A stretch of 64,000 nucleotides of DNA from NCBI GenBank assembly GCA_018825365.1, contig JAHJEV010000003.1, positions 317,387 through 381,386 of the forward strand. Reading direction: 5' to 3'. The position numbers were made by a program, and so were the translations under genes. Origin of the DNA: Patescibacteria group bacterium (GTDB lineage: Bacteria > Patescibacteriota > WWE3 > UBA101185 > UBA10185). The notes beneath the pieces were generated by a model, which was not told the DNA's origin, searched no databases, and saw nothing but the letters and a program-made list of their open reading frames with translations. The stretch's first letter is position 1, and each line of letters begins with the position of its first letter. Of this stretch, positions 1-64,000 are shown one piece after another.

Positions 1-107
1 TCAGCCAAAACTTTCGTTATAGCCGATGTCAACGTTGTTTTACCATGGTCAACGTGCCCAATAGTACCGATATTTATATGTTCTTTGTTTCTAACGAATT
101 CGGTCAT
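1..107 (-). CDS. tuf: Elongation factor Tu, N-terminal fragment; the gene continues beyond the window start
   Basis: Reverse complement of 1..107 translates to [35 protein letters not shown], the EF-Tu G1 motif. It lies downstream of fusA, the standard str-operon order. Confidence 0.9.
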
Positions 108-328
108 TTTAAACCTTCCTTTCGGTAAAATTAATTACCATTCTGGTAAAATAACTACCCATTCTGTACGTGCTGCGAACTTTCTTACATAAAGAACGCT
201 CGCTCCCGTCCGAAATGGCGTTATCTTAACCTTAAAACATTTACTAAAGCAAGTGATAGTTAACCAAATTAAAGGCCAAAAATCAAGACTTTTCCCTAAA
301 ATTACCAATTTATTTAAAATATGGAAAA

Positions 329-2416
329 TTAACGCCTGATGTTGTTTTTAGCTAATCCCTCGGCGATGCTACCCGGAACCTCCTCATAATGGCTTGGTTC
401 CATGGTAAAAGAGCCTCTTCCTTGAGTCATACCTCTAAGCTCTGTAGCATATCCAAACATCTCAGCTAGTGGCACCTTTGCCTCTATTATTCTGGCGTTT
501 CCTCTTTGTTCGGTTGACTCGATTTTTCCTCTTTTTGATGAGATGTCTCCAATAACATCACCCATGAAATCTTCGGGAACTATTACTTCAACTCGCATGA
601 TAGGTTCAAGAAGGAAAGTACCGGCTTTTTGTTGGCCCTCTCTCATAGCCTCTATTGTTGCCATCTTAAATGCCATTTCAGAAGAGTCAACCTCATGGTA
701 TGATCCGTCAATTAGAGTAACCTGAAAATCAACAAATGGGTATCCTGCAATAATTCCGCTTTCTGCAGCTTCCTTAACTCCTTTTTCAACGGCCGGAACG
801 TATTCCCTTGGAATGGCTCCTCCAACAACCTTATCAACAAATTTAAAGCCCTCTCCTCTTGCAAGAGGTTCAAGTATGATAACAACGTGTCCGTATTGGC
901 CTCTGCCGCCGCTTTGTCTGATATATTTTCCTACGATTTCCGTCTTTCCTCTTATTGTTTCTCTATATGCAACCTGCGGCTTTCCCGTATTTACTTCAAG
1001 ATTAAATTCTCTTTTCATTCTGTCCACAATAATGTCCAAATGAAGCTCTCCCATTCCGTATAAAAGTGTCTGGCCGGTTTCAACATTCGTTTTTATGGCA
1101 AGGGTTGGATCTTCTTCAAGAAATCTTTTTATAACCTGGCCCATTTTATCTCGGTCGGCCTTGGTTTTTGGCTCAACAACAATACCAATTACTGGTTCTG
1201 CAAAGCTGATTTTATCCAAAATCAATTTATTGTCCTCGGAACAAAGTGTGTCCCCGGTTATTGCCTCAAGACCAACACCCGCTGCAATTTCTCCTGCGGA
1301 GACTTCCTTTATTTCTTCTCTATGATTTGCGTGCATCAGAAGAATTCTTCCCAATCTTTCCTTTTTATCTGATGTTGAGTTATGAACGTAAGAGCCTGCG
1401 GAGACTTTTCCGGAGTAGACTCTAAAATAGGTGAGTCTACCAACGTAGGGGTCGGCCTGAATTTTGAAAGCTAAAGCAACAAATGGTCCGTTATCGTCGG
1501 CTTTAAGCAGTACTTCCTCGTCGCTATTTATTTTCATTCCTTCGATATCCGGTTTATCTTTTGGGGAGGGCAGGTAATCAACTACCCCATCAAGCACTTT
1601 CTGAACTCCCTTGTTTGATAAGGATGCCCCACAATATATTGGATATATAGCTACTTTTATTGTAAGTTCCCTTAAACCCTGCTTTATTTCTTCGTTTGTT
1701 AGTTCTTCCCCTGCCAGGTATTTTTCTATTAACTTGTCATCAGCCTCCGCCACTTTTTCAACCATTATAGATCTGTATTTTTGAGCGTCCTCAACTAAAT
1801 CTGCGGGGATCTCAAATTCAACGACCTTTGCCCCACCCTCACCTTCAAACTTGTAGGCCTTCATCGTTATGAGATCGACAACCCCCTCAAATGTGTTCTC
1901 AAAACCTATTGGAATTTGAACCGCAACTCCCTTTTTTGTCAGTTTCTCATCTACAGATTTAACCGACATAAAAAAATCTCCTCCGACCTTGTCTAGTTTG
2001 TTAACAAAAAACAAAAGGGGAACATCATACTTCTGAGCCTGTCTGTAAACAGTTTCCGATTGTGGTTCAACACCTTGGGAGCCATCAAGGACAATCACCC
2101 CTCCATCCAGTACTCTTAGTGATCTTTCAACTTCTGCCGTGAAATCTACGTGTCCCGGGGTATCAATAATATTTATCCTGCAATCTTTCCAAAAACACGT
2201 GGTTGCAGCAGATGTAATGGTAATTCCTCTTTCTCTCTCCTGGGCCATCCAATCCATCTGAGTGTTTCCAAGGTCAATGTCTCCTATTTTGTGGGACTTA
2301 CCTGTATAAAAAAGAATTCTTTCTGTGGTAGTGGTTTTTCCCGCATCAATATGAGCAATAATACCGATGTTTCGGATCTTTTCTAAAGGATACTTTTTGT
2401 TCATAGTTTCAGCCAT
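329..2416 (-). CDS. fusA: Elongation factor G
   Basis: 695 aa with [15 protein letters not shown] and DTPGHVDF GTPase motifs; full-length EF-G architecture; sits between rpsG and tuf. Confidence 0.95.
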
Positions 2417-2456
2417 AGCTTTTTATTTTAACCTATTAAAGACGCTTGGGAAATAA

Positions 2457-2924
2457 TTAGAATCTGGCAAAATGCGCAAACGCTCTATTTGCCTCTGCCA
2501 TTCTGTGAGTGTCATCCCTCTTTTTGATTGCGTCTCCGGTGTTATTATAAGAATCCGACATTACCAAATAAAGCTTTTCAACCATCGGTTTACCTTTTTT
2601 GGATCTTGCAGCAGTTATTATCCATCTTGCCGCTAAAGTTTCGGATCTATCATGTTTAAGCGGGATCGGAACTTGATACGTTGCACCACCAACTCTTTTT
2701 GATCTTACTTCTTGCTGGGGCATTACATTTTTGACTGCTTGCTCGAATATTTTTAAGGCCTCTTTCTCATCCTCGTTTAGTTTTTTCAAAACTCCATAAA
2801 CAATATCTCTTGCCGTGCTTTTTTTGCCTCCCATCATAACAGAAACTATCATTTTTGAAACTATTCTTGATTTATAAATTGGATCCGGAGTAGTTATTCT
2901 TTTTTTTGCTTTCTTACCTCTCAT
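2457..2924 (-). CDS. rpsG: 30S ribosomal protein S7
   Basis: 155 aa, typical S7 sequence; positioned between rpsL and fusA. Confidence 0.95.
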   Translation of the reverse strand: MRGKKAKKRITTPDPIYKSRIVSKMIVSVMMGGKKSTARDIVYGVLKKLNEDEKEALKIFEQAVKNVMPQQEVRSKRVGGATYQVPIPLKHDRSETLAARWIITAARSKKGKPMVEKLYLVMSDSYNNTGDAIKKRDDTHRMAEANRAFAHFARF

Positions 2925-2926
2925 AT

Positions 2927-3343
2927 TTATTTCGCCTTAGGCTTTCTTGTGCCATAAATTGATCTTGAGGTTTTTCTGCCTTCAACTCCCGCAAGGTCGT
3001 TGGTGCCTCTCACAATTTCATATTTTATACCCGGCAAATCCTGAACCTTGCCACCCTTAACAAGAACGACTGAGTGCTCCTGAAGGTTATGACCCTCACC
3101 AGGAATATAAGCTGTAACTTCTCTTCGATTGGAAAGCCTTACTCTTGCAACTTTCCTTAATGCTGAATTTGGTTTTTTGGGGGTTTGGGTTTTAACCAAT
3201 AAAACAACTCCCCTCTTTAAGGGACTTGGGTGCTTAACAACAGTCCTTTTCTTGGTGTTAAAGCCTTCTTTAAGAGCCGGTGTTTTTGTTTTTTTTATTT
3301 TCTTTTTTCTGCCTATTCTTAGCAGTTGATTTATAGTCGGCAT
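2927..3343 (-). CDS. rpsL: 30S ribosomal protein S12
   Basis: 138 aa; MPTINQL...KPNSALRK S12 signature. Confidence 0.95.
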
Positions 3344-3344
3344 A

Positions 3345-6300
3345 TTATTCGATTCTTGCTCTTTCTCCTGTCGGAATGAGCTTTCCGATAATTACATTTT
3401 CTTTTAACCCAACAAGGTAATCTACCTTACCAGAGCAGGCTGCGTCGGTCAACACACTACTCGTGTGTATAAACGAAGCTGCTGACATCCAGCTATCAGT
3501 GTTTAATGCTGCTTTTGTAATACCAAGCATAATAAGTTTGCCTGTTGCCGGGGTTCCGCCGCTGGCTAAGACTCTTTCTGTTTCCTCATCAAATCTGGCC
3601 CTTGTTATTAGTTCTCCAGACATAAATACTGTGTCTCCAGCCTCTTCGATTCTTACATGGTTAAACATCTGCTTAACAACCGTTTCCAAGTGTTTATCAT
3701 TTAGGGCAACTCCCTGAGAGGCGTAAACTCCTTGAACTTCTTCAATAATATACTTTTTGGTCTCATCAACTCCAACAGTTCTGTAAAGGTCACTTAGGTT
3801 TAAGTTTCCACTTGTAAGTTTTTGCCCCCTTCCTACAATCTCTCCGTCTTTGATTAAGATCTCTTCGACCGGATCGATCATGTATTCGACTAATTCTTCG
3901 CTTGAATCCGAAGGTATCACAATTATTTTTCTCTCATCTCCGTTTTTCTCAACCTTAGCGGTTCCCGAAGCTTCACTCATTATTGATAAGAATTTGGGGG
4001 CTCTTGCTTCAACAAGCTCTTCAACTCTTGGAAGTCCTTGGGTGATGTCTTTTCCAGTAATACCGCCTGCATGGAATGTTTTCATTGTTAATTGAGTTCC
4101 CGGTTCACCTATTGATTGAGCTGCCGCGACCCCGACTGCGGTTCCCATTCTGACAAGCTTTCCCGTCATAAGATCAAAGCCGTAGCAAGCCGCACAAATT
4201 CCTCTTCTTGTTTCACAGTGCATAGGGGATCTGATTATTATACTTTTAATTCCAGCTTTTTCTATTTCTGCAACAATACCGTCTGTTAATGTAATTCCTG
4301 CCTTTACAATTACCTTATTACCTGCTTTTACATCTTTGGCCAATAATCTTCCAACTACCCTATCTGCAAATGTTTGAAGGAGTGTTCCTTTTCCAACAAT
4401 CATTTCTCTTCCATCTGTAGTGCCACAATCATCTTCTCTCACTATTACGTCCTGACACACATCAACAAGTCTTCTTGTTAGATAGCCTGCATCAGCAGTC
4501 TTTAAACCCTTGTCAACAAGTCCCTTTCTTGCGCCTCTTGAGCTTACGAAGTACTCAAGTGCAGAAAGTCCCTGTTTGTAATTACCAAAGATTGGAATTT
4601 CAACTGTTTTACCTGTAGGATCAACAACAAGTCCCTTCATACCTGCAAGCTGTTTGACTTGATCCCTGGATGCCTTAGTAGAGCCTGACTTAACAAGAAT
4701 TTTAACCGGGTTGTCATCCCTCAAATTCTCCCAAACAGCCGAGTCTAAATCTGCAGTAACTTTATTCCAAACATCTTCCTTTTGCTTTCTAGCCTCTGCT
4801 TTTGTTATAAGTCCTCTTTTGAAATAATTGTCTATTTCAATTACGGATTTTTTACCTTCCTCTAAAATCTTGTTTCTGTTTTCCGGGATAGCAATATCCG
4901 CAAGTGATACCGATTGACCACATATAGTTCCGTACTTAAGTCCGATATCCTTAATATCATCAATTAATTTAACCGCAACTTCGTTGGGATCTTCCTTAAG
5001 AACTTTGGTCATAAGAATATTGACTCTCTTTTTATCCATTGCTTCGTTTATAAACCAGTATTTTTCCGGGACAACTTTATTGAAAATCACCCTTCCGGGA
5101 GTCGTATCAAATATCTGTCCGCTGAGTCTGACTTTTGCTAACTGTCTCAAGTCAATTTCATTGTTTATTTCCATTGCGTACATCATTTCAGTCTCATCTG
5201 CGTATACCTTGTCCAATACCGGAAGGGATTCATCGATGGAAGTTATGTAATAAACACCAAATAACATTATTTTTGATGGAATAGATATAGGTGTTCCGCT
5301 TGAAGGACTTAATAAGTTCACTGAAGAAATCATTAAATCTTTTGCCTCCTGAATCGAATCCTTTGAAAGAGGAACATGTACAGCCATCTGATCCCCATCA
5401 AAGTCTGCATTGAAACCTGTGCACACGCAAAGATGAAGTTTGATAGCATTCCCTTCAACAAGTCGTGGGTAAAATGCCTGAATTCCAAGTCTCCAAAGTG
5501 TAGGAGCCCTATTTAATAGTACGGGGTAACCCTTAACAACCTCTTCAAGAATATCCCATACTTCCGGAACTCTTGTCTCAAGATAGAATTTAGCGCTTTT
5601 TACGTTCGGAGCATAACCCCTTCCTAATATTTCTCTTAAAACCATCGGTTTAAATAATTCCAAGGCCATCTCCTTTGGAATACCACATTCATTGAGTTTA
5701 AGCTCCGGTCCATTGATGATAACACCCCTACCTGAGTAGTCGACTCTTTTTCCAAGAAGGTTAAGTCTAAATATTCCCTGCTTGCCCTTTATCATATCGG
5801 CTAAGGATCTTAACTCTTTACCTCTTGTTGTAGTTCTTGCCTTCTTTCTTCTTTTTGAAGAGTCAAACAGTGCATCAACTGATTCTTGAAGCATTCTTTT
5901 TTCGTTTCTTACAATAATTTCAGGAGCCCCCAAGTCCAAAAGTCTTTTAAGTCTGTTGTTTCTGTTTATAAGTCTTCTGTAAAGATCGTTTAGATCTGAT
6001 GTTGCAAACCTACCGCCGTCAAGTTGCACCATGGGCCTAAGATCCGGCGGAATTACGGGAATCACATCCATTATCATCCTGTCTGGTCCGATATTTGCTC
6101 TTCTGAATTGGTCAACAACAATAAATCTTTTAGCAATTTTCTGTGCTTTTTGACCTTTTGCTTTTTCCAGATCAGTTCTCAATTGTTCTGCAAGAACATT
6201 TAGATTCAATCTGCTAAGTATCCCCTTGAAAGCGTCGGCTCCGATTTCAAGTTTGCAGAATTTTTCAAGGTAAGAGATAAGCGAGATGTATTCGTTTTCA

Positions 6301-7013
6301 GAAATTACTGAATAAATTCCTACACTTTCGACTTTCTTTTGAATAAGTTTAAATTTCTTTTCCTGCTCTTCTAATTTTTTATCATAAGCCGTTTTTACTT
6401 TTTGAATTTTTTGTCTTACCTTTAATTCTTCCTCTTTGGATCTCATCTCATCTTTTATTTTTGAGGTACCGACAAGCTCCTTTTCTACAATCTTCATTTC
6501 CCCGTCAAGTTCTTTCTGAAGAGATGCTTTGGTAATTTCCAAATCCTTTCCAACCTGAGAAATTGCCTTTGCTTTGTTTTTGTCATCTATTTCGGTAACA
6601 ATGAAAGAGGCAAAGTATACAACTGATTCAACGTTTCTTGGCGTCAAATCAAGTAAAAGTGCCATCTTTGATGGAATTCCTTTAAAAAACCAAACGTGTG
6701 CGACCGGGGAGGCTAGTTTCAAATGCCCCATTCTTTCTCTTCTCACCCTATTGTGTGTAACTTCAACACCACACTTATCACAGACTACATTTTTGTATCT
6801 AATACCTTTGTATTTTCCGCAGTAACACTCGTAGTTTTTGGAGGGCCCAAATATCCTTTCGTCAAATAAACCATCTCTTTCAGCTTTAAAAGTTCTGTAG
6901 TTTATGGTCTCCGGCTTTGTAACTTCTCCATAAGACCAACCTAATATTTCCTCGCCGGAAGCAAGGTAAACTCTTAATGCATCGAAGTCTTTTAATTTGC
7001 TTATATCTCTCAT
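3345..7013 (-). CDS. rpoC: DNA-directed RNA polymerase subunit beta'
   Basis: 1222 aa; zinc-binding CxxC..CxxC near the N-terminus and the NADFDGD catalytic motif ([13 protein letters not shown]). Confidence 0.95.
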
Positions 7014-7016
7014 AAT

Positions 7017-10000
7017 TTATTCCTTAGAACGTTCAGCTTCGGAAATTTCTACGCCAGCTTTCTTAAGATCCTTCTCTTCCAAAACAGCTTCTTGAGGTAA
7101 ATCTTTGGAGCTTATCTTGTTAGTTTTCTCTGGTTCTAAACCTTCTTCTGCTGCTGTTTCGGTTTCTTTTTCTTCTTCATGAACTTCTGTTGAATAAGCC
7201 TCAAGTCCCAATCCCAAACCGTTAAGTTTTCTCACAAGAAGCTTAAATGTTTCAGGCACTGTTGGTTCCGGAATCTGGTTTCCTTGAATTAGAGCACTAA
7301 AGGACTGAACTCTGCCCAACATATCGTCTGATTTTATAGTTAACATTTCCTGAAGCATGTGAGCAGCCCCATATGCCTCTAAAGCCCAAACTTCCATTTC
7401 CCCAAATCTCTGACCACCGAATTGAGCTTTTCCTCCAAGTGGTTGCTGCGTAATCAAAGAGTAAGATCCTGTTGATCTTGCGTGCATTTTGTCCTCTGAC
7501 ATGTGAACTAGTTTCAAAATATAGGCATCTCCTACAACAATCTCGTTGTGGTAAGCCTCCCCTGTTCTTCCGTCTATTAATTTCATTTTTCCCGTCACGG
7601 GATAACCAGCTTTCCTAAATTCTTCTGCTATTTTAGCTTCGGGTATTCTTTGAAGGGATGGGATTTCGTAAAATTTTCCAAGTTTTCTACCTGCAGATCC
7701 AAGCGAAGCTTCCAAAATCTGGCCAACGTTCATTCTTTTCAAAACAGCCTCTGAGGAGAATATAATATCTACATACGAACCGTCTGGTAGTACCGGCATA
7801 TCGATTGACGGAATGACTGCTGATATAACACCTTTGTTACCGTGTCTTCCGGCAAGCTTGTCCCCTATTTCAATCTTTTTCTGTTGAGCTACATAAACTG
7901 TTATTTCTTCTATTGTTCCCGCGGGCAAGTGTTCGTTTTCTTTCTTAGCTACTCTTTTTATTCCTATAACAACCCCGTGCTCACCGTGGGGCATTCTAAG
8001 AGACGTATCTCTGACATCTTTTGCTTTTTCACCGAAGATTGCCCTTAAAAGTCTTTCTTCAGCTGTAAGGTCGACTTCTCCTTTCGGAGCAACTTTTCCG
8101 ACCAAAACATCTCCTGATTTTACCTTGGACCCTATTGCTACAATCCCACTTTCGTCAAGATTCTTCAAAGTTTCTTCGGACACGTTGGGTATGTCCCTGG
8201 TTATTTCTTCCGAACCTAGTTTTGTTTCCTGAATCTGGGTTACGTGATCTGATATATGAATGGAGGTTAAAACGTCCTCTTTAACGAGTCTGTCGGAAAT
8301 GATTACACCATCTTCAAACTCAAGTCCTCTATATATCATGTAGGCAACCTTGATATTAGTACCTATTGCTATTTCTCCATTATCGATGGATGGCCCCTCA
8401 ATGAGGGTTTCACCTTTTTTGACTTTCTGTCCTGAGACTACTCTTACATATTGGTTGTAGCAGGTTTCACTGTTTGTTTGTAAAAATTTCTTTGCCTTAT
8501 ATTCTGTTTTCCTATTTTTTCCGTTGTATTTAACAACAACTTTATCTGCGTCTGCATACTCAATAGTGCCGTTGTCTTCTGCCGTTGTTAGGGCGTTTGT
8601 GTTTCTTGCGACTTCCTCCTCAATACCCGTTCCAACTATCGGTCTTTGGGGTCTAATAAGAGGAACTGCTTGGGACATTTGCTGAGTTCCCATAGTTATA
8701 CGGACAACATCATTGTTTTGAACAAAAGGAACAAGACCTGCAACGACGCCTAAAACCTGAGCCGGAACCACCTCGATATACTCAGCTAAAGCAACGTCGC
8801 CTAATATAAATTCCCCGCCTTTTCTCAGAGGTACCTGAGAATCAAGAATGTACCCGTTATCGTCTGTTTCCACAGACTGGTCAGTGATATAGACTTTCTC
8901 TTCGTCGTAAGCTGCAAGGTAAATCACATCGTCCGTTATTCTTACTTTCCCTTTAGAATCTTTTTCAAGTCTGACATAAGGCGTCTCCAAAAATCCATAC
9001 TCATTTACTCTTGCATACATGGACATATAATTGATAAGTCCGACATTTGGACCTTCAGGAGTTCTGACCGGGCAAATTCTTCCAAAATATGAGTTATGCA
9101 CGTCTCTTACTGAGAAGCTTGCTCTTTCTTTTGTAAGCCCGCCCGGACCCATAACTGAAAGTCGTCTTAAGTGATCAAGAGCAGTTAATGGATTTTGCTG
9201 GTCATGAAGCTGGGAAAGCTGTCCCGTTGCAAAAAATGAGTGAACAGCTGCGGCAATTGCTCTTGGTGAGATTAATGTTGATGGTACTGGTAATGTTTCT
9301 CTTGGTGCTAAACTCATTCTTTCTTTTATGTTTTTTTCCATTCTTAAAAATCCCACTCTCATTTGCCATTGCAGCAACTCACCCATACTTTTAACTCTTC
9401 TGTTGCCCAAAAAATCAACATCGCTTGGATAAGCAACTCCATTATTAAGTTCAATTATTCTTGAAAATATCTTTATTAAATCCTGAAGCTGTAAAAGTCT
9501 GTGCTGAGGATCATTAGGAAAGTCTAAACCTAAAACTTGATTTAATTTAAATCTTCCTACCGCTCCTAAGCTGTACCTTCTCCTATTAAAAAACATTGCA
9601 TGAACCAAAGCTTTTGCATTTTCCAATATCAAAGGCTCGCCCGGTCTCATTTTTTTGTAGACCTCAAGACAGGCTTCTTCAAAACTTGCTGCCGGATCTT
9701 TTGCCAATGTTGACTCTGTATAGTTAATTTCTGGGTTTGTCTCAACACCCTCAAATGCTTTTCTGATATCATCGTCTGTTTCTAAGCCGAATATTCTCAA
9801 CAGAGTTGTTGCGGATATTTTTCTTTTTCTATCAATTCTTAAAGTAATGACTCCCGTTCTTGATGTTTCAAATTCAAGCCAGACACCGCTTCTTGGAAGT
9901 ACTTTAGCACCTCCAAGGAATTGTCCTGTAACAGGAGAATTTTCACCGCCAAATAAAACTCCTTCCGATCTTATAAGCTGGGAAATGATTATTCTGTCAA

Positions 10001-10355
10001 CACCGTTAATAATAAAGGTTCCCTGTTGAGTCATAAGTGGGATGTCACCCATGTATATTTCTTGGGATTTTTCTTTTTTAGCAATTGGATCTCTGATTGT
10101 TGCTTCAACATACCAAGGAGCATTATAAGTTCTTCCTGTTCTCATTGCTTCCTCGATGGTAATGTTTTCCCTCTCTACTCTTGGTTTTGAAAGTGTTAGT
10201 ACCCAGCCTCTTCCGGACGTGTCCTCAATTGTTCCCAATTCATCAAGGATTTCTTTTAGACCGTCCTTTTTGAGCCAGTCGAATGATTCAAGCTGGACAC
10301 CAACAAGATTAGGTAGGGGTAGGGCTATTTTACGTTTTAAAAAGGTCTCACGCAT
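7017..10355 (-). CDS. rpoB: DNA-directed RNA polymerase subunit beta
   Basis: 1112 aa; conserved beta-subunit blocks ([15 protein letters not shown] etc.); acidic C-terminal tail. Confidence 0.95.
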
Positions 10356-10583
10356 TAATATTTTTTAAAAAGACTGATAAAGAATTTTACTACAAAATAT
10401 TCAGTTGTGTAATAGCCAAACTTCCCTCTTGAAAAAAGGTCCCCACAAATAAGGGTTAACTAAGCTTTGATTGAAATAAACAAGTTTGGGACAGAGCGAA
10501 AGCTAACACAAATACAAGGCCGTGTCAACACGTTTATAGTCCACTATCTCATTGGGGAAAACGCTGGTACTTTTTAACCTATT

Positions 10584-11129
10584 CTAATTTATAAAACCTA
10601 TCTTGTTTAAAGGCCAAAATCTAAATATCACACGACCTATAATTCTATTTTTATCAACAAGTCCTATGTACCTGGAATCCAAAGATTCCCCGCGGTTGTC
10701 ACCCAAAAAGGCATATTGCTGCGGTCCAAGTCTTAGTGCCCTACCCTCTTTTATTGCACTTCCCCCCACCGTGCATGTATCCTTATCAAGATATTCCTCT
10801 TCTAACTGGTATTTTTGGCCATCTTTTGAGACCACAACCCCACAATCGATTATTTTAAATATATCCCCAGGAATACCAATAACTCTTTTTATGAAATGCC
10901 TTTCGTTATCTCCCGGGGAAAGAAACACCACAATCTCCCCTCTTTTTAGCGGAATAAATATTCCGCTAATTCTATCCACAAGAATTCTTTCCCCAGAATG
11001 AAAAGAAGGTTCCATACTTGGCCCCCAAACTATTTCCACAGACGCAACAAAAAGGTACAATGCCAACACAATTACCATTGAGGATATGAGGGCTTCCGAA
11101 AGTTCTAAAATTAATTCTTTAAACTTCAT
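10584..11129 (-). CDS. lepB: Signal peptidase I
   Basis: 181 aa; N-terminal TM; SMEPSF catalytic-Ser box and GDNRGESLDSR box typical of the S26 family. Confidence 0.8.
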   Translation of the reverse strand: MKFKELILELSEALISSMVIVLALYLFVASVEIVWGPSMEPSFHSGERILVDRISGIFIPLKRGEIVVFLSPGDNERHFIKRVIGIPGDIFKIIDCGVVVSKDGQKYQLEEEYLDKDTCTVGGSAIKEGRALRLGPQQYAFLGDNRGESLDSRYIGLVDKNRIIGRVIFRFWPLNKIGFIN

Positions 11130-11157
11130 GACTGTAATATAATATCAGCATACATAG

Positions 11158-12789
11158 ATGAACGGAAATAGATCAAAGAAACAAGTAAATACAGAAAATA
11201 TCATAAAGGGAGACGCCCCAGAAGCTTATGGAATAAAAGAGATATGGGAGTTTATTAGATCAAATTTTGTTATTCTTTTTATCTTGGGAGGTTTAATCTT
11301 TCTTATTTATGCACCTCTAATAAACGGCCAGTTCCTAAATCTTGATGACCAAAACGGTCTCGTCTTGAATAAGCCACTTTATTCGTTAACCGAAACTTTA
11401 AAATTTCTGGATGCTCCAGCAATAGCAACCTCGATAATAGTACATCTGTTCGGTATGAATTCTACTGCTTTGCATGTTTTCTCCATACTCCTACACATTA
11501 TCTGCACTACTTTGGTTTTTATCTTAACTTACCTGCTATTTGGAAAAAAAGTATCACTAATAGCGGCATTTCTTTTTGCGACGCAACCTGTAAATACTGA
11601 GGCTATTGGATGGTTATCCGGAATGGGGTATCCATTTAAAACAGTGGCAATTTTACTTATGTTAATATTTTACGTTTTATTCAGAAAAAATAAAAAAATA
11701 TGGTATTTAATTGTTTCCTCAATCGTTTACTTGGCAAGCCAAATCACCGTCAGGGGAGGGGGTTGGATGTTTATTGCCCCTTTTCTTTTGGTAATTGTTG
11801 ATCAGTTTTTAATAGAGAAAAAAATAGAATTTAAAAACATTAAGTACTACACACCCTATATAGTTATATCTCTAATATTTGTGGTGATGCTTGTACCTGG
11901 GCTTTTCAAACAAAGAATCATAGATTTGAATACCTTATACTATGTCGACACAGAATCCGCCACACCTTTGATAAATAGAATCCCATATACAACCTACATG
12001 GCCTATAAACTTATCGCGTTCCCACTTACTCTTACTGTCTATCATGAGGGTGAAATTATAACAGGCGCCGGCTATGCCTTTATGATAGCCGTGACCGTTG
12101 CTATTATTTTTGGAATAGCATACCTTTGGAAAAAAGACAGAGTGATTGCAGGACTTCTGCTCACTATTCCTTTCTCTATTCTTCCATCGTATAGCCCCGT
12201 AATTATCGCCTGGACGGCAGCGGAAAGATATCTCTATATAGGATCAGCTTTTTTCTCAATGGGTTTGGCAATACTAATCTTAAGAATTGAGGAAAAAAAG
12301 AAGTGGAAGCAATTCGCAACTGTAGTAACCATAGTTTTGTGTCTTTTATACTCCATAAGAACATTCACAAGAAGTTTTGACTTCAAAAATAGCAAAAATC
12401 TGTGGCTTGCAACCAAAAAAGTCTCTCCCTACAGCTACCGAGTGTATAACAACCTGGGAGACGTTTACTCAAACGAAGGAGATTATGAACTTGCTATCGA
12501 AGCATTTAAAAGATCTGTAGCTTTAAAACCTGATTATGCAGACGCTGTCCACAATATCGGCTTTACGTATCTTCAAATAGGCGATGTTGCTAAAGCAAAA
12601 AAATATCTCCAACAATCGATAGATATAAACCCAAGGTTGCATCAATCTTGGTACAAGATGGCAAGAATATTCATGGCTGAAAAAAATTACCAAGAAGCAC
12701 AAAAATACATATCGAAAGCTTTCGAACTAAATCCTAAGGATGAAGCAGTTCAACAAGTGATGACAGAACTTAAGACTCTAGGATACTAA
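11158..12789 (+). CDS. Polytopic membrane protein with C-terminal TPR repeats, possibly a PMT/ArnT-like glycosyltransferase-fold protein
   Basis: 543 aa; many predicted TM helices over the first ~400 aa; C-terminal TPR-like repeats (YNNLGDVYSNEGDYELAIEAFKRSVALKPDYADAVHNIGFTY...). Confidence 0.55.
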   Translation: MNGNRSKKQVNTENIIKGDAPEAYGIKEIWEFIRSNFVILFILGGLIFLIYAPLINGQFLNLDDQNGLVLNKPLYSLTETLKFLDAPAIATSIIVHLFGMNSTALHVFSILLHIICTTLVFILTYLLFGKKVSLIAAFLFATQPVNTEAIGWLSGMGYPFKTVAILLMLIFYVLFRKNKKIWYLIVSSIVYLASQITVRGGGWMFIAPFLLVIVDQFLIEKKIEFKNIKYYTPYIVISLIFVVMLVPGLFKQRIIDLNTLYYVDTESATPLINRIPYTTYMAYKLIAFPLTLTVYHEGEIITGAGYAFMIAVTVAIIFGIAYLWKKDRVIAGLLLTIPFSILPSYSPVIIAWTAAERYLYIGSAFFSMGLAILILRIEEKKKWKQFATVVTIVLCLLYSIRTFTRSFDFKNSKNLWLATKKVSPYSYRVYNNLGDVYSNEGDYELAIEAFKRSVALKPDYADAVHNIGFTYLQIGDVAKAKKYLQQSIDINPRLHQSWYKMARIFMAEKNYQEAQKYISKAFELNPKDEAVQQVMTELKTLGY

Positions 12790-14285
12790 ACACCAATAAC
12801 AATTAAACCCATTATCCCAACTAAGGTTAGATAGATAAGACATGGTATTATTAACCCCTTCAAAACGAATCTTGTCTGGTTTTTTAAGTTAACCACTGCT
12901 TCTGCTGAAATAACATCAGCAAGAGCAATCATATTCCCCGCAGCTCCCCCAATTAAACCTAAAGACAAAATAATTGCCGGATAATAATTAAGTGCTAAAC
13001 TCGCCGAATTTAAAAAACTACCAAACATTATGTTAGAAACCGTGACACTGCCCGTAATAAAGCCACCAAAAGCTCCGATAAAAGGAGCCAAAAAAGGAAG
13101 CGATTTAAGTTCAAACGCCTTTGAAATAGTCGTTAGTGATGATGGAAGTCCCGATAGATTGTTTCCGGAGTTTATCATCAGCTGAACCAGTGCAGACATA
13201 GAAACAACAACCAAGAAAGGGTTGATGCTTCTTTTCAGAGCTGACCCTGAACTTTTCAATACCAAGTTTCCTTTTCCCCATAATAAAGCAATAGGCAACC
13301 CGGCTACTAAAAACGCTAAACCTGGATTGAATAGGTTCAGTTTGTAGCTGAAACCCCAAGGAAATTCTAAATTAATACTTCCCAAAACAAATTTCCCGAC
13401 AATTAATAAACCTATTAACAAAATGTATGGGATTATTACTTTGTAAGCCGGTAATTTAACCTCCATCACTTTTGCCTCTTCCAAGTGTCTTTTATTTTTC
13501 GGCACAAACAAACCAAGCTTTATTGTTATTAATATCAAAACCATTCCAATTAAGGATCCTAATATCGATGGGAACTCGGGTCCCAGTTTTGAAACGAGGT
13601 ATGATGGCACCACAAACGCCACCCCTGCCCAAATAGCAAAAGGAACAGCTTCCCAAAAATTCTTCCATCTGTCTTTTTGGATGGAGGCTAAGATCCACAA
13701 CATAAAAACAGGAACTAAAAACCCCGCGAGGTTAAAAATGGTTCCGTATTTAGTAACTTCAGAAACATCAAGTCCTGCAAATCCAACCCGCACCGGGGTT
13801 CCTACCGCCCCAAAGGCTCCTGCTGTGCTATTACCTAACATACCAATCGTTACCGCTGTAAGTGGAGAAAGACCAATACTAACCAGAAGTGGAACAACAA
13901 TACTGGCAGGAGTTCCAAATCCGGCGGTCCCTTCAATAAAACCCTCAAACATCCAAGCAAGAAGGATTACTTGCACCCTGTAATCCTTAAGCAGCGATTT
14001 GAGATAATAACTTACATTTTCTATTATCTTAAGATTGCTCAAAACCTCCAGAAAAAAAATTGCTCCAAAGATAATTACAAAAATATCGAACGCAACTAAA
14101 GTCCCTTTAATAAACGAATTTAAAACAAACAAGGGCAGTATTTTCCAATAATATATTTTCAAAGCCAGAGTCAAACCTACCGTTATGATAGAAACATTTA
14201 AAAGAGGCAGTTTTGCCGCTAACAAAAGTACTAGAAACAATATAAAGGGGGTGATAGATAATATCAGAGGAACATTAAAATGCAT
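12786..14285 (-). CDS. L-lactate permease family transporter (LctP)
   Basis: 499 aa polytopic membrane protein; EGFIEGTAGFGTPASIVVPLLVSIGLSPLTAVTIGMLGNSTAGAFGAVGTPV aligns well to the conserved LctP core (recalled E. coli LldP GFAFGAFLEGAAGFGAPVAI...). Confidence 0.7.
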   Translation of the reverse strand: MHFNVPLILSITPFILFLVLLLAAKLPLLNVSIITVGLTLALKIYYWKILPLFVLNSFIKGTLVAFDIFVIIFGAIFFLEVLSNLKIIENVSYYLKSLLKDYRVQVILLAWMFEGFIEGTAGFGTPASIVVPLLVSIGLSPLTAVTIGMLGNSTAGAFGAVGTPVRVGFAGLDVSEVTKYGTIFNLAGFLVPVFMLWILASIQKDRWKNFWEAVPFAIWAGVAFVVPSYLVSKLGPEFPSILGSLIGMVLILITIKLGLFVPKNKRHLEEAKVMEVKLPAYKVIIPYILLIGLLIVGKFVLGSINLEFPWGFSYKLNLFNPGLAFLVAGLPIALLWGKGNLVLKSSGSALKRSINPFLVVVSMSALVQLMINSGNNLSGLPSSLTTISKAFELKSLPFLAPFIGAFGGFITGSVTVSNIMFGSFLNSASLALNYYPAIILSLGLIGGAAGNMIALADVISAEAVVNLKNQTRFVLKGLIIPCLIYLTLVGIMGLIVIGV

Positions 14286-14329
14286 TGTTATATTATCTTA
14301 TATTGTGAAAACTACTTTGTCTAAAGTAT

Positions 14330-16882
14330 TCAGATGCTCTTTCCATGACAATTCTTGTATTTTTTCCCACTTCCACAAGGACAGGGGTCGTTTCTTCCAA
14401 CCTTCTCTTTCCCAGATTCGATTTTCTCTATCTTTATTTCCCTCCCGGTTTCATCCACTAATTTCTGTTGGGATATTTCCTGACCCTCCTGCGAAACTCC
14501 TGTTTCCAGTTCCCCGTGTTTATAAGATAATCTCCCCTCACGTATTTTTTTCTCTTCCCTCATACCTACAGCCTCACTACTTACCGCCAGCAGCCTTTCG
14601 CCAACCATCGAGTAAACTTTAGAAACTAAAATTTCAAACCTTTCATGGCCTTCTCTTTTGTATTCAACCATCGGATCTCTTTGAGCGTAGCCTCTAAGAC
14701 CTATTCCTTCTCTTACCTGGTCCATGTCAACCAGGTGATCCATCCAAAGGTAATCTATAACCGGTCTGCTAAATGCACTTACAATTTGAAGCCAGATTTC
14801 TTTTCCAAATTCTTTTTCTTTTTTCTCCCATGTTTCAAAACTAAAATCAGAAAATTTCCCTAGTTGTTTAACCAACCACTGCTTGTTTTCCTCGTTCCCC
14901 TCGCCCATTTCAAGAATTCTTCTTCTTAGTTTATAAATAACTTCTCGATGGGTATTCATAATATCGTCCATCTCAACAAGCTGTTTTCTTCTGTCAAAGT
15001 TAAAACCCTCAACCCTTTTTTGGGCATTTTCTATCGCTTTTGAAACAACGCCGGCCTCAAGAGGCACGCTCTCATCCAGACCAAATTTTTCCATAATCCC
15101 GGAGACCCTATCCCCACCAAAGATTCGCATAAGGTCATCCTGCAAAGATACAAAGAATTTTGATCTTCCGGGATCTCCCTGACGACCGGACCTGCCTCTT
15201 AATTGGTTATCGATTCTTCTTGATTCATGCCTTTCAGTACCAATTACGTAAAGACCTCCGGACTCCAAAACTTTCTTTTGATCCTCGGGATTTTGGGGAT
15301 CCCCTCCAAGAAGAATGTCTACTCCTCGCCCCGCCATGTTTGTGGAAATAGTTACTGCTCCCGGTCTTCCTGCCTGAGCTATAATCAAAGCCTCTCTTTC
15401 ATGATTTTTTGCATTTAAAATTTCGTGCTGAATTCCCCTTCTTTGCAAGAAGTTATGAAGTAACTCACTCTTATCAACAGACGTGGTACCAACAAGTACG
15501 GGCTGCATAATTTTGTAACTTGCTGCTATTTCATCAGCCACAGCCTTGAACTTTCCTGCCTCTGTTTTATAAACGACATCGTTCTCATCTTTTCTTATAC
15601 ATGTGTTATTTGGCGGAATTGCAACTACATCTAATTTATAGATCTTGAAAAACTCTTCCGATTCGGTAACGGCAGTGCCAGTCATACCAGAAAGTTTCTT
15701 GTACATTCTAAAATAGTTTTGGTAAGAAATTTCAGCTAGAGTTTTTGATTCCTGCTGGATTGTTACACCCTCTTTGGCTTCGATTGCCTGGTGAAGACCG
15801 TATGAAAATCTATTGTTAGTTAAAAGTCTTCCGGTGAACTGATCAACAATAACAACGGCCTCATTTTTTACAACATAATCTCTGTCTTTCTCATACAAAG
15901 TGTTTGCGGCCAAAGCTTGTTCGATAAGGTGTACCATTTCAAAATCCTGTTCATACAAATTGTCTATTCCCAAAAGCCTTTCAACTCTTCGTATGCCCAA
16001 ATCGGTTAACGTTACATTCTTAAACTTCTCCTCCATCTCAAAGTCAGTGTCTTTTATCAGGGATTTTATAATGGCATTCGATTGATGGTATCTTTCACTT
16101 GGTTTAGCGTCCGCAGCGGAGATAATAAGTGGGGTCCTGGCAACATCTATTAATATAGAGTCGACTTCGTCAACTATCGCATAATTATGAACTCCCCAAT
16201 CTCCATTAGGATTTGTTTGGACCATGTCATCCAATCGAGCAACCATGTTATCTCTTAGATAATCAAATCCAAACTCATGATTAGTTCCATAAATTACATC
16301 GCACTTGTAAGCTTCTTGTCTCGGAACTTCTCTCAGATGAACTGCGTAGGCATCCTCAAATTCGGTGCCGTTGTACGTCGGATCAAAAACAAAGGCTCTT
16401 TCCTGCATTATTACTCCAACAGACACACCTAAGTAACCATAAACTGAACCCATCCAACCCGCACCGTGCCTTGCAAGATAATCATTGGGTGTAATAAGTG
16501 TAACTCCTTTTCCAGTAAGAGAATTTAAATATAAAGGAAGGGTTGCGGTTAGGGTTTTTCCCTCACCTGTTTTTTGCTCTGCAATCTTTCCCTGATGAAG
16601 GACAATACCAGCCATAAGCTGGACATCAAAATGCCTCTGACCCAAGGATCTCACAGCTGACTCACGGCCCAATGCGAAAACTTCGGGGAGAATTTCGTTA
16701 AGATACCTCTCTTTATCGCCATCGCTTAATTTTTTAAGTTCCGATCTGAAGTAGTTTGTCTTATCTTTTATTTCTTGCGCGGACAGCTTTTTAACCTGTT
16801 CTTCAAGATTATTTATCTGATAAACAATTGGGATTATTTTCTTAAGCTGTTTTTCATTTGTATCAAAAAGTTTGCCGAACAT
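14330..16882 (-). CDS. secA: Preprotein translocase ATPase SecA
   Basis: 850 aa; DEAD-like motor motifs; C-terminal zinc-binding CPCGSGKKYKNCHG tail. Confidence 0.95.
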   Translation of the reverse strand: MFGKLFDTNEKQLKKIIPIVYQINNLEEQVKKLSAQEIKDKTNYFRSELKKLSDGDKERYLNEILPEVFALGRESAVRSLGQRHFDVQLMAGIVLHQGKIAEQKTGEGKTLTATLPLYLNSLTGKGVTLITPNDYLARHGAGWMGSVYGYLGVSVGVIMQERAFVFDPTYNGTEFEDAYAVHLREVPRQEAYKCDVIYGTNHEFGFDYLRDNMVARLDDMVQTNPNGDWGVHNYAIVDEVDSILIDVARTPLIISAADAKPSERYHQSNAIIKSLIKDTDFEMEEKFKNVTLTDLGIRRVERLLGIDNLYEQDFEMVHLIEQALAANTLYEKDRDYVVKNEAVVIVDQFTGRLLTNNRFSYGLHQAIEAKEGVTIQQESKTLAEISYQNYFRMYKKLSGMTGTAVTESEEFFKIYKLDVVAIPPNNTCIRKDENDVVYKTEAGKFKAVADEIAASYKIMQPVLVGTTSVDKSELLHNFLQRRGIQHEILNAKNHEREALIIAQAGRPGAVTISTNMAGRGVDILLGGDPQNPEDQKKVLESGGLYVIGTERHESRRIDNQLRGRSGRQGDPGRSKFFVSLQDDLMRIFGGDRVSGIMEKFGLDESVPLEAGVVSKAIENAQKRVEGFNFDRRKQLVEMDDIMNTHREVIYKLRRRILEMGEGNEENKQWLVKQLGKFSDFSFETWEKKEKEFGKEIWLQIVSAFSRPVIDYLWMDHLVDMDQVREGIGLRGYAQRDPMVEYKREGHERFEILVSKVYSMVGERLLAVSSEAVGMREEKKIREGRLSYKHGELETGVSQEGQEISQQKLVDETGREIKIEKIESGKEKVGRNDPCPCGSGKKYKNCHGKSI

Positions 16883-16946
16883 AATAGCTCGATTTTAACA
16901 CAAACAAAAAAACTAGCAGTTTAAGGGACAGCTTGAAAAATCTTAC

Positions 16947-17768
16947 TTATTTGAAATAAAAAAATATTAAAGCCAAAGCAAGTAAAGCTCTATAAATTAT
17001 GAAGGGGTATAAGGTATTTGTTTTTACAAATCTCATTAAGAATTTTATCGCAACTACCCCAATCAAAAATGCGGATACAAACCCTATTAATAAAGAGGTT
17101 GTTCCTGAAGCAAAAAGCAACCTATAAGATTTTAGTAAACTAAAAAAACCTGCTGCCAAAACAGCGGGTATGGAAAGAAGAAATGAAAATCTCGTGGCAT
17201 CTTTTCTGCTTAAACCAAATATCATTCCTCCTGATATTGTAGAACCGGATCTTGAAACACCCGGTAGTAAAGAAAGAACCTGAAACAGACCAACCCCCAA
17301 ACCTTTTTTGACTGAAACCTCATCTTTTACAATAAGACGTTTGCCAAATCCTCTTTCGCCTATAAACATAAGGATGCTTCCAAAAATAAGTGCTGCGGCA
17401 ACCCACATTAAAGTTCCGGTGAGATTTTCTATTTTATCTCCCCAAAGGTAACCGATTACTCCAACAGGTATTGATCCAATTAATATTGCTAGGCCTAAAA
17501 CCCCATTCGAAGAGTACTCTTTTAAGGAAAGCCTGTGAGATGAAAAGATGTCGTTGAAAAATGCCTTAATTATACTAATAATATCTTTCCAAAAACATAC
17601 AGCCAGTGCTAAGGCTGTTGCCAAATGCATAGTTGTATCAAAAACCAAAGGTTGGTCTTGCCAACCCAAAATCTTAGGAACAACTATCAAATGACCGGAC
17701 GATGAAATTGGAAGAAACTCTGTAATTCCCTGAATTATTCCTAGAATTAATGCTTGGAAAGGATGCAA
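16947..17768 (-). CDS. uppP: Undecaprenyl-diphosphatase (BacA/UppP)
   Basis: 273 aa; GITEFLPISSSGHL and SRSGSTISGG motifs; 8 TM helices. Confidence 0.85.
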   Translation of the reverse strand: MHPFQALILGIIQGITEFLPISSSGHLIVVPKILGWQDQPLVFDTTMHLATALALAVCFWKDIISIIKAFFNDIFSSHRLSLKEYSSNGVLGLAILIGSIPVGVIGYLWGDKIENLTGTLMWVAAALIFGSILMFIGERGFGKRLIVKDEVSVKKGLGVGLFQVLSLLPGVSRSGSTISGGMIFGLSRKDATRFSFLLSIPAVLAAGFFSLLKSYRLLFASGTTSLLIGFVSAFLIGVVAIKFLMRFVKTNTLYPFIIYRALLALALIFFYFK

Positions 17769-17771
17769 TTT

Positions 17772-18461
17772 TTAAACCCTTCCATAAACTAAGATGTTAT
17801 CGGAGTTTGTGTACCCGGCAACAACCTCGGATTTAGTATCACCTAAAAACTCCTCAACCTGATTAACAAAATTGTTCACGTCCTCCTGATGTTCTTCGGT
17901 ATAAATTCTGTTGAAAACAATAAGCCCACCGGGAGTTACTAACCTTTTTAAGGCGGCTATAAAATTTCCAGTCCGACCAAGGTCTGGATACTGATCTCCA
18001 ACAAAAATATCAACAAACAACACATCGAAACTACCTTGGGCCAAATCAAACTCTTCCGGTTCAACCACAACTCTTAAGGCATCTGCCTCAATGACTCTGT
18101 GGTTATTTATTGAATCCAAACCAAAATACTTCTTCGCCACATCAACCATCACGGGGTCAAACTCAACGCTTACTATCTGAGCCTCTAAAAGTTTTTTGGA
18201 AAGAATACTTGCCACAGTTCCGCCACCAAGACCCAGCATTAAAATCCTTTTTGCATTTGGTGCCTCTCTCAAAATAAGCGCTGCGGCTTTTCCCGAAAAT
18301 ATCTTTGGACAGCTCGGAGAAGTTTCGTTTATTGATTGCAAAACATTATTGGCTATAAGTTTTCTCGTCTTTCCAACTTCTATAACTCTAATTTTTCCAT
18401 TTAATTTTGAGTCAACCTCATATATAACTTTTGGGTATTTTAAGCTATCAAATACGCTCAT
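17772..18461 (-). CDS. Spermidine synthase-like SAM-dependent methyltransferase-fold protein
   Basis: 229 aa; LMLGLGGGTVASIL (glycine-rich SAM/dcSAM loop) then FDVLFVDIF, resembling the PABS/SpeE core; lacks the SpeE N-terminal domain. Confidence 0.5.
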   Translation of the reverse strand: MSVFDSLKYPKVIYEVDSKLNGKIRVIEVGKTRKLIANNVLQSINETSPSCPKIFSGKAAALILREAPNAKRILMLGLGGGTVASILSKKLLEAQIVSVEFDPVMVDVAKKYFGLDSINNHRVIEADALRVVVEPEEFDLAQGSFDVLFVDIFVGDQYPDLGRTGNFIAALKRLVTPGGLIVFNRIYTEEHQEDVNNFVNQVEEFLGDTKSEVVAGYTNSDNILVYGRV

Positions 18462-18480
18462 TGCTTAAATCCTAACATAA

Positions 18481-19830
18481 TTACTTTTTCGGAAGTATCC
18501 TCTTAAACCCGCTATATTTCTGCAAAGCTTTAGGAATATTAACAGATCCGTCTTTTTGTTGATGGTTTTCCAAAATCGCAATAATTATTCTACCAAATGC
18601 GGCTCCTGTATCATTGACGGTTCTTGCAAGTTTTGTCCCGTTACCATCTTTATACTTAATATTTAGCCTCCTCGCTTGGTAGTCAGTTGTCATTGTATCT
18701 GTTCCGACTTCCATATATTCCTTTTCTTTAGGTCTCCAAGCCTCAACATCGTACTGAAAGTATGATGCGTTATAACCGCAGTCCCCAGTACATTTGTTAA
18801 CAACTCTATAAGGAATTTCCAGCTTTTGGAAAAGCCACTCGTTTATTTCCATAAACTCATCAAAAACTTCTCTTTCCTGTTCTTCTGTACACACACAATT
18901 CATCTCAAGCTTGTCGAACTGATGAACTCTTTTTATCCCCCTAACATCCTTGCCCCAAGAACCAACCTCGCTCCTAAAACAGGTTGTTTGGGCGTATATC
19001 TTTATCGGGAGCTCTTCTTTTTTCAAAACCTTATCCATGAAATAGGAAAAATTAGAGGGCTCGGCAGAACCTACCAAAAACAAACTACTTCCCTCTTCAA
19101 CATTCTCGTTTTTTACTTCGTAAACCTGAGACCTTCCCTCCGGAAAGTGGCTTGTTCCAAAAAGAGATCTTTCCTTAACGAGAAGCGGAGGAACCATAGG
19201 AATAAATTTTCTTCTTAAAAGTTCCTTCTTTAATAACGAGGAGATCGCGTCTTGAAGAACAGTCGCTTCGTTTTTCAAATAACAAAACCTACTTCCGGAG
19301 ACTTTCCCGCTTTGCTCAACATCAATAATATCTAGCTTTTCGCCTATCTCTATGTGATCTTTATAAGGAAATTCCTCCCCGGGGGCATAAGACACATCAT
19401 CATATGGCAGCGAATCCTTCATTTTCAGATAGCCCTTCCTTGGATTCCAAACCTTAACGATAAGGTTATCGTGTTCGTCTTTTCCAACGGGCATTTCTTT
19501 TGAAACAACGTTAGGAATAAGAGGCAACATTTCATCAATTTCTTTTCTTAATTCATCCAGCTCTTTTTCCATATCGGAAAGTTCTGTTTTCATCTCTGTA
19601 GCTTTGGAAATCAGTCCCCCTTTTTCGGATTCTTTAGCCTTTGAAATATCCAAGGATATGTTATTTCGAAGATTTCTTAAAGTCTCAACCTTCTTTAAAA
19701 CATCGATGTATTTCTCGTGAATTTCCAGTAACTTCTCGACATCAACACCTTTAGCCTTCCTGCTTACGATCACTTTTTTTACTTCGTCCTTGTTTTGTTT
19801 AATATAGTTTATGTCTAGCATCCTATTCAT
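18481..19830 (-). CDS. serS: Seryl-tRNA synthetase
   Basis: 449 aa; N-terminal coiled-coil arm and class II core motifs typical of SerS. Confidence 0.9.
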   Translation of the reverse strand: MNRMLDINYIKQNKDEVKKVIVSRKAKGVDVEKLLEIHEKYIDVLKKVETLRNLRNNISLDISKAKESEKGGLISKATEMKTELSDMEKELDELRKEIDEMLPLIPNVVSKEMPVGKDEHDNLIVKVWNPRKGYLKMKDSLPYDDVSYAPGEEFPYKDHIEIGEKLDIIDVEQSGKVSGSRFCYLKNEATVLQDAISSLLKKELLRRKFIPMVPPLLVKERSLFGTSHFPEGRSQVYEVKNENVEEGSSLFLVGSAEPSNFSYFMDKVLKKEELPIKIYAQTTCFRSEVGSWGKDVRGIKRVHQFDKLEMNCVCTEEQEREVFDEFMEINEWLFQKLEIPYRVVNKCTGDCGYNASYFQYDVEAWRPKEKEYMEVGTDTMTTDYQARRLNIKYKDGNGTKLARTVNDTGAAFGRIIIAILENHQQKDGSVNIPKALQKYSGFKRILPKK

Positions 19831-19992
19831 TAAAGCGTGTTTTTATTGCTTTTTCAACAAGTGATGGTAATATAAATCCATATATTTCCAAGGAATTGGC
19901 TGTATTACCAAGGTTTTGGGATAAAGTTCCAGGAATAAATCTCCCGGACACATTTTTTGTAAGTTCGGGTTTTTACTGCCAAATGGGACTTA

Positions 19993-20021
19993 TTGACCTT
20001 GTAGCTTTGCTCTGATACAAT
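19993..20021 (+). promoter_or_regulatory. Putative sigma70-type promoter for the infA-rpmJ-rpsM-rpsK-rpsD-rpoA-rplQ gene block
   Basis: TTGACC (19993..19998), 17-nt spacer, TACAAT (20016..20021), about 20 nt upstream of the infA ATG. Confidence 0.4.
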
Positions 20022-20040
20022 CAAGCGCGTCGTTTAAACG

Positions 20041-20259
20041 ATGGGTACAAAAGAAGTAATAACAAAAGAAGGAAAAGTAATAGAGACCCTCATGAGCGGT
20101 ATGTTTAAGATTCAATTTGCTGACGAAACGACAGCTTTGGCTATGATTTCCGGCAAAATGAGAAAACAACACATAAGGGTTTTGGTTGGAGACGGCGTGA
20201 GAGTGGAATTTTCTCCTCACGATCTAACCAGAGGAAGAATTACTTTCCGACTTAAATAA
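20041..20259 (+). CDS. infA: Translation initiation factor IF-1
   Basis: 72 aa; S1-like OB fold sequence typical of IF-1. Confidence 0.9.
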   Translation: MGTKEVITKEGKVIETLMSGMFKIQFADETTALAMISGKMRKQHIRVLVGDGVRVEFSPHDLTRGRITFRLK

Positions 20260-20266
20260 ATAAAAT

Positions 20267-20383
20267 ATGAAAGTAAGATCGTCAGTAAAACCAATTTGCA
20301 GAGAATGCAAAATAGTAAAAAGACAGGGAGTTGTTAGGGTTATTTGTAAAAGAAACCCCAAACACAAGCAAAGACAGGGATAA
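20267..20383 (+). CDS. rpmJ: 50S ribosomal protein L36
   Basis: This ORF is below the supplied track's size cutoff. ATG at 20267 to TAA at 20381 gives [38 protein letters not shown] (38 aa), the L36 zinc-ribbon consensus, between infA and rpsM. Confidence 0.85.
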
Positions 20384-20386
20384 TCT

Positions 20387-20773
20387 ATGCCAAGAATTAA
20401 GGGTGTTGATATACCAAACGAAAAAAGAATAGAAATTGCCTTAACCTATATTGAAGGTATAGGTTTGACACAGTCTAAAAAGATATTGGAACTGGCAAAA
20501 ATAAACCCCGATACCAGAGCAAAAGACTTGACTGATGAAAACATCGCCCATATAAACACTGCTGTATCTGAAGTTGGAATACCAATTGAGGGAGAACTTA
20601 GAAGAATTGTTGCCTCAAACATAAGAAGACTAAAAGAAATTAAAAGCTACAGAGGCTTAAGACACTACCACGGACTACCTACCAGAGGACAAAGAACAAG
20701 AACAAACGCCAGAACAAGAAAAGGAAAAAGAAAGACAGTTGGCGGCATGAAGAAAAAGTTAGAGAAGAAATAA
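20387..20773 (+). CDS. rpsM: 30S ribosomal protein S13
   Basis: 128 aa; [27 protein letters not shown]13 N-terminus. Confidence 0.95.
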
Positions 20774-20783
20774 TAAATAATCT

Positions 20784-21158
20784 ATGCCAAAGAAAAAGAA
20801 AGAAAAAATTATTACACAAAGCGGAAAAGCCTTCGTAACTGCCGGTATGAATAACACCATCATTACTATAACTGATGATAAAGGTAACGCTCTTTTTTCA
20901 GGCAGCTCCGGTAAATCAGGGTTTAAGGGTTCTAGAAAATCAACACCTTATGCGGCTACAAAGGCAGCCGAACAGGCGGGAATTCAAGCTTACGCCGCAG
21001 GGGTAAGAGAAGTTGCAGTATTTGTTAAAGGACCCGGAATGGGAAGAATATCCTCAATTAAAGCCCTAAGATCCGCAGGACTTAATGTCGTGTCAATTTC
21101 GGATCAAACTCCCATCCCCCACAACGGATGCCGACCGAAGAATAAAAGAAGGATCTAA
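20784..21158 (+). CDS. rpsK: 30S ribosomal protein S11
   Basis: 124 aa; typical S11 core. Confidence 0.95.
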
Positions 21159-21160
21159 TA

Positions 21161-21763
21161 ATGGCTAGGTATACTGATGCAAAATGCAGATTGTGCAGAA
21201 GAGAAGGAGTAAAACTCAATCTTAAGGGTATTAAATGCGACGGAGACAAATGTCCTTTTAATAAAAAACCCCAAGCTCCTGGGCAACACGGATTAAGCAG
21301 AAAACCCCTCTCGCAATACGGGAGGCAATTAAGAGAAAAGCAAAAAGCAAAAAGAATCTATGGGATATTGGAAAGACAATTTAGCAATTATGTCAAAGAG
21401 TCTTTGAAAACAAAAGGCGTTTCAGGAAATATTTTAATTCAAAAACTTGAATCAAGACTTGATAATATCGTTTATAGAAGTGGCTTTGCCGTTTCGCGCG
21501 CACAGGCAAGACAGAATGTCAGAAGGAATCTTTATATGATAAACGATAAGGTTGCAACGATTCCGGCAATGCAAGTCAAAATTGGTGATATAATCAAGCC
21601 CGTCAGCTTTGAAAAGATACATTTAAGAGAAGGTTTTGTAATGCCAGAGTGGCTTTCAGCTGATTTGAAAGAAAAATGCGTAAAGTACGTTAGATTTCCA
21701 TCTACGGATGACCTTCAGGAAGTTATAAATGTCCAGTCAATTATTGAATTTTATTCTAGGTAA
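21161..21763 (+). CDS. rpsD: 30S ribosomal protein S4
   Basis: 200 aa; MARYTDAKCRLCRREG zinc-finger N-terminus and S4 domain. Confidence 0.95.
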   Translation: MARYTDAKCRLCRREGVKLNLKGIKCDGDKCPFNKKPQAPGQHGLSRKPLSQYGRQLREKQKAKRIYGILERQFSNYVKESLKTKGVSGNILIQKLESRLDNIVYRSGFAVSRAQARQNVRRNLYMINDKVATIPAMQVKIGDIIKPVSFEKIHLREGFVMPEWLSADLKEKCVKYVRFPSTDDLQEVINVQSIIEFYSR

Positions 21764-21784
21764 TTTTTTAAAAGGAGGAAACTT

Positions 21785-22699
21785 ATGATAGTTACGAAAG
21801 AAAATTTAAAGATAAACACCGTAAAAGAAGAGGGAAATCTTGGTGTTTTCTCATTTGAGCCGCTCCCTACCGGCTTTGGCTATACACTGGCCAATGCTTT
21901 AAGAAGGGTCTTAATGACCTCGATAGCAGGCGCTGCTGTAACTCAGGTAAAAGTTTCCGGGGCAACTCATCAATTCACAACAATCCCGGGAGTAAAAGAG
22001 GATATTGTTGAAATAACACTTAATTTGAAGAGACTAAGATTCAAAGTTTTCACTGACCAGCCAGTAATCGCAACCATAAGTAAAAAAGGTGCCGGAAAGG
22101 TTACCGGAAAAGATATCGAAACTTCATCTGATGTTGAGGTTATGAATAAAGATCAACACATAGCAACTCTTGCCGATGCAAAGTCAAAACTTGAAATGGA
22201 ATTAACAGTCGAACCGGGAACAGGATACTCACCGATGGAAGAAAGACAAACTTCAAAAATAGGAGTTATAGTTCTTGATGCTTTGTTCTCCCCTATTGTC
22301 AGTGCCAACTATGAAATTGAACCCGCTAGATTTGGTGGAAGAACAGATTTAGATAAAATAATCTTCACAATCGAAACAGACGGCAGTATTTCTCCAAAGG
22401 AAGCATTGGTTGAAGCCTCAAAAATCCTCAGAGACTACTATGTGACCTTCGAAGAATGGAAAATCGAAACTTCAGAACCAGAAGAAGTTAAGAAAAGCAC
22501 AAAACTTGCCGAGGATGTTTCGGTTGAGGAGCTTCCCCTTCAGACAAGAACTATCAACGCTTTAAGAAAAAGCAAGATAATAACTCTTCATGAATTGGCC
22601 AAAAAAACCAACGAGGAGCTTGAAGATATCAAAAATATCGGTGAGAAATCATTACAGGAAATAAAGGACTTACTGGTAAAGGAAGGTTTCAGAAAGTAA
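21785..22699 (+). CDS. rpoA: DNA-directed RNA polymerase subunit alpha
   Basis: 304 aa; NTD dimerisation region and CTD (ELPLQTRTINALRK). Confidence 0.95.
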   Translation: MIVTKENLKINTVKEEGNLGVFSFEPLPTGFGYTLANALRRVLMTSIAGAAVTQVKVSGATHQFTTIPGVKEDIVEITLNLKRLRFKVFTDQPVIATISKKGAGKVTGKDIETSSDVEVMNKDQHIATLADAKSKLEMELTVEPGTGYSPMEERQTSKIGVIVLDALFSPIVSANYEIEPARFGGRTDLDKIIFTIETDGSISPKEALVEASKILRDYYVTFEEWKIETSEPEEVKKSTKLAEDVSVEELPLQTRTINALRKSKIITLHELAKKTNEELEDIKNIGEKSLQEIKDLLVKEGFRK

Positions 22700-22716
22700 G
22701 AAATTAATAAGGTATC

Positions 22717-23187
22717 ATGAGACATCGAGTTAACAAGAAAACACTAAACAGAACGTACGATCAAAGAAGAGCCTTATTTACGGGGATGGCGGCTGATTTG
22801 ATTCAAAACGGAAAGATAAATACAACACTTGCCAAAGCAAAAGTCATAAGACCATACGTTGAAAAACTTGTCACCAGGGCAGTAAAGGCTAGTAAATCCA
22901 GCGATAAAATCGTAAAGTTCAATACCTTAAAGCTTATCAGAAAACACCTTCGATCCGAGCTTGCGATAAGAAAACTTTTAGTTGACGTGGCACCTAAATT
23001 CGAGAACAGAGCCGGAGGATACACAAGGATTGTAAAAATAGGAAACAGAGATGGGGACAATGCATCTCTAGCCAGAATAGAATTTGTTGAAAATACATCA
23101 GCAAAAGTAGAAGCAAAAACCGAGAAAAAAACTACCAAAAAGAAAATTGTAAAAGAAGAAAAGAAAGATGAAAAGAACACCAAATAA
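22717..23187 (+). CDS. rplQ: 50S ribosomal protein L17 with Lys-rich C-terminal extension
   Basis: 156 aa; L17 core followed by a KTEKKTTKKKIVKEEKKDEKNTK tail. Confidence 0.9.
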   Translation: MRHRVNKKTLNRTYDQRRALFTGMAADLIQNGKINTTLAKAKVIRPYVEKLVTRAVKASKSSDKIVKFNTLKLIRKHLRSELAIRKLLVDVAPKFENRAGGYTRIVKIGNRDGDNASLARIEFVENTSAKVEAKTEKKTTKKKIVKEEKKDEKNTK

Positions 23188-23599
23188 AACAACTGTTTTA
23201 AACCTTCAGAAAAAAGAAACTAACTGGCATTTGATAGATGCTAAAGATCAGATATTGGGAAAGATTGCTGTTAAGATAACGGATGTTTTGGTGGGAAAGG
23301 ACAAAGCCGAGTATCTTCCAAATCAAAACTGGGGAGATAAAGTTGTTGTTATAAATACAGAGCAAATAGATGTAACCGGGAAAAAAATGACAGATAAAAT
23401 CTATTATCACAACACACTATTCCCAAAAGGATTAAGGAGTGAAAATTTACAAACATTACTTAAAAGAAAACCAGAGGAAGTTTTGAAAAAAGCAATTTAT
23501 GGAATGCTTCCAAAAAACAAACTTAGAAAAGAAAGGATGGCCAATTTATATATTTATGTAGGAGATAAACATCCTCACCAAGCGCAACTTGTAAAATAA
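23168..23599 (+). CDS. rplM: 50S ribosomal protein L13
   Basis: 143 aa; WHLIDAKDQILGKIA L13 signature. Confidence 0.9.
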   Translation: MKRTPNKTTVLNLQKKETNWHLIDAKDQILGKIAVKITDVLVGKDKAEYLPNQNWGDKVVVINTEQIDVTGKKMTDKIYYHNTLFPKGLRSENLQTLLKRKPEEVLKKAIYGMLPKNKLRKERMANLYIYVGDKHPHQAQLVK

Positions 23600-23600
23600 C

Positions 23601-24197
23601 ATGCCGCAAACAAAGAAAGAAACCACAAAAAAAGAGAAAAAGAAAGTAACAAAGAAGGTAAAAACTCCTATTAAAAAAGTTGTTAAAAAAGAAGTTAAGA
23701 AAAAACAACCCATAAAAGAGGTGGTTGTTGAGGAAGTAAAAGTAGAAACTCCTGTAGTTGAAGAGACAAAAGAGGAAGTAAAGAAAGTAAAACCATTAAA
23801 GAAAAACTTTATCGCTGGAAATGGAAGAAGAAAAACTGCAACAGCAAGAGTGTTTTTATGGGAAGAAAAAGGCGATTTCACGGTTAATGGTCTTAAGATC
23901 GAAAAGTATTTTCCATCCATAATAGATCAATCCAAATGGGTCAGACCGTTTCACATAATAGGTGTCTCTCATCCGGATTCAAAATATTCAGCAAGCATTA
24001 AGGTTTCGGGTTCCGGTAAACCATCTCAGATGGATGCCATTGTTTTGGCTATAGCTAAAGCATTGTGCAAAATAAATCCGGAATTTGATAAAGCCTTAAG
24101 AAAGCAAGGTTTATTAACTAGAGACTCAAGAATGGTTGAAAGAAAGAAACCATACCTTCACAAGGCAAGAAAAAGACCTCAGTACTCAAAAAGATAG
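23601..24197 (+). CDS. rpsI: 30S ribosomal protein S9 with a ~70-aa Lys/Glu/Val-rich N-terminal extension
   Basis: 198 aa; C-terminal S9 core ends ...KARKRPQYSKR; the N-terminal low-complexity KKEKKKVTKKVKTPIKK... extension is histone-H1-like. Confidence 0.9.
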   Translation: MPQTKKETTKKEKKKVTKKVKTPIKKVVKKEVKKKQPIKEVVVEEVKVETPVVEETKEEVKKVKPLKKNFIAGNGRRKTATARVFLWEEKGDFTVNGLKIEKYFPSIIDQSKWVRPFHIIGVSHPDSKYSASIKVSGSGKPSQMDAIVLAIAKALCKINPEFDKALRKQGLLTRDSRMVERKKPYLHKARKRPQYSKR

Positions 24198-24201
24198 TCT
24201 T

Positions 24202-24483
24202 TCACTTAAGAATTATATTTTCAAAATCTATCAATATGTCTTTGAGTTCCTGTATTTTCTTTCCCAGATCCAATACCCTACTTTGTTTTACACTCATAAA
24301 AGTAGCGTCATAAACTTGAGATATCTCTTCAAGAACCCTCAGGGGAGGAACGCATCTCCCTCTTTCGTAGGCACATATTGTTTTACCGGTTTTTCCAATT
24401 TTCTTACCAAACCTATCTTGAGACAGGTTTTTTTGTTCCCTTATACCCCTAATCCTTTTTCCAATGTCTACTGTATTACTCAT
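24202..24483 (-). CDS. XRE-family helix-turn-helix transcriptional regulator
   Basis: 93 aa; IRGIREQKNLSQDRFGKKIGKTGKTICAYERGRCVP is an HTH_3-like motif; divergent from radC. Confidence 0.6.
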   Translation of the reverse strand: MSNTVDIGKRIRGIREQKNLSQDRFGKKIGKTGKTICAYERGRCVPPLRVLEEISQVYDATFMSVKQSRVLDLGKKIQELKDILIDFENIILK

Positions 24484-24521
24484 ATTCTAAATTAAATAGA
24501 ACAACCTGCATTGCTCTTAAC

Positions 24522-25235
24522 TTGAAACTAACTAATATCATACTCAGCGAATATGATATGAAGATTAAAGATTTACAAAAAGAAGAAAAACCAAGAGAGA
24601 AGCTGGTAGATAAAGGTCCGGAGGCCCTCACTAATACCGAACTTCTATCAATAATTTTAAGGTCCGGGGGAGTAGATTGCACATCAACTGACTTAGCACG
24701 AAATTTAATAAATAAGTTTTCAGGTTTGGATAAGCTTGTTTACACAGATATTACTCAACTTATGGATATACCAAATATCGGAATTGCCAAGGCTACCGGA
24801 ATACTGGCGTTGGGTGAACTAGCAAAGAGACTGACCATAGAAAATAATATTAAAGGAAGTGTCATTAAAAAACCTCAGGACGTTTTTGATTCAGTAAAAA
24901 AGGAGTTTTCAGGAAAACAGGAAGAGCATCTTTATCTAATCTCCCTAGATAGAAAAAACAAAATTCTTTCAAAGGACTTGATCTCAAAAGGTACTTTAAC
25001 GGAGACTTTAATACACCCAAGAGAAATATTTAAAAAAGCGTTAACGAAAAACGCATCCTCGATAATTCTCGTGCACAATCATCCATCAGAAGAGTCTTGC
25101 CCCAGCCTTGAAGATGTTAAGGTGACAAAAAGAATTGCAAAAACAGGAATCGAAATAGGAATTCCATTAATGGACCATCTTGTAGTTACTAAAACCGAAT
25201 TTACCAGCATGAAAGCACAAAATCTACTTAATTAA
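24522..25235 (+). CDS. radC: RadC-like JAB/MPN domain protein (UPF0758)
   Basis: 237 aa; N-terminal HhH region and C-terminal JAMM motif HNHPSEESCPSLEDVKVTKR. Confidence 0.85.
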   Translation: MKLTNIILSEYDMKIKDLQKEEKPREKLVDKGPEALTNTELLSIILRSGGVDCTSTDLARNLINKFSGLDKLVYTDITQLMDIPNIGIAKATGILALGELAKRLTIENNIKGSVIKKPQDVFDSVKKEFSGKQEEHLYLISLDRKNKILSKDLISKGTLTETLIHPREIFKKALTKNASSIILVHNHPSEESCPSLEDVKVTKRIAKTGIEIGIPLMDHLVVTKTEFTSMKAQNLLN

Positions 25236-25247
25236 AAACGAAGGGAG

Positions 25248-25868
25248 GTGAAAAAAATGATTAAAAAAATACTCAGTAAAATTCTAAGAAACAAAGGGCT
25301 TCTCACATTGTATGGGTCCCTTATTATCTTCTCGGGCGTAGTTGTAGGAGTCACTTACGCAGCTTTTTCCGACAAGTCCAATGTTCTTGGGGCAACCTTT
25401 ACGGTAGGAAGTGCAGACCTAAAGTTTTTGAGTAATCTTGCAAACGAGACCGACCCCACCACCTATGTAGATGAGCTTCCAGGGCCAAATTTCCAAAACG
25501 TAAGTCCTATTTGGCAAGAAAACTACACACTCAAGCTAATAAACCGTGGGACCTCAAAGCTAGCCATAACGACCAACTCTGCTTATGAAACTGCAAAAGA
25601 TCCTAAAGATTTAAGAAGTGACATCCTAGTTGAGATAATAAAATGGAACGATCTTGATAAAGACGGGGAAATAGATTCTGGTGAAGAAACCCTAAGTTTA
25701 GGAAAGAAAACTATAATAAAATGGAAAACGGAGGGGTTTAGCCTAGGAGAATTAGAAGCCGGACAGATAATACCGATAATATTAAGATTCACTGCCCCCA
25801 CCTTAACAGATACACAACAAGGCGCAACCGGAATATTTGATTTTGAGTTTAAGTCGATACAAATGTAA
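25248..25868 (+). CDS. Secreted TasA/camelysin-like protein with a SipW-cognate class signal peptide
   Basis: 206 aa; N-terminal hydrophobic segment then VTYAAFSDKSNVLGATFTVGSADLKF, matching the SipW-cognate signal consensus (...TyAyFSDtE...NtFtaGtldL) seen in TasA/CalY-family proteins; immediately upstream of a SipW-type peptidase. Confidence 0.55.
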   Translation: MKKMIKKILSKILRNKGLLTLYGSLIIFSGVVVGVTYAAFSDKSNVLGATFTVGSADLKFLSNLANETDPTTYVDELPGPNFQNVSPIWQENYTLKLINRGTSKLAITTNSAYETAKDPKDLRSDILVEIIKWNDLDKDGEIDSGEETLSLGKKTIIKWKTEGFSLGELEAGQIIPIILRFTAPTLTDTQQGATGIFDFEFKSIQM

Positions 25869-25877
25869 TAAAGGTCA

Positions 25878-25907
25878 ACCTGCCCTCCCTGCCGGGCAGG
25901 TTTTGTT
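25878..25907 (+). terminator. Rho-independent terminator-like hairpin after the TasA-like gene
   Basis: cctgccctccctgccgggcagg (GC stem cctgccc/gggcagg) followed by TTTTGTT, ending 2 nt before the sipW ATG. Confidence 0.5.
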
Positions 25908-25909
25908 AA

Positions 25910-26356
25910 ATGAAATTTATCGTAGCAACATGTCTAATACTGATTTTGATCATTTCTATGTATAAATATAGGGTATTCACCGTAGTTTCGGGGTCAATGG
26001 AACCAATTATTAAAAATGGATCTCTCGTCATCGTTAAAAAAACTTCAACATACAAAACAAACGATTTAGTCACCTTTAAAAATATAGAAGGAACAGGCAC
26101 TGTGACTCATCGGATTGTAAAAATAGAACAATCACAAGGAAAATACCTAATATTCACAAAAGGAGACGGGAACGCAAATGTCGATCAAGTTGCAATAAAA
26201 CCGGAGGATATTATCGGCAAGGTTGTATTCACATTGCCTCTTGCCGGAAAGTTCTTCTTACTTGTTTCTTCACAAAAACTTTTACCTATAACTTTCTACA
26301 TTCCCGCAGGGCTTTTGTTTGGAACTTTACTTGGAAAACATAAACGAGACATTTAA
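25910..26356 (+). CDS. sipW: Signal peptidase I, SipW (archaeal/ER) type
   Basis: 148 aa; VVSGSMEPIIKNGSLVIV catalytic-Ser box in the SipW style; N-terminal and C-terminal TM segments. Confidence 0.7.
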   Translation: MKFIVATCLILILIISMYKYRVFTVVSGSMEPIIKNGSLVIVKKTSTYKTNDLVTFKNIEGTGTVTHRIVKIEQSQGKYLIFTKGDGNANVDQVAIKPEDIIGKVVFTLPLAGKFFLLVSSQKLLPITFYIPAGLLFGTLLGKHKRDI

Positions 26357-26409
26357 ATAAATAGGCGGTTTTTAAGGATACTAAGGGATTTTTAATATAT
26401 AATCACACC

Positions 26410-27414
26410 ATGGAAGAACAAAAAAATAGATTGGAACAGTTAAAAATAACTTTGCAGATTGACGAAAAAAGGAAACGAATATCTGAAATAAAAGAACAGC
26501 TTAAAGATGAAAAAACCTGGAGCAACTGGGAGGACGGGCAAGAGTTATCTAAAGAACTATCATCGCTCGAAAATGAGGCCGAAGATTACGGAATGCTTGA
26601 GCTTTATCTTGAAACCGGAGAACTTGATGAGTTTGATGAGGAAATAAAAAAACTTGAGTTCAAAACATACCTCTCAGGTAAACATGATAAGAAAAACGCA
26701 CTGGTATCTATTCATGCTGGACAGGGTGGTACCGAAGCAAATGATTGGTCAGAAATGCTTTTCAGAATGTACTTAAGATACGCAGAGAGAAAGGGTTGGA
26801 AATCCGAGGTAATTTCACAAACCCCCGGGGAAGAAGCAGGGATAAAAACAGGTGTAATCGAAATCTCAGGTGAATATGCTTATGGATTTTTGAAAATGGA
26901 GTCCGGAGTTCATAGATTGGTAAGGCTGTCCCCTTATAATGCTGATCAACTAAGACAGACTTCTTTTGCTTTGATAGAGGTAATTCCGGAAATTGAAGAA
27001 AACGACATGAATATTGTAGTTAAAGAAGAAGATGTAGAATGGGAATTTTTCAGATCCGGGGGCAAGGGTGGACAAAACGTAAATAAAGTATCAACCGCGG
27101 TTAGATTAAAACACAAACCTTCTGGAATTATCGTTGAATGCCAAGAAGAAAGATATCAAGGTAAAAACAGAGAGAAAGCCTTGAAAATTTTGAGATCAAA
27201 ATTAGCCCTAATTGAAGAAGCAAAAGCTGACGCTGAAAAGAAAAAACTAAAGGGGGAATACAAAACCCCCGGCTGGGGGAACCAAATAAGAAACTATATT
27301 TTACACCCGTATAAATTAGTCAAAGATTTAAGAACAGATGTGGAAAGTGCAAATCCAGAGGTGGTATTAGACGGAGATTTAGACAAATTTGTTGAAGCTG
27401 AAATCAAACTTTAA
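26410..27414 (+). CDS. prfB: Peptide chain release factor 2
   Basis: 334 aa; SPY (an SPF-like tripeptide) and the GGQ motif ([19 protein letters not shown]); overall alignment recalls RF2 more than RF1; no in-frame TGA or programmed frameshift is apparent. Confidence 0.8.
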
Positions 27415-27416
27415 AT

Positions 27417-29726
27417 CTAAGATGGATTGTTTTTCTGAGGAAAATTCTCACCAGTAAAATCTTCGGGATCAAAATCCAAATCCGAATCAAAACCATCGCT
27501 CATAGGTTTAGCCTGAAAATCGTTTTGAAGTACTTCCCTTCCCCTACTTCCAGTAACCTCCGCTCCTATCAACCCATTTTCTTCCATCATATCAATGATC
27601 CTAGCTGCTCTGTTATAACCTATCGCAAGTTTTCTCTGAAGAAGCGACGCGGAAGCTTTTCCCGCTGATTTAACAATATCAAGCGCCTTTTCATACAACT
27701 CATCACCCTCCCTGTCTACACCACCCCCACCCTTTTTCATAGAATCAGTTGGTGTGGCTAAAACTTCTTCTCTATAATCAGGTTCTATTCCCTGAGACTT
27801 TAAAAACTCAACTAAATCACTGGTCTCTTTTTCGGATATGTATGCCCCCTGAAGCCTTATTGGCTTCATAACCTCCGGGGGTACGAAAAGCATGTCTCCC
27901 CTACCAAGAAGCTTTTCAGCCCCGGGTTGGTCAATAATAACTCTTGAGTCTATTTGGCTTAGAACTTGGAAGGCTATTCTGCAGGGAATGTTGGCTTTTA
28001 TTAGACCTGTAATAATATCGGTAGATGGTCTTTGAACTGCTAAAACAAGATGGATACCAGTTGCCCTTGCAAGCTGGGCAATTCTAATAATGCTTTTCTC
28101 AATTCCGGCAGGATCCCTTATCATGATATCTCCGAGCTCATCAACAACTAAAACAATGTAAGGCATCACCTGAATACCTGACTTCTCGTTATAAGACTCA
28201 ATATTTTTCACTCTTGCTTGCTCAAACAGCTTGTATCTTTTTTCCATTTCATCAACCAACCATCTAAAAACCGACGGGGCTTTATCCATATCGGTAACTA
28301 CGGGAGTGAGAAGGTGTGGTATTCCTTCGTAGTGTATTAGCTCAACTCTTTTTGGATCTACCAAAATAAACTTCACCTCCTGCGGAGTTGCTCTAAATAA
28401 AATTGAGAACAAAAGATTATGAATAAATATTGATTTACCAGAACCAGTAGTTCCGGCAATCAAAAGGTGTGGCATTTTTCCAATGTCACAAGTCAAAACT
28501 CTTCCGGCCACATCTTCTCCAAGAACCACCCCCAACTTTGATTTGAGATTTTTCATGGCATCTGTGTTTATCAACGATTTGAAATAAACTAGAGTCCGTT
28601 TGGTGTTTGGAACCTCAATTCCAATTAGAGATTTTCCTGGTATTGGGGCCTCGATTCTGACTGAGCCTGTGGGAGAGGCTAAGGCCAAAGCAAGATTCCC
28701 CTGGAGATTTGAAATTTTTGAAATATTCGTAACCGATTTTGGCTTTACCGCGTATTGTGTAACGGAGGAACCGACTTTAACATTCTCCGGATCTATATCA
28801 ACGTCGACACCAAAATCTTTTAGTGTATCCTTAATGATTTTTACTCTTTTCTCGGCTTCAGATGTATCCAACACCCTCACTGGTGGATCAGCAAGCAAGG
28901 AATTTGACGGGTAATCCCAGATTCTATCGGAAGGTATTCTTGATAATTGAATGGGAGACGCTAAAACCAAAGAATCCACAGTATTATTAGAAACACTGTG
29001 CTGAGGTTCGGACATAGATTGAATAACTTCAAAAAGTGGGGCTTGTTCTGGCTCCCCGTCCTTTCTTTCCTTGTCTGTCTTTTCTTCTTCCTCAAAACCA
29101 CCAACAGAACCAACATTCACTTCAACTTCATTTTCAGAAAATCCTTCTCTTTTCCTAAAGTGGAACATAAAACTAACCTTTGAAAAGAAATTTGAAATTT
29201 TTTCATTCTCTTTAAAAAACTTTATAACACTCTCAAATGAAATGTTTGAAATTAAAATTACCGCGGTAAGAAATATACAAATCAAAACAAACACCCCGCC
29301 GGTCTTACTTAAGCCCCCAACCAGAAGGCTAGATACTTTATAACCCAAAAGTCCCCCTCCCCCACCGGATTTTGCTAAAGATAGCCCTTCATTTAATGGT
29401 ATAAAAACATGAGAAAGTCCCGAAAGGGCAATCGTGCAAAGAAAAATACCCAAAAGTATTCTAAATTCCTTGATTTTCGGGCTTAGTTTATCAGCAAAAA
29501 TTATTCCAAAATCACCTAATAGGAAAGGAATAAAAAGTGCGGCCTTACCAAAAACAAGCTTCAGGAATCCTTGGATTCTAGCGTTTGCTGGGTAAGAGGG
29601 AGCAAAAAATGAAACCAGACCTATTATTGCAGCTGTAATAAAAACGATGGAAATAATTGACCTTGTTATATCTGGTCTGAGGTTACATCGAATCTTAAAT
29701 TTTCTACGTCTTCCTCTTCTGGACAT
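27417..29726 (-). CDS. ftsK: DNA translocase FtsK/SpoIIIE
   Basis: 769 aa; N-terminal TM helices, linker, motor domain with Walker A GTTGSGKS, C-terminal gamma winged-helix (LLQRKLAIGYNRAARIIDMMEENGLI). Confidence 0.9.
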   Translation of the reverse strand: MSRRGRRRKFKIRCNLRPDITRSIISIVFITAAIIGLVSFFAPSYPANARIQGFLKLVFGKAALFIPFLLGDFGIIFADKLSPKIKEFRILLGIFLCTIALSGLSHVFIPLNEGLSLAKSGGGGGLLGYKVSSLLVGGLSKTGGVFVLICIFLTAVILISNISFESVIKFFKENEKISNFFSKVSFMFHFRKREGFSENEVEVNVGSVGGFEEEEKTDKERKDGEPEQAPLFEVIQSMSEPQHSVSNNTVDSLVLASPIQLSRIPSDRIWDYPSNSLLADPPVRVLDTSEAEKRVKIIKDTLKDFGVDVDIDPENVKVGSSVTQYAVKPKSVTNISKISNLQGNLALALASPTGSVRIEAPIPGKSLIGIEVPNTKRTLVYFKSLINTDAMKNLKSKLGVVLGEDVAGRVLTCDIGKMPHLLIAGTTGSGKSIFIHNLLFSILFRATPQEVKFILVDPKRVELIHYEGIPHLLTPVVTDMDKAPSVFRWLVDEMEKRYKLFEQARVKNIESYNEKSGIQVMPYIVLVVDELGDIMIRDPAGIEKSIIRIAQLARATGIHLVLAVQRPSTDIITGLIKANIPCRIAFQVLSQIDSRVIIDQPGAEKLLGRGDMLFVPPEVMKPIRLQGAYISEKETSDLVEFLKSQGIEPDYREEVLATPTDSMKKGGGGVDREGDELYEKALDIVKSAGKASASLLQRKLAIGYNRAARIIDMMEENGLIGAEVTGSRGREVLQNDFQAKPMSDGFDSDLDFDPEDFTGENFPQKNNPS

Positions 29727-29776
29727 TAAGACTATAATATCACGAAAATATTAGGGTTTCAAAGGGAAAGAACAAC

Positions 29777-31501
29777 CTATATTGTAATAAAATGAACGAT
29801 AATCATCGGTTGCATCGATGTTTCTTTCCTCAGATAGTTTCCTATTTCGTTTTCCAGCTTCTTTTTTATGTTGGTGATATTCTGTTTACCAGAATTGAGC
29901 TTGCCCAATCTTTTTCCAATAAACTTTTTCGATTTGTTCATTAAATCCTGGGAATCCTTAACATATATGAATCCGCGGGTTATAATTTCAACCCTATCTA
30001 GCATGGGCTGATTCTTTCTCGATACAGGAATTGCAACCACAAAAACCCCCTCTGAGCAAAGCTGATTTCTATCTCTCACGACCACCGGATTTAGTTCCTC
30101 CAACTTATTACTACCCATATAAATCGGTTTTGTCTGAACATGGTCTCCCTTAGTGGCTTTATTAAATAAAAAATTGACCGAATCTCCCTCCAAACACTCA
30201 AAGACTCTATCTTTTGCAATCCCAATGAAATTTAAGACATTGGTGTAGGCTCTCATTTTCGTAATACTTCCTCCAATCGGGATAAAATACTTGGCGTTAA
30301 CCATTTTAGTTAGCTTTTCGATATCTCCCTTAACGGCATGTCCCGATACATGTAAGTTCTCTTGGATTTCTCCATAGATAACGTTAGCTCCTTTCAGAGT
30401 AAGTGCGTCCATAACCTTTTCTACCATTATGTCTGCCCCGGGAGGGTTTGGATCTCCCGAAAAAATCACGATAGCATCTTTTTCTAACGTAATACTCTCG
30501 TGCTCCCCCCTACTTAACCTGCTAAGAGAGGATCCCGACTGTCCGTAACAACCGGCTATCAAATATACAAGTTCGCCCTGATCGTATTTTTGGCATTCCT
30601 GTTCTTTAATAAAGAAATCGTCGGGGAAGGGAAGATACCCCAACCTTCTTGCTACATCAACCATCTGCTCTACAGACCTACCACTTGCTACCAACTTTCT
30701 TCCAAGTTTCTGGGCCGCATTCATAATCTGGTACATTCTGGAAATATTTGATGACATTGTCGTGACAAAAATTTGCTTTTTTCCCGCTCTGTCAAAAAGT
30801 TTAATAAATGTATCGTTTAGGGTACTTTCTGATTTTGTATGACCCTCGGATGTGATACCGAGACAATCAGACAAAAGGCACAAAACCCCTTCCTTTCCAT
30901 ATCTTTCTATCGAAGAAACATCGGCGGGTTTATCTAAAACCGGCGTCGCATCAAATTTGTAATCTGAAATATGAAGTATCAATCCTTCTGGAGATCTTAT
31001 GGCAAAACCCATTGTTTCGGGTATTGAATGGTTCATTCTAAAAGCAGAAACTTTAAATTTTCCAAGATCCACAGTCCCAGTTGTCGGGTCCATTAGATGA
31101 TAATGAAAATTCTTACCTAACTCTTTTAACGCACCATCATTAAGTTTTACTTTCAAAAACTCACCAACAAGCTTACTTGCATATACTTGGATATCGGGAA
31201 GCTCAAGAAGAAGATTTGGCACAGCTCCAACATGATCTTCATGTCCGTGAGTTATAAAAAGTCCCTTTATTTTATGTCTATTCTCAATAAGATAAGTGAA
31301 ATCCGGGATCAAAACATCAACACCGGGCATATCAAAAATATCTGGAAACCCTATACCACAATCCACAATTATAATATCCTCGCCATACTCATAAACAGTA
31401 AGGTTTTTGGTAACTTTTTCAGTTCCGCCAAGAGTAATTATTCTCAAGGCAGTTCTTTCTGCATACGCTTTCTGTGGTTTTTTAGTGTTGTAAAACTGCA
31501 C
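29777..31501 (-). CDS. rnj: Ribonuclease J (metallo-beta-lactamase/beta-CASP RNase)
   Basis: 574 aa; HGHEDHVGA motif; beta-CASP region and C-terminal domain. Confidence 0.85.
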   Translation of the reverse strand: MQFYNTKKPQKAYAERTALRIITLGGTEKVTKNLTVYEYGEDIIIVDCGIGFPDIFDMPGVDVLIPDFTYLIENRHKIKGLFITHGHEDHVGAVPNLLLELPDIQVYASKLVGEFLKVKLNDGALKELGKNFHYHLMDPTTGTVDLGKFKVSAFRMNHSIPETMGFAIRSPEGLILHISDYKFDATPVLDKPADVSSIERYGKEGVLCLLSDCLGITSEGHTKSESTLNDTFIKLFDRAGKKQIFVTTMSSNISRMYQIMNAAQKLGRKLVASGRSVEQMVDVARRLGYLPFPDDFFIKEQECQKYDQGELVYLIAGCYGQSGSSLSRLSRGEHESITLEKDAIVIFSGDPNPPGADIMVEKVMDALTLKGANVIYGEIQENLHVSGHAVKGDIEKLTKMVNAKYFIPIGGSITKMRAYTNVLNFIGIAKDRVFECLEGDSVNFLFNKATKGDHVQTKPIYMGSNKLEELNPVVVRDRNQLCSEGVFVVAIPVSRKNQPMLDRVEIITRGFIYVKDSQDLMNKSKKFIGKRLGKLNSGKQNITNIKKKLENEIGNYLRKETSMQPMIIVHFITI

Positions 31502-31511
31502 GGATTAAATT

Positions 31512-32147
31512 CTACAGACCCAAGTTCAGTTGTCCATCGAAATCCTGACCTGAGATCTGCGGTAGCTTTACTCCCAACTCCAATATTTCTTCTGCTTTCT
31601 TCAGAACTTCTGGAATTCTTTTGAAGTCGACTCTCAAGTCATTCATCATCGAGTTTCCCCTCAACGCTGCGGCAGGATGGTAAACCGGATAAATTAAGAA
31701 GTCCGCCGCCCTTATTAAGTTCCCCCTATCTCTGGAAATTTTTCCGTCCCGATAAAAATAGTTCATAGCAAATCTTCCCAGTGTGACAACTAAAACGGGA
31801 TGTATGGTTTTTAATTGGAGTTCCAAAAAAGGCTTGCACGTCGCAATTTCATCAGGCAACGGATCTCTATTTTCCGGAGGCCTGTGTTTGACAATATTTC
31901 CGATCCAGACATCTTCTCTTTTGTATCCTATCTCTTTAAGAAAGGTTTCCAAAAGTTTCCCCGCCCGTCCAACAAATGGTCTTCCAGTAACATCTTCGTT
32001 AAAACCAGGAGCCTCACCAATAAAAACCATTTTTGAATTAATATTACCCTCGCCCGGAACAGCATTAGTCGCCGACCGGCAAAGTCTACACTTCTTACAA
32101 TCCTTGATATTCTTAGTGATTTCTTCGAGTAATTTCTCTTTTTCCAT
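31512..32147 (-). CDS. Uracil-DNA glycosylase, family 4 (Fe-S type)
   Basis: 211 aa; CKKCRLC cysteines and GEAPGFNEDVTGRPFVGRAGKLL motif typical of family-4 UDGs. Confidence 0.8.
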   Translation of the reverse strand: MEKEKLLEEITKNIKDCKKCRLCRSATNAVPGEGNINSKMVFIGEAPGFNEDVTGRPFVGRAGKLLETFLKEIGYKREDVWIGNIVKHRPPENRDPLPDEIATCKPFLELQLKTIHPVLVVTLGRFAMNYFYRDGKISRDRGNLIRAADFLIYPVYHPAAALRGNSMMNDLRVDFKRIPEVLKKAEEILELGVKLPQISGQDFDGQLNLGL

Positions 32148-32150
32148 AAG

Positions 32151-33212
32151 TTACTGGGGCAGGTAGTATTTTAAATTATCTGCGTTGATAGTTACTTTTT
32201 CAGACTTTCCTTCAACAATCTCCTTTGCAACTTTCCTACAAATTGCCTCCAGTGTTCTTCCAAGGCTTCTGATTCCTGAATCATACCCAAAAGGTCTTAC
32301 TATACCCGACCATAAATCCGGATCTATTTCAAGTTCTTCCGGTTTTAAGCCAGCGTTTTCCCGAATCTTAGGAAAAAGGTAGTCTCTTGAAATAACAAGT
32401 TTCTCAACATCGCTGTATGAAGGCATTTTTATTACCTCCATCCTATCCATAAGCGCGGTCGATAAAGTTCCGGTATTGTTTGCTGAACAGATGAACATTA
32501 CATCTGAAAGATTTATAGGGTAATCAACATAGTGATCTCTAAATGCTACGTTTTGTTTGGGGTCCAAAAGCTCAAGAAGTACTGCCATAATATCCATTCT
32601 CAATCCCTGCTCCCCGCTTGCTTTATCTACCTCATCCAAAAGGATAACCGGATTTTTAACCCCCGTTTTTATCAGCGCCTTAATAATCTGTCCGGGTTCT
32701 GCTTCCGGAAATGCTTTGCTTTTCCCCCTTAATTCCAGAGTAGAGCCAATTCCACCCATAGAAATTCTTTCAAACTTCCTGCCTAAAGTATCGGCAATAG
32801 AATAAGCCAACGTAGTTTTACCAACACCCTGCAGACCTACAAGAAGAATGACCGGAGATCTGGCTATGGCATCCTTGCCTCTTTTTTTAAGTAAAATTAC
32901 TGTGGAAAGGTATTCCAAAATCCTATCCTTCGCATATTGCATCCCGTAGTGGTTTTTCTCCAAGGACTCCTTTGCATATACCAAATCCAACCTATCTTTA
33001 GTCTCAGCAACCCAAGGAATTGAGGTAACAACCTCTATGTATCTGGCAAGGGTATCGAACTCAGTTGCGTAGTGACCAATATTGGCCATTCTGTTGAGCC
33101 TTTCGATCATCTCAACCAGTCTTTCTTTAAGATCCTCGGGAAGACCTTTAGTAGACTCCACTTTTTTATCAAGTGTCTTTAATTCTTCAAATAAATAATC
33201 TTTTGTCGCCAT
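32151..33212 (-). CDS. Stand-alone Lon-like AAA+ ATPase module with no LON N-domain and no S16 protease domain
   Basis: 353 aa; Walker A LLVGLQGVGKTTL, Walker B ILLDEVDKA, and extended colinear similarity to the Lon ATPase region (LELLDPKQNVAFRDHYVDYPINLSDVMFICSANN...LMDRMEVIKMPSYSDVEKL; GIRSLGRTLEAICRKVA). The ORF stops directly before the UDG gene, leaving no room for a protease domain. Confidence 0.75.
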   Translation of the reverse strand: MATKDYLFEELKTLDKKVESTKGLPEDLKERLVEMIERLNRMANIGHYATEFDTLARYIEVVTSIPWVAETKDRLDLVYAKESLEKNHYGMQYAKDRILEYLSTVILLKKRGKDAIARSPVILLVGLQGVGKTTLAYSIADTLGRKFERISMGGIGSTLELRGKSKAFPEAEPGQIIKALIKTGVKNPVILLDEVDKASGEQGLRMDIMAVLLELLDPKQNVAFRDHYVDYPINLSDVMFICSANNTGTLSTALMDRMEVIKMPSYSDVEKLVISRDYLFPKIRENAGLKPEELEIDPDLWSGIVRPFGYDSGIRSLGRTLEAICRKVAKEIVEGKSEKVTINADNLKYYLPQ

Positions 33213-34189
33213 TATTTAACAATCAAATAATTAGAACCTAGCCTTCTGAAAGCCTCGATAATTGATTTTAGCTCTTTAGACGAAGTTTTTGCTAATAGTA
33301 AGTTAAGTGTCTCCTTACCTGTGCTATTGAGAGTCATCAGAAAAGCTTTTCCCTCTACGGGAATACTTGGTTTAATAGATGCAAAATTAGGATTAAGACC
33401 TAAACTTTTGGTTAAACCATCTTTGGAGGATGTCACCTCAGTCATAAGAATCTGACTTTCCGAAACTACCAAAGCATCCTCAATTTTTTGAATCTTCCAC
33501 CCCGCATAATCCTTTATTTTCAGATCGGGGTTTGTTGGAAAGAAAATAAACACCATACTATTAACACCTTCAGTGTTTTTTGCAAAAAAGGAATAGCTCG
33601 TACCAAGATCTTTAGCATTATCTATAACAAAAGATGAAAAACCTATCCCTAAAAATCCAAAATATGATTCTACTAAATCCACACCGTTGAAATTTGCATA
33701 TAAATCCACGTCATAAGGAACAAACTCGGCCGCTTTTTTATCAACAAACGGGCCGTTTACTATAGAAGTCTCCAAATATACTGTGTTTTTATTGTCAGTT
33801 TCTTTGGTCTGTGTGTTAACACTCTGCGAAGTTTGCTTGACTGGCCCTTCCTCAACTTTTTTAGGAAACACCTGCATAGTTAAGTAATAAAAACAAACCG
33901 TAAGTCCGACTAATACTACCGACAATGCTAGAAAAATTTTTAAATTGGCAAATGTTAAGATTTTCGGAATAGTTTTCTCAACGGACTTTTTTACGGCCGA
34001 ACCAACTCCAACTTTAGGCTTTATTTCATAAACATCCCTTGGAGAATAATCTTTTAACTGAAGGTTTTCGGGTAGCACACTCCCGCACTTAGAACAAAAG
34101 TAAATATCGTTTCTATGAAGCTCAAGCTTACAAAAAGGGCAGATTCTTTTCATTACCATTATTATATTGATTGAAGACCTAACCAACAA
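33212..34189 (-). CDS. Membrane protein with N-terminal cytoplasmic zinc-ribbon, single TM and an extracytoplasmic domain
   Basis: 325 aa; CPFCKLELHRNDIYFCSKCGSVLPE zinc ribbon, TM (LALSVVLVGLTVCFYYL), then a ~230-aa domain of unknown function; its stop overlaps the start of the Lon-like ATPase by 1 nt. Confidence 0.5.
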   Translation of the reverse strand: MLVRSSINIIMVMKRICPFCKLELHRNDIYFCSKCGSVLPENLQLKDYSPRDVYEIKPKVGVGSAVKKSVEKTIPKILTFANLKIFLALSVVLVGLTVCFYYLTMQVFPKKVEEGPVKQTSQSVNTQTKETDNKNTVYLETSIVNGPFVDKKAAEFVPYDVDLYANFNGVDLVESYFGFLGIGFSSFVIDNAKDLGTSYSFFAKNTEGVNSMVFIFFPTNPDLKIKDYAGWKIQKIEDALVVSESQILMTEVTSSKDGLTKSLGLNPNFASIKPSIPVEGKAFLMTLNSTGKETLNLLLAKTSSKELKSIIEAFRRLGSNYLIVK

Positions 34190-34204
34190 GCATAACTGCT
34201 TGGT

Positions 34205-36427
34205 TTACCTTCTTCCGCCTCTGTCAAAAGTGCCTCTTCTACCTCCGGCTCTGTCATTCCCACCTCTAAAACCGCCATTTCTTGGTCTTGCGGGTCTTTC
34301 ATTTGCAACATAATTTGGATCTTCAACAGCTCTTTTTGATAGACTGAATTTTCCGTTCTCGCCTGTTTCGATTACTTTCACTTTGACGGCGTCACCTATC
34401 TTTAAGTAATCCTCAACATTTTTGACATATGTATCTGCAATCTCACTCACATGCAAAAGTCCTACTTTTCCCGGTAAAACTTCAACCAAAGCTCCGAAAT
34501 CAAGCAAGTCTTTAACTGTTCCGTCGTAAACTTCTCCAACTTTAACGTCTTTTGTTAATGCTTCAACTATCTTTAGGGCCTTTTCAGCCTTTTCCTTATC
34601 AGGGGATGAAACTACAACCTTTCCGGTATCTTCAATTGATATCTCGGTCCCAGTTTTTTCCTGAATTTCTTTAATAGTTTTTCCTCCGGTTCCTATAATC
34701 ACACCAATTTTTGAAGGGTCAATCATTATAGTCAGCATCTTTGGAGCATACTTGGAAACTTCCTCTCTTGGAGAACTTATCGCCTTTTGCATTTCACCCA
34801 GGATGTGCATTCTTCCCTCTTTTGACTGATCAAAAATTTCTGAAAGAAGTTCCATGGGAATACCTTTTGCTTTTATGTCGCACTGAATTGCCGTAACACC
34901 GTCCTTAGTTCCAGCTATTTTTAAATCCATAAATCCACCGGCATCTTCTTCACCGGCAAGGTCAGTTAGGATTTTGTACTTCTTAAACGTTTCATCCTCA
35001 ACAATAAGTCCCATTGCGATACCGCTTACAACATCCTTGATAGGAACACCTGCGTCCATCAACGCAAGGGCAGAGCCACAAGTCGCTGCCATGGAGGAAG
35101 AGCCATTTGAAGATATGATTTCTGAAACAAGCATTATTGTGTATGGAAACTCCTCCTGGTCCGGAATTACCGGTCTTAAAGCCTTTTCCGCAATCATTCC
35201 GTGACCTATTTCTCTTGCTCCGGGTGCTCCAAATCTGCCAACCTCACCGACAGAGTATGGGGGGAAGTTGTAATAGTGAAGGTATCTTTTATTTTTCTCA
35301 CCGTACATATCCTGAATTAAAAGTTCATCCGACGGAGATCCAAGAGTACAGATTGTTAAAGACTGTGTTTCACCTCTTGTGAAAAGGGCACTTCCGTGTG
35401 TTCTTGGTAAAACTCCAACCTTAATAGAAATTGGTCTAACTTCCGTGGTTTTTCTTCCGTCAATTCTTTTTCCTTCATCCAAAACTATTTTTCTTACAAC
35501 TTCTTTTTTAATGTTCTCAAAAGCAAGTTCCATATCTACTTTTTTGTATGTTCCTTCGAATTTTTCAAACATCTCCTCTCTTACTTCCCAAAGCTCATCG
35601 TTAATATCCTGTTTTCCGTCATCTTTTCCTTTGGATCTCATTATTTTCTCTACCTTTTCACCAACTAAAGCTTGAATTTCATTCATTGTCTCCTCAGATA
35701 GTGCTTTTGATTTGTATTCATATTTTTTATTTTCCGGATTTACTTCTTTAACAAAATCTTCAATAAGTTTTAGAAGGGGTTTTACACCGTCTCGAGCAAA
35801 GTTTATAGCTTCAAGTATTTTTTCCTCAGGAAGTATGTTAGCCTCAACTTCTGCGGCAAGAAATTTTTGATCCTCGCCTGAGAATGAAACCATCATGTCC
35901 AAATCGCTTTCTTCTTCAAGCTGTTTTAGGGTTGGGCACATCACAAGCTCCCCATTTATCAAGCCAATTCTCGCAGTTATCATATGGTGGTACCAAGGGA
36001 CATCGCTCGCTTGCAAACACGCGGAGGATGCAATCATACTTAAAAACTCGGGGTCGGCTTCTTCATCCAAGGATAAAACCATAACAACAAGCTGAACCTC
36101 ATCCATGTAATCCTTGGGAAATAGCGGTCTTATTGCGTGATCTACAGTTCTTCTGGCGATAATCGCATCATCAGTAGCCCGTCCTTCTCTTTTTACAAAC
36201 CTTGAGCTTTTTATGCTGCCACTTGCATAAAGCTTTTCTTCATACTGAACTCTCAAACCCAAAAAATCCGTGTCAATAGTGGGCTCACCAGATACAACTG
36301 TAACTAACAAAACCGAATCGCCATAAGTTGCCTTGACTGCCATATTGGCGCGCAAAGCTAACTCTCCGGTTTCAAGGACTAACTTTTTACCGGCGAAATC
36401 TATTTCTTTTCTTATAATTTTATTCAT
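34205..36427 (-). CDS. pnp: Polyribonucleotide nucleotidyltransferase (PNPase) with C-terminal RGG-rich tail
   Basis: 740 aa; two RNase PH domains, KH and S1 domains; tail RPARPRNGGFRGGNDRAGGRRGTFDRGGRR. Confidence 0.95.
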   Translation of the reverse strand: MNKIIRKEIDFAGKKLVLETGELALRANMAVKATYGDSVLLVTVVSGEPTIDTDFLGLRVQYEEKLYASGSIKSSRFVKREGRATDDAIIARRTVDHAIRPLFPKDYMDEVQLVVMVLSLDEEADPEFLSMIASSACLQASDVPWYHHMITARIGLINGELVMCPTLKQLEEESDLDMMVSFSGEDQKFLAAEVEANILPEEKILEAINFARDGVKPLLKLIEDFVKEVNPENKKYEYKSKALSEETMNEIQALVGEKVEKIMRSKGKDDGKQDINDELWEVREEMFEKFEGTYKKVDMELAFENIKKEVVRKIVLDEGKRIDGRKTTEVRPISIKVGVLPRTHGSALFTRGETQSLTICTLGSPSDELLIQDMYGEKNKRYLHYYNFPPYSVGEVGRFGAPGAREIGHGMIAEKALRPVIPDQEEFPYTIMLVSEIISSNGSSSMAATCGSALALMDAGVPIKDVVSGIAMGLIVEDETFKKYKILTDLAGEEDAGGFMDLKIAGTKDGVTAIQCDIKAKGIPMELLSEIFDQSKEGRMHILGEMQKAISSPREEVSKYAPKMLTIMIDPSKIGVIIGTGGKTIKEIQEKTGTEISIEDTGKVVVSSPDKEKAEKALKIVEALTKDVKVGEVYDGTVKDLLDFGALVEVLPGKVGLLHVSEIADTYVKNVEDYLKIGDAVKVKVIETGENGKFSLSKRAVEDPNYVANERPARPRNGGFRGGNDRAGGRRGTFDRGGRR

Positions 36428-36557
36428 TTTTCTTCTTTTTATGGGGATTTATCAAGAGGATTAAGACTCAAGATACTGTGCACTTCCTTATGCAAAATAT
36501 CTCACTTCCTAACCCCGTTTAATATTTCCTCAATTAATAAATATTTACGGATTATCC

Positions 36558-36827
36558 TTACTTGGACAACTCTAACTTTTCAACTAGTGAGCCGTACCTC
36601 TCCTCATCTTTTCTTTTCAAGTAAGACAAAAGCCTTCTTCTTTTGTTTACCATCTGAAGCAAACCTCTTCTTGAATGGTTATCTTTCTTATGAAGCTTCA
36701 AATGGTCAGATAGTTTAACAATTTTCTCACTTAACAAAGCCACCTGAACCTCTGGGGATCCTGTGTCAGCCTCATGAAGTCGGCTTGATTTTATGATCTG
36801 TACCTTCTTTTCCTTGATTAGAGCCAT
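36558..36827 (-). CDS. rpsO: 30S ribosomal protein S15
   Basis: 89 aa; typical S15 sequence; upstream of pnp as in most bacteria. Confidence 0.9.
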
Positions 36828-36872
36828 AATTAACTAAAAAATACTAGCAAAAACCCGAAAAAAATGCAAGGG

Positions 36873-37523
36873 TTAGATGCCCTTCCTGCTTGTAATTCCC
36901 CTAAGCAAGGCTTCCGCAGCCTTCTCGTTGACCCTTAAGTTCCATCTTAAGGATTTTTCTAAAACAAGCAGACTTAAACTATTTACATTAGAATCAATAA
37001 TATTGATAGTTCCAAATCTTTGGTTTCTCTCTGTATTATCAAGATTTAATATATCTGATTTTGCGAAATCTTCGTAAAGTTCGCTGTATGTTTGACCAAA
37101 ATCCTCCGGCATTTGGGCACCGATTGTGATTATCGTGTCAAAATTAAAACCTCTAACTACTGGCATTACTCGGGCAAGATCAAAATCCTTACTAATTGGG
37201 GCAACTGTTAGGTATAAAACATTGTTTTCGGTTGAGTAATGAACCTTTGAGGCATCTGTTCCGGAATAATCAACGGAAACCAAAAGTTCTCTTCCCGTGA
37301 CATTTGAAGTAATATCAACATCTTTAAGGTCGCCAAATTCCTCTGGTCTAGAGCCCGGATAAACTATAGTTACATTCTTGTTTTCTTCTCTAAGCATGTG
37401 AAAAAGACCGAGTGCTGATGCGAACGCGTCAACACCCGCAATTTTTGAAGGTACAATGGCAATACTTTTTGCCCCATGGATAAGATCTATTATTTGACTT
37501 GTTTTATCAACTTCATTATTCAT
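36873..37523 (-). CDS. Degenerate DHH-family (NrnA-like) phosphoesterase homolog, probably catalytically inactive
   Basis: 216 aa; colinear with the NrnA N-terminal DHH domain, but the HRHxDxD motif is replaced by VPSKIAGVD and the GDTG motif by TSRKG; no DHHA1 domain. It occupies the rbfA/truB position between infB and rpsO. Confidence 0.45.
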   Translation of the reverse strand: MNNEVDKTSQIIDLIHGAKSIAIVPSKIAGVDAFASALGLFHMLREENKNVTIVYPGSRPEEFGDLKDVDITSNVTGRELLVSVDYSGTDASKVHYSTENNVLYLTVAPISKDFDLARVMPVVRGFNFDTIITIGAQMPEDFGQTYSELYEDFAKSDILNLDNTERNQRFGTINIIDSNVNSLSLLVLEKSLRWNLRVNEKAAEALLRGITSRKGI

Positions 37524-37631
37524 ATAAATTTAGTTGGCAGGGATACTTTAAGCGAGAGTTTACTATCGTATCAGAATCACAGGGATTCTACAACATAGAC
37601 CCTATAGTGTCAAGGAGAAACGGATATTGGA

Positions 37632-39122
37632 TTAAAGCACTTCCAGGTACATTTCTTCTGCAATTTCATTGTACTGGGGTTTTAGCAGCACACCGCACTC
37701 ATTGTCTTTACCTACCACATCGGTATCATCTTTACCTTTTTTAAGTTTTTTAACCGCTGCGTAAAAGAGTGGTTCGTCCTCTTTTGTTAGATCAGCTGGG
37801 TTTTTATCATATATTGCAACCCTGGATTTTACCTTTAAAGCTCCGGCTAAAACCTTGCAACCAATGACAATATCCCCAGATTTCAGTTTGAAAAGTTTGA
37901 CAACCTTCGCTCTACCCTTAATTTTTGACGTTTCCGTGGTTGCAGTTCCTTCAATAAGCTTTTCTACATCATCAATAAGTTCATAAATGGTTCTATAAGA
38001 CCTGACTAAAACGCCTGAGGATTCCGCTAAATCTTCAACTGCAGCCGGAATTCTTACGTCAAATCCTATTACAACACCCTTTCCTCCTTGAGCCAGCATC
38101 ACATCAGACTCATTCATGTCCCCAGTTCCAGTGTGTAAAAACTTTAATGCATAAGTAGTTTCGGCCGATGACGTAACCAAATCAGCCAGACTGCCCTTAA
38201 CGGCCTCCAAAGTTCCCTGAGTATCAGCTTTTAATACCACGGAGATGGTTCTTTTTGCGTCTTTTCCGATAATTTCAACCTTATCCTCGTCAATTGCAAG
38301 TTCGGCAAGTTCACTTCCTTTTGCTAAAATCAAATCTCCAACATGTGGAACCTTACTAAATCCCAGTATTTCAACAGGATCAGAAGGTCCTGCCTGTTTA
38401 ACAAGATTTCCTTCATCGTCAGATAAAGACTTTACTTTTGCTTCACATCCGGAAGCAGAAACCCTGTCCCCGAGCCTTAAAGTCCCATTTCTAACAATAC
38501 ATGAGACCACAACACCTTTTTTTCTATCCAAGCGAGATTCAATAACAACAGCTTCAAGATCTCCGTTTGGGTCTCCCTTAAGACTTAACATCTCCGAAAG
38601 TGCGATTATTGCGTCCAAAAGCGTATCTACACCCTCACCTGTCTTGGCAGAAAGTTCAACTGATAGCTCATTCCCACCCCAATCTTCCACCAAGACACTC
38701 TCTAAAGATAATTCTTGCTTAACTTTTCTTGAATCCGCCCCTGGTTTATCTATTTTATTTATTGCAACGATGATTGGAGCTTGGGCTGCCTTAATATGAG
38801 AAATTGCCTCTTTGGTCTGAGGCTTAACTCCTTCATCCGCAGCCACAACCAAAACGACGATGTCTGCGGCCTTTCCGCCTCTTGCTCTCATTTGTGTAAA
38901 AGCAGCGTGTCCGGGTGTATCAATAAAAGTTATTTTTTTATTTTTATGGGTAATTTGATAGGCACCTATATGTTGAGTTATACCACCATATTCTTTTTCG
39001 GTGAGGTTTGTTTTCCTTATAGCATCAAGTATGCTTGTTTTACCATGGTCGACGTGCCCCATAATCGTGACAATCGGAGCTCTGATATTTTTTTCACTTG
39101 TGTTTTTCTTAGTATTAACCAT
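37632..39122 (-). CDS. infB: Translation initiation factor IF-2, short form lacking a long N-terminal region
   Basis: 496 aa; G-domain [12 protein letters not shown] and DTPGH, followed by the IF-2 beta-barrel domains. Confidence 0.9.
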
Positions 39123-39177
39123 GTCTTCTTTTTTATTTTGGCAGTCATTAATTTAAATATATTAAAACTGCGTCTCA

Positions 39178-40389
39178 TTACTCTTTGTCCGCAACTTGTT
39201 TTGCAGCGGCAGTTTCATCAGATTTAGAAGCCTCTTCTTCTGCTGGTTCCTCTATTGGTTCTTCCGTCTTTTCCATTGCGGCTTCGACTGCGGCCTTCTC
39301 TTCGGCTTTAGCTTGCTTTTTTACTTCCTCAGCATCATTGAATTTCTTTATTTCAGCATCCCAGACTCCGACAACCTTGTCACTTGTCGATTCCCTAACC
39401 GAGCCACCTTGTACAGCATCGCTTGAAAATACACCAGCAATTCCCTTAATATCGATCTTCCATTTAGTAAGTTTATTAGCTAATCTTGCGTTTTGGCCTT
39501 CTTTTCCGATTGCCAAGCTTTGCTGATCTTCAGGAACAGTAACTGTTGCTCTCTTCTCTGCCTGATCAAGCTCAACTTCTGATACTTTTGCGGGTGACAA
39601 ACTGGAAGCAACAAATTTTTCGGTGTTGTTTGAAAATGGAACAATGTCAATCTTTTCTCCAAAAAGCTCTGAAATTATTGACTGAACTCTTACACCTTTT
39701 TGTCCCACACAGCTTCCAACCGGATCAACCTTTTCATCTTTTGAAGAAACGGCCATTTTAGTCCTGGAACCGGCCTCTCTTGCTATTGCTTCTATAACGA
39801 CAACTCCGGAGGCAATTTCAGGAACTTCCTGCTCAAAAAGTCTCACAATAAATTTTGGATCTGCCCTTGATACGATTATCTCAGTTCCCCTCGGAGTATC
39901 TTGAATATCTTTAACCAAAACCTTAAGTCTCTGATTCATTCTGTAATTTTCGGCAGGAACCTGCTCGCCTCTTGGCATCACACCCTGGCTTCTGTTTTTG
40001 CCCATATCCAAGGTTATAATTCCCTTTTCCATTCTAAATACTATTCCAGTTACTATCTGACCTATTTTTTCTTTAAATTCCGCCGTGACAACGTCCTTTT
40101 CTGTTTCTCTGATCTTTTGAACCATTACTTGTTTAGCAGTTTGGGCCGCTATTCTTCCAAAACCGGACGGAGTTACGTCCATTCCGTCTTTTAATATTCT
40201 TACCTCACCTGTATCGGGGTTTAGATCCACAATAATTTCCTCAAGTTCAACTACTTCTCCAATTTCTTTTCTATCTTTTTTATATGCTGTAGCTAAAGCT
40301 GATTTAACCGATTCAAGAACACTTTCTACAGTTATTCCTTTTTCGGCTGCAACCTGACTTATCGCTGCATTAAATTCTGACATTGCCAT
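39178..40389 (-). CDS. nusA: Transcription termination/antitermination factor NusA with acidic C-terminal tail
   Basis: 403 aa; S1 and tandem KH domains; C-terminal Glu/Ala/Lys-rich tail. Confidence 0.9.
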   Translation of the reverse strand: MAMSEFNAAISQVAAEKGITVESVLESVKSALATAYKKDRKEIGEVVELEEIIVDLNPDTGEVRILKDGMDVTPSGFGRIAAQTAKQVMVQKIRETEKDVVTAEFKEKIGQIVTGIVFRMEKGIITLDMGKNRSQGVMPRGEQVPAENYRMNQRLKVLVKDIQDTPRGTEIIVSRADPKFIVRLFEQEVPEIASGVVVIEAIAREAGSRTKMAVSSKDEKVDPVGSCVGQKGVRVQSIISELFGEKIDIVPFSNNTEKFVASSLSPAKVSEVELDQAEKRATVTVPEDQQSLAIGKEGQNARLANKLTKWKIDIKGIAGVFSSDAVQGGSVRESTSDKVVGVWDAEIKKFNDAEEVKKQAKAEEKAAVEAAMEKTEEPIEEPAEEEASKSDETAAAKQVADKE

Positions 40390-40430
40390 ATTTTTCTACT
40401 CCTAAAACTTATAAACGTTGTAGTAAATTA

Positions 40431-40456
40431 TTAAAAAAAGTGGGACCGGCCCACTT
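40431..40456 (-). terminator. Rho-independent terminator-like hairpin downstream of the DGR reverse transcriptase
   Basis: On the minus strand, gcaagtgggccggtcccac forms a GC-rich hairpin followed by TTTTTTT; it lies between the RT stop (40579) and the nusA start. Confidence 0.45.
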
Positions 40457-40578
40457 GCAACAACTTTATTTCTTTACTACTTCGTTAACTTCTTACAACA
40501 ATAGGATACTATACCCTTGACAAAGCGGGGTCAACTAGCGGTATTTTGCTGACTTAGATCCTTTTTTCTTATCCGGGC

Positions 40579-41571
40579 TTATAAGTGAGATACTAACCTT
40601 GCAACCTCTTGTCGCAATCTATAAGTATTCCCATGAGAAATAAGCCCCAAATAAGATTGAGTGGTCTCCTTGTCACCGCCCTTATACACAATATTTCTAA
40701 ACATCCGCCTTTTAGTAGATGTCCTTAAAATTCTGCGATCGGGAAAGTGCACCCAACCGAGAAAGTCAATCCCAGACGCTACTGTTCTTAGCAGAGTTTT
40801 GTCTTCGTGAAGTTCCAAACGAAGGATTTCCCATAGAAATTCTTTGATCATGGGTAAAAGTCCTGCAAGTTCATTCTTATCGTGTGACATAAAAACAAAA
40901 TCATCTGCATAACGGAGATAAAACTTTACTTTCAAAACATGCTTAACGAATATATCAAATTTATTCATATAAATATTTGCAAAAAGCTGAGATGTGAGAT
41001 TTCCCAAAGGAATGCCTTTATTACCACCCGGGTCAAAACTATTAATAACCTCAGAAAGAACCCAAATAAGATTGTCATCTAAAATCGACTCTCTAAGCAT
41101 GCCAATAAGAATATCGTGGTCTATCGATGCAAAAAACTTCTTTATGTCACACTTTAGAACCCAGACGGTTTTTGTATTATTTTTTGAAACCTTAAAAGAA
41201 AACTTACAAAATCTATTAAGTGCGGCATGTAAACCTTTATCTATGCGACAGGAATAAGAATCAGCTATAAATTTTCTATCAAAGAATAGATAAAGTGTTC
41301 TATACAAAGCGTGGTGAAATAATCTATCCCTAACGGTAGCTTTATGAATAACTCTTGGCTTTGGATCGGAGATTTTAAATACCGTATATTTTGAGTGCTT
41401 ATAACTTTTGGTTTCCAAATCTTCATGTAGCTGAAGTATGTTTCCCATTAAGTTGCGTTCAAAAACCTGTACATCTTTTCTTGAACGCTTGCCATTCCTA
41501 AATTCCTTCCAAGCGACAAGAAGATTATCAAGAGAAATGATATCCTGATATTTATGAGTGAATTTAATCAT
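40579..41571 (-). CDS. Diversity-generating retroelement (DGR) reverse transcriptase
   Basis: 330 aa; RT motifs 1-2 (RVIHKATVRDRLFHHALYRTL, SYSCRIDKGLHAAL), the DGR-specific motif-4 variant LGNLTSQLFANIYMNKFD ([ILV]GxxxSQ rather than the group II QGxxxSP), and YLRYADDFVFMSHD; no maturase or endonuclease domains; adjacent TR/VR pair. Confidence 0.85.
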   Translation of the reverse strand: MIKFTHKYQDIISLDNLLVAWKEFRNGKRSRKDVQVFERNLMGNILQLHEDLETKSYKHSKYTVFKISDPKPRVIHKATVRDRLFHHALYRTLYLFFDRKFIADSYSCRIDKGLHAALNRFCKFSFKVSKNNTKTVWVLKCDIKKFFASIDHDILIGMLRESILDDNLIWVLSEVINSFDPGGNKGIPLGNLTSQLFANIYMNKFDIFVKHVLKVKFYLRYADDFVFMSHDKNELAGLLPMIKEFLWEILRLELHEDKTLLRTVASGIDFLGWVHFPDRRILRTSTKRRMFRNIVYKGGDKETTQSYLGLISHGNTYRLRQEVARLVSHL

Positions 41572-41657
41572 AAGTACATTACCCCCCCCCAGTCCAGCCC
41601 TCGTCTAAAAGTAACACGAATCTGTTACCGATAATAAAGCATGCTAAAGACATCTAT

Positions 41658-41978
41658 TTGGTGTGGTTTGGATATTTTCAAAAGCTTCCCAAAATACATA
41701 GGTATACTCTTGGACTCAGAATTGATAATTTGTTTGTAGAAATTATCGAAAACCTATCTTCCGCAAGCTTTTCAAAATCCTTAGAAAAACAAGACTTTAT
41801 AAATCTAACAATAAGAAAAAATGATACATTAAAAATTCTTGTGATGGTTCTTTGGGAGACAAAATCCATTGATGACAAAAAATATATTCTCCTGTCTGAA
41901 CAGTTGGATAAAATAGGTAAAATGCTCGGTGGCTGGATGTTACATTTGCAAAAACAAAACTCTCCCGGCAAAAGCTAG
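41658..41978 (+). CDS. avd: Avd-like accessory variability determinant (four-helix-bundle / 23S-IVS protein family), encoded antisense to RT and target
   Basis: 106 aa from a TTG start; the C-terminus LSEQLDKIGKMLGGWMLHLQKQ resembles the Avd/IVS family C-terminal helix (recalled BPP-1 Avd ...AEVGRILGSWIARVNRK); it lies between the TR and the RT. Confidence 0.6.
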   Translation: MVWFGYFQKLPKIHRYTLGLRIDNLFVEIIENLSSASFSKSLEKQDFINLTIRKNDTLKILVMVLWETKSIDDKKYILLSEQLDKIGKMLGGWMLHLQKQNSPGKS

Positions 41979-41997
41979 GAGAGAAATGAGAGGACTG

Positions 41998-42123
41998 GCG
42001 ACGAACAAAAACGAAGCGGTTGTTAGCATTCCAGAAGTTGTCGGGCTTACCATAGTAAGCGTAAAGCCAACGATCATCGTCATTGCGCTTGACGTCGAAT
42101 AGGTTCAGATCACCATCGGAGTC
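41998..42123 (-). repeat. DGR template repeat (TR), 126 nt, intergenic
   Basis: Identical to 42479..42604 at 114/126 positions (offset 481). On the coding (minus) strand the TR carries A at 11 of the 12 mismatch positions. In the VR reading frame the TR reads DSDGDLNLFDVKRNDDDRWLYAYYGKPDNFWNANNRFVFVRR, rich in AAC/AAT codons. Confidence 0.85.
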
Positions 42124-42356
42124 GTTACGTACAAAGTACCTTCTATACCACCACTTTTTGATTGCTCTTAAAGTTGAATCTTATTTGTGAACTAAATTCC
42201 CCCGGTACTCTGCACCAAGTATCCTCATTTTTTAAAGTTTAATACACCACTCTAACTTAAACCGTAATTTAAATTATTCCGGGTGTACGGACACTGGATT
42301 CGGTAGCAAAAACCTTAGTTGTTTGCGTATTCACCTAATACCAGTCTTATTTTAAC

Positions 42357-42403
42357 AAAAAAACTCCGTGCTTTGGTATAGAAAACCCAAAAACACGGAG
42401 TTT
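42357..42403 (-). terminator. Hairpin plus T-run downstream of the DGR target gene; either a terminator or a DGR-associated stem-loop
   Basis: Minus strand: stem aaactccgtg / cacggagttt with an inner tttgg/ccaaa pairing, followed by TTTTTTT; about 70 nt 3' of the target stop codon and between the VR and the TR. Confidence 0.4.
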
Positions 42404-42472
42404 GAAAGAGAAAGCTCAAAGTACAAAGACCAAAAGTTCAAGATCCAAGTGACCTAAGTTCAAAGAGCCAAA

Positions 42473-42973
42473 TTACTTGCGACGAACAAAAACGAAGCGG
42501 TAGCTAGCACTCCAGAAGCTGTCGGGCCCACCATCGCAAGCGTAAAGCCAACGATCATCGTCATAGCGCCTGACGCCGAATAGGTACAGATCACCATCGG
42601 AGTCTTTGATAGGCTTCATGGCAAAGATTAGAACCTCTCCCGGTTTCAGATCGTCGCCACGCTGCAGCAGATACTGTGCGGCTGCTTCATCCGGACACAA
42701 ATCCCAATCTTTTTCGCCGCCGGCTCTGTAGATGTCTCTTAACTCCGTACCGCGTGAAAATCCCAGCTCTTCAACAGAGGCATCCACTAAATCCAAGGTT
42801 TGTCTGGATTTGGTTACCTTTATCTTGCTGAGAATGTCTTCCGCCCAACCTGAAATCCATACACCGGATTCCTCCAAAGCCCTTCTCAGGGACTTTGCAT
42901 CCTTGTAAGTGCCAATTTCAACGATCCCAAGGGTATTCATGACTCCATCCTTTCTTTGCCTTAATCTAGGCAT
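42473..42973 (-). CDS. DGR target (variable) protein; small, no signal peptide, C-terminal VR
   Basis: 166 aa; the last ~42 residues (DSDGDLYLFGVRRYDDDRWLYACDGGPDSFWSASYRFVFVRRK) are encoded by the VR; the gene is visibly more G+C-rich than its neighbours. Confidence 0.8.
   Translation of the reverse strand: MPRLRQRKDGVMNTLGIVEIGTYKDAKSLRRALEESGVWISGWAEDILSKIKVTKSRQTLDLVDASVEELGFSRGTELRDIYRAGGEKDWDLCPDEAAAQYLLQRGDDLKPGEVLIFAMKPIKDSDGDLYLFGVRRYDDDRWLYACDGGPDSFWSASYRFVFVRRK
42479..42604 (-). repeat. DGR variable repeat (VR), ending 3 nt before the target stop codon
   Basis: Cognate of the TR 41998..42123. Mismatches (TR>VR, plus strand) at TR 42021 t>a, 42023 t>c, 42029 t>c, 42038 t>c, 42047 t>c, 42048 t>c, 42054 a>c, 42056 t>c, 42084 t>a, 42089 t>c, 42095 t>c, 42105 t>a. 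Confidence 0.85.
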
Positions 42974-43046
42974 AACAGTGGATAAGTGCCGTCATTATAC
43001 TATAGGTGGGTTAATATGGCAATGGGGATTTTTTCCTCTTGGGACT

Positions 43047-43970
43047 TTATTCCTCAAGATACTTTTCCAGTAACTCCCTTTGTTTTTTGTTTAATCTTTC
43101 GGGTATTTTCACCAGTATCTGAACAATAACGTTACCCTGTCCCCTACCGTGAATCTTGGGCATTCCTTTTCCTCTTATTTGAAATCGAGCCCCGTATTGA
43201 GTCCCTCCAGGTATTTTAAGCTTCGCCCTTCCGACACCACTTTCAACCGATGTATCAACAACAGGAACCTCAAGTACAATCCCTAAAGCAGCATCTACCA
43301 TTTTTATTTCTTTTGAAACCAAAACATCATCCCCCATAATTACGAAATCTGGCACATTTCTAAGTCTCAAGGTTAAAAATAAATCACCACTTGGAGCCCC
43401 CTGAGGACCCGGCATTCCTTTTCCGGCAAACTTTATTTCCATCCCATCTCTCATTCCTGCGGGGATTTTCACTTTTACTTTTCCGCTTTCAACATTTATT
43501 TCTTTTTCAACACCAAAAATTGCATCCTTAAAATCTATATGCATTTCGTAATAAAGGTTTTTGCCTTTTCTTGGGCGTCTTGAAGAAAATCCCCTAAACC
43601 CAAAAGCTTCTTCAAAAATGTCAAATGGATTAAAATCAGATCCCATGTCAAATGGGTTTCCGCCTGAGGATGAGTATGTGTATGTAAATGGTCCCCACTG
43701 GCCGCGATTAGCTCCAGAGAATCCTTCCGGACCAAATCCCGGACCAGAAGTGCCAAACTGATCGTACATATTTCTCTTTTGGGGGTCACTTAATACTTGG
43801 TAAGCTTCGTTTATTTCCTTAAATCTTTTCTCTGCGGAGGCTTTGTCACTTTCTTTGACCATATCCGGGTGGTGCTCTCTTGCGAGTCTTCTATATGCCT
43901 TTTTTATGTCCTCTGCTGAGGCATTTTTGGCCACTCCTAATATTTCGTAGTAATTTTTTGCCGTTGTCAT
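43047..43970 (-). CDS. DnaJ-class co-chaperone, type II/CbpA-like (J-domain, G/F region, no zinc finger)
   Basis: 307 aa; J-domain YYEILGVAKNASAEDIKKAYRRLAREHHPD; Gly/Phe-rich linker; C-terminal substrate-binding domains; no CxxCxGxG repeats. Confidence 0.8.
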   Translation of the reverse strand: MTTAKNYYEILGVAKNASAEDIKKAYRRLAREHHPDMVKESDKASAEKRFKEINEAYQVLSDPQKRNMYDQFGTSGPGFGPEGFSGANRGQWGPFTYTYSSSGGNPFDMGSDFNPFDIFEEAFGFRGFSSRRPRKGKNLYYEMHIDFKDAIFGVEKEINVESGKVKVKIPAGMRDGMEIKFAGKGMPGPQGAPSGDLFLTLRLRNVPDFVIMGDDVLVSKEIKMVDAALGIVLEVPVVDTSVESGVGRAKLKIPGGTQYGARFQIRGKGMPKIHGRGQGNVIVQILVKIPERLNKKQRELLEKYLEE

Positions 43971-43989
43971 AGGTGTTATTGTAGCATTT

Positions 43990-44662
43990 TATTAAATACT
44001 CAGGAAATGACGTCCTCCCCGCATTGCACATGAGTACATGTTTATACGGGGTTTCCTTTGCTCTGCAACTCATGATAACAAGGAAGTGGCATCTTCTCCA
44101 AGGTCTTGTTTGCCTTGGTATGCTATGTACTTAAGTATCTTCTCCTCGTTTAAGCCTACGGTTGAAACATAGTACCCTATACCCCATATCCCACTTTTCT
44201 CACCAAAGATTCTGTCGATGAATTTAAAGTGCTTTCTTAAATCCTTGCTTGTCTGTATCTTTATTTTCTGAACAACCTCGGCTACAGAGTATTTGGGTGG
44301 TATCTCAATTAGCATATGTATATGATCAATGTTTGTATTGATCTTATGTATATACCAAGTGGGATATGTTCTTTGAAGTTTATGGATTGATTTTATCAAC
44401 TCAACTAAAACGTAGTTTTTAAGTATCTTTCTTCTATACTTTACTCCCCATACCAAGTGATACTGTATCTCATACACACTATGACTTAACATCCTTGTTC
44501 TCATGTTTACAGCATATCACTTCATGATATGCCCATTCGTCCATGCATTGCGTTCGCAATTCCTATCCCCTCGCTCACTTATGCATGGTTTCCTGTATGG
44601 AAACAACGAAAGATCCCCGTATAAAACGGGGATCTTTGACTGTACAAGTCTTGTACACTTCA
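43990..44662 (-). mobile_element. IS200/IS605-family insertion sequence (tnpA-only) with subterminal hairpins; boundaries approximate
   Basis: Y1 transposase ORF flanked by same-strand imperfect palindromes: gatccccgtataaaacggggatc (44612..44634), tgtacaagtcttgtaca (44641..44657), ggtttcctgtatggaaac on the 5' side, and ccccgcattgcacatgagtacatgtttatacgggg (44017..44051) on the 3' side. It fills the entire dnaJ-like/hup intergenic space. Confidence 0.65.
44070..44504 (-). CDS. tnpA: IS200-like Y1 (HuH) transposase TnpA
   Basis: 144 aa; HuH motif DHIHMLIEIPP and a catalytic-Tyr region KILKYIAYQ; size and sequence typical of IS200/IS605 TnpA. Confidence 0.85.
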   Translation of the reverse strand: MRTRMLSHSVYEIQYHLVWGVKYRRKILKNYVLVELIKSIHKLQRTYPTWYIHKINTNIDHIHMLIEIPPKYSVAEVVQKIKIQTSKDLRKHFKFIDRIFGEKSGIWGIGYYVSTVGLNEEKILKYIAYQGKQDLGEDATSLLS

Positions 44663-44671
44663 AAAAATCTC

Positions 44672-44944
44672 TTATCTTACAGCATCCTTCAAGCTCTTTC
44701 CTGATTTGAATGCAGGAGTCTTGCTGGCTGCGATGTGAAGAGGTGCTCCTGTTTGTGGGTTTCTTCCCATTCTTGCAGCTCTGTTTCTAACCTCGAATGT
44801 ACCAAATCCTGTCCAGGTTACTTTTTCACCTTTTGCAAGTGAAGCCTGAACTGCCCCGACAACTGCGTCGACTGCTTTGTTTGCATCAACCTTGGTCATT
44901 CCGGCCATATCTGCAACTTTTGCAATTAAGTCTGTTTTTGTCAT
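44672..44944 (-). CDS. hup: DNA-binding protein HU
   Basis: 90 aa; [11 protein letters not shown]...[46 protein letters not shown] signature. Confidence 0.9.
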
Positions 44945-45003
44945 TTTACTTACACCCCCTCTCAGAAAGAAATTGCTACCTGGGTAGGCAACTTATAGAC
45001 ATC

Positions 45004-45783
45004 TTATATTAATTTATCAATCCTAACGATTGATCTCTCGTCTAGATCTAATAATACACTTCGAAAAGCCCTTCTACCAGCACTTTCCCATTCGAAACGT
45101 TGATTCATCGCGGTTAAAAACATTTTTATTGTTATATCAGCTTTTACGCCCAGTGAGGAGTCGATTGCGCCACACATACCTACATCAGTTACATACATGG
45201 TACCTTTGGGTAAAACATAATTATCACACGTTGGAACATGTGTGTGAGTGCCTATTATGGCGTCAACTTTGCCGTCTAAATAAAAGCCTAGAGAATATTT
45301 CTCACTGGTGGCCTCCGCATGGAAATCTATTATCTTTGCAGCAAATTTTTCACTCTTTGTTTTTTCCAAAATCTCATCAGCCTTTGTAAAAGGGTTTTCT
45401 AAAAACGCATTTTTTCCACTAAAAGAAGTTATACCCATAAGATTAATGAGAAGCACTTTGCCATTCTTTCCTCCATCAACTATTGTGTAACCTTCCCCGG
45501 GGGTTCCTTCAGGGTAGTTTGCCGGTCTTAAAACGGGAAGTCTGTCCATGATTTCTTCCGTTCCTTTCTGCCAAAAAACGTGCTCCCCGCTTGTAAAATA
45601 ATCTATTCCCGCAAGTTTAGCCTCATTGATCTTTTCTTCAGTTATCCCCCTTCCGCCCGATAAGTTCTCGCAGTTTGAAAACACAAGATCTACCTTATGT
45701 TCTTTGATAATCTCCGGGAGAAATTTAGCAACAACTTCCCTTCCCGGTTTTGCAACTATTTCACCGACGAATAATATTTTCAT
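45004..45783 (-). CDS. ymdB: YmdB-family metallophosphoesterase (2',3'-cyclic-nucleotide phosphodiesterase-like)
   Basis: 259 aa; MKILFVGEIVAKPGR...VDLVFSNCENLSGGRG...GTHTHVPTCD; downstream of rny as in Firmicutes. Confidence 0.8.
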   Translation of the reverse strand: MKILFVGEIVAKPGREVVAKFLPEIIKEHKVDLVFSNCENLSGGRGITEEKINEAKLAGIDYFTSGEHVFWQKGTEEIMDRLPVLRPANYPEGTPGEGYTIVDGGKNGKVLLINLMGITSFSGKNAFLENPFTKADEILEKTKSEKFAAKIIDFHAEATSEKYSLGFYLDGKVDAIIGTHTHVPTCDNYVLPKGTMYVTDVGMCGAIDSSLGVKADITIKMFLTAMNQRFEWESAGRRAFRSVLLDLDERSIVRIDKLI

Positions 45784-45992
45784 CTAACAACCTTTGTAAC
45801 AACAAACCTGTCTATTTTGTATTTTCCAAGCACAGTCACAGGACTTTTAAGTGATTTGTACATCAGCCATCCAGCGATCAGAACTACTATGACAAAAAGT
45901 GTGGTAATTATGCTTTTAACTACGGCACCCAGTGCCTTCAAAAAAAGTACAAACAAAACAAAGGCTATTATGGCGACAAAAATATAATACAT
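45780..45992 (-). CDS. Small two-TM membrane protein (hypothetical)
   Basis: 70 aa; two hydrophobic helices; its stop overlaps the ymdB start by 4 nt, which suggests coupling. Confidence 0.4.
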   Translation of the reverse strand: MYYIFVAIIAFVLFVLFLKALGAVVKSIITTLFVIVVLIAGWLMYKSLKSPVTVLGKYKIDRFVVTKVVR

Positions 45993-46021
45993 ATTTTACT
46001 TACCTCCTAAATAATATCTTA

Positions 46022-47566
46022 TCACTTAGCCGTTTCTGATACTCTTGTTTCTCTTATCACTATTACTTTTACTACACCCGGGTAGTTTTGTTCAAGTTCT
46101 ATTTTCCTAGCGATCTCTTTTGCCAACAAAGCTGTTGAATAGTCATCCACCTTTTCCGGGGAAACAAACACTCTAACTTCTCTTCCAGCTGCAACCGCGT
46201 AAGCTTTCTCGACCCCATCAAAGGACGTTGCCGCCTCTTCAAGATCTTTTAGTCTTTTAATATAAGACTCGTAATCCTCACCCCTTGAACCAGGTCTTGC
46301 TCCGCTCACATGGTCCGCTAATGCAACAATAGCTGACTCGACAGAGCCTTGTTTGTCATCGTGGTGTTCAGCAATACACTTAATAACATTTTCCGGTATC
46401 TTGAATTTGTTTAAATATTCAACCCCAAGCTCAACGTGCGAGCCGTCCTTGTCAGTCAAAACCTTACCGATGTCGTGAAACACGCAGGCCATCTTAACTG
46501 TATCAACATTCGCCCCAATCTCCTTTGCAATAAACATACCGATTCTTGCAGTCTCCATTGTATGTTCAAGCATATTTTGGCCATAGGAAAATCTGTATCT
46601 GAACCTTCCAAGTGTTTGAATAAGTTCTTTGGAAATATTGTACAAACCAATTTTATGGCACAAAGTATCTCCGGCTTTATACATCAGATTGTCTATTTCT
46701 TTTTTGGTTTGATCCACAATTTCTTCTATTCTTGCCGGCTGTATTCTTCCATCGGCGATCAGTCTTTCCAAAGCCGTTGTTGCAACTGCCCTCCTTACAG
46801 AATCAAAGCAAGAAACAATGATGTCTCCTGGGGATGAGTCCATATCCAAATCAACCCCAGTCAGCTCTTCAAAGGTTCTAATATTTCTTCCTTCTTTCCC
46901 AATTATTCTTCCCTTTAACTCCTCGTCAGGAAGTTTAACCTTGGAAGTTGAGTGTTCTATCACAATATCCGTGGATCCAAATTCTAAGGCATCCATAAGA
47001 ATCTGTTTTGACTTTTCCTGAGCATCGATTTTAATTTCTTCTTCATTTTGCATTATTCTTTTGCTTTTTTCTTCGGTAAGACTTCTATCAAGATTTTTAA
47101 GCAAAAGCTCTCTTCCTTCCTCTCTGGACATGGAAGATATTCTTTCAAGCGTTTCTATTTGTTTTTTGTGGGCGGATTCTATATCTTCCTGTTTCTTTTC
47201 AAGTTTTTCCTTCACTGCCTCGATGTTTTTTCTTTCGCTTTCAAATTCCTTTTCCTTGGCGTCCACTTGAGCTTTCATAACGGAGATTTTTCTCTCTGAT
47301 TCCATTGCCTCTTCTCTTATTTGTCTTGCCTGTTCCTGAGCTTTGGTTTGAATTTGAAGAGCGGCTGTTTTAGCCTCAACAATTACATCCTTTGCTCTTG
47401 CTTTTGCTTCGAGAACTAAAGGATCATTCTCAACTACAGTATTTGAAATTATTACCTCTGGGGAAACTTTTTCTTCTAGTTGCGATTTCTGTTTGGGTGC
47501 AAACTTAACAACCGCAACACCCGCAATTATAATGGCCAATGCCAATAATACGTATGTTATTACCAT
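46022..47566 (-). CDS. rny: Ribonuclease Y
   Basis: 514 aa; N-terminal TM, coiled-coil, KH domain (GKEGRNIRTFEELTGVD), HD domain (HHDDKQG... HDIGK). Confidence 0.85.
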   Translation of the reverse strand: MVITYVLLALAIIIAGVAVVKFAPKQKSQLEEKVSPEVIISNTVVENDPLVLEAKARAKDVIVEAKTAALQIQTKAQEQARQIREEAMESERKISVMKAQVDAKEKEFESERKNIEAVKEKLEKKQEDIESAHKKQIETLERISSMSREEGRELLLKNLDRSLTEEKSKRIMQNEEEIKIDAQEKSKQILMDALEFGSTDIVIEHSTSKVKLPDEELKGRIIGKEGRNIRTFEELTGVDLDMDSSPGDIIVSCFDSVRRAVATTALERLIADGRIQPARIEEIVDQTKKEIDNLMYKAGDTLCHKIGLYNISKELIQTLGRFRYRFSYGQNMLEHTMETARIGMFIAKEIGANVDTVKMACVFHDIGKVLTDKDGSHVELGVEYLNKFKIPENVIKCIAEHHDDKQGSVESAIVALADHVSGARPGSRGEDYESYIKRLKDLEEAATSFDGVEKAYAVAAGREVRVFVSPEKVDDYSTALLAKEIARKIELEQNYPGVVKVIVIRETRVSETAK

Positions 47567-47752
47567 ATGTTGTAACCTCCATTTTAAACATAACTAAAAA
47601 CCTCAATATGAAGTTAATAAATACTTTGGGAAATTGCTATAAAAACGAATGTCACACCAGTGTTTTATTGGAATAAAACTCGAAATGTTCCATTTTTGGA
47701 TTAGTGAAAAATCTTTTTCTCATAGCAAATTCCTGAGTTGATTCTATTGTAA

Positions 47753-48253
47753 CTACAGCAAAGTGTCAACCACAGAAGATATTGTTCCCGAGTCGTAGCC
47801 CTTTCTGAAAAGATAATCGTAAAGCTTTCTTTTTTTGGAGAACTCATCAATGTTTCCCAGAAGCCTCAGCTTTTTTTCTGCATCTTTTACAGCATTGTTA
47901 AGGGAAAAATCAGCAGGGAGGGAGTCTAAAGCATCGGACAGCATATCCCTAGAAATACCTTTTTTCATCAGAAAATGGGTTATTTTTCTTTTACTGACAG
48001 GTTTTTTCGAATCAGAGACACTTTTAATGTACGTAAACGCAAAGTTCAAGTCGTTTAAGTAGCCGCCCTCCTCAAGTTTGGAGGTTAATTTAGCAGATAA
48101 ATTATTCTTTTCGGAAGAACTAATACGATATTTGGATAAATACTTTGTGAGTCTGTCTGCTACTTCCTTTTCGCTTCTTAGGTTATAGGAAATAAAATTT
48201 AATATCTTGAAATATACTTTTTCGAATATTTCTTCGAGCTTTGAATCCTGCAT
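47753..48253 (-). CDS. recX: RecA regulator RecX
   Basis: 166 aa; repeated three-helix RecX-like units (HFLMKKGISRDMLSDAL; DYLFRKGYDSGTISSVV); immediately downstream of recA. Confidence 0.7.
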   Translation of the reverse strand: MQDSKLEEIFEKVYFKILNFISYNLRSEKEVADRLTKYLSKYRISSSEKNNLSAKLTSKLEEGGYLNDLNFAFTYIKSVSDSKKPVSKRKITHFLMKKGISRDMLSDALDSLPADFSLNNAVKDAEKKLRLLGNIDEFSKKRKLYDYLFRKGYDSGTISSVVDTLL

Positions 48254-48279
48254 CTATTTTCTAGCTTACATTATTTTGT

Positions 48280-49377
48280 CTATTCTTCAACCGGACTTTT
48301 CTTTTCTTCGGCACCTATGTTTAATGGAATGTCACTCTTTTGTTTTACCGCAGTTCTTATATTTTTCTCGATCTCTGCAAATACTTTAGGATTCTCTTTC
48401 AAATATTGTCTTGCCGCTTCTTTCCCCTGTCCTATCTTTTCTCCGTTGAATTCAATCCAAGCTCCGCTTTTTTTCAGAACCCCAAGGTCAACACCGACAT
48501 CTATAGTATTTGATTCTTTGCTTATACCTTCGTTAAATAAAATATCAAACTCCGCCGATCTAAAGGGAGGTGCCACTTTATTTTTAACGACCTTGGCTCT
48601 AACTCTAATTCCATAAAACTCATCGCCCTTTTTTAGAGACTCAATTTTTCTAATATCTATTCTTACGGAGGCGTAATATTTTAAGGCTTTTCCTCCGGCA
48701 GTAGTTTCCGGGTTTCCGAACATTACCCCAATCATCATACGAAGTTGATTTGTGAAAATGACTGTACACTTAGACCTGCTTATTGCTCCGGAAAGTCTCC
48801 TTAAGGCCTGGCTCATAAGTCTTGCCTGCATTGCAATATGGCTGTCTCCAATATCTCCCTCAATTTCTGCTCGGGGAACTAACGCTGCAACCGAATCAAT
48901 TGCAACCAAATCAACTGCGTTTGATCTTATAAGAGTCTCTGCAATTTCAAGGCCTTGCTCTCCTGTATCCGGCTGAGAAATAAGCAGCTCCTCAACATTA
49001 ACACCGGTTTTTTCAGCGTAGGTTGGATCAAAAGCGTTTTCTGCGTCGATTAAAGCGGCAATGCCGCCAAGTTTTTGGGTCTCTGCAATTATGTGTTGAA
49101 CTAACGTCGTTTTTCCTGAAGATTCCGGACCAAATATTTCAACGATTCTGCCTCTTGGAACTCCTCCAACCCCCAACGCTAAATCTAAAGCGATAGATCC
49201 TGTTGGAATAACTGGAATGGATCTTTCCCCAACACTCGCGCCAAGTCTCATAATGGAACCCTTTCCGAAACTTTTTTCTATTTGGTCTATCGCGGTTCTA
49301 AGAGCTAAATCTTTTCCTGACTGAATAGTTTTTTTAACACTTTCTCTAGTATCCTTAGTTGAAATTTTTACCGCCAT
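48280..49377 (-). CDS. recA: Recombinase RecA
   Basis: 365 aa; Walker [11 protein letters not shown] and the highly conserved RecA core. Confidence 0.95.
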
Positions 49378-49470
49378 AGTATGCCTCCTGATAATTTACT
49401 GCCTGTGTTTATTCTAGCAATAAGTTGGTTTTTATCAATGGGATTTATCTATTTAGAGTAGATATTAAAG

Positions 49471-50928
49471 TTACAAAACTGACTTTAATCTCTCGATGGT
49501 CTCTTTCTTTCCTATTAGATTAAAGACATCAAATAAAGGAGGTGTAAATTCTGTTCCACAAACTGCGTATCTCAGCGTCATAAAAGCCTCCTTAGGTTTG
49601 TAGCCCCACTCCAAAAGTTTCTCATGAGAAATCTTGTCTAAATCATCTTTTTTCCAAGCATCTTCGGAAATATGCTCATAAACACCAAGATATTTTTCAA
49701 TAATCTCCTTCGATTTTCTTAAATCGCCAGAAAAACTTGCAAGTTTTTCGGAATTCACAATCGGGCGATTATAAAAATATGAAGTAAGGTCGTTAAACTC
49801 AGACAATGTTTTCATTCTCTCTTGCACTAAAGACAAAACTTTCAGATCAAAATCTTTCCCGAACTTTCCACATTCCATCTTCACACCAAACTCCTTGTGC
49901 CAACTTTCTATTTTTTCAAATAGTCTTCCCAAAGGAGTGTTTCTAATATATAAACCGTTAAACCATGAAAGTTTCTGTCTATCAAAAGCAGACATCTCAG
50001 ATTTTTGAATTTTTTCTATAGAAAAATCTTTCACAAATTCGTCAATCGTATAAACTTCTTTCTCGGTTCCGGGGTTCCAACCAAGAAACATAATAAAGTT
50101 GTCTAAAGCCTCCGGAAGATACCCGGCTTTAAGAAAGTCAGAAGCTGCAACATCACCTAACCTTTTTGACATTTTCTTCGTACTATCAACTTCTCTCAAT
50201 ACCGGCAAATGAGCAAATACCGGCTCTTTCCATCCAAACGCCCTGTAAAGCAAAACGTGCTTTGGGGTTGATGCCAACCACTCTCTACCTCTTAAAATGT
50301 GGGTGATTTCCATCAAGTGATCATCAACCACAACACCGAGGTGATATGTCGGAAAGCCATCTGACTTAAGAAGAATTTGATCATCAAGGTCGTTTGACGG
50401 GAAGGACATCTTTCCAAGAATCAAATCAGCAACTTCAACAATCTCATCATCGGGGATTTTCATTCTAATAACGTAAGGTTTTTCCCCTTTAAGGTTTCCT
50501 TCTATTCCCTCCTTACTTAAATCTAAACAATGTCTGTCGTATTTAGTAACGGGTTTTTTCTCTTTCCTTTGCTGCTCCCTTAATTTCTCAAGTCTTTCTT
50601 CGGCACAAAAGCAGAAGTATGCTTTGCCCTTCTCTACCAGCTCCAGTGCATACTTTTTGTAAATATCAAGTCTTTCGGATTGAACATAAGGCCCATATTT
50701 ACCTCCAACTTGTGGCCCTTCATCCCAATCAAACCCATATTTCTTAATTACCAAAAGCATTCTTTCAACCGCACCTTCAACGTATCTTTCCTTGTCAGTA
50801 TCCTCAATTCTTAGGATGAACTGTCCCCCAAGTTTTCTTGCCAACGCCCAGTTATACATCAAGGTTCTCATACTTCCAATGTGAAACTCCCCTGTCGGAC
50901 TTGGAGCCATTCTTGTACGAATAGTCAT
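49471..50928 (-). CDS. gltX: Glutamyl-tRNA synthetase
   Basis: 485 aa; class I HIGH-type motif (PSPTGEFHIGSMRT) and KMSKR motif. Confidence 0.9.
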   Translation of the reverse strand: MTIRTRMAPSPTGEFHIGSMRTLMYNWALARKLGGQFILRIEDTDKERYVEGAVERMLLVIKKYGFDWDEGPQVGGKYGPYVQSERLDIYKKYALELVEKGKAYFCFCAEERLEKLREQQRKEKKPVTKYDRHCLDLSKEGIEGNLKGEKPYVIRMKIPDDEIVEVADLILGKMSFPSNDLDDQILLKSDGFPTYHLGVVVDDHLMEITHILRGREWLASTPKHVLLYRAFGWKEPVFAHLPVLREVDSTKKMSKRLGDVAASDFLKAGYLPEALDNFIMFLGWNPGTEKEVYTIDEFVKDFSIEKIQKSEMSAFDRQKLSWFNGLYIRNTPLGRLFEKIESWHKEFGVKMECGKFGKDFDLKVLSLVQERMKTLSEFNDLTSYFYNRPIVNSEKLASFSGDLRKSKEIIEKYLGVYEHISEDAWKKDDLDKISHEKLLEWGYKPKEAFMTLRYAVCGTEFTPPLFDVFNLIGKKETIERLKSVL

Positions 50929-51009
50929 ATACTCTGGATTTTAGCACGAAAAATATTGCTGGAATACGTGTTCACAGACAACTTGGCTTTTTCTGCTAGA
51001 ATTATATCG

Positions 51010-52155
51010 ATGAATCTAACAAGAGTGTCTGCCATGCTTAAAAAAGCTTCCAAGTGGGTCTTCCTTGTTATTGGGGCCTACTATATAGCAATATTGTTAA
51101 TTATCCCGGGAGGACAATCTGCAATTAGAGCCCTTTTTACAAAAAAGGAGCCCCCCGTTATAACATATGGTCTTTTAGACCAACTGGAATTTGTAGAAAA
51201 AAGAATCGGCAAAACTGCTCCCGAATATGTGCTTAATACAAAAAACGGAAAGCTCCCAACAAATCTCCCTATGCAGCTTCCGGTTTATAAATTCAAACCT
51301 ATTCAATATTCGTACCTCGCCGGAAAAAACGCCATTAGTGACGCCGCACGGTTGGGTTTTGGGGATAAAGACCTTTCTTCAGATCTAAAAGGGAAAACGT
51401 ACGTTTGGAGAAACTCTCTCACAAAAAGTACACTTAGTATTGATCTTGAGACAAGAAAACTAACCCTCATAACAGATTTTTCCGGATCGGGAAATAGCTA
51501 CGCTCCTGGAAATATAAGCATTCAAAAGGCCCCCATACTTGCATCTCAAATTCTTTTGGCTATTTACAGATTTGATGACTCGTACGCAAAAGGAACTCAA
51601 AATATAATTTTGGGAAGTTTCCAGGGCAACAAAATTTATGAGACAACTGACGTCAGAGAGGCGCAGCTTGCAAGAATTGACTATTACAGAACCATTGATA
51701 ATTATCCGATATTCGGACCTGATCCATCGGAGGGTTTACTAAGAGTTTCGGTGGGAAACACCCCTCAGGGCGTCTCACCTTTAAATAATCCAATGATGGG
51801 CGTTAATTACTGGGAAATCATTCCTCAAACTGACTCAAAATACCCAATAATTCCGGTTTCTGAAGCCTGGGCTGCTGTGAAAAGCGGAAAGGGAATCATA
51901 TCAAGAGTATTTCAAAGAGGTTTAAATCCATTTGAAAGCTACGTTCCACTAGAGGTGGAAAAAATATTGATCGATAATATCTACCTTGGTTACTACGAGA
52001 CCCCAAAATATCAAACTTACCTTCAACCGATATATATTTTTAGCGGGACTTACACAACAAGAGGGTCTCCCGGAGGGGACATCACCATTTACTTCCCGGC
52101 TGTAAGCGGACAGTACACAAAACAAAACGCTACGAATACAACTCCATCTAAATAG
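51010..52155 (+). CDS. Hypothetical N-terminally anchored exported protein
   Basis: The supplied ORF starts at 50881 and overlaps gltX. Likelier starts are the ATG at 51010 (MNLTRVSAMLKK...) or at 51034; a TM helix (WVFLVIGAYYIAILLIIPG) is followed by a ~340-aa hydrophilic domain of unknown function. Confidence 0.5.
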   Translation: MNLTRVSAMLKKASKWVFLVIGAYYIAILLIIPGGQSAIRALFTKKEPPVITYGLLDQLEFVEKRIGKTAPEYVLNTKNGKLPTNLPMQLPVYKFKPIQYSYLAGKNAISDAARLGFGDKDLSSDLKGKTYVWRNSLTKSTLSIDLETRKLTLITDFSGSGNSYAPGNISIQKAPILASQILLAIYRFDDSYAKGTQNIILGSFQGNKIYETTDVREAQLARIDYYRTIDNYPIFGPDPSEGLLRVSVGNTPQGVSPLNNPMMGVNYWEIIPQTDSKYPIIPVSEAWAAVKSGKGIISRVFQRGLNPFESYVPLEVEKILIDNIYLGYYETPKYQTYLQPIYIFSGTYTTRGSPGGDITIYFPAVSGQYTKQNATNTTPSK

Positions 52156-52265
52156 AAATGTCTTAAAACTACTAAATCTCTACCCATTTTACTTTTCAAT
52201 CGTCTATGCACACAGGTGACGGGATATTTCAGCTAAGTCGGATAGGGGTATAAGAAAAAGGATAT

Positions 52266-52440
52266 TGTCCTCATGAGTACAGTTTAACATTTCATATTAA
52301 GCCATTTATCCCCGCATTACACTCGTTCCCCCTGTCCACGTCATTCACTTATACAAGGTTTCCTGTAAAGAAACGAAAATTCCCGAACCGTTTTGCCACA
52401 TGCTAACGGTTCGGGACTTGTACCCTAGGGTCAAAGTACC
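52266..52440 (-). mobile_element. Transposase-less remnant related to the 5' (tnpA-proximal) end of the IS200-like element at 44.0-44.7 kb
   Basis: Colinear with 44497..44660: cctcatgag..., tccccgcattacac ~ tccatgcattgcg, tcacttatacaaggtttcctgtaaagaaacgaaaa ~ tcacttatgcatggtttcctgtatggaaacaacgaaag, hairpin cccgaaccgttttgccacatgctaacggttcggg (52382..52415) ~ gatccccgtataaaacggggatc, and acttgtaccctagggtcaaagtac ~ actgtacaagtcttgtacac. Confidence 0.5.
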
Positions 52441-52655
52441 TATGCGATGCGTTCTACCCCCAGTGATAGCCAGTGGTTGCGGTCAAAGTTTGCCTTACTG
52501 GCAGTAAATCTCTTGTCCGTAAGGGTGTCCAAAAAAGCTTGGACCTCAGCAACGAGAGCATCATCTACACCGGGCCAATTGACCGGCCATGTTTTGAATT
52601 CCCCAACTTCCATGTTCCGAATTTCCTTTCTTAACCAAGCGTGACGTTTAGACAT
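52440..52655 (-). CDS. Orphan small ORF (hypothetical), G+C-rich relative to surroundings
   Basis: 71 aa (MSKRHAWLRKEIRNMEVGEFKTWPVNWPGVDDALVAEV...); no recognisable family; abuts the IS-end remnant. Confidence 0.3.
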   Translation of the reverse strand: MSKRHAWLRKEIRNMEVGEFKTWPVNWPGVDDALVAEVQAFLDTLTDKRFTASKANFDRNHWLSLGVERIA

Positions 52656-52996
52656 TTCGACTCCTTTACAATATGAAAATGGGTTTAAGATACTTCAATG
52701 CGAGGAGTGTAGCACAAAAGCATAATCTCAGCAACCTGCGTTAGATCATATTGTTTGTCATCCAAAATACACCCGTTCGATCATAATTAAATGTCATCGA
52801 AAAAGGATTAATTTTCATTAGAATATTACCTCCGTAGCTAATTTGTTTTGCCCAACTGGAGGTTGTTTCTAATGTTAAGTGGGTTCAACATGCGAGTTAC
52901 TCAATTTTACGAGCAATGGCATAAAGTTGCCTCGATGGCAGACCCGTTAGACCTAAAAGGAGGGTTAGTACCAGATAGATGTACCCAACCAGATAA

Positions 52997-54073
52997 TCAT
53001 TTCCAAGCGTAGCTTGCTAAAACCCAATCCAAAACATTTTTTGTATCTGCAAATCTATCCAAGCTTCCCATTACAACTATAACTATATCTCTCAGACCAT
53101 CGTTGTATTCATATATCAAAACCTCACCCGCCCCTTGTGTTGTACCAGTCTTTATTCCTACAGTATGAGGTATTTCCCATAAAAATTTGTTTGTATTGTA
53201 GATAATTCCGGAATACTTCTTTTTACTTGCATTTAAAATAAACATGGGGGTTTTAACATCCTCTTTAATACGGGGCACATTGGTTGCAAAAACAGCAAGC
53301 TTGTATAAATCAGATGCCGTAGAATAGTTGCCCCCATTTTCGTCATCAAGACCAACTGGATTAGAAACTCTGGTGGAGGTCATTCCAATAGAAATGGCTT
53401 TCTTATTCATCAAACCAACAAAAGCCCCATTTGTAACTCTTTTTGACGCCAAAACACACGCTGCGTCCCCCAGCGATCCGATCAGCATGCTGTCAACTAA
53501 ATCCCCTGCCGTAAACACAGAATCTTTCGGAAAACCAGCTTTTGTTCCTTCAACTTCCGTACACTCCTCTAACACTTTTAATTCTTCACCGGGGCTGTAC
53601 AAATCCAAAGCGACTAAAGCTGTTAAAAGTTTGACTGTAGAAGCAGGAGCCAACTTATCCTTAGAACTTTTTTCAAATAACACCCTTCCCTCTTTCTTTT
53701 CCACAACCAAAACAGACTTAGCCAATATCTCCGGCATCGGAAAATACCTAATTCTCGCCGGATAAAAAACACCAAGCTGAGTTTGAATTGTTTTATCAGA
53801 CAAAATATATTCAAACAAAGTACTAAGATATCCGGAGTACAGAAAATATCCTAAGGCAATTAGTCCCCCTGTAGCGATTACGACTGTCATAAATCTCTCC
53901 GTAAAGTAAACTGCCTGTCTGAATGTAAAACTAGTGCTTCTGTCTATAAACCAGAGAATTTGTATAGCAATACCTATAATTAGCAACCCTATTTTTCTAA
54001 CGAAATCTTCAATTCTTCTAGGAATAACTGTCGGCATCTTAAATTGCAAAGCTTCCAAATATGGGTTTTTCAA
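52997..54073 (-). CDS. D-alanyl-D-alanine carboxypeptidase (S11, PBP5/6-like), membrane anchored
   Basis: 358 aa; SxxK (PASTVKLLTAL) and KTG (IKTGTTQGAG) motifs; N-terminal TM segments. Confidence 0.75.
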   Translation of the reverse strand: MKNPYLEALQFKMPTVIPRRIEDFVRKIGLLIIGIAIQILWFIDRSTSFTFRQAVYFTERFMTVVIATGGLIALGYFLYSGYLSTLFEYILSDKTIQTQLGVFYPARIRYFPMPEILAKSVLVVEKKEGRVLFEKSSKDKLAPASTVKLLTALVALDLYSPGEELKVLEECTEVEGTKAGFPKDSVFTAGDLVDSMLIGSLGDAACVLASKRVTNGAFVGLMNKKAISIGMTSTRVSNPVGLDDENGGNYSTASDLYKLAVFATNVPRIKEDVKTPMFILNASKKKYSGIIYNTNKFLWEIPHTVGIKTGTTQGAGEVLIYEYNDGLRDIVIVVMGSLDRFADTKNVLDWVLASYAWK

Positions 54074-54512
54074 TTTCGATCAGATCTCTTGCTTTCATTA
54101 CAATAGATATTGTAGTTTTTCCGGCATTAAAGACAACATTGCCATCTCTTTTTAGACCCTCATCGAAATAAGTTGTAAGACCCAAAAGGCTTCCAAAGGG
54201 CATGACCGCGCCTCTTTCAAGATTCACCTTTTCAGGAAGTTTTTCCTTATCAACCATTCTCAAATTTTTTATTTTATACATCTTCATAAATTTTCTCGAA
54301 TCCACTCTTTTATCCGCTGGGACAACTATTAAGATAAGTTTGGCATCCGCATCAAAAACAAGGGATTTGGCCCCCAGTGAAATATCGGTCCCTCTTACTC
54401 TTGAGGCATCTTCCGAGGAAAAAACCGGCTTGTGCTCATACTTTTCATAGGAAATCTTGTTCCTGTCCAAAAGTCCAAAAACTTTCTGAGTCAGATCCAT
54501 AAAAAACCTCAC
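54039..54512 (-). CDS. YbaK/ProX-like aminoacyl-tRNA deacylase domain protein
   Basis: 157 aa; YbaK-fold sequence (...SLGAKSLVFDADAKLILIVVPADKRVD...GAVMPFG...); its 3' end overlaps the dacA-like start by 35 nt. Confidence 0.65.
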   Translation of the reverse strand: MRFFMDLTQKVFGLLDRNKISYEKYEHKPVFSSEDASRVRGTDISLGAKSLVFDADAKLILIVVPADKRVDSRKFMKMYKIKNLRMVDKEKLPEKVNLERGAVMPFGSLLGLTTYFDEGLKRDGNVVFNAGKTTISIVMKARDLIEIEKPIFGSFAI

Positions 54513-55801
54513 GGTCTTAATCTTTTAACATCTCTTGGCAAATACGTGGCCTCCTTCACGCTTGGAAGATCTAATATTTTCATAATCAACCTTCCCGGAC
54601 CTATTCCTACCCCACCGTGCGGAGGACAGCCATATTTGAAAAAGTTTAGATAATCTTCCAAAACATTCGGGTCCATACCTTTTTCCAAAGTCTGCTTTTT
54701 AAGTATTTCGTATCGATGCTCTCTTTGGGCACCTGTTGTAACCTCAACTCCCTTATATAACAGGTCAAAGCTCTTGGTTAATAGTGGATTGTCTTCATGC
54801 CTCATGTGATAAAAGGGCCTGGATTCGATTGGCCAGTCAGTTACAAACACAAAGTCATGACCTGTTTCTTTTTTAACTATTTCGCTTAAAGCAATCTCCT
54901 CCTCGCCGGTAAGATCTCCCTTTTTACCACTTTTGGCTCCTATCTTCTCAAGCTTCTTTTTTGCCTCTTCCATTGTCATTTTTGGAAATGGAATTGAGGG
55001 AATTTCAATAGCAAGCCCAAGCTTTTCTTTTAATTGAGTAAAACCAGCAACCAAAAGCCTTTCCTCCTCAGCCATTACGTCCTCATGAGAATTGATATAT
55101 GAGATTTCAAAGTCCCAACCGGTAAATTCGGTCATATGACGGGATGTAAATGAAGGTTCGGCTCTAAATACCGGTCCCATAACAAAAACCTTCTCAAATC
55201 CAGAGGCCATTGCCATTTGTTTGTAAAACTGAGGAGATTGAGCAAGGTAAGCCTTTGTCTCGAAGTACCTCACTTCGAATACATCAGCTCCGGTCTCACT
55301 TGCGGTACCCATAAAAGACGGTGTATATATTTGCAAATATCCTGCGTCCTCAAAATATTTCCTGAAACCTCTTTCAAGCTCTGTCCAAACCTTAAAGATT
55401 TTAAGATTTTTTTCTTTTCTAAGGTCAACGTACCTCCAATCAAGCCTTTTTGTTACATCAGTTTCCTCACCGCCCTTTTCCTCAACAACAGGGATTGGGA
55501 GCTCCGGCTCTGCTTTGCTTAATATAGTTATTTTGCCGGCTTTCAACTCAAATCCCCCAGGTGCTTGTTTTTCTTCCTTTACATTTCCCTCAATCTCAAT
55601 GACAGATTCCAAAGAAAGCTTTCCGGCCTCTTCAAAAACATCGGGATCCCCCTTTGAAGTTACTGTTTGGATCGTTCCAGTTACGTCTCTTAGAATCAAA
55701 AACATTATTCCTCCCTGTTTTCTTATTGTCTGGACAAAACCACAGACCTTAACTGGCTTTCCTACATGCTTTTGCAAATCTCTAATATATATTCTTTCCA
55801 T
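54509..55801 (-). CDS. Class IIb aminoacyl-tRNA synthetase, short archaeal/eukaryal-type Asp- or Asn-tRNA ligase
   Basis: 430 aa; N-terminal OB anticodon-binding domain, QSPQFYKQ, motif 2 FRAE, C-terminal GGVGIGPGRLIM; no bacterial GAD insertion. Asp versus Asn specificity cannot be decided by eye. Confidence 0.75.
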   Translation of the reverse strand: MERIYIRDLQKHVGKPVKVCGFVQTIRKQGGIMFLILRDVTGTIQTVTSKGDPDVFEEAGKLSLESVIEIEGNVKEEKQAPGGFELKAGKITILSKAEPELPIPVVEEKGGEETDVTKRLDWRYVDLRKEKNLKIFKVWTELERGFRKYFEDAGYLQIYTPSFMGTASETGADVFEVRYFETKAYLAQSPQFYKQMAMASGFEKVFVMGPVFRAEPSFTSRHMTEFTGWDFEISYINSHEDVMAEEERLLVAGFTQLKEKLGLAIEIPSIPFPKMTMEEAKKKLEKIGAKSGKKGDLTGEEEIALSEIVKKETGHDFVFVTDWPIESRPFYHMRHEDNPLLTKSFDLLYKGVEVTTGAQREHRYEILKKQTLEKGMDPNVLEDYLNFFKYGCPPHGGVGIGPGRLIMKILDLPSVKEATYLPRDVKRLRP

Positions 55802-55803
55802 AT

Positions 55804-57441
55804 TTAAACCTTTCTGAAATCCCTTACTACCAAATCTACGTATTTATTACCATTGTACTCATTTTTCTTCAATGTATAAACCAAATCTATTTTTTCTCCC
55901 ACTTTTAGATCATTTTCGTGCTCAGCGCCGCCAAAGTAAATGGCTTTGTGGTATTTATTTCCATCGTACAAACTTAGCTTCAAATGACGTTTGTCTTTCC
56001 CTGTAATATCGGAATTTACAATTCCAAAAGCTTCGGAAACAAACAGAGGCTGCTCATTTCCGATACCAAATGGTTCCATCCTTTCAATCTCGTTTAGAAG
56101 TTTTTCGTTTATAATGTCTGTCGGTATTTTCATATCAACGTTTAAAGTTGGTGTGAGAAACCTTTCTTCAATTTTACTTTCAGCATATTTGAGAAACTTC
56201 TTTTCAAACTGTGGAATTTCTTTCTTATCAATTGTAAAACCGGCAGCCATTGGGTGACCCCCAAGATCAATAAACATATCAGAAAATTCCCTCAACATCT
56301 CAATAACATTTACTCCTGCAATGGACCTTACTGATCCCTTTGCGTAATCATCCATTACGCACATGACAATTGCGGGTCTGTAGTAAGTTTGAACAAGTTT
56401 AGCCGCCACAAGCCCTATTATTCCTTCATGATATTTTTTATCGGAAGAAAAAATCACTTTTGGAAGTTTTTTCTTCCCCTTTTTGTCAAAATCAGCGGCA
56501 ACTTCATACATTTCCAATGTTTTTTCCTGTCTTTGAATATTTTTAGAATTTAAACTTTTCGCAAGTTCAGATAGCAACTTTTTGTCGTCCTCAACAAGAA
56601 TTCTGATTGAATCTTTTGCTGTTTCCATTCTTCCGGAAGCATTTAATCTTGGGCCTAAAACCCAACCAAGCTCATACGATGTTATTTCCGAAACTTCCTT
56701 TCCAGATACTTCAAGAAGTTTTTTCAAACCAAGCGGCGGTGTTGAGTTTAAAACCATAAGCCCCTTTTTGACCACTTCCCTATTAAAACCTGTTAATTTC
56801 TGAAGATCGGTAACTGTAGCCAAGGCTGCCATAGAGATGCTGTTTTTGTCTTTAGATCCTAAAAATCTAGTCAGGAGCCAGGAAATCACTGCGCCGCATA
56901 CGCTATCATTCCAAACAATACAATCTGCATTAGGTAATTCTTCAGGTTTTTGGTGATGATCCGTCAAAACAACAAAATTTCCGAGTTTTTTAATATACGC
57001 AACCTCATCAAACGCTGTTATACCAACATCAACCGTAATAAATAAAACGGGCGCTTTACTGCCAACTTCCTTTAATACATCGTCTATCGCAGGCTTGGAA
57101 ATGCCGTAGCTATGATCAAATCTGTTGGGTATAAAGTATGAAACTTTGTCGTATCCTTTTTCTTTTTTTAAGAAGTTATATAAAATAGCGGTGGCGTTTA
57201 TCCCATCTGAATCGTAATCTCCAAAAACTACAATCGTTCTTCCTAAGCTCATTGACTCTTTAATGTAATCAGACGCCTTTCTAAGTGTTTTTTTAAAATC
57301 CGCCGGCATCTGCTCGACACATTCTTTTAATGAGCGGTCTTTTAAGAAATCTTCTTTATCAGCTATTCCTCTTTGTTTAAGAATTTCTGATACGACGTCA
57401 CTTCCCTCTTTGTGTTTACCTAAAATATTCCACTTGACCAT
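55804..57441 (-). CDS. recJ: Single-stranded-DNA-specific exonuclease RecJ
   Basis: 545 aa; DHH family motifs (VVFGDYDSDGINA; LTDHHQ), DHHA1 and a C-terminal OB-like region. Confidence 0.85.
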   Translation of the reverse strand: MVKWNILGKHKEGSDVVSEILKQRGIADKEDFLKDRSLKECVEQMPADFKKTLRKASDYIKESMSLGRTIVVFGDYDSDGINATAILYNFLKKEKGYDKVSYFIPNRFDHSYGISKPAIDDVLKEVGSKAPVLFITVDVGITAFDEVAYIKKLGNFVVLTDHHQKPEELPNADCIVWNDSVCGAVISWLLTRFLGSKDKNSISMAALATVTDLQKLTGFNREVVKKGLMVLNSTPPLGLKKLLEVSGKEVSEITSYELGWVLGPRLNASGRMETAKDSIRILVEDDKKLLSELAKSLNSKNIQRQEKTLEMYEVAADFDKKGKKKLPKVIFSSDKKYHEGIIGLVAAKLVQTYYRPAIVMCVMDDYAKGSVRSIAGVNVIEMLREFSDMFIDLGGHPMAAGFTIDKKEIPQFEKKFLKYAESKIEERFLTPTLNVDMKIPTDIINEKLLNEIERMEPFGIGNEQPLFVSEAFGIVNSDITGKDKRHLKLSLYDGNKYHKAIYFGGAEHENDLKVGEKIDLVYTLKKNEYNGNKYVDLVVRDFRKV

Positions 57442-57469
57442 AAAAAGATATTACCAGAAGTCTAGATCT

Positions 57470-58024
57470 TTATTTGAAAATCCTTTCGGATAGTTTGCAT
57501 ATAAAGGAGGGAGCAAAAGCAGATACGAAGGAACAAACAAGGACGGAAATAAAAAGCATTCCAATAAAAGATCCGATTTCCCTGTTGGCCAAAAAAAGAA
57601 TCGCCAAAAGAAACAAAAGGTAATAAATTATTACATCAAATACTTTTCTAAAATTTCGCCTAACGCTTCCGCCAACGGATTCGCTGAAACTCATTGACTT
57701 TTTTGCCCTAGAGATTTCCCTTCTGATATTTACCACCAACGATAGATTCAAATTTATGGATAATATTAGTGTAAATAGTAAGTATAAATTCAGATTTTCA
57801 TAAGAATATTTCGTAAATAAAACATAACCAAAAAATGCAACTATCGAAAGGACGATACTTAAACATAAACTGATAATGAACAAAGCTACAATTCTTTTTC
57901 TATTGATCTTTTGCACACTTTTCAAAACTGGGGAAGAAAATATCGCTACAAATCCAACTACTACTCCAAAGAAAATAATAAATTCCTTACATGTTTCTAG
58001 CGTGTTAATAAATCCCGATATCAT
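57470..58024 (-). CDS. Polytopic membrane protein, possibly a divergent/truncated SecF-like subunit
   Basis: 184 aa, ~5 TM helices; VVNIRREISRAKK loosely resembles the SecD/F FDRIREN loop; overlaps the upstream SecD-like gene by 4 nt. Confidence 0.3.
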   Translation of the reverse strand: MISGFINTLETCKEFIIFFGVVVGFVAIFSSPVLKSVQKINRKRIVALFIISLCLSIVLSIVAFFGYVLFTKYSYENLNLYLLFTLILSINLNLSLVVNIRREISRAKKSMSFSESVGGSVRRNFRKVFDVIIYYLLFLLAILFLANREIGSFIGMLFISVLVCSFVSAFAPSFICKLSERIFK

Positions 58025-59361
58025 TTCTTTTTTCCTCCGGAAGTTTCAAGCAAAGTCTTAAACACAAAATATAAATATGGCAGACACAAACATCCAATCA
58101 CAATACTATAAATAAAACTCACAAGCTCTCCCTTTGCCGATCTTAAAACTAAAAGCATTGTGAAAAACAATAGTATAATCACATACTTAAAAATATCCCC
58201 CTGCTCCCCAAAAACCTTTTCTATCACGTATCCAAATGGCTTATCTTTAGACTCCTCTAACTTTATCTTATACAAAATTTCATATCCCTTCTCAACAAAA
58301 AGAAGGAGAGCCGTAAGCGTCCCTGCCACTAAAGCGAAGTTTACTGAAACAGAAAAAACCTTTACCAAGGCCAAAAAAAGGCAGATTGAGAGAAAAACTG
58401 ACATTGATAATAAAATACCCTCCTTTTTAAATCTAATCAGAGATAAAATAAGGGTTGCGGAGAAACCTACTAGTAAAGCTAACCCAAATTTCTCTATGAA
58501 GTTACTCCCAAACTTAGGAGCAACATCAAAGGCTTCTGGTGAAAACAGCTTCACCGGAAGGGGACCGTTTTTATATTGGATCAAAAAAGATTGCAAAAAA
58601 CCCTGGGGAAAGTACCCCGTCAGAGTCGGGTCGACTAAAGCATCGGCGGCAAGACTTTCATCTATAACCGGAATCAATACTGGGAAATCTTGATCATTAA
58701 TAAAAAAGGCAACTGGTTTATTTACATTTTCCTTTGCTACTTTGTTAAACTTGGCTTTTCCTTCTGGCTTAAAAATTATTTGCAGCTGATCCTGTCCGGT
58801 AGACCCCTTGCTTATTGCTAAATCCGAAACATCACTTCTTGAAATATCGGTTGGCAGCCAAGAATCCGGGGACGCAACTAACCTTGCTGCTTCTTCGGGA
58901 CCCCACTCCGCGGGATTTTTTAGAGTCTTAAAAGTAAGATTACCAGTTCCATTAAGAAGAACAGCGAGATAATTTATATCAACATACTTGGGAACCTCAA
59001 CAACTAATTGATATTTCCCATCTGTCTTTGAAATATAGACCTGATACTCCTTATACCCACCTGATTTCATTCTTTTCTCGGTAATTTCTTTTACCAGTTG
59101 TGAGTTTGTCTCTACGTTTTCTGTTCCTGCATCCCCAATGGTAAAAACCACTCTTTCCATTCCACCAACATCCATCCCCTTTTTGAAATCACTTAAATCA
59201 ATAACTTTTCCAAATATTTTTGGGGAGTATCCCCCTACATAGGAATCTACTTTCAGTAATTTATTGCTTACATAAATTTCGATTCTTGGAAGAATAACAA
59301 GAACAGAAGCTGAGAAAATTAAGGAGATAAGAACTAATCTAAAATTTTCGTTTTTAAGCAT
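58021..59361 (-). CDS. Membrane protein with SecD-like topology (1 TM, large extracytoplasmic domain, 5 C-terminal TM helices)
   Basis: 446 aa; the topology matches SecD; weak motif similarity (LFVEKGYEILYKI); assignment tentative. Confidence 0.35.
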   Translation of the reverse strand: MLKNENFRLVLISLIFSASVLVILPRIEIYVSNKLLKVDSYVGGYSPKIFGKVIDLSDFKKGMDVGGMERVVFTIGDAGTENVETNSQLVKEITEKRMKSGGYKEYQVYISKTDGKYQLVVEVPKYVDINYLAVLLNGTGNLTFKTLKNPAEWGPEEAARLVASPDSWLPTDISRSDVSDLAISKGSTGQDQLQIIFKPEGKAKFNKVAKENVNKPVAFFINDQDFPVLIPVIDESLAADALVDPTLTGYFPQGFLQSFLIQYKNGPLPVKLFSPEAFDVAPKFGSNFIEKFGLALLVGFSATLILSLIRFKKEGILLSMSVFLSICLFLALVKVFSVSVNFALVAGTLTALLLFVEKGYEILYKIKLEESKDKPFGYVIEKVFGEQGDIFKYVIILLFFTMLLVLRSAKGELVSFIYSIVIGCLCLPYLYFVFKTLLETSGGKKK

Positions 59362-59942
59362 TAGACAGTTTCACAAAATTTAGAATCGTCTCCGACAAGC
59401 ATTGTTCTGCTTTGAGTAAGTATTCTGTAGATAAAAGAATCATTTGTTCTTTTTCTATTTAAAAATTCTTCTATGCCCATCACTGAGTAGTTAATCTCTC
59501 TTCCCATCTTCTCCTCCTCTTCCTTGATTATGAAACTCAAGATGTCCAAATTTACCGAACCTACAATAAAAAGATCAACATCAAGAGCTGAGGATTTCCT
59601 TCCCCTTAAAAACTCAAGAGAAAGCATGGCGTAAGAAATATCTCCTATTTGTGGGGCCTTTTTCATTATGGCGGCACCAACGCCGTCTTCCTTAGCCACC
59701 AGTGACAAAAGTTCGGTATAAAAAGGGTGTTCGGTGTTTATCTGGTAGAAGATTTTATTTGAGCTTTGTCTTCTCGTTACGAGAGACACCTCGAAAAGAT
59801 TTTCCAGCTCGCGCCTCACGGCGTTTATCTCGGCATCAACATTTCTAACTATAGCTCTAATGTGAAAACTTCTTTTTGGATTCAAAAGAAGCAATTTTAA
59901 TATTTTAACCCTTACTTCAGATACAAGTATTTTATTTAACAT
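59361..59942 (-). CDS. Hypothetical protein with a possible N-terminal winged-helix domain
   Basis: 193 aa; N-terminal region ([42 protein letters not shown]) resembles ArsR/PadR-like wHTH; remainder unknown; overlaps the SecD-like gene by 1 nt. Confidence 0.35.
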   Translation of the reverse strand: MLNKILVSEVRVKILKLLLLNPKRSFHIRAIVRNVDAEINAVRRELENLFEVSLVTRRQSSNKIFYQINTEHPFYTELLSLVAKEDGVGAAIMKKAPQIGDISYAMLSLEFLRGRKSSALDVDLFIVGSVNLDILSFIIKEEEEKMGREINYSVMGIEEFLNRKRTNDSFIYRILTQSRTMLVGDDSKFCETV

Positions 59943-59960
59943 ATATTTTTCGGGGGCAGA

Positions 59961-61178
59961 TTAATTATAAACAACCTGATCAACATTTCTATCAGGTACT
60001 ATAGAGATCCAAAACTTTCCTCTATTGAATTGTAACTCATTTCCATCCGTATCGTAAAATATGGTTCTTGCATCTCTTCCTGATTTTGACCATGTGGCAT
60101 CTACAACTTTTCCGTCGATAAATACCAATGCCTTTCCGCTTCCGATAAGTTGGTACTCTAATCTACCCTTAACATCCTCCGCTACTGAGCTTTCTGTTGT
60201 AAACTGAACAATTAAATTTTTGACTTCCACTTGCTGTGTAGTTTTTTCCCGATCCATTAAAGCAATTGGTTGATCACTTGCATCATACCCGGTGAATCTA
60301 AGATACGAGTTGTTTTGGGGGTCGTATTTGAAAATACCTGTGTAATCTCCCTTAGTCCAGAAATCTATCGTTATACTACTTGCTAAAGGTTTAGAGGAAT
60401 AGATACTACTATCATTTTTAAATTTCCACAAAGTAATATCCCCTTTTCCTTCCCAACCCAGATTTGTAGCTAACTCCCTAAGTTTTAAACCATTAACATA
60501 GGCAGTATGTTCATAGGCAACGTTTCTAGGGTTGTCTCTCCACTCACAACCCGGTAAAGATTCGCATCCACCCCTAAACAAACTTCTAACCGGCCAAGTA
60601 TCGATTGCAAGTAATGCCTGGGGGGAATAACCAATATGCATTAACATCGCATCTCCAAGCTCTTTAACTATCATCAAATAATATTCTCTGGCGCTCCTTA
60701 CCGGGCCAATTTTCTCCGGTGTATGGGATTGGAGAAAGGCTAAATACCTTGTAATACCTCCCTCTGCAACAACTTCATAAACGATATCGGCGTAAATTAA
60801 TCCAGATTGAGGTCTTGCATCTACTTGGTTGTCTACCATAATCCCTAAGGGCCTCTGATCTTTCCACTGTGCTGCGTCTGAAGGAGCGACCAATTCCCCA
60901 GTTAGATCTGCAGGCAGTTTATCGTCAAACTTACTTGAAGAAATACCGTCATTCTTTGAAAAGGGACTGATAATTTTTTTAGAATTCCCTGAAAGAAAAA
61001 CCCAGGCTGTAAATACTATGGCCAAGACAAAAAATATACCAATCAGAATATTTATAGGGTTTTTATTGTTTTGTTTTTTAATAGGATACATTGGAGACAT
61101 AGGAACTTCCTCGTTTAATAAATTACTTTCCGGATTCTCCTGCACGGGAACATTAATAGTAGGGGCAAATTTTTGCAT
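59961..61178 (-). CDS. Hypothetical exported/anchored protein
   Basis: 405 aa; N-terminal TM (ILIGIFFVLAIVFTAWVFL) followed by a large hydrophilic domain; no family assigned. Confidence 0.45.
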   Translation of the reverse strand: MQKFAPTINVPVQENPESNLLNEEVPMSPMYPIKKQNNKNPINILIGIFFVLAIVFTAWVFLSGNSKKIISPFSKNDGISSSKFDDKLPADLTGELVAPSDAAQWKDQRPLGIMVDNQVDARPQSGLIYADIVYEVVAEGGITRYLAFLQSHTPEKIGPVRSAREYYLMIVKELGDAMLMHIGYSPQALLAIDTWPVRSLFRGGCESLPGCEWRDNPRNVAYEHTAYVNGLKLRELATNLGWEGKGDITLWKFKNDSSIYSSKPLASSITIDFWTKGDYTGIFKYDPQNNSYLRFTGYDASDQPIALMDREKTTQQVEVKNLIVQFTTESSVAEDVKGRLEYQLIGSGKALVFIDGKVVDATWSKSGRDARTIFYDTDGNELQFNRGKFWISIVPDRNVDQVVYN

Positions 61179-61255
61179 AGGGATATTATAGACTACTCAA
61201 GCTCTCCGACAACAATCAACCTTTAAAGATCATCTGTTGATGTAAAATTGTTTCA

Positions 61256-61687
61256 ATGAACCACATCGCAATAATGAAAAGGTCTTGGGGGCTTATACCC
61301 AAAATAATATCTGGAGAAAAAACCTGCGAGGCAAGGTGGTGTAAAACAAAACACGCTCCATGGGGAGTTGCTCATAAAGGAGACCACATCTACTTCAAAA
61401 ATGGGGCCGAGCCAGTTACAGTAATGGCTATAGTATTAAATGTTTACCAATATGAAGTAAGGGACAACATTCATGCTTTGGAAATTATGGAAAAACACAT
61501 ACTTCCTGATCTTGGAACAAATAAAATTCCTGAAGATATTCTGAAATATATAACTAATAAAAATTACGCAATGTTTCTCTACTTTACTAACGTCAAAAAG
61601 ATACAACCATTTGAAATAGACAAAAGAGGACTTGGCTCAATGACTGCATGGATAAGTATAGACAACATCAACAAAATAAAACTTTAA
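61256..61687 (+). CDS. ASCH (PUA-like) domain protein
   Basis: 143 aa; IISGEKTCEARW resembles the ASCH-domain GxKxxExR core. Confidence 0.4.
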   Translation: MNHIAIMKRSWGLIPKIISGEKTCEARWCKTKHAPWGVAHKGDHIYFKNGAEPVTVMAIVLNVYQYEVRDNIHALEIMEKHILPDLGTNKIPEDILKYITNKNYAMFLYFTNVKKIQPFEIDKRGLGSMTAWISIDNINKIKL

Positions 61688-61890
61688 ACACAGTATTCCT
61701 CTAATTTCTATTGCAACAACAATATTTGTACTAATCCTATTGATTTGACACTCGAGTCTATCTGTGATAAAAATACTTCTGTCCATGCAAAGGTCCCCAA
61801 AAAATTTGGGGAATTTTTAGTTTTAAGGCCCCAAATACCTATAGAGTACAAATCTTTGGTGTTGTTTGGGACTCACAAACAGAAGGAAAA

Positions 61891-62361
61891 ATGGATAAAC
61901 AAACTTTAGTATTAACAAAAGAAGGTCTAGAAAACTTAAAAAATGAGCTTACAAATCTCATTGATGTTAAAAGACCCGAAATAGCAAAAAGAATACAAGA
62001 CGCCCGAGAAATGGGTGATATTTCTGAAAATTCTGAATACGATGCCGCAAAGCAGGAACAAGCTTTTATTGAGGGCAGAATCTCGGAAGTTGAAGAAATT
62101 CTCAAAAACGCAACAGTTACCGACGGGAACAAGTCTCATAAAGAGTCTGTTGATGTCGGAGCTAAGGTAACTGTTCACATAGACAACAGTGAAGACACCT
62201 TTTATATCGTAGGCGCACCAGAAGCCGATCCTATGGCCAACAAAATATCACACGAATCACCTCTTGGCTCTGCCTTAATGGGCAAAAAAGTCGGTGAAAA
62301 AATAGAGGTAGAAGCTCCCGTTGGAAAACTCACCTACACGATCATAAAGATTGAATATTAA
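61891..62361 (+). CDS. greA: Transcription elongation factor GreA
   Basis: 156 aa; N-terminal coiled-coil with acidic tip (GDISENSEYDAAK) and C-terminal FKBP-like domain. Confidence 0.9.
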   Translation: MDKQTLVLTKEGLENLKNELTNLIDVKRPEIAKRIQDAREMGDISENSEYDAAKQEQAFIEGRISEVEEILKNATVTDGNKSHKESVDVGAKVTVHIDNSEDTFYIVGAPEADPMANKISHESPLGSALMGKKVGEKIEVEAPVGKLTYTIIKIEY

Positions 62362-62387
62362 TGCCGTTTCGTGGTTGAATTACTTAA

Positions 62388-63890
62388 ATGGCAACTCTCA
62401 AAGAATACAGAAACATACGAATTGAGAAATTAAACAAGTTAAAAGGTCTTGGCGTAAATCCATACCCCGCTGAAACCCATAAAACTCACAATAATAATGA
62501 GATTGTTGATAAATTCCCAGATCTAAAAGGAAAAACCGTTTCAGTAGCCGGAAGAATTATTTCAATCAGAACCCACAGCAAACTTTGCTTTATTGATTTA
62601 AAAGACGCATCCGGAAGGCTTCAGCTTTATGTAAAAGAAGACACTATGGGAAAACCAAAATATGAAAATGGCGAAATTTCCTTTTCTGATTTGAATCTTT
62701 TAGACACAGGGGATTTTGTTGAATCAACAGGAAATGTTGTGAAAACAAAAACCGGGGAAATCTCAGTGGAAGCAAAATCTATAAGAATACTTTCAAAAGC
62801 ATTAAGACCCCTACCCGATTCTCACACGGGCTTTAAGGACAAGGAATCGCGACTCAGAAAAAGATATATAGACACAAATATTAACGAGGGGGTCTATCAA
62901 AGATTTATAAGAAGAGCAAAATTCTGGGAGGCGCATAGAGAATTTTTCAAGGAGCGCGGCTTTTTGGAAATGAATATTCCGGTTTTGGAAAACATTCCCG
63001 GAGGGGCCGATGCAAATCCTTTTATCACACACATGGATGCTTTAGATCAGGACTTTTATTTAAGAATTTCCCAAGAACTTTATCTTAAAAGACTAATCGG
63101 TGGCGGGTATGAAAAAGTTTTCGAAATAGGACCGAGGTTTAGAAATGAAGGCATTTCAGATGAACATTTACCAGAACACATGGCAATGGAATTTTATTGG
63201 GCATATGCCGGTTTTAAAGAAGGCATGCAGTTTGTTATTGATCTATTCAGATATGTCGCGGATAGGGTCTATGGAAAACAAACCTTCAATATAAGGGGAT
63301 TTGAAGTTGATCTTTCAAAAAACTGGGAAGTAATGGATTACTCCAAACTCATTAAAGACACATACAAAATTGATGTTTTCAATACTAGCCTGGATGAAAT
63401 TAAAAAGGCTTTAACTAAATCAGGTGCAGACTTTCCAAAGAAACTTACAGTTGAAAGAGGCATTGACCATTTATGGAAAGAGGCAAGAAAGAAAATATGC
63501 GGACCTGCTATGGTTATTAATATACCTAAATTTTTGTCCCCTCTTTCCAAGGAAAATCCTGAAAATGCAAAACTAACTTTAAGATTCCACCCGATAATTG
63601 CGGGGTCTGAGCTTGGAAATGGTTTTTCAGAACTAAATGATCCGATAGATCAATTTGAGAGATTTAAGCAGCAGCAAGAAAAAAGGGACGAGGGGGATGT
63701 CGAAGCACAATTTATGGATGTGGACTTTGTTGAGATGCTTGAGTATGGAATGCCCCCGACATGTGGATACGGACACTCGGAACGGGTCTTTTGGTTTTTA
63801 GAAGACGTAACGGCAAGAGAAGGTGTTCCCTTCACACAGCTAAGAAACGGGGTTGATGAGATAAACAAAGAGATTTACGACTTAAAGTGA
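62388..63890 (+). CDS. lysS: Lysyl-tRNA synthetase (class II)
   Basis: 500 aa; N-terminal OB domain, class IIb catalytic core (motif 2 FRNEG, motif 3 region GMPPTCGYGHSER...); N-terminus MATLKEYRNIRIEKLNKLKGLGVNPYP is LysRS-like. Confidence 0.85.
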   Translation: MATLKEYRNIRIEKLNKLKGLGVNPYPAETHKTHNNNEIVDKFPDLKGKTVSVAGRIISIRTHSKLCFIDLKDASGRLQLYVKEDTMGKPKYENGEISFSDLNLLDTGDFVESTGNVVKTKTGEISVEAKSIRILSKALRPLPDSHTGFKDKESRLRKRYIDTNINEGVYQRFIRRAKFWEAHREFFKERGFLEMNIPVLENIPGGADANPFITHMDALDQDFYLRISQELYLKRLIGGGYEKVFEIGPRFRNEGISDEHLPEHMAMEFYWAYAGFKEGMQFVIDLFRYVADRVYGKQTFNIRGFEVDLSKNWEVMDYSKLIKDTYKIDVFNTSLDEIKKALTKSGADFPKKLTVERGIDHLWKEARKKICGPAMVINIPKFLSPLSKENPENAKLTLRFHPIIAGSELGNGFSELNDPIDQFERFKQQQEKRDEGDVEAQFMDVDFVEMLEYGMPPTCGYGHSERVFWFLEDVTAREGVPFTQLRNGVDEINKEIYDLK

Positions 63891-63902
63891 TATCATTAAA
63901 AT

Positions 63903-64000
63903 ATGCCCGACGAAGCGACAGTAAATCCAATCTCAGATGACCAACAGGCAGTTAATCCTGTCGTTCCAAACCTTCAAACTACCCCGCAATCTGAACCTAT
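63903..64000 (+). CDS. 5' end of an unidentified ORF running off the window
   Basis: The ATG at 63903 opens MPDEATVNPISDDQQAVNPVVPNLQTTPQSEP...; too little sequence to classify. Confidence 0.25.
   Translation, partial: MPDEATVNPISDDQQAVNPVVPNLQTTPQSEP

What the first reader, a model, noticed from the sequence alone, without database searches (positions are those of the whole stretch)
41998..42604. TR/VR pair shows adenine-specific divergence and an AAY-rich template
Of 12 TR/VR mismatches, 11 have A in the TR on the coding (minus) strand and G/T/C in the VR. The affected TR codons are aac, gac, aag, aat, tac, aag, aac, aat, aac and aac. The corresponding residue changes are N>Y, D>G, K>R, N>Y, Y>C, K>G, N>S, N>S, N>S and N>Y. 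TR codons with A in the first or second position (AAC/AAT/AAG) are the classic design that maximises amino-acid diversity while avoiding stop codons. The single exception is TR 42054 a versus VR 42535 c on the plus strand, a T>G change on the coding strand (tat>gat). This could be a rare non-A misincorporation or ordinary drift.
Basis: seen in the sequence. Interest (0 to 1): 0.85.

Follow-up and report, generated by a model that had tools for sequence, protein, structure and literature searches.

The report
Diversity-generating retroelement in a Patescibacteria genome
The repeat pair is the template and variable region of a diversity-generating retroelement, a reverse-transcriptase system that rewrites the tip of one small binding protein; it is a typical member of the type already known from candidate-phyla-radiation bacteria, but its relatives show some unreported RNA features and one recurrent non-adenine mutation site.

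Summary
TR 41998-42123 and VR 42479-42604 (minus strand, 126 nt) differ at 12 sites. Eleven are TR adenines (11 of 28 A versus 1 of 98 non-A, P=1e-7). All 12 changes alter the protein.

The VR is the last 42 codons of a 166-aa ORF. The TR has no start codon. A bRT-like reverse transcriptase lies downstream. An Avd gene lies between TR and RT on the opposite strand. This is the TR-(avd)-RT "B3" layout reported for about 90% of CPR DGRs.

Thirty-six related TR/VR pairs show the same layout and adenine bias. TR and VR co-vary at non-A sites between lineages.

The target has no Pfam family. Its confident model resembles C-type lectin/FGE folds only weakly.

The single exception (42054/42535) is a recurrent hot spot: 6 of 20 relatives with T at that TR position show T>G or T>C. 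Other positions that vary between A and non-A show none.

Family-wide extras:
- a covarying ~225-nt structured leader 5' of the TR, absent from Rfam
- a hairpin plus U-run 14 nt after the TR
- CTTTGA-like repeats after the VR

Verdict: a real DGR and a new member of a known kind, with mechanistic leads.

The parts
42473..42973 (-). Target (variable protein) gene, 166 aa. A better ribosome-binding site precedes Met12, so the true start may be 42940. No Pfam or NCBIfam family. The predicted fold is distantly C-type-lectin/FGE-like.
42479..42604 (-). Variable region (VR): codons 124-165, ending one codon before the stop.
   Evidence: Across homologs, hypervariable columns coincide with TR A-containing codons.
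42994..43022 (-). Sigma-70-like promoter of the target gene (TTGCCA-17-TATAAT, 11 of 12 matches).
   Evidence: This is a consensus match only.
42414..42465 (-). Array of about 6 CTTTGA-like units spaced 7-9 nt, directly after the target stop codon. Function unknown. It may mark the retrohoming target or serve as a 3'-UTR element.
   Evidence: The pattern occurs 148 times in 37 loci against 17.7+-4.3 in shuffles. CTTTGA occurs at 15.9/kb here against 0.4/kb in the leader.
42357..42403 (-). Intrinsic-terminator-like hairpin (AAACUCCGUG...CACGGAGUUU plus a U7 run) ending the target transcript.
   Evidence: Sequence. Equivalent hairpin/T-runs appear in relatives.
42349..42357 (-). Extended -10 element TGnTAAAAT, the inferred promoter of the TR RNA.
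   Evidence: Conserved as TGnTAnAAT/TATACT at the same place across loci. Its role as a promoter is inferred.
42124..42340 (-). Structured leader RNA 5' of the TR.
- H1: 42326-42306
- H2/H3: 42288-42242
- A-rich strand 42231-42222, which pairs with the post-TR linker
- invariant CUUGGU: 42219-42214
- H4: a 12-bp duplex, 42215-42204 with 42140-42129, ending 5 nt before the TR
- H5 stem-loop: 42199-42189
- A-rich single strand: 42188-42175
- H6: 42174-42153
   Evidence: RNAalifold: 37 of 44 pairs have compensatory changes. Cells paired 92.4% against about 46% when slid; covariation 0.69 against 0.13-0.19. nt identity to L001 is 96.9%, against 93% for NusA and 85% for the TR. A covariance model of the 3' domain gives a single hit in the window (E 1.3e-22), which matches by construction because the window sequence was in the model's alignment. 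In 375 kb of loci left out of the model's alignment it gives 4 hits, each abutting a TR; two of these (L027, L046) had already been seen to carry the leader in alignment A4. No Rfam match.
41998..42123 (-). Template region (TR): 28 A, 27 of them in codon positions 1-2. There is no start codon between the upstream in-frame stop (42181-42183) and the TR.
42054..42054 (-). TR position 70 (T on the coding strand), paired with VR 42535 (G). This is the non-adenine exception and a family-wide hot spot.
41984..41997 (-). 14-nt pyrimidine-rich linker after the TR. It is complementary to leader strand 42231-42222.
   Evidence: helix 5, 77% paired, with compensatory changes; cognate duplexes -6.7 against non-cognate -4.6 kcal/mol, permutation p<2e-4.
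41950..41983 (-). Hairpin (CUCUCC...GGGAGAG) plus a U-run immediately after the linker. It overlaps the avd stop codon on the other strand. It is inferred to be the 3' end of the TR RNA, an Avd-binding stem-loop, or both.
   Evidence: Present at the same distance in 37 of 37 loci, with widely covarying stems.
41658..41978 (+). avd (accessory variability determinant), 106 aa. It is encoded on the strand opposite to the target, TR and RT.
   Evidence: Pfam PF22296 bAvd E 4.6e-10 (40.4 bits, cut-off 40). NCBIfam NF033474 DivGenRetAVD E 2.6e-15 (56.6 bits, below the cut-off of 80). Same orientation in all 44 related loci where Avd was detected.
40579..41571 (-). DGR reverse transcriptase, 330 aa, with the LGNLTSQ and YADD motifs.
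   Evidence: RVT_1 E 1e-20. Best solved relative is 8ub7_A, taken to be Bordetella phage bRT from its residue numbering (E 2.7e-41), against 6.5e-15 for the best group II intron RT. Equivalents of R74, D138, Q187 and D215/D216 are conserved, and I181 is L.

Best explanation
This is a chromosomal diversity-generating retroelement (DGR) of a Patescibacteria (CPR) bacterium, inserted between dnaJ and nusA.

Proposed mechanism:
1. A non-coding RNA containing the TR is transcribed from its own extended -10 promoter.
2. The RT, together with Avd, reverse-transcribes the TR and misincorporates opposite template adenines.
3. The cDNA replaces the homologous VR. This rewrites up to 20 A-containing codons (about 8e15 possible peptides) on the binding face of a small, apparently cytoplasmic, C-type-lectin-like protein.

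What is shown directly:
- the adenine-specific TR/VR pattern
- the gene content and layout
- concerted TR/VR evolution between lineages
- a conserved structured RNA around the TR

What is inferred:
- Transcription units.
- The leader supplies the priming strand. It pairs with the linker just 3' of the TR, so that extension runs into the TR.
- The leader also supplies a stop duplex (H4) just 5' of the TR. The RNA would then be a circularly permuted version of the Bordetella phage DGR RNA.
- The element is currently active.
For: - Adenine bias: 11 of 12 mismatches are at TR adenines, P=1e-7, all non-synonymous. 97 of 98 non-A sites are identical.
- RT: closest to Bordetella bRT, with catalytic and fidelity-related residues conserved.
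- Avd: detected by Pfam and NCBIfam.
- TR: lacks a start codon and runs antisense into avd.
- Relatives: 36 independent related TR/VR pairs share the same layout. 663 of 725 mismatches are at TR-A. The non-A rate is 0.43% in clean pairs.
- Spectrum: A>G 58%, A>T 25%, A>C 17%. This resembles the in-cell bRT profile, where dC misincorporation is 59% (PMC12875486).
- Concerted evolution: at all 11 non-A sites where the window TR and the L001 TR differ, each VR follows its own TR. The flanking NusA and DnaJ are 93-97% identical.
- Recent activity in a relative: L035 and L094 share an identical TR but differ at 15 VR sites.
- Architecture: TR-(avd)-RT is the B3 type, 90% of the CPR DGR set (PMC5758913). 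Roux et al. describe a CPR-restricted DGR clade whose targets lack recognisable domains (PMC8144416).
- RNA elements.
Against: - There is no direct evidence that this particular copy is active. No reads or population data were available, and only one VR state is known for this TR.
- The NCBIfam Avd score is below its cut-off.
- The canonical IMH/IMH* difference and the GC-rich hairpin directly after the VR are absent. TR and VR are identical up to the last repeat base, and the nearest hairpin is a terminator about 75 nt downstream.
- One mismatch is at a non-adenine.
- The RNA priming model is inferred from secondary structure and from the text of a preprint. It was not tested.
Confidence: 0.93

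Rival explanations
1. A decayed or domesticated DGR that no longer retrohomes. The TR/VR differences would be a fossil of past activity.
For: Only one VR state is known for this TR (a cluster of 1). Some relatives are clearly decaying, with many non-A mismatches (L002/L083, L059, L061/L065). One non-A mismatch is present here.
Against: 97 of 98 non-A sites are still identical, although the TR itself has diverged 15% from the nearest relative. VR and TR changed in concert after that split. The RT, Avd, TR, leader and hairpin are all intact. The leader is under stronger constraint than the housekeeping genes.
Confidence: 0.2
2. An ordinary duplicated gene fragment (paralog or pseudogene) diverging by drift or gene conversion, with no reverse transcription.
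For: A 126-nt direct repeat lies 481 nt apart. The TR reading frame is open for 128 codons stop-to-stop.
Against: Drift would not place 11 of 12 changes on one base of one copy (P=1e-7). No start codon precedes the TR. Only the last 42 codons are duplicated. The same bias holds in 36 other loci, always next to an RT and Avd.
Confidence: 0.01
3. The exception at 42054/42535 arose because the TR mutated A>T after the VR was last rewritten. That is TR drift at a site that was an adenine.
For: 14 of 34 clean TRs carry A at this position. These include the closest relatives, L001 and L005, which have AAC. G is the commonest product of A-mutagenesis in this family.
Against: Many other positions vary between A and non-A across the family (34, 38, 40, 47, 50, 64, 65, 74, 89, 100, 107 and others; about 340 non-A cells). 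They show a single mismatch (position 88), whereas position 70 shows 6 of 20. The six cases are in lineages whose TRs differ by 23-58 nt, so they are independent. None of the six VRs retains A at this position. About half of the non-T outcomes would be expected to retain A (P about 0.02).
Confidence: 0.15
4. The exception reflects a site-specific non-adenine event. One possibility is context-dependent misincorporation by this RT lineage at U70 of the TR RNA. The other is strong selection enriching rare non-A errors at the central binding-site codon 147.
For: 6 of 20 clean pairs whose TR has T at position 70 show the mismatch (5 T>G, 1 T>C), this window among them; by codon, 5 of 12 TAY and 1 of 8 TGG. 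The background is 0.23% at other non-A sites, P about 9e-12. Sister loci with identical TRs show G at position 70 in one and a G>T at position 73 in the other.
Against: The Bordetella enzyme errs at non-A bases only 0-0.5% of the time (PMC6182149). T>G needs an unusual rU:dC mispair. The neighbouring TAC codon (position 67) shows 0 of 8. All sequences are MAG or metagenome consensus.
Confidence: 0.5

Closest known systems
CPR/Patescibacteria DGRs: 'B3' architecture TR-(avd)-RT of Wu et al. 2018 (PMC5758913); 'DGR clade 2' of Roux et al. 2021 (PMC8144416)
   Same: The gene order and the inverted avd are the same. The element is chromosomal in a CPR genome. The target is small, has no recognisable domain or membrane anchor, and carries a C-terminal VR. 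The template is rich in AAY codons.
   Different: Nothing in the core element differs. In the papers I could read I did not find this target family named. I also did not find the roughly 225-nt structured leader, the post-VR CTTTGA array or the position-70 hot spot described. Paul et al. 2017 and the supplements of Wu et al. were not available.
Bordetella phage BPP-1 DGR (mtd-VR, avd, TR, Sp, brt)
   Same: - The RT is its closest solved relative (E 2.7e-41), with equivalents of R74, D138, Q187 and D215/216.
- An Avd partner is present.
- Substitutions are adenine-specific and fall in a C-terminal VR of a CLec-type protein.
- A stem-loop lies just 3' of the TR.
- A duplex lies just 5' of the TR, followed on its partner strand by a short stem-loop and adenosines. 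This resembles the 'cPRT Stop' (preprint 10.1101/2023.10.23.563531).
   Different: - Here avd is on the opposite strand and sits between TR and RT.
- The structured cis RNA lies 5' of the TR instead of in a 140-nt 3' spacer.
- The RNA appears to end at a hairpin/U-run 14 nt after the TR.
- There is no IMH/IMH* difference inside the repeat and no hairpin directly after the VR.
- The host is a bacterial chromosome rather than a phage.
- The target is a 166-aa stand-alone protein rather than a tail fibre.
DGR variable proteins with a C-type lectin fold (Mtd 1yu0, TvpA 2y3c, and formylglycine-generating-enzyme-type domains)
   Same: All top structural neighbours of the model belong to this fold class. 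The variable residues sit in the C-terminal strands and loops.
Retrons
   Same: Both have a bacterial RT that copies part of a dedicated structured non-coding RNA, cis-primed from a 2'-OH.
   Different: There is no msd/msr inverted-repeat organisation and no effector gene. The RT matches retron families only weakly. The product is targeted to a homologous gene segment.

Membership tests
Diversity-generating retroelement (DGR) | A template/variable repeat pair whose differences fall almost only at template adenines | tested here: met
   11 of 12 mismatches are at TR-A: 11/28 A against 1/98 non-A, P=1.1e-7.
Diversity-generating retroelement (DGR) | The VR lies inside a protein-coding target gene, usually at its 3' end. 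The TR is not part of a translated gene. | tested here: met
   The VR is codons 124-165 of a 166-codon ORF. The TR has no in-frame start after the upstream stop. No minus-strand ORF of 50 aa or more covers it.
Diversity-generating retroelement (DGR) | An adjacent reverse transcriptase of the DGR clade, with motif-4 [I/L/V]GxxxSQ and YxDD | tested here: met
   RVT_1. LGNLTSQ and YADD are in the translation. The best PDB relative is Bordetella bRT at E 2.7e-41, against 6.5e-15 for group II RTs. No formal phylogeny was made.
Diversity-generating retroelement (DGR) | The accessory protein Avd. It is common but not universal. | tested here: met
   PF22296 bAvd scores 40.4 bits, just above the cut-off of 40. 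NF033474 scores 56.6 bits, E 2.6e-15, below the curated cut-off of 80. Its position is conserved next to the TR and RT in 44 loci.
Diversity-generating retroelement (DGR) | IMH at the VR 3' end that differs from IMH* in the TR, plus a GC-rich inverted repeat just downstream of the VR | tested here: not met
   TR and VR are identical over the last 22 nt and diverge abruptly after the repeat. The nearest hairpin is a terminator about 75 nt downstream. Wu et al. report identical IMH/IMH* in some DGRs and inverted repeats in only 34%, so this feature is not obligatory.
Diversity-generating retroelement (DGR) | The VR turns over among strains while the TR stays constant, and TR and VR evolve in concert at non-A sites | tested here: met
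   Shown in relatives, not in this strain. L035 and L094 have an identical TR and 15 VR differences. In the window-L001 comparison, VR follows its own TR at 11 of 11 non-A TR differences.
Diversity-generating retroelement (DGR) | Demonstrated adenine-mutagenic cDNA synthesis and retrohoming | not testable with these tools
   This needs biochemistry or read-level population data.
CPR 'B3' DGR architecture (Wu et al. 2018) | Core order TR - avd on the reverse strand - RT, with the target upstream | tested here: met
   The order on the minus strand is target, VR, TR, avd (+ strand), RT. The same order holds in all related loci with the components present. The definition comes from PMC5758913.
C-type lectin-fold DGR variable proteins | The target adopts the CLec/FGE-type fold with the VR forming the binding surface | tested here: inconclusive
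Bordetella-type DGR RNA (TR flanked by cis elements: Avd-binding stem-loop, template:primer duplex, cPRT Stop) | A stem-loop just 3' of the TR. A duplex abutting the 5' end of the TR, with an adjacent short stem-loop followed by adenosines. A strand pairing at or next to the TR 3' end. | tested here: inconclusive
   All three kinds of element exist and covary. However, they sit in a different linear order: the partner strands lie 5' of the TR. Equivalence to the Bordetella elements is inferred from a preprint's description. It was not tested.

The most novel reading that the evidence does not exclude
In this Patescibacteria DGR lineage the cis-acting DGR RNA may be a circular permutation of the Bordetella phage DGR RNA.

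- The priming strand, the stop duplex with its stem-loop and adenosines, and further protein-binding hairpins would lie in a roughly 225-nt leader 5' of the TR.
- The RNA would end at a hairpin/U-run right after the TR.
- This arrangement would free the downstream DNA for an inverted avd.

Separately, the RT or selection produces a reproducible non-adenine (U70>G) substitution hot spot. That would mean DGR diversification here is not strictly adenine-limited.
Probability: 0.35. Interest if true: 0.65.

Novelty: new member of a known kind. Interest (0 to 1): 0.4.

Why it matters
As a DGR it adds one more instance to a class already catalogued in thousands of CPR genomes, so the element itself is not surprising.

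Its value is as a compact, well-replicated comparative system. About 40 related cassettes define the following, base by base:
- a target family of at least 2645 unnamed proteins
- a strongly covarying RNA scaffold placed on the other side of the template from the only DGR RNA whose structure is known
- a conserved repeat array at the retrohoming target
- a specific non-adenine hot spot

Each of these gives DGR biochemists a concrete, testable prediction about how priming, termination, target recognition and fidelity work outside the Bordetella phage model.

Tried and rejected
- **Paralog or pseudogene reading.** Rejected: there is no start codon, only 42 codons are duplicated, and the bias is adenine-specific.
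- **Adenine deaminase-type mutator.** Rejected: 3 of 11 changes here are A>T, and A>T plus A>C make up 42% in the family.
- **Second target or second TR in the window.** None found.
- **Remote target in the same MAG as L083 (L084).** The match to the L083 TR is poor and not adenine-clean, so this was dropped.
- **Rfam.** No match in 40400-43100 at E up to 1.
- **TRF on the post-VR array.** Nothing reported, because the units are too short and degenerate. Motif counting was used instead.
- **afdb50 fold library.** Unavailable.
- **Covariance model of the full leader.** A 123-position model of the 3' domain was used instead.
- **Paul et al. 2017 (PMC5436926) and the supplements of Wu et al.** Not held. 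I could therefore not check whether this VR class is one of their 'UVR' groups.
- **Viral collection.** One distant homolog without RT, Avd or TR (L110). There is no sign the cassette is phage-borne.
- **Generic TR drift as the cause of the position-70 mismatch.** Disfavoured by the control over other positions that vary between A and non-A.
Full report
**Observation**

The window holds one ungapped direct repeat with offset 481: 41998-42123 and 42479-42604. Read on the minus strand, the two copies differ at 12 of 126 positions.

- At 11 positions the 41998-42123 copy has A and the other copy has G (8) or T (3).
- The twelfth is T versus G (plus-strand 42054 A / 42535 C).
- The A-bearing copy has 28 A. 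The split is 11/28 against 1/98, P = 1.1e-7.
All 12 are non-synonymous.
- 27 of the 28 adenines are in codon positions 1-2.

One detail needs correcting. AAG (codons 135 and 149) can mutate to TAG, so only the AAY codons are stop-safe.

**Anatomy, read 5'>3' on the minus strand**

1. A sigma-70-like promoter (43022-42994).
2. A 166-codon ORF, 42973-42473, whose last 42 codons before Lys-stop are the VR.
3. An array of CTTTGA-like units (42465-42414).
4. A terminator-like hairpin with a U7 run (42403-42357).
5. An extended -10 element TGTTAAAAT (42357-42349).
6. A leader of about 225 nt.
7. The TR (42123-41998).
8. A 14-nt pyrimidine-rich linker.
9. A hairpin plus U-run (41983-41950).
10. A 106-aa Avd gene on the opposite strand (41658-41978).
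11. A 330-aa reverse transcriptase (41571-40579).

The neighbours are nusA, infB, dnaJ, an IS200-type transposase, ymdB and rny. There are no tRNAs. The target protein is identical to a hypothetical protein of a Patescibacteria MAG on a 460-kb contig. The element is therefore chromosomal in a CPR bacterium.

**Is the TR a translated paralog?**

No. In the VR-equivalent frame the TR is open, but there is no ATG, GTG or TTG between the upstream stop (42183-42181) and the TR. Only the last 42 codons are duplicated. The frame then runs antisense through avd.

**RT and Avd**

The RT's best solved relative is chain 8ub7_A (E 2.7e-41). Its residue numbering (D138, I181, Q187, D215/216, R74) matches the Bordetella phage bRT as described in preprint 10.1101/2023.10.23.563531. 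Group II intron RTs score 6.5e-15.

The window RT keeps the equivalents of R74, D138, Q187 and the YxDD aspartates. It has Leu at the I181 position and carries the DGR-typical LGNLTSQ motif.

Avd passes Pfam's bAvd threshold narrowly. It matches NCBIfam's DGR Avd model at E 2.6e-15, but below its curated cut-off.

**Comparative evidence**

The target family has at least 2645 members at E no higher than 1e-5. All are unnamed and without Pfam domains. Those that carry a source name are labelled Patescibacteria, WWE3 or other CPR groups. In the alignment, variation is concentrated at the columns that correspond to A-containing TR codons.

Scans of metagenome and genome contigs gave 108 loci.

- Wherever Avd was detectable (44 loci) it lies between target and RT on the opposite strand.
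- 36 non-redundant loci have a TR 385-590 nt downstream of the VR.
- In these, 663 of 725 mismatches are at TR adenines: A>G 385, A>T 165, A>C 113.
- In the 34 clean pairs (33 of these relatives plus the window pair), only 13 of 3004 interior non-A sites differ.
- The spectrum (58% A>G) resembles the in-cell profile of bRT, where dC misincorporation is 59% (PMC12875486).

Two results speak for recent information flow.

- L035 and L094 have identical TRs but differ at 15 VR sites.
- Between the window and its nearest relative L001, the TRs differ at 19 sites. At all 11 of those that are non-A in both, each VR follows its own TR. NusA and DnaJ are 93-97% identical in protein, and the insertion site is the same.

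**The exception at TR position 70**

In the family this position is T in 20 clean TRs (the window among them) and A in 14.

Six of the 20 T-bearing TRs show a VR mismatch exactly here:

| Locus | Codon change |
|---|---|
| window | TAT>GAT |
| L086 | TAT>GAT |
| L037 | TAC>GAC |
| L094 | TAT>GGT |
| L064 | TGG>GGG |
| L036 | TAT>CAT |

The six TRs differ from one another by 23-58 nt and their VRs are unrelated at A-sites. The events are therefore independent.

Against the background rate at other non-A sites (0.23%), 6 of about 20 (the test was run as 6 of 21) gives P about 9e-12.

The obvious explanation is that the TR recently changed A>T and the VR still carries an old A-derived G. That predicts similar mismatches at the many other positions that vary between A and non-A in the family. 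About 340 such cells show a single mismatch, at position 88. It also predicts that some VRs would retain A at position 70, and none does.

I therefore regard position 70 as a genuine non-adenine hot spot of unresolved cause. The cause is either context-specific misincorporation or selection enriching rare errors at a central binding-site codon. In BPP-1, non-A errors run at 0-0.5% (PMC6182149).

**Target protein**

There is no Pfam, NCBIfam or PDB sequence match for the core.

- An AlphaFold model built on 56 homologs is confident: pLDDT 93.8, pTM 0.88.
- Foldseek gives only weak CTLD hits.

This fits Roux et al.'s expectation that uncharacterised CPR targets are new C-Lec variants lacking membrane anchors. 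I rate fold membership as inconclusive.

**RNA elements**

Among the seven closest cassettes, the roughly 235 nt before the TR are about 95% or more identical, although their TRs differ by 12-23%. Against L001 the leader is 96.9% identical. That is more than nusA (93%), the TR (85%) or the RT (82%).

Across 36 loci RNAalifold predicts six helices. 37 of 44 pairs have compensatory changes.

Counted on the alignment, 92.4% of cells pair against about 46% when partners are slid. Covariation is 0.69 against 0.13-0.19. No shuffle reached the observed values.

Key features:
- **H4** is a 12-bp duplex whose 3' strand ends 5 nt before the TR.
- **Right after the H4 5' strand** come a short covarying stem-loop (H5) and a conserved A-rich single strand (CAAAUAA...).
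- **Six nt before H4** an A-rich strand (42231-42222) is complementary to the linker just 3' of the TR. 77% of cells pair, with compensatory changes. Cognate duplexes average -6.7 against -4.6 kcal/mol for non-cognate ones, permutation p<2e-4.
- **After the linker** all 37 loci have a hairpin with widely covarying stems followed by a U-run.

A covariance model of the 3' leader domain found one hit in the 64-kb window, which is expected because the window sequence was in the model's alignment. In 375 kb of loci left out of the model's alignment it found four hits, each ending at a TR, and none in TR-less loci. Two of the four (L027, L046) had been set aside only for length and were already known from alignment A4 to carry the leader; L056 and L107 were new. 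Rfam has no match.

**How it most likely works**

The core is shown by pattern and homology. TR RNA is copied by RT/Avd with adenine-specific errors, and the product replaces the VR.

The RNA mechanics are inferred. In BPP-1 one continuous RNA strand (Sp) pairs first with the TR 3' end, forming the template:primer duplex. Two nucleotides later it pairs with the sequence just 5' of the TR. That second pairing forms the cPRT Stop duplex, which is followed by a short stem-loop, A-minor adenosines, a single-stranded 'thumb ring' and a bRT-binding stem-loop. An Avd-binding stem-loop sits just 3' of the TR.

The window's RNA has the same cyclic order of elements:

stop strand > TR > template strand (linker) > stem-loop > [ends] > primer-like strand > stop strand > stem-loop > adenosines > stem-loop

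The 5'/3' ends fall after the post-TR stem-loop instead of before the stop strand. I therefore propose a circularly permuted DGR RNA ending at the hairpin/U-run.

This would also explain why avd can occupy the space between TR and RT in reverse orientation. A-mutagenesis reaches at least TR position 115, and probably position 126, in a relative (L064). That is consistent with priming in the linker.

This model is a hypothesis, which I put at about 0.35. Handa et al. report that CPR DGRs have post-TR stem-loops and upstream-downstream duplexes, so part of it may already be recognised.

**Comparison and novelty**

The element meets the defining features of a DGR that could be tested. It does not have the IMH/IMH* difference or the VR-adjacent GC hairpin, neither of which is obligatory. 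It matches the B3 architecture that accounts for 90% of CPR DGRs.

It is therefore a new member of a known kind.

In the literature available to me I did not find the following described:
- the family-wide structured leader
- the CTTTGA array after the VR
- the position-70 hot spot

**Caveats**

- All sequences are MAG or metagenome consensus.
- Activity of this copy is inferred.
- Relatedness among loci inflates shuffle-based statistics, although the slid-partner and non-cognate controls argue against that as the sole cause.

Noticed in passing
window 42414-42465 (minus strand); equivalent positions in L001-L108: Directly after the target stop codon, every DGR-linked family member has 4-8 CTTTGA-like units spaced 7-8 nt apart or in multiples of that. 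The pattern occurs 148 times against 17.7+-4.3 in shuffles. More distant TR-less homologs mostly lack the array. Its function is unknown. It may be a recognition element for retrohoming or a 3'-UTR protein-binding array.
   Followed up: partly
L085 3903-4400, L009 12-500, L040 4001-4520: In these loci the target-like ORF runs straight into the post-TR linker, hairpin and avd, with no spacer and no separate TR. In L085 the C-terminus (P0011) is VR-like in its first half and Asn-rich (TR-like) in its second half. This is either a VR/TR recombination deletion or an assembly collapse of the repeat.
   Followed up: partly
L002/L083, L059, L061/L065: These TR/VR pairs have many non-adenine mismatches (8-18), concentrated towards the 3' end. 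They look like decaying cassettes, or VRs served by another TR.
   Followed up: no
alignment A2, profile positions 30-89 (N-terminal extension absent from the window protein): Most homologs are about 200 aa long, with an extra N-terminal segment (…WLRGLNKFLRKENPW…). Together with the first helices, this segment matches designed alphaRep/HEAT-repeat proteins at E 5e-11. The window protein and L001 lack this extension.
   Followed up: no
window 39178-43970 versus L001 and L005: The cassette sits between dnaJ and nusA in three genomes whose NusA and DnaJ are 93-97% identical. Their target proteins are nevertheless only 85% and 55% identical, and their RTs 83-90%. The cassette evolves much faster than its flanks or is exchanged. 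The TR (85% nt) diverges faster than the leader (97%).
   Followed up: partly
window 44070-44504 (minus strand): An IS200-type Y1 transposase gene (PF01797, E 1.8e-27) lies one gene away from the DGR, beyond dnaJ.
   Followed up: no
window 42306-42326 and 42253-42276 (leader helices H1 and H3): Both apical regions carry a similar GG(U/C)UA(C/A)GG(U/C)UU motif that is conserved across the family. This could be a repeated protein-binding site.
   Followed up: no
L110 4001-4453 (IMG/VR contig): A distant homolog (29% identity) of the target fold lies on a putative viral contig with no RT, Avd or TR nearby. The fold family therefore also exists outside DGR cassettes.
   Followed up: partly
L035 VR position 73 (its sister locus L094 has the identical TR): A second non-adenine change (G>T, GAC>TGC) lies three bases from the position-70 hot spot, in the sister locus of one that carries T>G at position 70. 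This suggests a local cluster of non-A changes at codons 147-148.
   Followed up: no
window 15037-15076 and 19497-19536: A two-copy 40-nt direct repeat at 73% identity, 4460 nt apart. It is probably conserved motifs of paralogous genes or chance.
   Followed up: no
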